Source of the DNA: a virus
Lineage: Duplodnaviria; Caudoviricetes
Virus record (IMG/VR): IMGVR_UViG_3300020043_004017
Location: 1-36,323 of that record
DNA length: 36,323 nucleotides
Strand: one strand, 5' to 3'
This document shows positions 1 through 36,323 of the stretch, piece by piece. The position numbers and the translations under genes were made by a program. How positions within the stretch are numbered: position 1 is the first letter of the stretch; each line of letters starts with the position of its first letter. The notes below the pieces were generated by a model. The model ran no database searches. It was given only the letters and a program-made list of their open reading frames with translations, and was not told where the DNA came from.

Positions 1-270
1 GATGGTGTTTGGGTGGTTTTGGCGCATCCTAATTTTATTAAAGGAAAAAGAAACGCTCTATTTTTTAATAATAAAATGGATGAATACCAACAAGCAAAAG
101 AAAGATGTTTGTTTGAGGGATTTGAATTTGAAAAACAAAAAGATTATTATATAATTACTTTAAATGGTAATGGTCTTTGGGTATCTTGGAATAACTCAAA
201 AAAAATTGAGGATTTAATAGAATTTAATCTACAACTAACACAAACAGCAATCAAACAAATAGGATTATGA
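1..270 (+). CDS. Hypothetical phage protein, 5'-truncated by window edge
   Basis: Frame open from base 1 (DGVWVVLAHP...); stop overlaps next ATG (ATGA). Confidence 0.6.
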   Translation, partial: DGVWVVLAHPNFIKGKRNALFFNNKMDEYQQAKERCLFEGFEFEKQKDYYIITLNGNGLWVSWNNSKKIEDLIEFNLQLTQTAIKQIGL

Positions 271-668
271 AAACACTACTATTATTACTATTCACATCGC
301 TATCATTTAGCCAAGTTCACATAAAAGACAATCAATCATTTCATATTGCAGTTGGAAATGACGGCATAGAAATTGAAACTTCCAGAAACCTATACATAAG
401 AGCTGGATTAAGTACAGATAAAGCCGTTGGTTGCATTGGAATTAACTTGTCCGATAGCTACGATGACCAATGGGTGAACCATTTCGGAATTCGTTTAGGT
501 AAACTTTACGAAACACCTACAGCAGTATTTGGACTTGAATATGGAGTTGATAAAAAACTAACTGAAAAGCTATTTATCGGCGGTCGTGTGTATAACGATT
601 GGATAGCAAACAATATTAAAACTGAAAAAAAAGTAGTTTTTGGTATTAGATTAGGATTTTATTTGTAA
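267..668 (+). CDS. Secreted, probable small outer-membrane beta-barrel protein
   Basis: Signal peptide MKTLLLLLFTSLSFSQ; alternating beta-strand patterns (FGLEYGVD, LFIGGRVY); C-terminal FGIRLGFYL. Confidence 0.55.
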   Translation: MKTLLLLLFTSLSFSQVHIKDNQSFHIAVGNDGIEIETSRNLYIRAGLSTDKAVGCIGINLSDSYDDQWVNHFGIRLGKLYETPTAVFGLEYGVDKKLTEKLFIGGRVYNDWIANNIKTEKKVVFGIRLGFYL

Positions 669-673
669 TTTTG
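666..673 (+). promoter_or_regulatory. Bacteroidota -7 promoter element TAATTTTG before terS
   Basis: Matches TAnnTTTG; 4 nt upstream of ATG 678. Confidence 0.45.
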
Positions 674-677
674 GGGT

Positions 678-1112
678 ATGGCAGGAAGACCAATAGGAAC
701 TAAAAAAATAGAAACACCTGATAAATTATGGGAGTTATTTTTAGCTTATAAAAAAGAAGCTAAAGGTAATCCTATTTTAGTAAAAGATTGGGTAGGTAAA
801 GACGCTATTGATGTGTATAGGGAAAAAGAAAGACCTTTGACAATTGATGGTTTTGAATGTTGGTGTTATGACAACGGAATTATAAACGATTTAAGCAATT
901 ATTTTGCAAATTCTGACAATAGATATTCAGATTATTCAACTATCTGTTCACGTATTAAAAAATCGGTCAGAACAGACCAAATAGAAGGCGGTATGGCTGG
1001 AATATACAATCCAAGCATTACACAACGATTAAATGGATTAGTTGAGAAACAAGAAACTGAAATAAAAGGGGGTCTTAACATTCCAAATATTCCAGATATT
1101 GGAAACAGATAA
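678..1112 (+). CDS. terS: Terminase small subunit (P22 gp3-like)
   Basis: MAGRP start, ETPDKLWELF..Y and RPLTIDGF motifs; directly upstream of terL. Confidence 0.8.
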   Translation: MAGRPIGTKKIETPDKLWELFLAYKKEAKGNPILVKDWVGKDAIDVYREKERPLTIDGFECWCYDNGIINDLSNYFANSDNRYSDYSTICSRIKKSVRTDQIEGGMAGIYNPSITQRLNGLVEKQETEIKGGLNIPNIPDIGNR

Positions 1113-2319
1113 TAAATATAAATACTCAAAAGCCTATTTTAAAGTTTTAGATTTAATACAAAACAATCCTAAAGAAACAGTTTTTGTTATTCGTGGAGGT
1201 CAAGGAGCATCGAAAACAATTTCAATTTTAGAGTTAATAATTCAATCTTGTTTAAGTTCAGAAAAAGAAGTATCTGTTTTGTCATCTGAACTTTCTAAAA
1301 TGAAAAGGACTGTTATCCGTGATTATAAAAAGATATGTAAAGATTGGGGTGTTTTAAAAAATGAAACAGATTTTAATAAATCAGAAAGTAAACACGATTA
1401 TTTTAATGGTTCTTATTTAGACTTCTTAGGGGCTGACACAAACGATGTCGGAAAAGGTTTTAGACGTGATATTCTTTATATTAATGAAGCTGATAAATTA
1501 GAAATTGATACAGCAGTTCAATTTATTTCACGTTCAAAATTAACTATAATTGACTATAACCCTGATTGCTTATTTTGGGGTGATGATTACATAAACGAAA
1601 ATAATCTAATTACTCTAACTTTTGAGGATAATGAATATTTGCCACAAAGCGAAGTTGATTCAATTTTAGACTACAAGCAAAAAGGATTTCATAATCCTAA
1701 CTTACCTTTTGATTTATTATTCAAAGAAGATAATATAAAATCAAATTATTGGTCAAATAAATGGAAGGTTTATGGACTTGGAATGATTGGATCACTCGAT
1801 GGGGTTGTTTATTCAAATTGGGCTGAAATAGATAAAATACCTGAGGGTGCAAGATTATTAGGTTATGGATTAGATTTTGGATATTCAAACGACCCTACTG
1901 CAATAATAGAAGTTTATAAATACAATGATAAACGGATTTTAAATGAAATATGTTATTCAAGAGGTTTAAGTAATGAGGCTATTTCAACTAAAATAAATAC
2001 ACGAATGCCGTGTTATTGTGATAGTGCAGAACCTAAAAGTATTGACGAATTAAAGAAATTTAAAATTAATGCTTTGCCAGTTACAAAAGGAGCTGATAGT
2101 ATTAATTACGGAATACAAATAATGCAAAAAGAAAATTATTTAGTAACCTCTAATTCTATTAATTTAATAGATGAATTTCAAAAATATACTTGGGCTAAGG
2201 ATAAAAAAACAGGTGATGCATTAAATAAGCCAATTGATAAATACAATCACGCAATGGATGCTGTTAGATACCACGAAATGGAAAACATAGGACTTGTTAA
2301 AGAATTTTTTACGTTTTAA
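1099..2319 (+). CDS. terL: Terminase large subunit (PBSX-like)
   Basis: Walker A GGQGASKT, Walker B YINEAD, nuclease motifs GLDFG..NDP, DSAEP, HAMDA.RY. Confidence 0.93.
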   Translation: METDNKYKYSKAYFKVLDLIQNNPKETVFVIRGGQGASKTISILELIIQSCLSSEKEVSVLSSELSKMKRTVIRDYKKICKDWGVLKNETDFNKSESKHDYFNGSYLDFLGADTNDVGKGFRRDILYINEADKLEIDTAVQFISRSKLTIIDYNPDCLFWGDDYINENNLITLTFEDNEYLPQSEVDSILDYKQKGFHNPNLPFDLLFKEDNIKSNYWSNKWKVYGLGMIGSLDGVVYSNWAEIDKIPEGARLLGYGLDFGYSNDPTAIIEVYKYNDKRILNEICYSRGLSNEAISTKINTRMPCYCDSAEPKSIDELKKFKINALPVTKGADSINYGIQIMQKENYLVTSNSINLIDEFQKYTWAKDKKTGDALNKPIDKYNHAMDAVRYHEMENIGLVKEFFTF

Positions 2320-2332
2320 TTATTATTTTATA

Positions 2333-2340
2333 TATCTTTG
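2333..2340 (+). promoter_or_regulatory. -7 promoter element TATCTTTG before portal
   Basis: TAnnTTTG in intergenic gap. Confidence 0.5.
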
Positions 2341-2356
2341 ATAAAAATTCACTATA

Positions 2357-3739
2357 ATGGCAAAAAATAGAATACTAATGGCGTGGGATGTTTTAACAAA
2401 TCCCAATAAAAACTATTTTAACGAGGCTTTATACAAATTAATAGGCGGGTTAACTCAAACTTATAATCCTACTTTTGAAACTCTTATAACCAAAGGGTAT
2501 GGGGATAATCCTGATGTTAACGCTATTATCAACCAAATGGCGTCCAAGACAACCGCCGTGCCTTATTGCATAAAAAAAATAGATGATGAAGATTCATTAA
2601 AGAAAATCAAACGTTATCCAATTAATACCACTTTCCAACAAAAACGAGAAATAAAGAAACTGCAATTAAAGGCGTACGAAACAGACACGGAAATGCCTAT
2701 GCCTTTAGAACGTCCAAATCCAAATCAAACTTGGAACGATATTCTATTTTTGTATAAAGTTTATTTGAAAGTATGCGGAAATGTTTATTTGTATAAAATG
2801 TTTCCTTTAGAGGGTATGAATGCAGGACAACCGATGCAATTGTATATTTTACCGTCCCATTGGGTACAAATTGTTTTAAAAGGGAATTCAAATATTTTAG
2901 GGCTTGAAAATCCTATCGATTACTACATAATGGAACAAGGAAATCAATTTGTTAAATTTCCTGCTGAGAATATTATTCATATCAAACGTGCAAATCCTTT
3001 CTACAATCAAAGCGGCTCGCATTTATACGGATACAGCGAATTAATGGCAGCTATACGAAATATTAATAGCTCCAACAGTTTCACAGATACAAATGTAAAA
3101 ACATCTCAAAATAGCGGGGTTTATGGATTTATACACGCTGGAGATGGCGCAACACCATTGACACAAGAACAAGCAAAAGATCTAAAAGAGCGTTTGGTCG
3201 ATATGGATAATTCAAGTGAGAAACTATCTAATATTGCTGGAGCATCTGGCAAACTTGGATTTACTAGAATTTCATTGACAACCGATGAATTAAAACCATT
3301 TGACTTTCTAAGTAATGATAGACGCACACTATGCAACTGTTTAAACTGGCCTATTGATTTATTGAATGAAGAAAGAAGCGGAACAGGTTTTGGAGTTGAT
3401 GGAGTTATTGAAGCACGTAAACGAGCTATCACCGACAATATCAAACCTGATTTAGATTTGTTTGCAGCTTCGTTTAACAAAGAATTTATACAGAAATTCA
3501 AAGGATATGAAAATACAGAACTGGATTTTGATATTACTGAATTGCCCGAAATGCAAACGGATATGGAAACTATGTCTAAATGGGTAAATGCAGTTCCATT
3601 AACTTTAAATGAACGTAGGGAAGTTTTCAATTATGAGGAGGTAGATGATGAAATGATGAATGAGATTTATATTCCTAATGGAATAATTAACATTAATGAT
3701 CCGAGCGTAACCGATATGCAATCAAATGGACAAGCTTAG
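2357..3739 (+). CDS. Portal protein (HK97 family)
   Basis: LERPNPNQT, GNVY, IIHIK, LYGYS, TLNERR motifs; follows terL. Confidence 0.92.
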   Translation: MAKNRILMAWDVLTNPNKNYFNEALYKLIGGLTQTYNPTFETLITKGYGDNPDVNAIINQMASKTTAVPYCIKKIDDEDSLKKIKRYPINTTFQQKREIKKLQLKAYETDTEMPMPLERPNPNQTWNDILFLYKVYLKVCGNVYLYKMFPLEGMNAGQPMQLYILPSHWVQIVLKGNSNILGLENPIDYYIMEQGNQFVKFPAENIIHIKRANPFYNQSGSHLYGYSELMAAIRNINSSNSFTDTNVKTSQNSGVYGFIHAGDGATPLTQEQAKDLKERLVDMDNSSEKLSNIAGASGKLGFTRISLTTDELKPFDFLSNDRRTLCNCLNWPIDLLNEERSGTGFGVDGVIEARKRAITDNIKPDLDLFAASFNKEFIQKFKGYENTELDFDITELPEMQTDMETMSKWVNAVPLTLNERREVFNYEEVDDEMMNEIYIPNGIININDPSVTDMQSNGQA

Positions 3740-4454
3740 ACAAAGACAAGAAATACAAGCATATCGGATAGTAAGGCGTAATGTCTTGAAAATTGTCAAT
3801 GCTATTCCGTTTAATAATATGTCTAAATTGACTTATGAATATTTGATTAATGCAAATGTAACAGTTGAACAAATAAAAACAATGTATAACGAAATTTATA
3901 CGACTTTAGGAAAACCGCATTATAAACGAATTCAAAAAAGCATTAAAGCCGAAATAGATTTTGAAAGCATTATTAGTGCGTGGTTAAATCAAAACGCAGG
4001 ATTAAGGATTGTTTCTGTTCACGCTACATTGATTGAAAGTATTGTAAAAGTAATCACAGACGGTTACGAAAATAATTTATCGGTTGCCGATATAACACGA
4101 AATTTGCAACGTCAATTTGGATGGTACAAGGCACAAGCATTGAGAATAGCAAGAACCGAAACTACAACGGCCACAAATGTAGCCACGGTATTAGCTGCTC
4201 AAAGTTCTAATTTAGTACTAGAAAAGAATTGGGTATCAGTTCAAGACAATAGAACACGTAGAAAAGTGTATGATCATTTAGATATGAATGGTCAAAAAGT
4301 TGATGAATTTGCACCGTTTTTCGTAGGTGGTGAAAACTTGGAATATCCGGGTGACCCAAAAGGAAGCGCAGGGAATACAATTAATTGCCGTTGTAAAGTT
4401 GTTTTTACGGTTAAATTAGATGAGAATGGAAAACCAATAAGTAAAATAAAATAG
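3726..4454 (+). CDS. Minor head / head morphogenesis protein (Mu gpF / SPP1 gp7 family)
   Basis: RIARTET, W.S..D.RTR..H, YPGDP...NTINCRC. Confidence 0.9.
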   Translation: MDKLRQRQEIQAYRIVRRNVLKIVNAIPFNNMSKLTYEYLINANVTVEQIKTMYNEIYTTLGKPHYKRIQKSIKAEIDFESIISAWLNQNAGLRIVSVHATLIESIVKVITDGYENNLSVADITRNLQRQFGWYKAQALRIARTETTTATNVATVLAAQSSNLVLEKNWVSVQDNRTRRKVYDHLDMNGQKVDEFAPFFVGGENLEYPGDPKGSAGNTINCRCKVVFTVKLDENGKPISKIK

Positions 4455-4456
4455 TT

Positions 4457-4546
4457 ATGAAAGACAAATTAGAATTATTAGGAGTGTTTTTACTATTAGT
4501 AGGCAGTTTGATATTGTGTATATGGTTTATACATTTGCTTTGGTAA
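4457..4546 (+). CDS. 29-aa single-TM peptide (not in ORF track)
   Basis: MKDKLELLGVFLLLVGSLILCIWFIHLLW*; starts 2 nt after upstream stop. Confidence 0.5.
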   Translation: MKDKLELLGVFLLLVGSLILCIWFIHLLW

Positions 4547-4588
4547 AAAAATAATTTAACTATTTAGACTAAATTAAAATAATATTAA

Positions 4589-4596
4589 TATATTTG
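4589..4596 (+). promoter_or_regulatory. -7 promoter element TATATTTG before prohead protease
   Basis: TAnnTTTG, 4 nt upstream of ATG 4601. Confidence 0.5.
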
Positions 4597-4600
4597 TATT

Positions 4601-5260
4601 ATGGAATTCAAACAATTATCATACGATTTAAAAGAATTAGACGAAACAAAAGGCGTGGTAACTGCTTATGCTAACGTTTACAACTTCAAAGATAGTGACG
4701 GAGATATTTCAGCTTATGGTTCATTTGATAAAACGGTAAGCGAAAATTTTAAACGTATTCGAGTATTAAAAGACCACAATCCTACAATGATGATAGGCGT
4801 ACCTTTAGCAATCGATACAAAAGATGCTTACGGACTTTTGACTACTTCACAATTCAATATGAACAAGCCATTAGGCAAAGATATGTTTACCGATGTGAAA
4901 CTAATGCACGATTCAGGATTGAATGCTGAATTAAGCATAGGTTACAAAGTCATTCAACGTGACCAAAAAAACAAATTCATTATTCAGGAATACAAATTAA
5001 TGGAATATTCTTTTTTATCCAGTTGGGGAGCAAATCAATTAAGCACAGTACAAGACATTAAATCTATTAAATCAGTTTATGGAACTATGGAGTTGTTACA
5101 GAAAATGTATAACTTACCATATTCAGATCCAAGACTAATGCAAATTGAAACATTATTAAAAGCACTTACTAATGAGCCGTCAGAAACTGACACTTTGATA
5201 AATGAGCCGCTTACGATTGAAACATTAAAATCATTTACAAACTCATTAAAAATCAAATAA
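4601..5260 (+). CDS. HK97-family prohead protease
   Basis: DSDGD..GSF, catalytic His (LKDHN), LSIGY, EYS.....AN. Confidence 0.92.
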   Translation: MEFKQLSYDLKELDETKGVVTAYANVYNFKDSDGDISAYGSFDKTVSENFKRIRVLKDHNPTMMIGVPLAIDTKDAYGLLTTSQFNMNKPLGKDMFTDVKLMHDSGLNAELSIGYKVIQRDQKNKFIIQEYKLMEYSFLSSWGANQLSTVQDIKSIKSVYGTMELLQKMYNLPYSDPRLMQIETLLKALTNEPSETDTLINEPLTIETLKSFTNSLKIK

Positions 5261-5261
5261 A

Positions 5262-6410
5262 ATGGACGAAAAATTATTAGCCGAATTGACAAACATCAAA
5301 ACAGGCTTAGAAACAAAAACAGCCTTAGAAGTTAAAACTGCTTTAGAAGCGTTTGAAACTAAATTAAGCGAAAGCAACAAAAAACAATTCGAAGCCGAAT
5401 TGAAAGCCGTTACTGATGCAATGGAATTGAAATTGCAAGCTGTTCAAGCACACGCAGACAAACTTGACATTAAATTGCAAGAAAAAGGAGCAGAAACAAA
5501 AAACGAAGATACTTTGGTAAAATCAATCAAAGATAATTTCGATGGTATTTCAAATGTTCGCAAAGGAAATGCAGTACAGGTTAAAGCTGTTGGAAATATG
5601 ACCTTAGGTGCAAACTTAACAGGTGACGCTCCTAGAGATTACAACCTCGATGTTGTTATGATACCAGGACAATTGATAAACGTTTCAGATTTAGTTGGAA
5701 GTGTAAACATTGCAGGTGGAACTTATACCTATCCTAGAGAGGGAGCTGGAGAAGGGTCTATTGCTGCTCAAACAGAGGGATCTTCTAAATCACAACGTGA
5801 CTACGATTTCACAATGGTTGATTTAACAACTAATTTCATTGCAGGTTTTACTCGCTATTCTAAAAAAATGGCTAACAACTTGCCTTTCTTAACTTCTTTC
5901 ATTCCGAAAGCATTAAGACGTGATTATGCAATCGCTGAAAATTCAATTTTCAACACTGTATTGGCTGCTGCTGCAACTGCATCTGCTCAAATTATTACAG
6001 GGAAAAACAAAATTGAAATGTTGTTGAATGAAATAGCAACACAAGAAGGATTGAACTTTTCAGTTAATGGTATCGTTGTAAGACCAGCAGACTATTGGGA
6101 TATCTTGAAAACAGAAAAATCAACAGGAGCAGGTTATGGATTGCCAGGTATTGTAACTTTAGAAGGTGGACAATTACGCGTCAATGGTATTCCAATCTAT
6201 AAAGCTAACTGGTTAGCTGCTAATAAATACTATGTTGGAGATTGGTCACGTATCAACAAAATTGTAACTGAGGGATTGTCTTTGGAATTTAGCGAAACCG
6301 AAGGAACTAACTTTGTAACAAACAACATTACAGCACGTATCGAAGCACAAGTAGGATTGGCGGTTGAGCAACCAGCAGCTATCATCTACGGAGATTTTAC
6401 CGCAGTATAA
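5262..6410 (+). CDS. Major capsid protein (HK97 fold) with N-terminal coiled-coil delta domain
   Basis: Helical N-terminal ~100 aa; EGSSKS, GIP, VGDW, F..N....R.E motifs; followed by terminator. Confidence 0.92.
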   Translation: MDEKLLAELTNIKTGLETKTALEVKTALEAFETKLSESNKKQFEAELKAVTDAMELKLQAVQAHADKLDIKLQEKGAETKNEDTLVKSIKDNFDGISNVRKGNAVQVKAVGNMTLGANLTGDAPRDYNLDVVMIPGQLINVSDLVGSVNIAGGTYTYPREGAGEGSIAAQTEGSSKSQRDYDFTMVDLTTNFIAGFTRYSKKMANNLPFLTSFIPKALRRDYAIAENSIFNTVLAAAATASAQIITGKNKIEMLLNEIATQEGLNFSVNGIVVRPADYWDILKTEKSTGAGYGLPGIVTLEGGQLRVNGIPIYKANWLAANKYYVGDWSRINKIVTEGLSLEFSETEGTNFVTNNITARIEAQVGLAVEQPAAIIYGDFTAV

Positions 6411-6430
6411 TTTTTTGATTAGTTAATTTT

Positions 6431-6463
6431 AAAAACCGTTTGTTAATTCAAACGGTTTTTTTT
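6431..6463 (+). terminator. Intrinsic terminator after capsid gene
   Basis: AAAAACCGTTTG-ttaatt-CAAACGGTTTTT followed by more T. Confidence 0.85.
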
Positions 6464-6494
6464 ATATCTTTGATATAACTTTAAAAATTACATT

Positions 6495-6743
6495 ATGAAA
6501 TACGAAGTTTTAAAACCGTTTTTTAAATTGTCGGAACAAAAGAATTATGAAGTAGGCTCTATAATTGAGTTATCAGAAGAAGATGCCGAAAGAATGTTGA
6601 AATATGATTTAGTAAAAAATAATTCCTATGCAAATTCAGAAGAAGGGACAAAAGGAATTGTTACAAGAAAAACACCAGAGCAAGCCGATAAAGAAATTAA
6701 GAAATTAAATAAAAACAATGACTACATACTTAGATGTTATTAG
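6495..6743 (+). CDS. Small head-associated protein
   Basis: Position after MCP; Y..G..IEL..E.AE pattern; TATCTTTG element upstream. Confidence 0.55.
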   Translation: MKYEVLKPFFKLSEQKNYEVGSIIELSEEDAERMLKYDLVKNNSYANSEEGTKGIVTRKTPEQADKEIKKLNKNNDYILRCY

Positions 6744-7170
6744 TTTAGATCAAGCTAAATTATACTTGAAAGTTGATGCGTTACAAACTGAAACGGATAA
6801 CGAAATTACAAGTATGATAAATAGCTCTTTGTCGTTTATCGAAAAACGTACAGGGCACCATTTTAAAACAAAGAACAAAACTTTTTATTCGTGTGCTTTA
6901 GTAAATAGTGTGATTGTTTATGATTATCCAATTATTGATGCTCCAGCAGGAACACAAGCAAGACAGCTTAATTCTGTTGTGCCAACAGTTGATGGTTCGG
7001 TTGTTTTAGAACTTGGATACGCTTCTTTAGATGATATTCCTAGTGAATTAATAGATGCCGCTTTGCAAATCATTAAAGTATGGTTTTATGAAAGCGAAAA
7101 ACAAGAAAATACTTCATTGATACCTTTATCGGTATTGCAAGCAATTGATGCTAATAGACGATTTATATGA
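6718..7170 (+). CDS. Head-tail connector (gp6/gp15-like)
   Basis: SL.QAK.YLKVD....D..I..MI; IP.EL..A.L. Confidence 0.85.
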   Translation: MTTYLDVISLDQAKLYLKVDALQTETDNEITSMINSSLSFIEKRTGHHFKTKNKTFYSCALVNSVIVYDYPIIDAPAGTQARQLNSVVPTVDGSVVLELGYASLDDIPSELIDAALQIIKVWFYESEKQENTSLIPLSVLQAIDANRRFI

Positions 7171-7349
7171 GCAAGCAAAAAGAAAAAGAATTTAAGTTGT
7201 TTGGAATTATTATTTATGTTCAATATTTTTTCTATCACTTTGGAATAGCAATTGACTATGAAAGATATTCTACATATCGTAATATCTCTATATTATTGCC
7301 TTTTGTTGTGTTTGCTTTTGAGTTTCCTATAAAAGAAAAAATAAAATGA
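7167..7349 (+). CDS. Small hydrophobic/aromatic hypothetical protein
   Basis: 60 aa with ATGA overlaps at both ends. Confidence 0.55.
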   Translation: MSKQKEKEFKLFGIIIYVQYFFYHFGIAIDYERYSTYRNISILLPFVVFAFEFPIKEKIK

Positions 7350-7672
7350 TAGCCAGAAAATACACAAAAGCAATAGGAATTTGGAAAACTACAACCGTAC
7401 CAGATGGATATGGTGGTAACACGGTAACTACTGCTTTGGTTTATTCAGTATGGGCAAATGTAGTGACTAAAAAAGCATATCGACAAAATGAGAACGGTCA
7501 AAATGATAATTTTGTTCAAACCATTTTTACCATTAGAAACAGATATGATGTTGATTTAAATGTAGAAGAAAATTTCATAAAATACAACGGATTAATTTAT
7601 AATATCGATTCTATTTTAAACAAGGATTTGAATAATATTGATATTGAAATATATGGAACTCAAAGGACTTGA
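7346..7672 (+). CDS. Head closure / head-tail adaptor (SPP1 gp16-like)
   Basis: PDGYGG, VWANV, FTIR, YNG..YNI. Confidence 0.85.
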   Translation: MIARKYTKAIGIWKTTTVPDGYGGNTVTTALVYSVWANVVTKKAYRQNENGQNDNFVQTIFTIRNRYDVDLNVEENFIKYNGLIYNIDSILNKDLNNIDIEIYGTQRT

Positions 7673-8081
7673 CAAAGTTGTAGCTAATTTACGTAAATAC
7701 GGCAAAGAAGCGGAAAAAGATATAGAAGATGCTACTCAGGTAGCGGCCAGAAATATTGAGCTTTATGCAAAAAGTACGGTTGCAGCTAACTTTGGTAAAT
7801 TAGGACAATCTATACAGGCTAAACAAGAAGATAAAACACATTGGACTATTGAAGCTGGCGGAACAGTTGCTCCTTATGCTGCTTATGTAGAATTTGGAAC
7901 AGGTGGTTTAGTTCAAGTGCCAAATGAATTAAAAGAGCAGGCTTGGTTGTTTAAAGGCAAAGGAATTAAAGAGGTTAATTTAAGAGCAAGACCTTATCTT
8001 TATCCATCTTTATTGAGAGGGCGCAAAGAATATTTAAAAGCATTAAAAGACTTATTAAAAGATTATGGTAAATCCAAATAA
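7653..8081 (+). CDS. HK97 gp10-like tail completion protein
   Basis: KGLD, G.L..SI, YAAYVEFGT, ARPYLYP; ATG 7653 preferred over TTG 7638. Confidence 0.85.
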   Translation: MELKGLDKVVANLRKYGKEAEKDIEDATQVAARNIELYAKSTVAANFGKLGQSIQAKQEDKTHWTIEAGGTVAPYAAYVEFGTGGLVQVPNELKEQAWLFKGKGIKEVNLRARPYLYPSLLRGRKEYLKALKDLLKDYGKSK

Positions 8082-8466
8082 ATATATTCGAAAAGCTATT
8101 TATGACGCTGTTAATGCAACTTATCCGTGCTTTGATACACAAGTTACTGGGAAGCTAAACCCAACTCAATACGTCATTATATCAACACAAGATAAAGAGG
8201 ATATTAATCCAAATAAATGCGGCCACAGGTGGGAAGTAGCTACTTTATTGGATTTAGTTTGCATCTACAACGGTGCTGGGAATGTCGGCAGCCGTGTTGC
8301 TAATGATGATATGGAAAATGCTATTTTAGGACTAATTGCAAATGTTCAAATATCAGGATTTACAGTATTAAATCGAGTATATGAATTTCCATCTAATTTA
8401 GACACAAGCACATCGACACAAACAGTTTATAGAAATTTTATCCGTTTAGTGTTAACATTGGAATAA
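8065..8466 (+). CDS. Tail terminator protein
   Basis: Size and position between gp10 and tail tube; P.QYVII motif. Confidence 0.65.
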   Translation: MVNPNKYIRKAIYDAVNATYPCFDTQVTGKLNPTQYVIISTQDKEDINPNKCGHRWEVATLLDLVCIYNGAGNVGSRVANDDMENAILGLIANVQISGFTVLNRVYEFPSNLDTSTSTQTVYRNFIRLVLTLE

Positions 8467-8503
8467 TTTAATTATATTTACATAAAATTTAAAACTTACT
8501 ATT

Positions 8504-8947
8504 ATGAGCATCAAAGGCGAAAAAGGAATTATCTACATTTATACAGGTTCGGCCTATAAGCCAGTAGCTTGTTTAACTTCAAACAGTTTAAATACAACTG
8601 TTTCAATGATTGAAAGTCAAACAAAATGTTATCCGGGCGTTGTTAAGAAAACAGCAGGTACATTTAGTTATACAATCGATGCAGAAGGAGAATACATCGA
8701 CACTACGACAGTAGGAGGTGATACTGCCAAACAATCTCACGATGCGTTGTTTTTGCTACAACAAGCTAAAACAAAAGTAGATTGGAAACTTGACACTAAT
8801 ATTGACGATGCTACATCTGTAAAATATTTTGGAAGCGGTTATTTAACTGATTTGAGCGCAACATTTGGAAGTGGTGACGAAGTTACAACATTTAGCACAA
8901 CCATTGATGGAGATGGAGCAATTGTATTAACTGATCCTCACGCCTGA
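8504..8947 (+). CDS. Major tail tube protein (TP901-1-like)
   Basis: IKG...IYI, ACLTSNSL, YFGSGYLTDL, TFS.TI.GDG. Confidence 0.85.
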   Translation: MSIKGEKGIIYIYTGSAYKPVACLTSNSLNTTVSMIESQTKCYPGVVKKTAGTFSYTIDAEGEYIDTTTVGGDTAKQSHDALFLLQQAKTKVDWKLDTNIDDATSVKYFGSGYLTDLSATFGSGDEVTTFSTTIDGDGAIVLTDPHA

Positions 8948-9005
8948 ACTAGCGTTTTCAATAGTGTTTTTAGCAGTGAATTTGCTTAACCTTAAATAAA
9001 ACAAA

Positions 9006-9455
9006 ATGACAAATACAGCATTAAAGGCGCAGATTGACAGCCAAATTACAAATGAAACGACCCCAGCAGGAATAACTCCTACAGATGTAGGAATTAATTT
9101 AAAATCGATTGTTGACTATGTAGATCAAGAAACAGGAGGTACAAGCGCATCAGTAACACTAAGCGCAACACCTTCGGAATTAACGAATAAAATAACTTCT
9201 TGTAGTTTTACTGGAGGTGTCGCTTATCTGCCTGCAGTCACAAAAATAGGTACAGAAATGTATGTAATTGCAGTTTCAAATAATATTGAAGTTCGTGCAA
9301 ATGTATCCAACACGTCTAAAATGTTTGAAACATTTAATACTTTTGTCGCTAACGTTGTATTAACACAATACCAAATGTATAGATTTATTTATATTGGATT
9401 TGGTACAGGATCAGGAGGCTCAGTAGATGGATATTGGAAAGCAGAATTATTATAG
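9006..9455 (+). CDS. Tail-associated decoration / short fibre-like protein
   Basis: N-terminal QI.NET..AGITP..VG..L motif, beta-rich C-terminus; between tube and chaperones. Confidence 0.45.
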   Translation: MTNTALKAQIDSQITNETTPAGITPTDVGINLKSIVDYVDQETGGTSASVTLSATPSELTNKITSCSFTGGVAYLPAVTKIGTEMYVIAVSNNIEVRANVSNTSKMFETFNTFVANVVLTQYQMYRFIYIGFGTGSGGSVDGYWKAELL

Positions 9456-9456
9456 T

Positions 9457-9813
9457 ATGAGAAAAATAAACTTATTCATAGGCAATGAATACCGAGATTT
9501 CCATTTCGGGCTTGGATTCTTGGGTAATCTTTTGGAAAAAGAGGGCTTAATGGTTCATCAAATTGATGAAAAGATTAAAGAAAATCCATTTAAATGGGTG
9601 CCTTTGATTATGTTTTATTCGGCTACTTTTGCATATACTCGTAAAAATGAAAACGCTCCTTTTGACGCTTTCGATGTTTCAGAATGGATTGATGGTTTAG
9701 AACCAGACAGTACGGTAATTGTTGATTTCTTTGAAGCATTTAGAAACTCTTTACAAAAAGATGTCCCTGCTCAACAAGAAGAACAAACTAAAAAAAAAGT
9801 GACGAAAAAATAA
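9457..9813 (+). CDS. Tail assembly chaperone (gpG-like)
   Basis: Position; ends in A-run slippery site; ATG 9457 preferred. Confidence 0.75.
   Translation: MRKINLFIGNEYRDFHFGLGFLGNLLEKEGLMVHQIDEKIKENPFKWVPLIMFYSATFAYTRKNENAPFDAFDVSEWIDGLEPDSTVIVDFFEAFRNSLQKDVPAQQEEQTKKKVTKK
9790..9798 (+). other. Predicted -1 ribosomal frameshift site (A AAA AAA)
   Basis: A9 run; -1 frame open from 9792 to 10133. Confidence 0.7.
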
Positions 9814-10133
9814 ACTGGAGCGAAGATGTGATATCATTCGCTTTAGGCGAACTTAAATGTCCTGATTTGGATTTCGTTTACGATATGACGTGGGCAGAAT
9901 TTCAAATCAGGCTTTTTAGTTATAAAAGACAGGATTTATACAAATGGCAAATGTTGAGAGAAATGATGTGGACTTCATATATTGCACCTCATCAAGACCC
10001 TAAAAAGATGGTAAAAAGAAAAGAAAGTTTCTTACCTTTGAAAGGGGATAAAAAAGCAATAGCAAGCGTTACACAAGAGCATAAAGATAATTTTATAAAA
10101 GCATTCCAAAAATGGCAACAGGAAACAAGTTAG
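9792..10133 (+). CDS. Tail assembly chaperone gpT-like frameshift extension
   Basis: -1 frame relative to gpG; YDMTWAEF motif; directly precedes tape measure. Confidence 0.7.
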   Translation, partial: KKSDEKINWSEDVISFALGELKCPDLDFVYDMTWAEFQIRLFSYKRQDLYKWQMLREMMWTSYIAPHQDPKKMVKRKESFLPLKGDKKAIASVTQEHKDNFIKAFQKWQQETS

Positions 10134-11905
10134 AAGTAGGTATTGGAGCAGATATATCTGAGTTAAAATCAGGTATTCAAGAAGCTGTTATTGTTTTAGA
10201 GAAATTAAGACAACAAAAATCTGCTAACTTAAAGGTAGGCTTAGACGTTTCTGATTTGAATAAACAAATTGCAGCCGCTAAATCTAATTTATTAGGACTT
10301 CAAAAACAATTTTCTGCAACTTCTCCTGCTGTTGATAAAATGGCTAAAAGCACGGCCAACGGATCAAATGCTTTAATGCAGTTTTCAAGAATAGCACAAG
10401 ACGCTCCTTATGGTATTATTGGTATTGGAAACAACATTACGGCGACTGCTGAAAGTTTTTCTTATTTAAAGCAACAAACAGGATCTACAGGTGGCGCATT
10501 AAAAGCTTTAGCGAGTTCTTTAATGGGTACTGGGGGTATTTTGCTGGGAATATCTTTGCTTACAACAGGGCTTACTCTGTTGAGTCAAAGCGGATTGACT
10601 GTTGGCGATGTTATCGATAAAATTACAGGTAAGTTTGATGAATTTGGCGGGGCTATTAAAAAAGCAAGTGAAGAAGCTGTAAAAGCAACCTCAGGAGAAA
10701 TATTTGGATTAAAAGCTTTAGTCAGTGCAGCACAAAATAAAGCCTTATCTGATAAAGATAGATTGATTGCGGTTGAAAATTTACAAAAACAATATCCAGG
10801 TTATTTTGGCAATTTGTCTAAAGAACAAATAATGACCTCTAATTTAACAGGGGTTGTAAATGAACTTACAACGGCTTTATTAAATAGAGCAATTGCCGAA
10901 AAATTAGCGAGTGCGTCTGCCGACATTCAATTAAAAGTTTTTGCTGCAAATGCTAAATTAGTTAAGCAAAAAAATGAAACATTAAAACTCGAACAACAAT
11001 TAACAACTTTAAGAGCAGGTGCTACAAATGACGAGCTTTATGCAGATAATCAAAAATTTATTGCTGTAACCAATTTAAATGGACTTATTAATAATTCAAA
11101 AGATGCCGAAAATCAATATAGACAAGAAATAATTTCAGGAACAAAAGCACTTGAAAGAAGGCAAAATGTAATAAATCAATTAACAGCATCGTCTTTAAAA
11201 TTAGATCAAAAAGCACCACCAAAGGTAAAGCAAACATTTAACACTCCGCAAGTTACAGGTGTAGTTTCTTTATTAAGTCCAGCTCCATTAGTTATTCCTG
11301 CTGTTAATTCTGAAATATTTAAAAAGTCATTAGATAATTTAGCTCCATTAGTATCGGAAGCGTCTATTAATATGCAATTAGCGTTATTAGATTTTAATGA
11401 TAGAGCATCTCAAATTATTAACGGTGCGTTAATTGATACTTTTGCTGGAATTGGCAACGCAATAGGTAACGCATTAGCAACAGGCGGAAATGTATTAAAT
11501 GCTTTAGGAGCTTCTTTATTAGGTGCTTTAGGAAGTGTTTTAACTTCTATGGGTAAAATGGCAATTGAAATAGGTGTAGGATTGTTAGCTGTAAAATTTG
11601 CTTTGAAAACATTGAATCCTTATGCTGCTATTGCTGCTGGGATTGGATTAGTTGCTTTAGGTGCTATATTTAGCTCTAAGTCTGCATCTATTGGCAATTC
11701 AATAGGTGGTGGTGGGAATACTTCAACATCAACAGGCTCAGGAGCGAATAATAATAGTTTTTCAAGCGGTGGATTTAGTTCGGCATCATCAAACGGTGGA
11801 ACAGTTGTTTTTGAAATAGCAGGACAAAAATTGATAGGTGTTTTAAGCAATACTTTGAATAGCAATAAGCGTTTAGGGGGTTCTACTAATTTAGTAATTG
11901 GATAA
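10112..11905 (+). CDS. Tape measure protein
   Basis: LEVGIGAD start, IAQDAPYG motif, Ala/Gly-rich helical and hydrophobic segments. Confidence 0.88.
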   Translation: MATGNKLEVGIGADISELKSGIQEAVIVLEKLRQQKSANLKVGLDVSDLNKQIAAAKSNLLGLQKQFSATSPAVDKMAKSTANGSNALMQFSRIAQDAPYGIIGIGNNITATAESFSYLKQQTGSTGGALKALASSLMGTGGILLGISLLTTGLTLLSQSGLTVGDVIDKITGKFDEFGGAIKKASEEAVKATSGEIFGLKALVSAAQNKALSDKDRLIAVENLQKQYPGYFGNLSKEQIMTSNLTGVVNELTTALLNRAIAEKLASASADIQLKVFAANAKLVKQKNETLKLEQQLTTLRAGATNDELYADNQKFIAVTNLNGLINNSKDAENQYRQEIISGTKALERRQNVINQLTASSLKLDQKAPPKVKQTFNTPQVTGVVSLLSPAPLVIPAVNSEIFKKSLDNLAPLVSEASINMQLALLDFNDRASQIINGALIDTFAGIGNAIGNALATGGNVLNALGASLLGALGSVLTSMGKMAIEIGVGLLAVKFALKTLNPYAAIAAGIGLVALGAIFSSKSASIGNSIGGGGNTSTSTGSGANNNSFSSGGFSSASSNGGTVVFEIAGQKLIGVLSNTLNSNKRLGGSTNLVIG

Positions 11906-13714
11906 ATGGAAAAATATTTTATAATTTTTGGAGACTATTTTTTAAGCATCAAGCAAAAAGACTATTTAGGACAATCTACCGAAATTCACGGTGCAATAGA
12001 GTTGACGAAGGGTGATGTTGATACCGTTTTAGAGCCAATTCGAGGCACGGGATTAAATTTAGCTTTAGAAGCAAATCCAAACATAACTTTTGATGAATTT
12101 GCTTTGGCAGATGAAAAAACCTATTCTGTACAGCTTAGCAAAAGCAATAATGTGATTTTCAACGGATGGATAAAACCTGACGGCACTCAACAATCTTATG
12201 TCAATAACGAATGGCTTGTAAATATAGAAGTGGTTGATTATTTAGGAGCAATGAAAGATTTATCTTTTGTAAAATCTGACGGTTATCATTTTACGGGTAA
12301 AATGTCATTTTACGAAGTCATAAAAGCGTGCTTGGATAGAACTGGCCTTTTGATGCCAATTTATTCAAGCATAAATCTATCTTATACAAGTTATTCAGGA
12401 ACAAATATTTTAAAGGATGTTTATGTAAATGCTTCAAGATATTACAAGCAAGACAATGACACTTTAATGGATTGCAACGAGGTTTTGACTTCTATTTTAA
12501 ATATATTCTCCGCAGTAGTAACACAAGAAAATGGCATTTGGTGGATATACAGACCGACTGACTTAAAACCTAATACAGTATTTATAAATAACACTTTAGA
12601 TACTTTGGCAACTTTAAAAACTGATTTTGTTTTAGGCTCGCAAATCGATAATTTTTACCCTCATCATTGTGGAGCAAATCAACAGATTGAAGTCAAAGGC
12701 GCAATTAGTGCCTATCGTTTAAAATATGAACACGGTTTCTTAGATGGATTCATTCTAAATAAAGAACTAGTGCATAGTAATACAATGTCATTTGATAATT
12801 GGACTGTAAACCCTACAAACGCAGGATTGATATTTAATGATCCTTTGGATTTATCAGGTCTTAAGATATATTCAGAAGAAGGAGATGTTTTTAAAGAAAT
12901 AATGACTTCAAATTCATTTTCAGTAACGTCTGGAGCAATTTTAAATGTAAAAGCTAATTTATTTGTAAATTTTTCTAAATTTAGATTTAGATTTAGACTG
13001 AAAAGAAGTGACGGGAAGTATTGCAACAAAAAAGGAGAGTGGACCACAAATCCAAATGATTATTTTGAAGGCACTTGTGGTTCTATTTCTACTCCTTCTG
13101 CAACATCTGATTTTAAATTCGTAACAAATGTAGTTGATAACGACTGCGACATAACATTAACTATTTTAAAACCTGTATGGTATTTATTTATAGGTGGTGT
13201 TATCCCTACTTTGACGGAAATAACTAAAATAGATGTTTCAGACGCATCACAAACAGAATCAGGAATAGTAGGCACTTTCTACACAGTATCCCGAAAATTG
13301 CCACCGAGTTCTATTGTTAAAGAAAATCAAACCGTATTCAATGGAGATAGTACTTCATTATTAATTGGCTCGCTTTATAAAGCAGACCAAACGACTTTGA
13401 CAGAAACTTGGAACAGACAAGGATTCACAGAAAACAAACCAATTCTATTAATTAGTGCCGAAGATGATTTAAGAGTTCAAAGAAATGCTATTAAAATTTT
13501 TAGTGGGGATATTTTTGGTAAATTAAATTACGTATCTTTGATAAATATAAATGGGTTGCTTGGTAAATTTATGTTTACTAATTATCGCTATAATTTGAAT
13601 ACAAACATTTTGTCAGCAAAATTAACCCAATTGTATCAGGACGAGGTTGGCGATATTGAAAGCCAAATTACACCTGACTATGGAAATACAATCAAACCGA
13701 CAATAAAGGGATAA
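11906..13714 (+). CDS. Tail tip / baseplate hub protein
   Basis: 602 aa beta-rich protein directly after tape measure. Confidence 0.65.
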   Translation: MEKYFIIFGDYFLSIKQKDYLGQSTEIHGAIELTKGDVDTVLEPIRGTGLNLALEANPNITFDEFALADEKTYSVQLSKSNNVIFNGWIKPDGTQQSYVNNEWLVNIEVVDYLGAMKDLSFVKSDGYHFTGKMSFYEVIKACLDRTGLLMPIYSSINLSYTSYSGTNILKDVYVNASRYYKQDNDTLMDCNEVLTSILNIFSAVVTQENGIWWIYRPTDLKPNTVFINNTLDTLATLKTDFVLGSQIDNFYPHHCGANQQIEVKGAISAYRLKYEHGFLDGFILNKELVHSNTMSFDNWTVNPTNAGLIFNDPLDLSGLKIYSEEGDVFKEIMTSNSFSVTSGAILNVKANLFVNFSKFRFRFRLKRSDGKYCNKKGEWTTNPNDYFEGTCGSISTPSATSDFKFVTNVVDNDCDITLTILKPVWYLFIGGVIPTLTEITKIDVSDASQTESGIVGTFYTVSRKLPPSSIVKENQTVFNGDSTSLLIGSLYKADQTTLTETWNRQGFTENKPILLISAEDDLRVQRNAIKIFSGDIFGKLNYVSLININGLLGKFMFTNYRYNLNTNILSAKLTQLYQDEVGDIESQITPDYGNTIKPTIKG

Positions 13715-13716
13715 CA

Positions 13717-14232
13717 ATGGAATTTACCAACGGAGAGGATAGAATTTTATACATAAAATTAAACGGTGCTTGGCTTCCAGTTGCTTGTTTGACTTCTAAT
13801 TCTATTGACGAAGGCGCAGAAATGTTGCCTACAACTACAAGGGATAACGATGGCTGGTCAACTTCAAGGCCTACTATGCAAAATTATTCTATTCCATTCG
13901 AGGGGCTTCAAATAAATTCAACAGTTGCAATGGGAAATTTTGACGTTGCAAGTTATGACCGTTTGAAATTATTAAAGCGTTCAAAAACGCTTTTAGATTG
14001 GAAAATACAAGGCACTATTTTTCCAATCGTTGACTACGGAAAAGGGTATATTACCAATATTTCGGAAGCTTCGGCAGTTAATGAATTTTTATCTTTTTCA
14101 GGAACATTAACAGGTTACGGAATGCCAAAAGTAACTACTTTAGGAGAAACTATTTTAAACAACGGAGACCCTGACGTAGTACTTACTACTTCGACAGACG
14201 CAAATTTAGTAATTAAAACAAAAGAATTATAA
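13717..14232 (+). CDS. Second tail-tube-fold protein (distal tail?)
   Basis: Shares PVACLTSNS and YG.GY.T patterns with 8504-8947. Confidence 0.7.
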   Translation: MEFTNGEDRILYIKLNGAWLPVACLTSNSIDEGAEMLPTTTRDNDGWSTSRPTMQNYSIPFEGLQINSTVAMGNFDVASYDRLKLLKRSKTLLDWKIQGTIFPIVDYGKGYITNISEASAVNEFLSFSGTLTGYGMPKVTTLGETILNNGDPDVVLTTSTDANLVIKTKEL

Positions 14233-14233
14233 A

Positions 14234-14791
14234 ATGGCAATAAATCCAGCAGATATAACCACGATTAGAGTAGGTGAATTGGCAGCAGCTTTACCAAATT
14301 TGACTGACAATATAGCTCACGAAATAGGTACTGATTTATTTCGTTGTACTATTCAGGAATTAGTTGATTTATTCAATATTAATGCTAATGCCTTTCAATA
14401 CGAGGTTAAGACACTTTATGTTACCGAAGAATATATAGATAATAATTTAGACGAGACGGGATTAGGAATCAATTTATTAACAGGATGGGCAGAAATAAAC
14501 GGAAATAATGGAACGCCACCAGCAGCAGGAATGTTTGAATTATCACGAAAAACAGGTGTTTATGAAATAGGTTCTTTTGGAGGGTCTAAAGATGCTGTTT
14601 TAGTTTCTCATTATCATAGTTATGATTTACCTTTAGATGGGATAGGTACTGAAAATATACAATCTTTAGTTAATTCGGCTAATAGTGATGAAGGAAAACA
14701 AAATTATGGAAATACATCTACAGCAGGAGAATCAGGAGAAGGTAAAAATATGCCTCCGTATTATGTTTGTTTAAAAATTATGAAATTATGA
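14234..14791 (+). CDS. Baseplate/tail fibre protein (collar-like C-terminus)
   Basis: GW...NG.NGTP, H.H, NMPPYYV..IMK. Confidence 0.75.
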   Translation: MAINPADITTIRVGELAAALPNLTDNIAHEIGTDLFRCTIQELVDLFNINANAFQYEVKTLYVTEEYIDNNLDETGLGINLLTGWAEINGNNGTPPAAGMFELSRKTGVYEIGSFGGSKDAVLVSHYHSYDLPLDGIGTENIQSLVNSANSDEGKQNYGNTSTAGESGEGKNMPPYYVCLKIMKL

Positions 14792-15975
14792 TAGATCCAA
14801 ATTCAATAACTACTATAAGAGTTGACCAATTAGCCGAAGCTGATTTCAATTTAACCGATAATTTACCACACGAAGTAAATCAGGTTTTAAAGCGTGGGAC
14901 AGTTCAAAAGTTAGTTGATTTAGTCGCTTCCGTAGTTGATGTAAGTGGTGGTGTTGGCTATTTGCCTATTTCAGTTACAGATGGTCAACAGTTGCCAGAC
15001 GTGCCAACTGATTCAAGTTTCTTTTTATGCGGTAAAGGAACGTTTTTAAATGTGAATGGATATCCTGAAATTGTTTGCACGGAAGAGTTAAACGCAATAA
15101 TGTCACTTTCTGACCATTGGGAAATAGCAGTAGAAATACCTATCAATGTAAATCCTGAAATAATAGGAATTTCACAAACAATAAATGAGGGTGTTTTAGA
15201 TTCAGCACCATCGCAAGATGCTGTTTTCAAAGCTATCAATCAATTTGTAAGCGCTGTAGGAACATTCCACTATGCAGATTTAGCCACTCAAACAACACCT
15301 ATTTCGGTTACTTCTGGAGTTGAAACGTTATTGACAAATGACGCTTTAGGGGCATACACCAATATAAGCAATGCGCCTTACGGAGTGCCAACGGTTTACA
15401 ACGCAGATACAAATGAGTTTGATTTTAGTAGTTTGTCTGTTGGTGATATTATTCATTTTAGACCCGATTTAAATATTGATTTGACTGGAACTAATACTTC
15501 TTATGAATTATATTTAAAAGGCTCTATTGGTACAGCAAAAGAATGGGTTTTAGATTTAACAAGTGGCGGAGAAAGAAAATCAACTGCTGAATTTCATAAA
15601 AATGGATTTATGGGATTTGACATTGCGTTTGAAGAAATGACAACAGCACCTTCTCAACTTTTTATAAAAACAGATGCAAATGCTACTGTTAAAGTAAATG
15701 GATGGTATATTGAAGTTCTTAGAAAGAATATAAATGTAGTGAACATTGCTTTTGATGGAATTATTGAAACTAAAAGATTTACACCAACAGGTCAAGTTTG
15801 CATATTACCAACGGGAGCAGTAGCAGTAAGCGCACACATTGACGGCTATATCCAATACCCTGAACAGGTAGGATTTGAAAGCGATTTAAACACATTCACG
15901 CAATCAGGCGTTGAGGTTACATTTAACACTACATTTGACGGAACACCACAAATTTTAATTACATACAACTTATGA
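14788..15975 (+). CDS. Tail fibre / baseplate protein
   Basis: N-terminus paralogous to 14234 protein; APSQDAV motif; ATG 14788 preferred. Confidence 0.65.
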   Translation: MIDPNSITTIRVDQLAEADFNLTDNLPHEVNQVLKRGTVQKLVDLVASVVDVSGGVGYLPISVTDGQQLPDVPTDSSFFLCGKGTFLNVNGYPEIVCTEELNAIMSLSDHWEIAVEIPINVNPEIIGISQTINEGVLDSAPSQDAVFKAINQFVSAVGTFHYADLATQTTPISVTSGVETLLTNDALGAYTNISNAPYGVPTVYNADTNEFDFSSLSVGDIIHFRPDLNIDLTGTNTSYELYLKGSIGTAKEWVLDLTSGGERKSTAEFHKNGFMGFDIAFEEMTTAPSQLFIKTDANATVKVNGWYIEVLRKNINVVNIAFDGIIETKRFTPTGQVCILPTGAVAVSAHIDGYIQYPEQVGFESDLNTFTQSGVEVTFNTTFDGTPQILITYNL

Positions 15976-17942
15976 AAAAACTAATTTTTTTACTATTTCC
16001 TTTATTTGCCTTAGCTCAAAACCCTACTTCATTTCCTTACGGGATTAAGAACACAGCAGCAGCAAGCAACTCTACGCCTACCTATTTTGTAACTCAAGAA
16101 ACTGACGGAGTGCATAAAAAAACGCCTGCTGCAACTGTAGAAAAAACAGCTAATAAACAGAATAGTTTAGCGGTTGATGGCACAGGAGTTAAATATCCGA
16201 CAGTTGATGCGGTTAATACATTAACAGGAGAGCCATATAATACCAATCTTTATGCTGATAAAATAATTATTTACGGCAATTCAATTGAAACTGGATTTGG
16301 AGCAACTACACAAAGCATATACGGTTGGCAAGCTATTGCGCCTCAAATATTAGAGACAAAAGTCGATAATTATGCAATTAGCGGAACAACATTAGTTAAG
16401 TTTTTTGATGGTGATAATTCTGGAATTGATAGATTATCTTTAATCACCCCTTCATATGTGTCAACTATGAGAGCGTATATATCAGGAATAGGCGTCAATG
16501 ATATGTACAATGTTAATGGCACCTATAATGAAACTAATTTTAGGACTGCTTATAATACATTAATTGACCAATTAGTTACTAATGGATGGCCATTATCTAA
16601 GATATATCTATTTTTACCATTAACAGCAAATTCAAATGCCACTACAATGAATGCAACTGTAGAAAATATCGCACTCCTAAAAGGGGTGAATTTTATAGAC
16701 GTAAAAAGTGCAATGGACGCAAACGGAGGATTGGATTTAGTTTCTGGTGATGGTATTCATCCAAATAATTCGGGGCATAAAATCATAGCTATTACTATTT
16801 CAAACGCAATTACTGGTGCTAAATATAACTACACTCAATTTAATCAAGATATTTCAACAACGGGAGTTGTTAACACAGGAGTTGGTTTATCGGGAGGGTC
16901 AGACCCTAACGGATTAGAAATAAGAGGTACAAATAAGGTAAACGGGGCGGGTAAAGTTTCTATTTTTGGCGATTTGTGGTATAACGGTAACGTAAGAGGT
17001 GCATCTTTTGGGCTTACAACAAAACCTAAATATATATCACTAGGGGATGAATATGTGACAGGAGCTTTGAACTCTAACAACCTGCAACTATACACATACA
17101 CAGATACGGGTCTAGGAACAAGTGCAAACGATGGACTAGGCTTATTTTCTGTAGCTGGCGATACGCCTAGAATCACATCGTATCAGGAGCATTTTTTTAA
17201 AGGAAATACGTCTTTAGTGGATGTTTATGGGGCAGTGACTACGCCTTTAAAGTTTAAAGCAGGGCTATTTACTTACATAAACGGAGCAATTACGGCAGCT
17301 AATACGACATTTTCAGGATATTACGGCTCAGGAATTGGATTTTCCGCAACTGAGGGGGTGTCTATTATTTCAGAGGGTTTACCTGATAGAATTACTTTAA
17401 AAAACCCTCTATACTTACACATACCCCCAACCACCTCCGCAGGCTCTTACGATATTTTAACACGAAATTCGAGTACAGGAGTTGTTGAGAAAATCGCTCC
17501 TATGGTAACCCAAACCATCACTAACGGAGTTACAACAACCTCACCTAGCGAAGATGCTGTTTACGATGCTTTGGCTTTGAAAGCGAGTTTGTCGGGTGAG
17601 CAGACATTTACAGGACAGGTGAATGCTGGTAGTTTTGTCACAGGGGGTAGTTTTGTTACAGGGGCAACAGGAGAGGGTTTAAAGGCTCCCAACAACGGCC
17701 CGATTTCATTTGTATGCAACCATCCATCAACACCAGGCTGGACTGCTGACACAAACATTACAGCTACATTTTATAAAACAACTGTTTACACGGTTGCTAC
17801 CTTACCAACAACAGGAGTTGTCACAGGCACTTATGCAACAGTATCAGATGCCTTAGCTCCTGCCTATCTTACAACCGTAGTAGGTGGTGGGGCAATAGTA
17901 ACGCCAGTTTTTTACAACGGCACGAATTGGGTTTGTCATTAA
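15972..17942 (+). CDS. Tail fibre/spike with SGNH esterase domain and signal-peptide-like N-terminus
   Basis: YGNSI, NYAISG, GVND, DGIHPN..GH blocks; C-terminal YTVATLP...FYNGTNW. Confidence 0.75.
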   Translation: MKKLIFLLFPLFALAQNPTSFPYGIKNTAAASNSTPTYFVTQETDGVHKKTPAATVEKTANKQNSLAVDGTGVKYPTVDAVNTLTGEPYNTNLYADKIIIYGNSIETGFGATTQSIYGWQAIAPQILETKVDNYAISGTTLVKFFDGDNSGIDRLSLITPSYVSTMRAYISGIGVNDMYNVNGTYNETNFRTAYNTLIDQLVTNGWPLSKIYLFLPLTANSNATTMNATVENIALLKGVNFIDVKSAMDANGGLDLVSGDGIHPNNSGHKIIAITISNAITGAKYNYTQFNQDISTTGVVNTGVGLSGGSDPNGLEIRGTNKVNGAGKVSIFGDLWYNGNVRGASFGLTTKPKYISLGDEYVTGALNSNNLQLYTYTDTGLGTSANDGLGLFSVAGDTPRITSYQEHFFKGNTSLVDVYGAVTTPLKFKAGLFTYINGAITAANTTFSGYYGSGIGFSATEGVSIISEGLPDRITLKNPLYLHIPPTTSAGSYDILTRNSSTGVVEKIAPMVTQTITNGVTTTSPSEDAVYDALALKASLSGEQTFTGQVNAGSFVTGGSFVTGATGEGLKAPNNGPISFVCNHPSTPGWTADTNITATFYKTTVYTVATLPTTGVVTGTYATVSDALAPAYLTTVVGGGAIVTPVFYNGTNWVCH

Positions 17943-17952
17943 AAATTAAGCT

Positions 17953-18336
17953 ATGAAAACAACAGTAGTAGAGCCTGACGTTATAAGAGTTCCAATCACG
18001 GTTGAAACCGCCCATCAATTCTTTAATAAACGTCAAATGGAATTTATTAGACGATTGAAAAAAGAGGAATATAAACAAGGATTTTTAAACGCTTTGAAAA
18101 TGAAAACGGCAATATTTCTGCTGTTCGCCTCTTTGTCATTTAGTCAAAGCAATTTTATAGCAGCAGGAAAAGAAAATTTTACAATAGGAGAGACATTTCC
18201 TATTATGCAGCAATGCGATACTGTTATAAATGAAGTATCTTTGTCAGTACCAACATACACTATCGAAACGCCAAAACCGATAGTAATCAAAAAATTAACG
18301 TTTTGGCAGAAACTTTTAAAAATATTTGGATTATGA
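17953..18336 (+). CDS. Hypothetical protein, probably with internal start at 18100
   Basis: In-frame internal MKTAIFLLFASLSFSQ signal peptide. Confidence 0.5.
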   Translation: MKTTVVEPDVIRVPITVETAHQFFNKRQMEFIRRLKKEEYKQGFLNALKMKTAIFLLFASLSFSQSNFIAAGKENFTIGETFPIMQQCDTVINEVSLSVPTYTIETPKPIVIKKLTFWQKLLKIFGL

Positions 18337-18602
18337 AAAATTGGATTACAAACAACTTTTTGCCAATGCTATTAGTAGTAATTGGTTTTATCGCTGACGA
18401 CACAACCATTGTTGTCAATTTCTTGAATGAAATAAGTGCGCCTACGTGGTCGTTTTCCGTTGTAAAATACATAGGTATGATTTGGGCTGCCTACAAACTT
18501 TACAATGCAAAATCACCGAAAATAAAAAATGAAATTGCAGAGGCTTACGCAACAGACCCAAACGACATTTTAGGCACAGACCGTCCAAATGATAGACCGT
18601 AA
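18333..18602 (+). CDS. Holin-like membrane protein
   Basis: Two hydrophobic segments; lysis cassette. Confidence 0.5.
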   Translation: MKNWITNNFLPMLLVVIGFIADDTTIVVNFLNEISAPTWSFSVVKYIGMIWAAYKLYNAKSPKIKNEIAEAYATDPNDILGTDRPNDRP

Positions 18603-18876
18603 GCTAATATTATATTTTGCTTTAGTATTTGCCGTGCTTGCTGATATGGCACACGGCTTTTATTATATTGGAACAGCGTTCTTTTTTGCATTAATTTCTT
18701 TGTACATTTTTCTTGAGGATAAATTTAGTTTTGTTAAATTTGTGTTGTTGTGGCTGGCGTGTTGGAACTTGTTTAAGGAATTATTTTTAGATCCGCTGCA
18801 TTTCACAAAAACGCAATTATTTATCGTTTTAGCCGTAATAATTGCAAGACTATTTTATAAACAAAAAACCTATTGA
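18589..18876 (+). CDS. Multi-TM holin/antiholin-like protein
   Basis: 3-4 hydrophobic segments, basic C-terminus. Confidence 0.5.
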   Translation: MIDRKLILYFALVFAVLADMAHGFYYIGTAFFFALISLYIFLEDKFSFVKFVLLWLACWNLFKELFLDPLHFTKTQLFIVLAVIIARLFYKQKTY

Positions 18877-18881
18877 TTCCT

Positions 18882-19190
18882 ATGGAAGATTTGAAAGCCA
18901 TTAAATATGACGTTGAAAAATTAACACGCCACTTAACACGACAAGAGCAATCAACAAATGACAATACGGAACTTTTATTGGAAATAAAGCACACCTTAAT
19001 CGGCAATAAGATGAACGGTAACGAGGGGCTTGTTACGGAGGTTGATAGGGTTGTGAAAAAAGTTGATTCGTTAGAAAAAATAGTCCTAAATTTAGTAGAG
19101 CTAAGCGTCTTTATAAAATGGTTTTTTGGTATTTTAGGAGCGTCAGGAATTGGTTTTTTGGTGGTAAAAATATTAGAGGTAAAAAAGTGA
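18882..19190 (+). CDS. Coiled-coil protein with C-terminal TM (holin-like)
   Basis: Heptad region, GN.GL motif, single TM; adjacent to endolysin. Confidence 0.5.
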   Translation: MEDLKAIKYDVEKLTRHLTRQEQSTNDNTELLLEIKHTLIGNKMNGNEGLVTEVDRVVKKVDSLEKIVLNLVELSVFIKWFFGILGASGIGFLVVKILEVKK

Positions 19191-19194
19191 AATT

Positions 19195-19740
19195 ATGAAA
19201 CTGCAACAAAAATATAAAACACTTTTCGAAAAATACGGCGTAAACACACCGTTAAGGATTGCGCATTTTATGGCTCAAATCGAACACGAAAGCGGATTGA
19301 AACCTATTAGTGAAAATTTGAATTATAAACCTGAAAGATTGTTAGTTATTTTTCCTAAATATTTTACTCGTTCACAATCTAATTATTACGGTGGTAACCC
19401 TCAATTAATAGCCAATAGGGTTTATGCAAACCGTATGGGTAATGGAGACGAATTAAGCGGTGAGGGCTGGAAATATAGAGGTCGTGGATTCATTCAAATT
19501 ACAGGCAAAGAAAACTATTTTAGATTAGCCAATGATACTGATTTAGATTGTTTAAAAAATCCTGATTTATTGCTTGAAGAAGCAAACGCAATGATTAGCG
19601 CATTATGGTTTTGGAATTTAAAAAAATTGAATGCTTTGGCCGATAAAGACGATATTATTGGAATTACTAAACGCATAAATGGCGGTTTAAATGGTTTGGA
19701 ACACAGGAAAGAATTATTACTTAAATATAAAAACTTATGA
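19195..19740 (+). CDS. Endolysin, GH19 lysozyme/chitinase family
   Basis: AHFMAQ..HES, YRGRG.IQITG..NY, ITKRINGG.NG. Confidence 0.93.
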   Translation: MKLQQKYKTLFEKYGVNTPLRIAHFMAQIEHESGLKPISENLNYKPERLLVIFPKYFTRSQSNYYGGNPQLIANRVYANRMGNGDELSGEGWKYRGRGFIQITGKENYFRLANDTDLDCLKNPDLLLEEANAMISALWFWNLKKLNALADKDDIIGITKRINGGLNGLEHRKELLLKYKNL

Positions 19741-20081
19741 GCTTACAACCACAAACATACAACTTGCCAGATCACTACAGAGGTTCGACATTGTCACCTC
19801 TAACTATTAAGTTTAATTTTCCAATCACAGGAGCGACTATAATTTCTCAAATAAAAGCTCAAAGCGGGTCAAGTGTTATTCACGAATGGAAAACAGGCGT
19901 AAATATCACGGTTGTAAATGCTACAACAGGAGAAATTGTGCTACAGCAAAAAGACCTATTCGCCCCTGCTGCTGGTAACTATGTTTATGATTTACAAATT
20001 AATTTTTCAGAAGGCACAAGCCAAACTTATTTGAAAGGTAGTCTTAAAGTAATCCAAGATATAACAGTTCCTACGGCATGA
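19737..20081 (+). CDS. BppU-like / fibre adaptor Ig-fold protein
   Basis: ITGATI..Q, GNYVYDLQI, TYLKG...V..DIT. Confidence 0.7.
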   Translation: MSLQPQTYNLPDHYRGSTLSPLTIKFNFPITGATIISQIKAQSGSSVIHEWKTGVNITVVNATTGEIVLQQKDLFAPAAGNYVYDLQINFSEGTSQTYLKGSLKVIQDITVPTA

Positions 20082-20698
20082 TAGAAATTACTCAAATAAC
20101 GCAAGAGGTAAACTTAGCAGTTGAAGAAACTACAAACCTTATTAATATTGAGGTTGTAGAAACTTCGACACCTGTTAATATTGAAGTTGCTGAAACAGGA
20201 TTGCAGGGATTGAAAGGGGATAAAGGAGAGCAAGGAATACAAGGTGTTCAGGGCATTCAAGGAATACAGGGCATTCAAGGTGTTGCAGGTACAAATGGGA
20301 TTGATGGCGAAAAAGGAGATAAGGGTGATACAGGAGCAATAGGATTACAAGGCTTAAAGGGTGATAAAGGAGAAGCAGGTGACGTTGGTCCACAGGGATT
20401 GCAAGGAATACAAGGATTGAAAGGCGATACAGGAGAAACAGGCGCACAAGGTATTCAAGGAATAAAAGGCGATACTGGAACAGCAGGTACGAACGGAACA
20501 AATGGAAGTCAAGGTATTCAAGGAGAAACTGGAGCAACAGGGGCGCAAGGAATACAGGGGGTGCAAGGAATAAAAGGAGACGATGGAAATACAAACGTAT
20601 TTATTCAACAAACTGACCCAGCATTGTCTCAAGATTATGTTTGGTTTGAAATAGACGGCTCAGGAAATTTAACAACAATGTGGATTAATACTATATAA
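20078..20698 (+). CDS. Collagen-like fibre protein
   Basis: Long uninterrupted Gly-X-Y tract. Confidence 0.9.
   Translation: MIEITQITQEVNLAVEETTNLINIEVVETSTPVNIEVAETGLQGLKGDKGEQGIQGVQGIQGIQGIQGVAGTNGIDGEKGDKGDTGAIGLQGLKGDKGEAGDVGPQGLQGIQGLKGDTGETGAQGIQGIKGDTGTAGTNGTNGSQGIQGETGATGAQGIQGVQGIKGDDGNTNVFIQQTDPALSQDYVWFEIDGSGNLTTMWINTI
20198..20587 (+). repeat. 9-nt-period Gly-X-Y coding repeats
   Basis: Repeated caagga/ggaata/aaaggc units. Confidence 0.85.
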
Positions 20699-20700
20699 TT

Positions 20701-22125
20701 ATGCCTTTACAAAACGCTTTTGGAAATTTAGCAACTGAAGCTAAACAAGATTCAATAATAAATAAATTACCATTGCCTTTAACAGATATGCCAACGGTAA
20801 ATACTCCATCTATTCCAGTTAGGACTTCACCACAGAAATATATCGATTGTTCTTTTTCGGGTGTTGGCTCTGGATTGCTTACTACTGATTTTACTCAAAT
20901 TGCAGCAGGTTCAGGAATGACAGTTTCGCAATCAGGGGGCAACTTAGTAATACTTTCGGGAACTACTGCAAACGCTGAATTTGTTGCAAGAGGTACGGCT
21001 TATGCAAATCTTGCATTAACTTTAAAAGCAGTTATAACATTGTCTCAAAGAATTATAAACAATAACTTCTTTATTGAATTAGTTGATGTTATCGGGGATG
21101 CTCTGCCTTATACAATAGTCAATACTACAACTGTAGACGTTACCAAAACAGCACACGGATTTACTGCTCAAAACGTAGGGCAAAGAATGGATTTGTGCGC
21201 TTTGTCGAGCGTTGGCGTTCCAATGGAAGGCGTGATAGCTTCTATTCCAGATGCTAATACTATAAGATTTACAGTAGCAGGTTATCCTGCAAGTGGTTCA
21301 GGAACTTTGTCATTGACAGGTTATAATAAAATAGAAGTGCTTTATAACGGTACAACCGCAACAAACACATCTTTTAATACTCGAAGAAAAGGTTGGCAAA
21401 ATACAGCAGCTACAGCAACGATAAACACAACCGCATCGGGTCATTTAGTTTCTGTAAATTCTGAAAATGGAGTTAGCTCTTTAGCTGATAAAACACTTGC
21501 AGCAGCTAATGCTTTGGTTGACCGTACAAGTTGGGATACAAATATTCCACAACCCGAAGTTAATTTATATACTCAAATCAGAGTAAAAAACGGAACAACA
21601 AACCCTGCAAGTACAACCACTTGTACTGTTGGAATGGTACGAATTGAAGATTACATACCTAGTCAAGTTTCAATAGCCTCAACTAGACAACAATCCTTAA
21701 ACGTTTCGCAAGCTGTAAAAGTAATAAGCGCACCCACAACAGCAGTTTCAGGCTCTTTAACAAGCGCAGGGACAACAACTAACACACCTGTAACGCCTAC
21801 AGCATCGATAGTTAGTTCAGCAGCTACAACAAATGGAACAGTTGTAAAAGCTTCGGCAGGGACATTGTATTCAATTACAGTAAGTTCAACACGTGGCACG
21901 ACTTGTTATTTAAAGTTTCATAATTCGGCAAGTGTAACAGCAGGTACAACGGCAGTAGCTTTGACAATTGCAGTGCCTACAAATTCAACTGTAACTGTAC
22001 CATTTGGAGCTATAGGAATGCGTTTTGGAACAGGGATTTGCTTATCTATTACAGGAGCATCGGCAGACAATGACACTACGGCAATAGGTGCGAATGAAGT
22101 GAAAGTATTAACGGCTTATATCTAA
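20701..22125 (+). CDS. Thr/Ser-rich virion fibre / receptor-binding protein
   Basis: ATEAKQD N-terminal motif, beta-rich body, VKASAG.LY...G.RF.TGI C-terminal domain. Confidence 0.65.
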   Translation: MPLQNAFGNLATEAKQDSIINKLPLPLTDMPTVNTPSIPVRTSPQKYIDCSFSGVGSGLLTTDFTQIAAGSGMTVSQSGGNLVILSGTTANAEFVARGTAYANLALTLKAVITLSQRIINNNFFIELVDVIGDALPYTIVNTTTVDVTKTAHGFTAQNVGQRMDLCALSSVGVPMEGVIASIPDANTIRFTVAGYPASGSGTLSLTGYNKIEVLYNGTTATNTSFNTRRKGWQNTAATATINTTASGHLVSVNSENGVSSLADKTLAAANALVDRTSWDTNIPQPEVNLYTQIRVKNGTTNPASTTTCTVGMVRIEDYIPSQVSIASTRQQSLNVSQAVKVISAPTTAVSGSLTSAGTTTNTPVTPTASIVSSAATTNGTVVKASAGTLYSITVSSTRGTTCYLKFHNSASVTAGTTAVALTIAVPTNSTVTVPFGAIGMRFGTGICLSITGASADNDTTAIGANEVKVLTAYI

Positions 22126-22129
22126 AATT

Positions 22130-22555
22130 ATGATCCGAAAACACTCTTTAGAATTAGCTGTTATTTTAGCGATGATTATTTTGCTATTTTTGGCTTATGG
22201 TTGCGGTGGAACTCGTCAAGTTGCAACAGAAAAGCACGAAGAAATAACAATTGAAAACAGCTATTCAGAAGGTTCAAAGATTGTATTAGGAAACACTTTT
22301 ACCTATACACCATTTGATGCGATTAAACCAATGAAAATTGAGGGCAAAGAGTATATAAATGCAATTGTTAAGAGTGATAAAAGTAAAACGGTTACTAAAT
22401 GGAATGATAGAAATATCACAAAAACAATCACAATTGAAAAAACTAAACAAACAACCCGAGAGGATAACACTTGGCTATACATCGGATTGTTTGCTGTTTT
22501 AGTTTTAGGTATTTTGGCTTGGTTTAAATTACCGAGTTTTAGAAAGGACATTTAA
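22130..22555 (+). CDS. Unimolecular spanin-like lipoprotein
   Basis: Lipobox LAYG-C plus C-terminal TM helix. Confidence 0.7.
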   Translation: MIRKHSLELAVILAMIILLFLAYGCGGTRQVATEKHEEITIENSYSEGSKIVLGNTFTYTPFDAIKPMKIEGKEYINAIVKSDKSKTVTKWNDRNITKTITIEKTKQTTREDNTWLYIGLFAVLVLGILAWFKLPSFRKDI

Positions 22556-22724
22556 TCTTTTTTTGTTTTGGTATTAAATTAGCGTATTCTTTTTTTATTT
22601 TTTCAGATATTGCATCTCTCACGAATTGCCCAACATCAACATTATAAGACTTCATTTTTTGAAGAGTTTTTAGCTGTATTTCGTTAATACGGATAACCTT
22701 TGTTTTTGTTAGTGTTTTAGCCAT
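22539..22724 (-). CDS. Ribbon-helix-helix-like DNA-binding protein
   Basis: TKVIRI strand, then helices (DVGQFVRDAISEKI). Confidence 0.6.
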   Translation of the reverse strand: MAKTLTKTKVIRINEIQLKTLQKMKSYNVDVGQFVRDAISEKIKKEYANLIPKQKKIKCPF

Positions 22725-22804
22725 TTTGTAATACATTTATAGCGGTTAGTAAGTAGTTATATTCCAGCTTCGAGCAACTTTCTGGCGAAAGCTACTCTGG
22801 CTGT

Positions 22805-23005
22805 TTATTTGCGTTTCTTTTTCTTTGGTATCAAATGAGTATTCTTTTTTCTTATTTTTTTAATAGTTAAATCAGTTTGATAAAACTCAATTTTTCTATC
22901 TTGTAATTCATCAAAACTACTTAACAATCTTTCAACATCTTTTTTTACATTTTCATTTTGTGATGATGTAAGATTCCATTCTTTTCTTTCGTCAACAGGT
23001 TGCAT
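22805..23005 (-). CDS. Cassette 1 hypothetical protein, basic C-terminus
   Basis: Fills unit 22756-23049; A-rich AATTATG start context. Confidence 0.65.
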   Translation of the reverse strand: MQPVDERKEWNLTSSQNENVKKDVERLLSSFDELQDRKIEFYQTDLTIKKIRKKNTHLIPKKKKRK

Positions 23006-23040
23006 AATTTTAAATTTAATTTGTTAGTAAAAAAAGCCGA

Positions 23041-23122
23041 GAATATAACAACCACTATACAGCAGTTGCCTAATATACTAAACCGCATAGGCAACCGCAG
23101 TATAGTTTTAACGTTATACCTA
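23041..23122 (+). repeat. attC-like site 1
   Basis: GAATATAAC; arms 23054-23072 / 23088-23106 (17/19 complementary); GTTATACC. Confidence 0.7.
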
Positions 23123-23151
23123 ATACTACGATTCATCCGTAGTAATAGAAA

Positions 23152-23301
23152 TTATTTCTTTTCCATAATTCCGTAAATATCATTGTAAGCGTAATTTTCG
23201 CTAAAATAATTCAATGCTTCTACTATGTCTTCTGCATCTACTGTTGTGGTATAATAACCATACTCTGTGTGTTCATAAAACACGATAAATTCCTTTTCCA
23301 T
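23152..23301 (-). CDS. 49-aa acidic protein (cassette 2, not in ORF track)
   Basis: MEKEFIVFYEHTEYGYYTTTVDAEDIVEALNYFSENYAYNDIYGIMEKK*. Confidence 0.65.
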   Translation of the reverse strand: MEKEFIVFYEHTEYGYYTTTVDAEDIVEALNYFSENYAYNDIYGIMEKK

Positions 23302-23303
23302 AA

Positions 23304-23501
23304 TTATTTTATTATTTGTTTTAGTTTTCTGTCTAATTCGTTAATTTGTCTTATTTTATCTTCCAATGAAGCCGTTTGCTCTAAATTATGTTTATAATCT
23401 ATTTCTCTTTGCTCTTTAGTCGTCATTGTAGAACGATAAATAATACATCCTAAAATAATTCCTCCAAAAAAAGTTGCTATTAATATTTCAATTGTTATCA
23501 T
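23304..23501 (-). CDS. Small N-terminal-TM coiled-coil protein (cassette 2)
   Basis: TM helix plus heptad tail. Confidence 0.65.
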   Translation of the reverse strand: MITIEILIATFFGGIILGCIIYRSTMTTKEQREIDYKHNLEQTASLEDKIRQINELDRKLKQIIK

Positions 23502-23538
23502 AATTTTATTTTATTGTTAATATATACTTTTGCCGTAC

Positions 23539-23620
23539 TAGGTATAACAGCGGCTACCACCCACCGCCAAAATCTCGCTTGTACTTAGGCGGCAGTGGTA
23601 GCCGCAGGACGTTGGGCAAA
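23539..23620 (+). repeat. attC-like site 2
   Basis: TAGGTATAAC; perfect 11-bp arms 23550-23560 / 23595-23605 plus inner CCGCC/GGCGG; GTTGGGC. Confidence 0.7.
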
Positions 23621-23650
23621 ATGCCGAAGCATTTGCCCAACCAGCGGCAC

Positions 23651-23710
23651 TTCGCCCAACTAGCGCTTTGAGAAATACAAAGCACTTCGCAAAGCGCCGC
23701 TGGTTATGTG
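23651..23710 (+). repeat. attC-like site 3
   Basis: GCCCAAC; arms 23663-23674 / 23686-23697 (11/12); GTTATGT. Confidence 0.65.
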
Positions 23711-23715
23711 AGATA

Positions 23716-23886
23716 CTACGATTCCATGTGATTGTAGCATAATTTCATCACCCAAGCATTTTCAAATTCATACATTCCGCACACTTCACACGCTTCAATT
23801 TCGGTATCATAATAATTTATTTTACCATCTTTATCTTTCATAAAGTCCATATTCCTTAAATCGATAATAACATATTGGTTTTTCAT
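23716..23886 (-). CDS. 56-aa protein with CxxC (cassette 4, not in ORF track)
   Basis: MKNQYVIIDLRNMDFMKDKDGKINYYDTEIEACEVCGMYEFENAWVMKLCYNHMES*. Confidence 0.65.
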   Translation of the reverse strand: MKNQYVIIDLRNMDFMKDKDGKINYYDTEIEACEVCGMYEFENAWVMKLCYNHMES

Positions 23887-23957
23887 ATTTTTTCATTTGT
23901 TAATAAAACAGGCAACTACTTACAACCTCCGATTATTTTGCAATAAAAGTTTTCGAG

Positions 23958-24116
23958 TTAACGAGGGGTCACTTTTTCATTACCTGTTTTTTCAGCAAAA
24001 GCAATCCCTTTTTCTACTGCTTTAGATAAAACTTCGTCGGTTTTTGATAATTTGGATTCTTGTGCATTTATACTTAATGAAAATGCTAAAACGATTAATA
24101 AAATTACTTTTTTCAT
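23958..24116 (-). CDS. Short secreted protein, possibly truncated
   Basis: Signal peptide MKKVILLIVLAFSLSINAQ from ATG 24116. Confidence 0.5.
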   Translation of the reverse strand: MKKVILLIVLAFSLSINAQESKLSKTDEVLSKAVEKGIAFAEKTGNEKVTPR

Positions 24117-24291
24117 AATATTCAGTTTTAAAAACCCACTACATCTGCTAACACAGGTTTGCAAAAATGGCAAGTTTAGGTTTAATTTAAAGTTGTTTTT
24201 GTGTCTGTAAGATTTGTTATTACTCGAAAGTTCAGTCCTTAATTTCCCTGAACATCGGTTAGCGTCCGCCGTTGGGCAAAATGCCGAAGCA

Positions 24292-24543
24292 TTATAAATA
24301 CGAATTCAAAATTTCTGTTTTTTCTTTTTGATCTTCATAACTTAAATGTCCAAAAGTTGTAAATGTCTGCTCAATTTCCGCAAGTTTTTTTAATTGCGAT
24401 TTCATTTTTTTAACCTTAGCTAAAAGCTCCTGATTCCATTCCTGCTGCTCTTCCAATTCAGTTTGCGGAGTGCATTCTATTTCATTGATGTTTGCAGGAT
24501 TGTCATCTCTAAATGTTCCTTCAATGTAGTCGTCTGGGTTCAT
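24292..24543 (-). CDS. Hypothetical protein
   Basis: 83 aa in tightly packed minus-strand operon. Confidence 0.65.
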   Translation of the reverse strand: MNPDDYIEGTFRDDNPANINEIECTPQTELEEQQEWNQELLAKVKKMKSQLKKLAEIEQTFTTFGHLSYEDQKEKTEILNSYL

Positions 24544-24548
24544 AATTT

Positions 24549-24752
24549 CTATTGATTAAGTGATACTTTTCTAACTGCTGGAATCATTAATTCCTGGTCA
24601 TTTATGTATTTATTTTCGATCATCTTCATCCATTCATAGAATCGCTCTACATTAGAATTTACTTCTGGTGGATTAATTCCATTTCGAGACAGCGTTACTG
24701 CTAAGTTGTGTTCAAAAATTAACTTGCTGGTAAAGTTTGATGTGTTTTTCAT
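24549..24752 (-). CDS. Hypothetical protein
   Basis: Translationally coupled (4-nt overlap). Confidence 0.6.
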   Translation of the reverse strand: MKNTSNFTSKLIFEHNLAVTLSRNGINPPEVNSNVERFYEWMKMIENKYINDQELMIPAVRKVSLNQ

Positions 24753-25165
24753 AATTTCTCAAATTTAATAATTACACTCATTCCGTTTTCTTTTGCTTTT
24801 TGTTGCAAGGCTTCGATTTCTTTAGAATAGTCTGGTTTGGGTTTAAGGCGATATTCTAAATTTTTATTAGGAACATCAAACCATTCTCCATCTATTGTTC
24901 TAAATTGCATTTCGCTTGATTTCCAAACCTTCTCAACCTCAACACCACACGCTTCTAAAAATATATCAGCGTTGAATGTTTCGTAAGTTTCTTTATAGTA
25001 TGGAATTGACACTTGAATATTAGAAACTAATGCGTCATAATTAAAATCAGTAACTAAATAAGGACATTCATTAAATGAAGTTAAACTTTTAATTTCAACA
25101 GGAATCCTATCCTTAATACTATCAAACTGTTCTTGTGTGCATTTCATTGCGATTGGTCTTTTCAT
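24749..25165 (-). CDS. Hypothetical protein
   Basis: 138 aa with coupled overlaps. Confidence 0.7.
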   Translation of the reverse strand: MKRPIAMKCTQEQFDSIKDRIPVEIKSLTSFNECPYLVTDFNYDALVSNIQVSIPYYKETYETFNADIFLEACGVEVEKVWKSSEMQFRTIDGEWFDVPNKNLEYRLKPKPDYSKEIEALQQKAKENGMSVIIKFEKL

Positions 25166-25449
25166 AATTTTTCAATATTAAATGTTAATTTCATTCCTTT
25201 TTCGGCTGCTTTTTCAACAGCAAACTTAATAGCATTTTCAATTTTGCCATCGTAGAAAAACGGCAACTCGATATTATTAGCCTTCAAGATTTCTTCCATT
25301 TTTTTTAAGGTTGGCGAAAACTCTTCTGACTGCCATCTACCAATTGCAGATATAGAGATATCGTTTAATACTTGTTTTTGTTCTTTTAATTCGATTCGTT
25401 TTTGCATTAATACCTTGCAAAAGTTCTGCTGTAAACTGTATTTGTTCAT
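25162..25449 (-). CDS. Cro/CI-like HTH regulator
   Basis: ISISAIGRWQ.....PTL...EIL XRE-like pattern; first gene of divergent operon. Confidence 0.65.
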   Translation of the reverse strand: MNKYSLQQNFCKVLMQKRIELKEQKQVLNDISISAIGRWQSEEFSPTLKKMEEILKANNIELPFFYDGKIENAIKFAVEKAAEKGMKLTFNIEKL

Positions 25450-25574
25450 AGTGTTTATGTTTTAATTGTTAAGCAAAGATACACATATTTTCACGCTATA
25501 TGTAGTTTTAACATAATTTTAACATTTTTATTTATTTGTTTGATTTATCTTTGCTTCATAAAAAATCATAAACT
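25450..25574. promoter_or_regulatory. Divergent promoter region
   Basis: TATCTTTG on minus (25474-25481) and plus (25546-25553); TTTTAACAT twice in between. Confidence 0.65.
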
Positions 25575-25748
25575 ATGACAACAACAACTATCCTGCTAAT
25601 GATAGCACTTGTAATAGCCTTAATTGGCTGCTACATATTTTCACAAATGTTTTTCGATATATTCGAAGAAAACCAGAGCCTGAAGCGATCTAATTTATCG
25701 CTAAGAAATGAATTGAGAAATAGAATAATTAAAGATAAGGAAGAATGA
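25575..25748 (+). CDS. 57-aa TM + coiled-coil protein (not in ORF track)
   Basis: MTTTTILLMIALVIALIGCYIF...; TGA overlaps MTase ATG. Confidence 0.6.
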   Translation: MTTTTILLMIALVIALIGCYIFSQMFFDIFEENQSLKRSNLSLRNELRNRIIKDKEE

Positions 25749-26581
25749 AAAAAGCACAAATTTTTAATAACCATTTTCAGAATTTCAAAACATACGCTAT
25801 CCCCAAAGCACAATTAATTATAGCCGATATTCCTTATAACTTAGGCAATAATGCTTATGCAAGTAATCCTGCTTGGTATAAAGATGGAGACAATGCTAAT
25901 GGAGAGAGTGAATTAGCTGGTAAAAGTTTCTTTGATACAGACGAAGATTTCAGACCTGCTGAATTTATGCACTTTTGCAGTACAATGTTAAAGGCTGAAA
26001 CAAAAACAAAAAAAGTTGAAGGAGAAGCAAGACAAAAAGGAGACGCTCCTTGTATGATTGTTTTTTGTGCTTTTGATCAACAAATGTATTTAATTGAATT
26101 GGCAAAAAGATACGGATTGAATAACTATATAAATTTAGTTTTTCGTAAAAATTTCAGCGCACAAGTTTTAAAAGCAAATATGAAAGTTGTCGGAAATTGT
26201 GAATATGCTCTTATTTTTTACCGTGACAAATTGCCGAAATTCAGAAACAAAGGAAAAATGATTTTCAATTGTATGGACTGGCCGAGAGATAACGAAAGCG
26301 AAAAAATACACCCAACACAAAAGCCGATACCTTTATTAAAAAGATTAATTGAAATATTTACCGATGAAGGCGATGTGGTAATTGACCCTTGCGCTGGTTC
26401 AGGATCTACTTTAATAGCTGGTCAGGAATTGAAACGAAAATGTTTCGGTTTTGAAATTAAAAAACCATTTCATAAGGCTGCCGAAAACTGGATAAATGAG
26501 GAATATCAAAAACTTTCAGATATTGAGGAGTTTGGATTTGCTAAAACATTAATAAACAAAACAGAATCAACACTATTTTAA
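25745..26581 (+). CDS. Orphan N6-A/N4-C DNA methyltransferase (beta class)
   Basis: Motif IV DIPY, HPTQKP, motif I DPCAGSGST. Confidence 0.9.
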   Translation: MKKAQIFNNHFQNFKTYAIPKAQLIIADIPYNLGNNAYASNPAWYKDGDNANGESELAGKSFFDTDEDFRPAEFMHFCSTMLKAETKTKKVEGEARQKGDAPCMIVFCAFDQQMYLIELAKRYGLNNYINLVFRKNFSAQVLKANMKVVGNCEYALIFYRDKLPKFRNKGKMIFNCMDWPRDNESEKIHPTQKPIPLLKRLIEIFTDEGDVVIDPCAGSGSTLIAGQELKRKCFGFEIKKPFHKAAENWINEEYQKLSDIEEFGFAKTLINKTESTLF

Positions 26582-26583
26582 CT

Positions 26584-26835
26584 ATGAGAAATAAAAAAAC
26601 ACGTATTCAAATGCACCTCTTTTTTTGTTTGATGAACCTTCTACTCGAATGCCTCGATGAACTAAAGGTAACAAACACAAGAATGATTGAACTTAAAAAT
26701 AATCTAACTGAATTTTGTGAGTTGCTGAATGAAGATTGCAAAAATACATACACAATCCAAAAAACAACGTATTTTCAAGGATTGACAAACCAAATAAACA
26801 CGATGATGCGCAAGTGTTTTAATCCTGAAATGTAA
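26584..26835 (+). CDS. Hypothetical protein
   Basis: 83 aa in operon. Confidence 0.65.
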   Translation: MRNKKTRIQMHLFFCLMNLLLECLDELKVTNTRMIELKNNLTEFCELLNEDCKNTYTIQKTTYFQGLTNQINTMMRKCFNPEM

Positions 26836-27671
26836 TGAAAAATAAATTATATGTAATGATGTTTTCTGGCGGTAGAACTTCTGCTATTCTTGCAAAACAC
26901 ATAAAATCAAATCCTGATAAATATCCAAATGTAATTTATGTTTTTTTGAATACAGGAAAGGAAGTTGAAAAAACTTTGCAATTTGTAGATAGATGCGATA
27001 AAGAATGGGATTTAGGAGTTATATGGCTTGAGGCAAAAGTAATCAATGAAAAAGGAAAAGGAACAACTTATAAAATGGTTGATTTTAAAACCGCTTCACG
27101 AAATGGAGAACCATTTGAAGCGATGCTTAAAAAATATCCTTTACCAAATAATATGGCTTCTAATTGCACAAGAGAATTAAAACAAAGACCTATTGACGCT
27201 TATTTAAGAGATAATTACAAAGATTATGAATTAATACGAGCAATAGGAATTAGAGCAGACGAGGCGCATCGTAAAAGCATACACGCAGCATCCGAAAATA
27301 TAATTTATCCTTTATGTGACGAAATACCATTTAATGAAAGAATGGTTAGGATGTTCTGGGAAAAGCAAAGTTTTGATTTAGGATTAAAAGATTATGAGGG
27401 AAACTGTGATTTATGTTTTAAGAAGTCATTAAAAAAAAGATTGACAATTATAAAAGAAAATCCTGAAAGTGCTAAATGGTGGCTTGATATGGAACTAAAA
27501 TATAGTTCCGAAGAAATACCTAGATTTGATTTAAGAACAAATAAAAGTATTGAAGAATTAATTGAAATGGCACAAAGACCATTTACTAAAGCAGAAGATT
27601 TACACGAACTTTCAAAACAGCAATGCGATTTATTTGAATATGAAACTGATTGCTTTTGTAAAGCAACTTAA
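26835..27671 (+). CDS. PAPS-reductase-family (PP-loop) protein
   Basis: FSGGRTS, NTGKE, CTRELK, GIRADE..R, GNCDLCF, terminal CFC. Confidence 0.85.
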   Translation: MKNKLYVMMFSGGRTSAILAKHIKSNPDKYPNVIYVFLNTGKEVEKTLQFVDRCDKEWDLGVIWLEAKVINEKGKGTTYKMVDFKTASRNGEPFEAMLKKYPLPNNMASNCTRELKQRPIDAYLRDNYKDYELIRAIGIRADEAHRKSIHAASENIIYPLCDEIPFNERMVRMFWEKQSFDLGLKDYEGNCDLCFKKSLKKRLTIIKENPESAKWWLDMELKYSSEEIPRFDLRTNKSIEELIEMAQRPFTKAEDLHELSKQQCDLFEYETDCFCKAT

Positions 27672-27682
27672 AATTTAAACCA

Positions 27683-27979
27683 ATGAGCATATTCGAAATT
27701 ATAGACATCCTACGAAACTATCCAACTCACCCGCTATGGCACAAGCCTAAACCTAAATTCAATCTTTCAGATTATGTTGAGCTGAATAACCTTAAAACAG
27801 GTTATAAAAAGCAAGCATACGGCAAAGGAACTGATAAACGGGTAATGCGAATAAGTGACGGCACGATTTACGCCAACGGAAAGGAATGTTTCGAGGCCAA
27901 CGGAATCAATAGAAGTACATTTTATCATTTGATTGGAGGACGAACAAAAAAATTTTGTGATTTTAAATATATTGAGTAG
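27683..27979 (+). CDS. Protein with NUMOD1-like C-terminal HTH
   Basis: K.V..I..G.IY.....C....GI pattern. Confidence 0.55.
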   Translation: MSIFEIIDILRNYPTHPLWHKPKPKFNLSDYVELNNLKTGYKKQAYGKGTDKRVMRISDGTIYANGKECFEANGINRSTFYHLIGGRTKKFCDFKYIE

Positions 27980-28103
27980 TTTATATTGTTTCTAAACAAA
28001 TAAATTACTACTTTTACATAACAAATCCGCCAAGATTAGAAACATACGATTCCTCTCTTTGCACTTGGCGGTCATTGAGGGGAATTTTTAATTTAAATAA
28101 ATT

Positions 28104-28577
28104 ATGAGTAAAACAAAAGAAATGTTCGAACAAATTAAAAACGAATTATTCGAAACTAAAGATCAAGTTTTTGAAGGTGAATTGTCAAATCTTGACGGAT
28201 TAATTAAAATGCGTAAAGCAAAAAAAGAAGCTGAAAACATTTTGGAAATTGTGAAAGATTTTGAAAATGAAAGACTTTACGAAATTGCAACCGAAGCCGA
28301 GGCAAATGGGGGTAAATATCACGGTTATGAAATTAAACAAGTTTCAGGGCGTGAATTATTTAGTTTTAAAAATGTACCTCAAATTGTCGAATTGGATTCT
28401 AATAAAAAAACATTGGAAGATAAATTCAAAACGGCATTTAAAGGCGTAATTAAAGGAGTTGTTCAAACCACAGTAATTGAAGATATTACTTATTGGATTG
28501 ATGAAAATGGAGAAGTACAACCACTTCCAGAAATGAATATTGGAAAATCTTTTTTAACTGTAAAAGAACCGAAATAA
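28104..28577 (+). CDS. Hypothetical replication/recombination-region protein
   Basis: 157 aa helical protein upstream of SSB-like gene. Confidence 0.65.
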   Translation: MSKTKEMFEQIKNELFETKDQVFEGELSNLDGLIKMRKAKKEAENILEIVKDFENERLYEIATEAEANGGKYHGYEIKQVSGRELFSFKNVPQIVELDSNKKTLEDKFKTAFKGVIKGVVQTTVIEDITYWIDENGEVQPLPEMNIGKSFLTVKEPK

Positions 28578-28654
28578 TTTACTATATTTACAAAATCATA
28601 ATAACAGGGGTAAGGCTTTCGCCCCGTCATAGAAAGTCATAAAAATTATATATT

Positions 28655-29356
28655 ATGAGTACAACTTCAAACCGCAGACAAGCGTTTGCACAACCACAGT
28701 CAAATCCAGCTACTAAATTTTTAGAGTGGAAATCCAATGACAAACATTTTGAATTTTTTGACAAAGAAAACAAAGTTAAAGTTCCTGTCGAACTTCCTTT
28801 TAAGTTCCTTGCACTCGATGAAATGCACGCAGTTAAAGGATGGTCGGACAGTTGCCAAAGCGCAATCTATTCCAACGAGGTTAAATTTATCTCAAAAGAG
28901 ATTATGACGGTAAAGCCGTTTAAAGGAAATGAAATCGCAAAAGGTCTTTATTCCGAAATTAAAGAGAAAGTAAAAGCCGCTGGAGCGCACTATGTGAAAT
29001 CAATTTATATTATGCTTGAAGATGGCTCGCTTGCCAATTTACAGTTAAAAGGTGCAGCGTGCCAAGCTTGGGGAGACTTTACTAAAAAGAATCGTTCACG
29101 ATTGCCAGACGAATGGGTTACGGTTAAAAAATCTATTGAAGGCAAAAAGGGGGCGGTTAAATTCTATACTCCAGAGTTTACATTTGATAAATCGCTTTCG
29201 GAAGGTGAAATGGATTTGGCTGACGAGGCTTTTGGAATCCTTGAAACGTATCTTAAAGCCTATCTTGTGAAAGCAGAACCAATAATCCCTGATACAGCAG
29301 TAAATACATTGGGAGCAGATGGCGAACCTGATGAAGATCCTGATTTAGATTTTTAG
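28655..29356 (+). CDS. Probable ssDNA-binding protein
   Basis: Aromatic/basic core, KKGAV.FY.P.F, acidic tail ending DEDPDLDF. Confidence 0.6.
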   Translation: MSTTSNRRQAFAQPQSNPATKFLEWKSNDKHFEFFDKENKVKVPVELPFKFLALDEMHAVKGWSDSCQSAIYSNEVKFISKEIMTVKPFKGNEIAKGLYSEIKEKVKAAGAHYVKSIYIMLEDGSLANLQLKGAACQAWGDFTKKNRSRLPDEWVTVKKSIEGKKGAVKFYTPEFTFDKSLSEGEMDLADEAFGILETYLKAYLVKAEPIIPDTAVNTLGADGEPDEDPDLDF

Positions 29357-29375
29357 ATTTTTATATTGTTTATTT

Positions 29376-29403
29376 AAAACCACTCTTTTAGGGTGGTTTT
29401 TTT
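29376..29403 (+). terminator. Intrinsic terminator
   Basis: AAAACCACTC-tttta-GGGTGGTTTT followed by TTT. Confidence 0.8.
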
Positions 29404-29407
29404 GTTT

Positions 29408-29595
29408 ATAGCAATCATTTGAGTGTTTTCTATATACCCCTTAGAAAACACGTTTTATAAAAATGATAGGGGGGTATCAAAATACAAATAAATGTTTGCT
29501 ATGTTTACTAATGCTTTGTAACCCCTTTATTTTATTGACTTTATTAAGTAAACATTTAAAATATAATGTTTGCTATAAAAATAAATGTTTGCTAT
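29408..29595. repeat. Iteron-like repeats, putative replication origin
   Basis: AATGTTTGCTAT exact at 29491, 29565, 29584; degenerate or inverted copies at 29408, 29501, 29547. Confidence 0.6.
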
Positions 29596-29725
29596 TGCTT
29601 TTATATCAATTATTATATTTATATTTGCATAACCTCTTACAGATTATCAAAAATATTATATTAATCCGATTTTGAAACTGAGGTAAGAGGCAGTGGATAA
29701 ATCGGATTTCTTATTTTAAAAACTT

Positions 29726-32086
29726 ATGGAATATAAAATTTCAGTATTCAAAGACTTGCTAAAGTCTAAAGATGTACCTTACATCGTTACATTGGATAAA
29801 ATTTACAACAGGATTAAACTTGGTAAATCAAAACCTATTACTGATTTAGTTCGTGCTGCTAAAGATAAAAAAGAAGCCGACAAGATTAAATCAACATTAC
29901 CATGTATTTTATTTGCTGGTGAGTTTTCTGAAAGAAATGGAAATGGACTTGTTAACCATTCAGGGTTAATGTGTGTTGATTTCGATAAATACCCTAATGA
30001 TGAGGTTATGCTCGAACATCGGGCGATGTTGGAGCGTAATCCTCACGTTATAATGTTATTCGTTTCGCCATCTGGAAATGGTATAAAAGCAGTAGTAAGA
30101 ATACCAAATGCAACGAAAGAAACACATCCTAAATACTTCGCTGCTTTTCAAAATGAATTTGATTTTGAGTATTGGGATAAATCGAGTTGCAATGTTGATA
30201 GGGTATGTTATGAATCTTATGACCCTGATATTTTTATAAATTATGATGCTACTATTTTTGAACCTCAACTCATTGACGTTGGTTATAAGGTATCTGAAAA
30301 GTCGCCTTTGATACCAATTACAGATGAAGAAAAGATTATAGAAAAGATAATGGCTTTTGATTGGAAAAAAGACTTTGTAGAAGGTGAAAGGAACGCTTTT
30401 ATATTTGACCTTGCTGGGATGTTTTGTGAATATGGAGTAAGCCAATATACAACCGAAGGTTATATTTTAAATAATGTTGTTATTGGTGACTTCTCAGAAA
30501 CTGAAACAAAAACCACAATAAAAAGTGCTTATAAAAAAAGACAGTTTGATTCTAAATTCTTTGAGGATTACCAAAAAATTGATAAGGTAAAAGTTGATTT
30601 TAAAAAAGGTAAAGAAGCCGTAATAAAAAAACACGGTATATCGGAGGATACATTCGATGAGCTAAAGGAAGTATTAGATCACGAAGACTTTTGGTTTATC
30701 GTTTACGATAAGTCAGGAAAAGAAAAGGTAGTGATTGACCCACTTAAATACAAATTCTTTTTAGAGCGTAACGGGTTTAAAAAACACTATCCAAACGATA
30801 GCCAAAAGCCTACTTGGGTTTATATTAATTCCAACAAAGTTAAGATAACAAGTGTTGAGATTATAAAGGATTTTGTTTTGAACTATCTTTTAGAAAAGAA
30901 AGAGTTTGAAGTTTGGAATTATTGTGCAAAGTATCAAAACTTGTTTGCTGAAAATTTCCTTTTAATGCTGGAAAGCATCGAGTTAAAAATGCTCACAGAT
31001 ACACGAACTAATTGTTTTATAGCCTTTCAAAATGGGGTGTTGGAAATAACAAAGGATAAAATTAATATGATTGATTATATTGATATTGATTATTACATTT
31101 GGAACGATCACATTTTACAAAGGGATTTTATAGAGTTGGACAACTTTGAAAATGACTATCAAAAATTTATTTATAATATCTCTAACAAAGAGCCTATTTC
31201 AGTTGAATGTGTTGTTGGGTATCTTTTATCAACTTATAAGAACAGAAGCAATAATAAGGCTATTATCTTGAATGATGAGGTTATAAGCGATAATCCAGAG
31301 GGAGGAACAGGGAAAGGGGTGTATGTTCAAGGAATTTCACAAATTAGAAAAACATCTATAATCGATGGTAAATTGTTTGATGGTAAAAAATCATTCCCAT
31401 ATCAAACCGTATCACTTGATACAAAGATATTAGTATTTGATGACGTTGTTAAAAACTTCAACTTTGAAGAAAAGTTTAGTTTGGTTACAGAAGGATTAAC
31501 TTTGGAGCGTAAAAATAAAGATGCTGTTAAATTAAATGTACACGAAAGTCCAAAGCTTATAATATCTACAAATTACGCAATTAAGGGAGAAGGAAATAGT
31601 CACGATAGGCGAAGATTTGAATTAGAGATTGCACAATATTACGGCAAGAATTTAACCCCAGAGGATGAATTTGGAAGACAATTGTTTGATGATTGGACTT
31701 TGGAAGACTTCCAAAAGTTTGATAATTATATGGTGTATTGTTTGAAATTGTTTTTAAATAATGGACTTATTCCGCAAAATGCAAAAAACATTAAAATGCG
31801 TAAATTCATTGCAGAAACTTGCATGGAGTTTTACGAATTTATAAATGAAAAAGAAATGGTAAGTCATAATGAAAGGTTAGACAAAAAAATATACTTTGAT
31901 AAGTTTGTAGAGGAATACCAAGATTTTAAGAAATGGCTCACTCGTAAAAAGTTTAATATTTGGGTTCAGAAGTATTGCAACTTTATGAAATACGAATACC
32001 AATCAGGAAATTCAAACGGATTGCAATGGTTTATGATTAAAACAAAAGAAATTGAAGAGGATATTAATGATGAAGTAATATTTTAA
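29726..32086 (+). CDS. Primase-helicase (VirE_N/BT4734-like + PriCT + P-loop ATPase)
   Basis: HSG..CVDFD, SPSGNG.K, EGERN, GGTGKG, LVFDD, ISTN. Confidence 0.85.
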   Translation: MEYKISVFKDLLKSKDVPYIVTLDKIYNRIKLGKSKPITDLVRAAKDKKEADKIKSTLPCILFAGEFSERNGNGLVNHSGLMCVDFDKYPNDEVMLEHRAMLERNPHVIMLFVSPSGNGIKAVVRIPNATKETHPKYFAAFQNEFDFEYWDKSSCNVDRVCYESYDPDIFINYDATIFEPQLIDVGYKVSEKSPLIPITDEEKIIEKIMAFDWKKDFVEGERNAFIFDLAGMFCEYGVSQYTTEGYILNNVVIGDFSETETKTTIKSAYKKRQFDSKFFEDYQKIDKVKVDFKKGKEAVIKKHGISEDTFDELKEVLDHEDFWFIVYDKSGKEKVVIDPLKYKFFLERNGFKKHYPNDSQKPTWVYINSNKVKITSVEIIKDFVLNYLLEKKEFEVWNYCAKYQNLFAENFLLMLESIELKMLTDTRTNCFIAFQNGVLEITKDKINMIDYIDIDYYIWNDHILQRDFIELDNFENDYQKFIYNISNKEPISVECVVGYLLSTYKNRSNNKAIILNDEVISDNPEGGTGKGVYVQGISQIRKTSIIDGKLFDGKKSFPYQTVSLDTKILVFDDVVKNFNFEEKFSLVTEGLTLERKNKDAVKLNVHESPKLIISTNYAIKGEGNSHDRRRFELEIAQYYGKNLTPEDEFGRQLFDDWTLEDFQKFDNYMVYCLKLFLNNGLIPQNAKNIKMRKFIAETCMEFYEFINEKEMVSHNERLDKKIYFDKFVEEYQDFKKWLTRKKFNIWVQKYCNFMKYEYQSGNSNGLQWFMIKTKEIEEDINDEVIF

Positions 32087-32088
32087 TT

Positions 32089-33366
32089 ATGAAACTAAGA
32101 GACTATCAAATAAAACTATCCAACGAAGCAACCGAAATATTAAAACAAAAGTTAATAGTTTGTTTATGTATGGAAGTGCGAACAGGGAAAACTTTAACCG
32201 CTTTGCAAACTGCTCAAAATTACGGTGCTAAATCGGTGCTATTTGTTACTAAAATCAAAGCATTCAGCTCTATTCAATGGGATTACGATCAAATTGAGTT
32301 TTCTTTTAAGTTAACGATTATTAACAAAGAATCTTTACACAAGATAGATGATACTTTTGATTTGGTTATTTATGATGAGTTTCACGGATTTGCAGCATAT
32401 CCGAAGCCTTCGGTTTATCAAAAGTTAGCACGTGATAAATACAGTCATTTACCAATGATTTTATTATCAGGAACTCCAACGCCAGAGAGTCATTCACAAT
32501 GGTTCCATAGTTTTCAATTATCCGATAACTCCCCATTCAAAGAATATTCGAATTTTTATAAATGGGCGAAGGATTTTGTGAATGTAAAGATTAAACATTT
32601 AGGATATGCGCAAGTGAACGACTATTCAGAAGCCGACATTAAGCATATTAATCGCAGGATTAAATATTATGTTTTGACTTTTACCCAGAAAGAGGCTGGA
32701 TTTACCTCAACAGTAAATGAAATGATGCTGGAGGTTGAAATGAAACCTATCACTTATCAATTAGTAGAACGATTAAAAAAAGATTTGGTTGTTAAAAATT
32801 CAAAAGGACAGTTAATTTTAGCCGATACAGGAGTGAAATTACAACAAAAGATACATCAACTTTATTCAGGTACTTGCAAATTTGAGGACGGCACAAGTAA
32901 GGTTATAGACTACTCAAAATCCGAGTTCATACGTGACAACTTTTCTGAACACAAAATAGGTATCTTTTATAAATTTAAAGAAGAATGGAACGCCCTTAAA
33001 GAAACTTTAGGCGATAAATTAACAAATGATTTAGATGAGTTTAACTCAACAGATAAATGGATAGCTTTGCAGATAACATCAGGACGTGAAGGTATAAGTT
33101 TGAAATCTGCAAAATATTTAGTCTATTATAATATTGACTTCTCAGCGGTTAGTTATTGGCAAAGCCGTGACCGATTAACTACTATGGACAGAAAAGAAAA
33201 TGATATTTTTTGGATATTCGCAAAAGGAGGGATTGAAGAAAAAATATATAGAACTGTTCTAAATAAAAAAGATTATACTCTTAACATTTTTAAAAAAGAT
33301 TATGGAATCAAAAATTCAAAAGAAGATTATAACACAACTCGAAGCCAACGGTTTCTTCGTAGTTAA
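32089..33366 (+). CDS. SF2 (SNF2/DEAD-like) helicase
   Basis: LRDYQ, RTGKT, DEFH, LSGTP, EGISL, QS.DR. Confidence 0.88.
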   Translation: MKLRDYQIKLSNEATEILKQKLIVCLCMEVRTGKTLTALQTAQNYGAKSVLFVTKIKAFSSIQWDYDQIEFSFKLTIINKESLHKIDDTFDLVIYDEFHGFAAYPKPSVYQKLARDKYSHLPMILLSGTPTPESHSQWFHSFQLSDNSPFKEYSNFYKWAKDFVNVKIKHLGYAQVNDYSEADIKHINRRIKYYVLTFTQKEAGFTSTVNEMMLEVEMKPITYQLVERLKKDLVVKNSKGQLILADTGVKLQQKIHQLYSGTCKFEDGTSKVIDYSKSEFIRDNFSEHKIGIFYKFKEEWNALKETLGDKLTNDLDEFNSTDKWIALQITSGREGISLKSAKYLVYYNIDFSAVSYWQSRDRLTTMDRKENDIFWIFAKGGIEEKIYRTVLNKKDYTLNIFKKDYGIKNSKEDYNTTRSQRFLRS

Positions 33367-33580
33367 AATGATTAAGACTAATAAAAACGGTATTCCAGAT
33401 TTATTAGCGGTCAAAGAAAATAGGACAATATTTATCGAAGTTAAACAAGAACACGGAAAATTATCAGAAATTCAAAAACATCGTATAAATGAAATCAGAT
33501 CAAAACAAATCGAGTGTTATACGTGGACAGGTTTCGGAATCAATTTTGATAAAGGAGACCCGTATATTTTTAAACTTTGA
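33302..33580 (+). CDS. VRR-NUC nuclease
   Basis: E..IQ, GIPDL, FIEVK, LS..Q. Confidence 0.88.
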   Translation: MESKIQKKIITQLEANGFFVVKMIKTNKNGIPDLLAVKENRTIFIEVKQEHGKLSEIQKHRINEIRSKQIECYTWTGFGINFDKGDPYIFKL

Positions 33581-33776
33581 AACTCAAACATCAAAGTTAG
33601 GCAGACCGTTCCGATTATCAGGCACACGTAAAAATTCACAACTTCCATCAAAATGGATTGACAAATCAGAAAGATGGCATTGGATTCATTCATTCAAGTA
33701 TTTAGATGAGCAGGGTGGATTTTTTGAAATAGAGATAGGATATAATAATGAATTTATAAAATTAGAGAAGGTATGA
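33489..33776 (+). CDS. Hypothetical protein (start uncertain)
   Basis: 3' part fills the gap; ATGA coupling to next gene. Confidence 0.5.
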   Translation: MKSDQNKSSVIRGQVSESILIKETRIFLNFETQTSKLGRPFRLSGTRKNSQLPSKWIDKSERWHWIHSFKYLDEQGGFFEIEIGYNNEFIKLEKV

Positions 33777-34072
33777 AAACAATATCCGAAGCGGCTAAAA
33801 TCCTAAATATTGAATCTGATAAACTAAGGAAAATAATCAAAAACGAAGGCTTTGTTTTAACAAAAGGAATTAGAGCTAATATTGCGCATTTAACCGAACA
33901 TCAGCTATCATTTTTAATCGAAAAATATAAAGTGGAATACATATACCTTGAAAGCAAAATGAATCAACCTGAGCTATTAAATGAGGCTCCGCCTATTTAT
34001 TCTAAACAAAAAATGATTGAGCAAGGTTTTATTATTCCTAAGAAAAAGTTTCAATCCACGGGGCGGGATTAA
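33773..34072 (+). CDS. HTH DNA-binding protein
   Basis: TISEAAKILNI....LRKI. Confidence 0.6.
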   Translation: MKTISEAAKILNIESDKLRKIIKNEGFVLTKGIRANIAHLTEHQLSFLIEKYKVEYIYLESKMNQPELLNEAPPIYSKQKMIEQGFIIPKKKFQSTGRD

Positions 34073-34127
34073 GTCAACGGGTCACTATTACGTTGACGTA
34101 TCAGGTTTCAATCCACGGGTCGGGATT
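34048..34127 (-). CRISPR. CRISPR-like minimal unit: two 23-nt repeats and a 34-nt spacer
   Basis: AATCCCG(A/C)CCCGTGGATTGAAAC twice (34105-34127, 34048-34070), 1 mismatch. Confidence 0.4.
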
Positions 34128-34294
34128 TTATAAACATAGATCATAGACTTCGCCCAAGTAGGTAACTTTTTACTGGGTGCGGTTTGACTTTTAACACTAT
34201 TTTCAGTTAATCCAATAATCAAAGCAATGTCACGGTTTTTTAAACCGAGTTGCTTTTTAAGTTCTTTGAAATCTTCGTGAGTATAATTTTTCAT
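34088..34294 (-). CDS. Small HTH protein (Aca-like)
   Basis: FKELKKQLGL...DIA.IIGLT..SV.......LP.W. Confidence 0.7.
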   Translation of the reverse strand: MKNYTHEDFKELKKQLGLKNRDIALIIGLTENSVKSQTAPSKKLPTWAKSMIYVYKIPTRGLKPDTST

Positions 34295-34681
34295 TTATAT
34301 TTTTGATTTTAATTTAACAACCAAGCAATTAGCCATATATTCAATCATTTCTGATTCATTTTTAAACTCTAATCTATCTTCTAATGCAGATTCTGAAAAA
34401 TCTCCATCTTCATCAATTCCCCAAGTAGTTGAAAATTCATTATCTGAATAATTAAAATCATCAAATGATTCTAATTGAATTTCGTAATTTTTAGAGTTGG
34501 CCGTCATTGCATCGTGACTTGCTAATCTTGCTCCTAAACAGCTATAAACATCGTTTAAGTCAGAATTACTATAGCAAGCTATAAGCAAATAAGCTGCTTC
34601 ACTTTTATCTGATTGACAAACATTAAAATCAAAATCTAATTGACTTGCTGCTTTTTCTAAAATTTGTGTAAATGCGTTCAT
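34295..34681 (-). CDS. Acidic hypothetical protein (Acr candidate)
   Basis: 128 aa, D/E-rich, abuts HTH gene. Confidence 0.65.
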   Translation of the reverse strand: MNAFTQILEKAASQLDFDFNVCQSDKSEAAYLLIACYSNSDLNDVYSCLGARLASHDAMTANSKNYEIQLESFDDFNYSDNEFSTTWGIDEDGDFSESALEDRLEFKNESEMIEYMANCLVVKLKSKI

Positions 34682-34707
34682 AATTCCTATTGTTTGATTT
34701 TGTTATA

Positions 34708-34762
34708 CAAATATAAGTAACATATTTATTACTCGCAAGTAAAAAGCAATTTATTTATTACT
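34708..34762 (-). promoter_or_regulatory. Promoter with palindromic operator
   Basis: TATATTTG (34708-34715, minus); AGTAA-N8-TTACT 34716-34733; TATTTATTACT repeated at 34723 and 34752. Confidence 0.55.
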
Positions 34763-34924
34763 TTTTTGTTGTTTAGAATAAATATAAATTATAAAATAAA
34801 GTTTATTTAGTTTAAAATTTTGTATATTTGTGTAGTTAATAATTGCGCTATTAACAACTAAAAAAAAATAATCTAAAGTTAAGCCGAGAGGGCGCAATCC
34901 TCGAAGCTTAACTTTTTTTGTATT

Positions 34925-35272
34925 ATGGAAATATGGAAGCCAGTAAAAGACTTTGCTAATTATGAAGTTTCTAATTTAGGAAATGTAAAAAGTTTAAGTA
35001 GAAAAGTATGGAACGGAAGAGGATTTTTCTATTCTAAAGAATTAATTTTAAAAAAATCAATTGACACGAAAGGATATTCTTTTATTCGTTTATGTAAAGA
35101 TGGAATGCCTAAAAGCAGAACCATACATCAATTAGTAGCAGAAGCTTTCTTAAATCATATACCGTGTAAACATAAATTAGTTGTGAATCACAAAGATTTT
35201 AACAAACAAAACAATTGTATTGATAATTTAGAAGTGGTTACAAATAGACAAAATAAAAATCAAAAAACATAA
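34925..35272 (+). CDS. NUMOD4-HNH homing endonuclease, possibly 3'-truncated
   Basis: EIWK.V..F..YEVSNLG.V; IH.LVA.AF; VNHKD.NK.NN...NLE. Confidence 0.88.
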   Translation: MEIWKPVKDFANYEVSNLGNVKSLSRKVWNGRGFFYSKELILKKSIDTKGYSFIRLCKDGMPKSRTIHQLVAEAFLNHIPCKHKLVVNHKDFNKQNNCIDNLEVVTNRQNKNQKT

Positions 35273-35482
35273 ATGCCTAGTTTAAACGCAACAACAACCG
35301 CAGTTTTTAATTCTGTTGGAATTGACGCCGCGACAATTTACGCGACTTTTGTTAATTTGATTGGAACGGCGGTTAGTTTTATGCTTTGGATGATTCAGGT
35401 TTCTTGGCCGTTCCTCCTTGGCATAGCGTTTATCTACTTGATGTATCGTTTGGCTCACAAATTTATGGGTTTCGGTAGATAA
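35273..35482 (+). CDS. Inovirus major coat (pVIII)-like protein
   Basis: 69 aa, amphipathic N-terminus, TM helix, basic C-terminus. Confidence 0.55.
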   Translation: MPSLNATTTAVFNSVGIDAATIYATFVNLIGTAVSFMLWMIQVSWPFLLGIAFIYLMYRLAHKFMGFGR

Positions 35483-35490
35483 GCAAAACA

Positions 35491-35517
35491 AAAACGCCGG
35501 CACCAGCCAGCGATTTT
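35491..35517. terminator. Hairpin after pVIII-like gene
   Basis: CGCCGGC-acca-GCCAGCG flanked by A and T runs, 1 mismatch. Confidence 0.4.
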
Positions 35518-35552
35518 GTAGGTTTTACAATTTTATTTTATTTCTTTTTAGA

Positions 35553-36323
35553 ATGTATGTCAAGTTTTTAATTGGTTTAATAATAGTGGTGGCTACTTTC
35601 CTTTTGCCGTCTGTGGTTTTGGCTTTTGATGTTTGTAGCCCTATAAATCCTAGTGTTCCTTGTTCGGTTTCTGGTATGGATATGGACTCTGTTTTAGGAA
35701 ATAATTATATTAGAGTTTTTTATAATTCAAATTTTACAATTTTATCTAAAGACGGCACGATTATTCAAGGAAATCCTGTTGGTTATGAGGGTTATATCAC
35801 GGCTTCTTCAACAAAAGCATATTTTTATATAGATTACCCTGATTTTCCCAATACTTGGGTTTTTGATGATGGGGGTTTGGAAGGTCAGGGTTCTTATGCG
35901 AATGTTGGTTATATTGATGACTTGCCTTTTGTTGGGGTTTCTGGTTTTTTTCAGGCAGGGGTTGGTTTTATTAATGTTTTAAATTCTAATTTTACTCGCA
36001 TAGATTCTGTTTATCCGGCTAGTGGTTCTACTTCGGCGACTTCTACTGATTTTACTTTTAGTGTTTCGGGTTATATTTCTGGCGATGATTGGACTTCTGG
36101 GGACGCTTTGATTTCTTTAAATTATTATCTTGGAGCTTCTGGCGGTTTGGAGGATGGTTTTACTCCTTTAGGTATGTCTTGGGTTGTAGATGACTCTCTT
36201 TCTGGTTCTTTTGAGTGGGAAAATCCGACCTCTGGGTATTTTTCTTATTCTACTACAACCTCAATTTTATCCGAAGGCAAGTATTCTATGTATGTTAAAA
36301 TTGAGGTTCCGAGATTTTTTGGG
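35553..36323 (+). CDS. Inovirus pIII/attachment-like secreted protein, 3'-truncated (not in ORF track)
   Basis: 257 open codons to window end; signal peptide MYVKFLIGLIIVVATFLLPSVVLA; S/T/G-rich; strong T at codon position 3. Confidence 0.6.
   Translation, partial: MYVKFLIGLIIVVATFLLPSVVLAFDVCSPINPSVPCSVSGMDMDSVLGNNYIRVFYNSNFTILSKDGTIIQGNPVGYEGYITASSTKAYFYIDYPDFPNTWVFDDGGLEGQGSYANVGYIDDLPFVGVSGFFQAGVGFINVLNSNFTRIDSVYPASGSTSATSTDFTFSVSGYISGDDWTSGDALISLNYYLGASGGLEDGFTPLGMSWVVDDSLSGSFEWENPTSGYFSYSTTTSILSEGKYSMYVKIEVPRFFG

Follow-up and report, generated by a model that had tools for sequence, protein, structure and literature searches.

How can a phage genome hold a row of small genes arranged like integron cassettes when it carries no integrase, and what moves these genes? 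The question is raised by one 36.3-kb viral contig, and the whole analysed stretch of 36,323 nucleotides is called the window here. Its gene content includes a terminase, portal, capsid, tail, endolysin, methyltransferase, primase-like protein and helicase, and its GC content is about 32%. The closest annotated DNA matches to the window are Flavobacterium and Polaribacter phages, from which the host group of the phage is inferred. As no terminal repeat is present, the contig may lack a small piece. The cassette array is flanked by the late genes on one side and by a leftward early operon on the other, and all of its ORFs are on the minus strand. A candidate Bacteroidota sigma-A -7 box (TAnnTTTG, the consensus given in PMC9723704) was found by motif scan on the minus strand at 25474..25481; it would head the leftward operon, which would then read through the array towards its left end. 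That the array lacks an integrase, as a preliminary description had it, is borne out: there is no tyrosine recombinase among the 57 ORFs of the window, and a tblastn search of the contig with the 267-aa recombinase described below gave a best E of 6.7. The absence of intI is also what the CALIN definition of IntegronFinder asks.

From left to right, the array consists of a docking site (the dock), cassette 1, hairpin A, cassette 2, hairpin B, cassette 3 and hairpin C, followed by a cassette 4 that is fused to the remnant of a cassette 5, a chimeric site D, a stub and an 83-aa backbone gene (24292-24543). The attI-like dock (22727..22759; plus strand, as for all array elements below) overlaps the start of a 65-aa gene (22539..22736, minus strand), which is the last gene of the early operon. 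Cassette 1 (22756..23049) has paired 9-nt ends and a 66-aa antisense ORF (22805-23005); its left shell of about 47 nt, which contains a small hairpin, is shared with other cassettes. This is followed by the attC-like hairpin A, which spans 23050..23115 including the next G/TT (the slash marks the crossover). Cassette 2 (23113..23548) has paired 10-nt ends and two antisense ORFs (23152-23301, 49 aa, and 23304-23501, 65 aa), and the attC-like hairpin B behind it (23549..23613, again with the next G/TT) has a 4-nt bulge adjoining the R box. Cassette 3 is gene-less and only 50 bp long; together with hairpin C (23661-23702) it occupies 23611..23705 and it has two alternative R'' ends, the second candidate being a perfect 10-nt match at 23632-23641.

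The distal part of the array is broken. Cassette 4 (23703..23929), which contains a 56-aa antisense ORF (23716-23886), has its right end cut and breaks off after CAACCTC; in four other loci, intact cassettes with the cassette-4 start end in CAACCTC plus a paired core. The cassette 5 remnant (23930..24152) has lost its left end and retains an intact right end, and its 53-aa ORF (23958-24119) is likely truncated. An intact relative elsewhere has the same right end and the same family of following hairpin. Units 4 and 5 lack paired ends because a deletion joins them. The long site D (24153..24273) combines arms from two hairpin families, and these no longer pair with each other (bottom-strand z -0.6): its 5' arm is common to Muminvirus phages, a further locus and a Flavobacterium profundi locus, and its 3' arm to three other loci and a host locus. 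As units 4 and 5 and site D are all broken, this part of the array is decaying. The stub (24271..24293) repeats the start of cassette 3, with which it forms a direct repeat of about 23-24 bp, and is joined directly to the stop codon of the 83-aa gene. This fusion is spanned by contigs of two sequencing runs, in one of which a different hairpin arm precedes the stub. The 83-aa gene was also considered as a full cassette, which was rejected as it has no matching right end.

The cargo is hard to name. The five cargo ORFs gave no match in a PHROG search and reached only E 0.02-0.04 against Pfam. The 56-aa protein falls into unnamed viral clusters in Atlas, and the 65-aa ORF of cassette 2 has no relative in viral contigs.

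The preliminary description held that small genes sit in units whose ends are reverse complements specific to each unit. All six end motifs are in place and are indeed unit-specific: the start of unit 1 pairs over 9 contiguous nt with its own end and that of unit 2 over 10 nt, each pairing over 6 or fewer with the others, and the start of unit 3 matches its proposed end at 14 of 16 positions. As a control, 305 other GTT[AG] starts of the window were examined, of which only one had an inverted end of 9 nt no more than 500 nt away. Units 4 and 5, which lie within the range given in that description, have no paired ends, and small genes lie inside units 1 and 2 but not inside the gene-less, 50-bp unit 3.

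The hairpins between the units had been called GC-rich, unrelated in sequence and bounded by AAC...GTT. Hairpins B (59% GC) and C (48-54%) are GC-rich relative to the genome, but A has only 41%. The hairpins are unrelated to one another within the window; they do, however, belong to families shared with other phages and with host chromosomes. A GTT border is seen at A to C, but the leftmost GTT has no hairpin fold (z 0.2-0.3) and belongs to the dock instead. When in-silico circularised sites were folded, as had been proposed, the bottom strands gave z scores, against 200 dinucleotide shuffles, of -7.6 (A), -6.9 (B) and -3.7 (C). The bottom strand is more stable than the top in hairpins A (-19.8 vs -16.2 kcal/mol) and B (-26.6 vs -22.8 kcal/mol), and both strands of site C are about equally stable. 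A hairpin detector run over the whole 36 kb picked out sites A-C, on the plus strand, and no others; with five 2-mer-shuffled windows it returned 0, 1, 0, 2 and 0 sites.

A set of 235 non-redundant phage hairpins shows the same strand bias: 220 fold more stably on the bottom strand and 9 on the top strand, with a mean difference of -3.5 kcal/mol; for attC, Nivina et al. (PMC5027507) give -2.12. A one-sided bulge of 3-4 nt on the R' arm is the first loop in 193 of the 235, a set gathered with a detector that favours arms pairing near their ends. Later asymmetric loops lie on the R' arm 100 times and on the R'' arm 42 times, and two bases are fixed, a T at +7 (98%) and a C at -1 (99%). In addition, cassette ends pair over some 15 nt, interrupted by a constant mismatch at position 11: positions 12-15 pair in 87, 82, 77 and 57% of cases, where selection had been on positions 1-9 only. 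As defined in PMC2727003, attC has an R box and an L box, a two-sided unpaired spacer, and extrahelical bases on its R''-L'' arm. The fold seen here departs from this canonical form in its one-sided bulge and in having no consistent extrahelical bases on the R'' arm. The bulge may set the inner TAGC of the hairpin about as far from GTT as it lies in the double-stranded dock.

The dock comprises the TGTAATACA palindrome, a TA at -9/-8, five bases and G/TTA. It is present in all 55 viral loci that carry the 65-aa gene. In 48 of them, which include near-duplicates (41 distinct docks), many partial contigs and some loci from the same samples, GTT lies exactly 29 nt past a TGTAAYRC motif at the start of that gene; in each of the other seven, this site lies at a distance of 450-630 nt and leads into a first cassette with paired ends. 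T-9, A-8, the five-base spacer and GTTA are the conserved positions, behind which 44 distinct first cassettes are found in the 48 loci. First cassettes pair over at least 8 nt with their downstream end in 41 of the 48 loci, against 82 of 1988 swapped controls. By comparison of loci, the dock has the features of an attI-type site: it appears to be a fixed, hairpin-less entry point at which new cassettes come first. A Shewanella attI quoted in PMC9892861 has the same TA/GTT spacing.

The 65-aa gene beside the dock matches phrog_25647. Its product was modeled with AF2 as two helices at a pLDDT of 80; the top Foldseek rows for the model are Arc, CopG and other ribbon-helix-helix proteins, all at E of at least 1, and the RelB HMM matches the protein at E 0.006. 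The protein is a candidate ribbon-helix-helix DNA-binding protein.

Evidence that cassettes move as units came from relatives of the phage. Cassette 1 recurs in the viral locus L004 (match 22756-23050, 93.6%) with different neighbours, and hairpin A stands behind other cargo in three loci. Cassette 3 with hairpin C is found at 95% in L090, where the neighbours to its left and right are both different, and variants of cassette 3 occur in two further loci, in one of which it is first at the dock. A 16-mer scan gave 39 loci, of which L090 carries this cassette, one has a related hairpin arm and the rest are chance. Public contigs, which are relatives aligned at 85% likeness and not reads of the phage studied, were used in assembled form; all shares are 0.12 or less, and no RNA run is among those listed. 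Contigs of three runs span cassette 3 and break at 23706; loose contig ends pile up at 22756 in three of four runs; and in another joint, site D stands in front of cassette 1. In one contig, the dock is followed by 802 other bases and then by the whole of cassette 2 (23110 to 23550), cassette 1 being replaced between 22760 and 23110.

Further cases are cultured Unahavirus phages, which carry the dock and a homologue of the 65-aa gene (72% identity). Here, FPSV-D35 differs from FPSV-D15 by an added 271-bp cassette and its 119-bp hairpin (390 bp) at the dock, and the sequences flanking the insert are 100% identical. Whole cassettes have been lost or added at G/TT in FPSV-F7 and 2A relative to D15, with 99.9-100% identity elsewhere, and D17 equals D15. 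Prophage L145 has shared cassettes in a different order, and in 6H a distal cassette has been copied into the first place at the dock; the 6H-23T comparison was left out on account of N letters and small gaps. These comparisons indicate that the array of 6H-like phages has recently been active: cassettes have entered precisely at the dock, and others have been lost, duplicated or reordered. The preliminary description had named breakpoints unrelated to the GTT sites as the finding that would speak against it; in the related phages compared, gene-content breakpoints lie at G/TT. Within the Unahavirus set, shared cassettes retain their downstream hairpin, as in integrons. Among distant phages with near-identical cargo, the downstream hairpin is different in four of seven pairs and the upstream hairpin is common to none. 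As far as these alignments tell, the mobile unit is a cassette with its downstream hairpin, newcomers stand first at the dock and the cargo faces the dock.

Which enzyme could do this? L004, the locus that shares cassette 1, has a divergent 267-aa tyrosine recombinase in place of the 65-aa gene. Of 78 viral loci with this recombinase, 63 remained after a position filter, and upstream DNA was sufficient in 45; in 43 of these 45, a dock with a paired cassette lies no more than 260 nt from the recombinase start, mostly at 51-53 nt. The site D pattern led to 34 loci in species-representative genomes, nearly all from Bacteroidota, and in Flavobacterium profundi a 345-aa recombinase is co-oriented with a dock and sense cargo. 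A match to the 345-aa recombinase at E<=1e-45 is found in 51 of 81 Flavobacterium genomes; XerC/D-like proteins score 1e-33 or weaker in one of them (G001), and three low matches belong to a different type of long protein. Downstream sequence of at least 600 nt was available for 26 of 35 host loci, and 17 of these 26 have a paired first cassette after the recombinase stop, mostly at about 100 nt; 14 of the first cassettes are sense and three antisense. In all three dock types, TA stands at -9/-8 and is separated from GTT by a spacer of 5 nt, the L half being TAGC or TAGT in the phage dock, as against TATA in host docks.

Neither enzyme has the insertion that is typical of IntI. Positions 176-212 of the phage enzyme correspond to 178-262 of VchIntIA (2A3V), and 244-268 of the host enzyme to 177-243, and both align unbroken to XerA. 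Against the IntI model TIGR02249, the dock-adjacent recombinases score 138-204, where the cut-off is 265. According to Cury et al. (10.1101/030866), insertion-less recombinases near attC sites are not IntI. A search of 51 records (48 dock loci and three cultured phages), most of them partial, returned two full-length recombinases, one fragment and four weak matches, with a whole recombinase in one of ten near-complete viral records; the cultured Flavobacterium phages gave no recombinase match at 1e-30. That arrays change in phages without the enzyme points to a supply in trans, and the distribution fits a recombinase provided by the host or by a co-infecting phage. We lean slightly towards the 345-aa host recombinase found beside chromosomal docks as the enzyme in question; the 267-aa version of co-infecting phages is a possible, lesser candidate, and some other enzyme would be improbable.

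We therefore read the locus as an integron-like array with its own dock, the cassettes of which would be moved at G/TT by a short tyrosine recombinase acting in trans, and we put the probability of this at roughly 85%. The recombinase would cut the folded bottom strand of each hairpin. Recombination between two hairpins would excise a cassette as a circle, the circle's own ends would re-form the paired R box, and recombination between this hairpin and the dock would re-insert the cassette. The cassette genes would be transcribed from the phage early promoter at the far end and not from a dock-side Pc. Over longer time scales, hairpin bodies and cargo would also be swapped, by non-site-specific recombination in shared ends.

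The last step has been taken further in a competing account, in which cassettes are shuffled with no site-specific recombinase at all, through homologous or microhomology recombination (such as phage single-strand annealing) between hairpins that are repeated and ends that are shared. Such shuffling would fit a contig without recombinase, the mid-hairpin crossover of site D, the same cargo followed by different hairpins in four of seven pairs, and the scatter of shell-cargo joints described below. Yet insertions are exact at the dock, where dock and incoming cassette share only about GTTA, and adjacent hairpins are often unrelated. Annealing also leaves the strand-biased folding and the fixed bulge unnecessary, and a recombinase gene lies at a fixed distance from docks. 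As the whole explanation it is unlikely; the annealing route likely acts as a second process and not as the main one. A purely RNA-level explanation, in which the hairpins are terminators, processing or stabilising stems or Flavo-1-like repeats and the paired ends are incidental, is scarcely credible. The Flavo-1 link raised in the preliminary description was not upheld, as the sole Rfam match in the window at E<=1 is a chance MicF, and four related arrays (L003, L327, L187 and L004) gave no match at E<=0.1. One terminator-like site is seen in 22400-25700, where 1.3 are expected by chance. The more stable strand is, to be sure, the mRNA strand, one terminator-like stem lies within site C, and further RNA-like hairpins occur in the unit-1 shell and in cassette 3. 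Ends that pair across a gene and breakpoints at G/TT would nevertheless be left unexplained and, as a sole explanation, RNA elements are contradicted by the Unahavirus comparison.

A classical CALIN, in which ordinary attC cassettes from a bacterial integron are moved, if at all, by a true IntI, shares its polarity, core and strand bias with the array, and we consider it very improbable all the same. Phage P12002L is among the phage CALINs of PMC9892861, where one of its two tested sites recombined with IntI1: attC1, the only hairpin of this family for which a published test exists, failed and attC2 worked. The failure of attC1 also counts against the favoured reading. We find that attC1 is the hairpin behind a methyltransferase cassette, whereas attC2 ends at the first GTT of the array, so that the working site maps to the left end of the array and not to an inter-cassette hairpin. 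A classical CALIN also does not account for the phage's own dock, for a one-sided 3-4-nt bulge in place of a two-sided spacer in 193 of 235 sites, or for adjacent recombinases that are under the IntI cut-off and have no insertion.

To our knowledge, the origin of gene cassettes is still an unsettled question, on which this family of arrays bears. Cargo is antisense in 244 of 251 ORF-bearing phage cassettes. Among these 251, 33 pairs of 14-nt ends recur, and 30 of the 33 hold unrelated protein families. The cassette 1 ends enclose nine fetched cassettes, whose proteins have only two weak links. The shell-cargo joints are spread over 22781-22812 and 23003-23031 and, being scattered, are not site-specific. 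The 66-aa and 56-aa genes are found outside cassettes too, the latter in 27 of 39 distinct copies. Taken together, the sequences suggest that cassettes arise through gene replacement inside existing shells. A wider idea is doubtful: Bacteroidota phages would run an inverted integron in which a borrowed insertion-less recombinase is guided to the dock by a dedicated ribbon-helix-helix protein, and cassettes would be born there as ordinary phage genes enter gene-less shells like cassette 3, which would explain why 30 of 33 multi-member shells hold unrelated genes. Repeated capture of the 56-aa gene was considered separately and not upheld: in a DNA tree of 39 rows (nine duplicates and one short row dropped, one further locus under the cut-off), the 12 cassette-linked copies need six changes, but a single clade was not rejected (AU test, p 0.16).

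If the favoured reading of a trans-acting recombinase is true, integron-type capture on folded single-stranded sites needs no IntI insertion, and phages keep their own dock and borrow the enzyme. For the origin of gene cassettes, the reuse of identical ends by unrelated genes offers a concrete route that can be tested. Arrays of this type would be missed or misread in standard integron screens. As the system is present in cultured phages with complete genomes, it is testable now. A role in phage fitness may come through methyltransferase cassettes: the Muminvirus methyltransferase genes, read by eye, lie in cassettes of this type, and PMC7077304 describes phages of low plating efficiency that lack a specific methyltransferase. 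The words "integron" and "cassette" are never used in the main text of that paper.

In the literature searched, only partial traces of the system were found. Qi et al. (2023, PMC9892861) report 17 phage CALINs, in which attC-like sites likewise cluster in a phage genome that has no integrase. Among them, the P12002L cluster belongs to the kind of array described here; it is homologous to the P12002S array, which adjoins a homologue of the 65-aa gene. PMC9892861 has two opposite-direction sites in P12002L, whereas the four cassettes detected here by their paired ends all run one way. In its available text, no phage dock, antisense polarity or dedicated enzyme is described for this array, and the main text and one supplement name no Flavobacterium phage. 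Likewise, the searched literature, which covered few subscription papers, held no phage dock, no antisense cassettes and no use of this enzyme as a cassette recombinase. In the same phylum, rAID-1 of Bacteroidales (Ross et al., 10.1101/471110) also has a XerD-family recombinase beside a gene array separated by repeats, which its authors call "reminiscent of integrons". Its defining recombinase is XerD-like, more than 44% identical to BF9343_RS08045 and placed 5' of co-directional genes. Compared by description, rAID-1 differs in being chromosomal, with co-oriented immunity genes and, in the text available, no phage form; the host layout found here, with its co-oriented recombinase and sense cargo, resembles it. 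Gene-less cassettes of Vibrionaceae superintegrons (10.1101/2023.11.21.568050) are, like cassette 3, mobile units without an ORF and may regulate their neighbours, but cassette 3 is only 50 bp, nearly all hairpin, and has two alternative ends.

The closest likeness is to integrons, especially sedentary chromosomal ones. These likewise have a hairpin-less entry site followed by cassettes, a crossover at G/TT and a cassette start that pairs with its own end; the cassette travels with its downstream hairpin, newcomers come first and the bottom strand is more stable. Integrons, however, have IntI in cis, whereas the phage array has no integrase and its candidate enzymes have no IntI insertion. Integron cassette genes point away from attI and are read from Pc, whereas the cargo here is antisense. 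The phage sites differ from those of integrons in that their 3-4-nt bulge is one-sided and the R'' arm carries no consistent extrahelical bases, and phage cassettes have end pairing to about 15 nt with a fixed mismatch at position 11. By its sequence, then, the array would work like an integron while falling outside the group that IntI defines.

On two plasmids, FJ012881.1 and NZ_CP104735.1 (loci L331, positions 2986–5100, and L332), the gene tet(X3) is preceded directly at its 5′ side by TnpF, a shortened relative of the recombinase with 49% identity. The 5′ flank of tet(X3) consists of GTT followed by a cassette-type start, and the 3′ flank consists of AAC and, from a long family hairpin, its 5′ arm. 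The start and the end of this unit do not pair with each other. tet(X3) may once have belonged to the cassette system described here; the listing of one literature search contained no description of this kind.

Exchange of cassettes between phage and host is hinted at by two Flavobacterium genomes, L299 and L313, because the first cassette of the host dock is antisense in both, as it is in phages, and because the hairpin that follows this cassette in L299 belongs to the family of the 3′ arm of site D. At a further locus, L193 (3930–8076), the array adjoins a divergent recombinase and brings together two sense cassettes and one antisense, phage-type cassette. In L136, L141, L144, L164 and L169–L171, the dock retains the initial codons of the 65-aa gene, but an intact copy of that gene lies 450–630 nt away, beyond other DNA.

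Additional folds are present inside the cassettes of the window. The shell of cassette 1 contains a hairpin (22766–22804) that pairs completely, counting G-U, on the mRNA strand only and occurs with two loop versions among relatives; it may serve as an RNA stem that stabilises the 3′ end. The gene-less cassette 3 (23611–23705) contains nested folds: a minus-strand hairpin whose loop is TTCG, and an outer stem that differs in L136 and L164, where both of its sides are changed. The cassette may act as an attenuator or represent a selfish cassette of minimal size.

Outside the array, the window has genes for a DNA methyltransferase and for a PAPS-reductase-like protein (25745–27671), which possibly form a DNA modification module. 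Two other genes (8504–8947 and 13717–14232) both match phrog_1407, a single major tail protein family. DNA methyltransferase genes are also contained in the paired-end cassettes of Muminvirus mumin6-1 (L003, 1578–4620). The array of this phage starts next to another 65-aa gene, and its left-end sequence differs.

Finally, Qi et al. tested two sites of Polaribacter phage P12002L (L338, 1380–2290), of which attC1 is a family hairpin and attC2 maps to the left-end position of the array. The two sites were called in opposing directions, yet the cassettes are unidirectional.

Follow-up and report, generated by a model that had tools for sequence, protein, structure and literature searches.

Introduction

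In acr-aca operons such as acrIF1-aca1 of JBD30 and acrIF8-aca2 of ZF40, a small variable gene stands upstream, a small helix-turn-helix (HTH) gene comes last, and the operon has its own promoter with two inverted repeats; Aca1 and Aca2 provide a precedent for autorepression (excerpts of PMC8633003). A second kind of phage element, Racr and Cracr, consists of short repeat-like sequences ending in a class 1 handle-like octamer. According to excerpts of PMC10651486, Racr candidates cluster with acr genes, and viral crlRNAs have degenerate repeats and short conserved spacers (excerpts of bioRxiv 10.1101/2024.10.29.618823). TIGR arrays alternate 8–12-nt repeats with 9–12-nt spacers in units of 36 nt; their repeats start with UG and end with CCA, and these motifs can diverge (excerpts of PMC12045711).

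Here we analyse a phage locus for which a preliminary description had proposed a combined protein and RNA anti-defence function, with an acr-aca-like gene pair followed by a mimic of a type I-C repeat, spacer and repeat. All of the features named there are present where they were placed: the two repeats, the 34-nt spacer, a 128-aa acidic ORF, a 68-aa HTH gene, a promoter and a palindromic operator. The repeats do run into the 3′ ends of two genes, the HTH gene and a head-on 99-aa gene (33773-34072). Comparison with relatives upheld the protein half of the proposal, in that the architecture is acr-aca-like, with variable cargo, a conserved operator promoter and HTH gene, and an optional unit; the type I-C RNA mimic was not supported. 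To our knowledge, few anti-CRISPR proteins have been described for Flavobacterium phages, and literature searches joining Flavobacterium, phage, anti-CRISPR and helix-turn-helix returned unrelated matter only.

Results

The phage and its likely host

The window analysed here is the whole of virus record G000, a linear sequence of 36,323 bp that is 97% complete. Its translations read as the gene set of a tailed phage, with terminase, portal, capsid, tape measure, lysin and replication genes, and its top terminase matches, at about 36% identity, include Cellulophaga, Parabacteroides and Flavobacterium phages; the phage is of Flavobacterium type. The first 680 bp of the window match the promoter side of the same cassette in the related contig L002, and the cassette therefore sits between replication and packaging genes.

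Two observations concern the window apart from this locus. Positions 35273-36323 are probably foreign or mis-joined DNA: at the suspected chimeric junction, 35272/35273, the stop of an HNH gene abuts a new start and the strand becomes T-rich. The 69-aa hydrophobic protein encoded there, which we take to resemble a filamentous-phage coat protein or pilin, and the accompanying 257-aa open ORF gave no Pfam or NCBIfam match and no match in GenBank phages. An exact 24-nt duplicate lies at 23610-23633 and 24270-24293, in a leftward small-gene region.

Bacterial genomes were sampled around the Myroides genome G001, the centre of two family samples (401 and 301 genomes) and of a genus sample (251 genomes); Myroides is placed with Flavobacterium by GTDB. 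Cas9 scored over cut-off in 74 of the 251 genus genomes, Cas5 in 2 and Cas6 in 1, the class 1 counts being lower bounds because at least one I-B-like locus, in G439, escaped these two scans. That locus, L283 (G439:C81), lies at the end of a contig from a genome of the same genus and combines a type I-B-like array with cas4-, cas1- and cas2-like genes. Genome G630 carries a type II-C array of 88 spacers (L282, G630:C18, array 6801-12630), six of which match the related contig L168 with 0–2 mismatches. One of these six is also the spacer that nearly matches the cargo gene of the window (Table 1), and another G630 spacer matches L004 with 2 mismatches and L002 with 3, while reversed G630 spacers reach at best 8 mismatches against the window. 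These G630 matches link the phage group to a Cas9-bearing host genus, without naming the host.

An optional cassette with exchanged cargo

The locus is a cassette of about 730 bp that is optional at one site (features in Table 1). Contigs from two of the four sequencing runs examined (X1 and X2, from two studies) join position 2515 of L002 to position 3250, omitting 734 bp, and run X1 carries the filled allele alongside the empty one. The 734 bp absent from empty sites begin immediately ahead of the operators and run through the array to its last unit, and the X1 and X2 empty-site contigs have their loose ends at window position 34045, the cassette boundary. On the promoter side, the boundary in the window was left unfixed because the window diverges from L002 and X1 near 34768.

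Table 1. Coordinates of the cassette features in the window, and cargo forms found behind the common promoter.
Feature	Position or locus	Strand	Remarks
Distal inverted repeat GYAA-N8-TTRC, predicted operator	34746..34761	-	same position in 11/11 clade promoters
Proximal inverted repeat, predicted operator	34717..34732	-	between -33 TTG and -7 box; strict in 10/11 clade promoters
Bacteroidota-type promoter	34708..34738	-	TTG 34736-34738, 20 nt, -7 element TAnnTTTG 34708-34715
Cargo gene, 128-aa acidic alpha/beta protein, candidate counter-defence	34295..34681	-	pI 4.07
Near-match to type II-C spacer of G630	34607..34636	.	3 mismatches in 30, in cargo gene
HTH gene, 68 aa, predicted autorepressor	34088..34294	-	phrog_8898, E 3.6e-8
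Array unit A	34103..34121	-	core + 12 nt ending in "handle"
Array unit B	34084..34102	-	degenerate core; HTH stop codon inside; 1–4 copies in relatives
Array unit C	34065..34083	-	contains stop codon of head-on gene
Array unit D	34046..34064	-	end is cassette boundary of empty-site contigs
Head-on phage gene, 99 aa, weak excisionase-like HTH	33773..34072	+	last codons from array
Cargo 128 aa	window, L002		behind common promoter
Cargo 91 aa	L001		behind common promoter
Cargo 105 aa	L003, L005, L007, L159		behind common promoter
Cargo 114 aa	L004		behind common promoter
Cargo 112 aa	L006		behind common promoter
Cargo 149 aa	L139		behind common promoter

The cargo is exchanged, while the promoter before it and the HTH gene after it stay fixed. 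The 85 bp before the start codon are almost identical across the close clade, and the gene that follows differs. A single short contig from run X11 joins the promoter to the HTH gene with no cargo between them, which is weak evidence with 27 nt on its short side. In L166, L168, L171, L172 and L173, the 128-aa cargo precedes other small genes that appear by eye to be putative DNA-binding genes (those scanned gave no Pfam match), and the cargo therefore seems to move between regulators.

Several neighbouring arrangements were also seen. L008:1-760 is rearranged, its promoter and 105-aa cargo facing away from a headless HTH fragment with an array remnant. In Myroides pelagicus (L174:2917-5486), the family HTH follows small genes of no assigned function, with one operator copy; a conventional hairpin closes this operon, which faces an integrase-like gene. 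The cultured Flavobacterium phage 2A (L175:2064-2689) has two operator copies, a 92-aa gene and then the HTH gene, with no array. On the opposite promoter side, L001-L002, L006-L007 and L159 carry a second run of small variable genes, divergent from the cassette and ending in a different HTH family. At the L002 insertion point there is a palindromic motif, and it appears again at window 25505-25525 ahead of an HTH-like gene (region 25162-25525).

Promoter, operators and the HTH gene

The cassette promoter follows the Bacteroidota motif as given in excerpts of PMC10309648. The inverted repeat GYAA-N8-TTRC lies at -80 and -51 in the clade, with at least one copy in 11/11 promoters and both in 10/11; the whole window has six occurrences, two of them at the cassette promoter. 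It stands twice before the HTH operon of phage 2A and once before the Myroides operon, and a strict copy was found at none of the seven loci that carry the 128-aa gene in other settings. Only one of those seven, L170, has a distant family HTH (E 2.7e-9), and there a one-mismatch operator copy was read by eye. In four distant HTH loci, where the 130 bp preceding a single chosen gene were examined, the operator was not found. Viral contigs scanned by pattern gave six matches to the promoter, all in contigs already known, and 12 to the palindrome, seven of which are lone matches lacking an array. By these comparisons the operator motif travels with the HTH family and not with the cargo.

In the model of the 68-aa HTH protein (mean pLDDT 86.9), residues 6-56 form four helices and the tail is of low confidence; the folded core covers approximately residues 1-56, and the tail is encoded by the array. 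Its fold neighbours include many XRE-type HTH proteins, among them Aca1, Aca2 and Aca10 (E 1.0–1.8), all Foldseek matches having E above 0.001; by sequence, its top PDB match is Aca3 (E 0.13). Sequence search with the HTH protein found 10 viral loci, and profile searches found 12 metagenome loci, 14 viral loci (overlapping the first 10) and one genome locus; a 44% identical protein occurs in six GenBank records of F. psychrophilum phages. The conserved HTH gene sits downstream of variable small genes in its homologues' loci too. Because Aca1 and Aca2 set a precedent, we propose autorepression for this protein, which is likely to repress its own promoter.

The cargo and its possible role in counter-defence

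The 128-aa cargo protein has 92 homologues; in the profile search it has 15 representatives. Residues S24, S27, E28, Y31, R52 and H56 are invariant, and Y31, R52 and H56 remain so even in distant family members. Its structural model is confident (pLDDT 88.6). Foldseek against PDB and viral models gave no row at E<=0.001, the best being EF_1977 and an LPD-labelled phage protein; the best Z against VIA was 5.0, with none above, and the ESM Atlas returned unnamed clusters only, at 0.82–0.83, or nothing. These fold-search results show neither a new fold nor an absence of Acr kinship. The 105/114-aa cargo shares only an R-x-x-x-H motif with the 128-aa family (hhalign probability 10%). The L139 cargo matches ART-PolyVal at E 1e-5 and the L006 cargo at 0.008, both under the curated cut-off, and from these weak hits the two proteins may be ADP-ribosyltransferase-like. 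A kinship of cargo with PBECR RNases, an idea taken from excerpts of PMC5512222, found no supporting match.

We favour, with some reserve, the view that the swappable cargo counters host defence. If it targets CRISPR, type II-C is the more likely target than class 1. A less probable but still serious alternative is that the cargo serves host take-over or superinfection exclusion. In keeping with this, cargo proteins matched no known Acr or anti-defence protein in sequence, profile and fold searches, PADLOC models matched 0/10 proteins, and the host spacer targets the cargo gene as it would any other phage gene. It accounts less readily for the exchange of small, mostly acidic proteins (pI 4.0–5.4 in the clade) before a conserved HTH gene, or for the ART-like character of some cargo, given that AcrIF11 is an ART (excerpts of bioRxiv 10.1101/2024.08.26.609590).

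A conserved array of 19-bp units at the end of the cassette

Two 23-nt direct repeats, at 34048-34070 and 34105-34127, are identical at 22/23 positions and lie 57 nt apart from start to start; one such 23-nt repeat was found in 33001-36000 vs none in 20 shuffles. The preliminary description had read them as flanking a spacer. On the cassette strand, 34046-34121 divides into units A to D, four stretches of 19 bp that each begin with GACCCGT or a variant of it, and the 23-nt pair is the outer part of this array. Identity at lag 19 is 0.53, and over lags 12 to 29 this value was matched by 0/2000 shuffles. Repeat units also make up the 34-nt "spacer", which is nearly identical across phages, so that repeat, spacer and repeat give way to a 19-bp period with 2–5 units across relatives.

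At least two cores were present in 10 of the 26 HTH loci checked, counts that are not independent, since two related datasets supplied 8/10 array loci (L139, L148 and run X1 have other origins). The form ABCD occurs in L001-L005; L006 has five units, with B repeated, L007 three, and L139, L159 and L148 two, and L008 retains a remnant. Unit positions 1, 2, 5, 6, 7, 10, 14 and 15 agree in 37–39 of 39 units, the L008 remnant included. The array is 89–99% identical to that of the window in five relatives, vs 67–92% for third codon positions of the HTH gene, which suggests selection on the array sequence. Among 17 loci put through the shuffle test that brought out the 37-nt-spaced repeats described below, the short array of L139 and eight array-less loci gave nothing above shuffles.

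The window and each of the 10 array loci are met by a head-on gene, as are two of the 14 array-less loci with gene lists (L008 and L174); among the array loci this orientation is confounded with shared ancestry. Scanning viral contigs for two cores 19 bp apart gave 106 stretches, and for the unit B pattern 18, related to this array only where linked to the HTH gene. Three distant HTH-family loci have direct repeats of some 20 nt at their ends, with 37-nt spacing (L170:3482-3538, L142:2699-2756 and L146:2680-2734), and L170 also has a homologue of the 128-aa cargo. Four others, L009, L144, L174 and L175, lack such repeats.

In the literature searched we found nothing on 19-bp direct repeats in Flavobacterium phages, nor on the core motif as a phage repeat. 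The repeat and the word Flavobacterium are both absent from nine supplements of PMC10651486; supplements of the Cracr, Aca-family, vsgRNA and TIGRFinder preprints fell outside this scope and could list these loci.

What the array may do

The array is real, conserved and unexplained. Our leading suggestion, a tentative one held at somewhat under even confidence, is that proteins bind along its DNA at successive sites, which would then serve as a roadblock or end mark against head-on phage transcription. The array does not contain the operator palindrome. Its fixed 19-bp period, position-specific conservation and variable copy number resemble iteron-type or arm-type direct-repeat arrays, but here no cognate initiator or recombinase lies nearby, and the replication genes differ among the phages that carry the array.

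We consider it unlikely that the array works as RNA, its tandem weak hairpins serving as a two-way intrinsic terminator between the cassette and the head-on gene. The 88-nt region of the window folds with z -3.5 and that of L001 with z -2.6, the B/C stem is paired in 97.6% of cells, and T-runs follow unit D in several loci. However, the two-unit array of L139 is unfolded (z +0.9), L003, L005, L006 and L148 reach only z -0.3 to -1.4, covariation is absent, and a terminator scan gave no site at the array.

A little less likely again is a functionless origin, as a slippage-made minisatellite or a recombination scar at the insertion boundary. Copy number is variable, the shorter forms could be derived by loss between cores, the array ends at the cassette boundary, and the four repeat-less distant relatives would fit; set against this are the higher conservation of the array than of HTH third codon positions in 5/5 comparisons, its persistence beside several different head-on genes, and the 37-nt-spaced pairs that follow the distant members L170, L142 and L146.

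Under the mimic reading originally proposed for this locus, transcription of the operon would extend into the array, and processing of that RNA would yield a class 1 crRNA mimic (Racr or Cracr) able to sequester or redirect Cascade. The clustering of Racr candidates with acr genes and the degenerate repeats of viral crlRNAs speak for such a reading, as does the likeness to both in having a short repeat-like sequence with a class 1 handle-like octamer at its end, downstream of an acr-aca-like operon. In the window, the copies place a small stem before the handle, ATTGAA (the first six handle bases) is kept in 14/17 A/D units, and the G439 array missed by the Cas5/Cas6 scans ends in ATTGAAAT. 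Other details count against it. The full handle ATTGAAAC is exact in only 5/17 A/D units; the upstream handle unit is missing from 4/10 related arrays and the "spacer" unit B from a fifth, the "spacer" being composed of repeat units in any case; and in the six ABCD arrays 7/23 predicted pairs are broken in some sequence with none compensated, so that neither handle nor stem is conserved.

Nor was a matching host repeat found. No array of the repeat motif occurred in 401 family genomes at <=2 mismatches (<=2 matches per genome), and the I-C end GTGGATTGAAAC formed an array in 0/301 family genomes (at most three scattered copies), with Cas5 and Cas6 rare in the genus sample. Outside the handle, similarity to the G439 repeat falls short of significance, with scores as high reached by 231 and 54 of 500 shuffles. 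An Rfam search at E<=5 across 33500-35300 gave two unrelated weak rows and no CRISPR repeat family, and the best array score against 34 CRISPR repeats of the genus was reached by 32/100 shuffles. Spacer matches were no better than chance in six cas-bearing loci, and, within the genomes sampled, 60 Cas9/Cas2 loci showed neither similarity nor a spacer match beyond chance. The window contains no self-target, the best other match (21/34) being a shift of the array against itself by 19. In G630, a 12-nt match to the spacer fell in an unrelated gene and was reached by 47/1000 shuffles; an array beside Cas5 in G596 has an unrelated, GC-rich repeat; and a Cas9 guide mimic of the kind in excerpts of bioRxiv 10.64898/2026.06.01.729453 was not supported either, the array being no better than chance against genus repeats and Cas9/Cas2 loci. 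The locus thus differs from Racr and Cracr elements in its spacer, its varying copy number and a likely host that is mostly type II-C, and on these comparisons we judge a class 1 CRISPR RNA mimic improbable.

We would give equally little weight to a broader proposal, in which the HTH family marks Flavobacterium phage cassettes pairing a swappable counter-defence protein with a 3′ repeat RNA of 19/37–38-nt period, a guide or decoy for a non-class-1 RNA-guided system that is TIGR-like or undescribed; the distant loci L170, L142 and L146, too, carry repeat pairs with 37-nt spacing at their ends.

Least probable of all is a divergent TIGR-like short-guide RNA, or decoy, whose guide protein is encoded elsewhere: short repeats alternating with 12-nt stretches, a two-unit period of 38 nt (37-nt spacing in distant relatives) near 36 nt, and a phage location recall TIGR arrays (excerpts of PMC12045711 and bioRxiv 10.64898/2026.09.09.750476), but the parsed repeats are 7 nt, 2/4 start with TG and 0/4 end with CCA (box C), the three distinct 12-mers share four columns (84/20000 shuffles) and so are not independent spacers, no dual-spacer target beyond chance was found in 144 loci and the window, and no Nop (PF01798) or IS110 (PF02371) domain matched in G000, although these models may miss Tas proteins.

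Discussion

The locus can be read as a self-repressed counter-defence cassette that ends in iterated DNA sites where it meets head-on transcription, a reading that as a whole we hold to be evenly poised. Its parts differ in strength. Quite probably, the HTH-operon promoter would be expressed early and then shut off by an HTH dimer on the two inverted repeats, as with Aca1 and Aca2. That the small swappable cargo would counter host defence is somewhat more probable than the opposite, and the array as a set of protein-bound sites facing head-on transcription is the most tentative step.

Comparison with acr-aca operons supports a shared architecture: the cassette likewise has its own promoter with two inverted repeats, a small variable upstream gene and a terminal small HTH gene. 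It differs in that its HTH protein gave no significant match to a known Aca family, the operator is different, no cargo matched a known Acr, and the HTH gene ends in a variable 19-bp array. By analogy, the cassette would operate as acr-aca operons do, as a putative member of that class, and it offers a reasonable pool of candidates for counter-defence.

The array offers a more general lesson, in that a repeat, spacer and repeat with a good handle in one genome can dissolve into another repeat structure once relatives are compared. The cargo provides a short list for testing, which includes the two ART-like proteins and the 128-aa family, in which Y, R and H are invariant and for which fold searches gave no clear match. 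For Flavobacterium phages, where type II-C Cas9 is common, the HTH family together with its operator would serve as a guilt-by-association handle on counter-defence genes.
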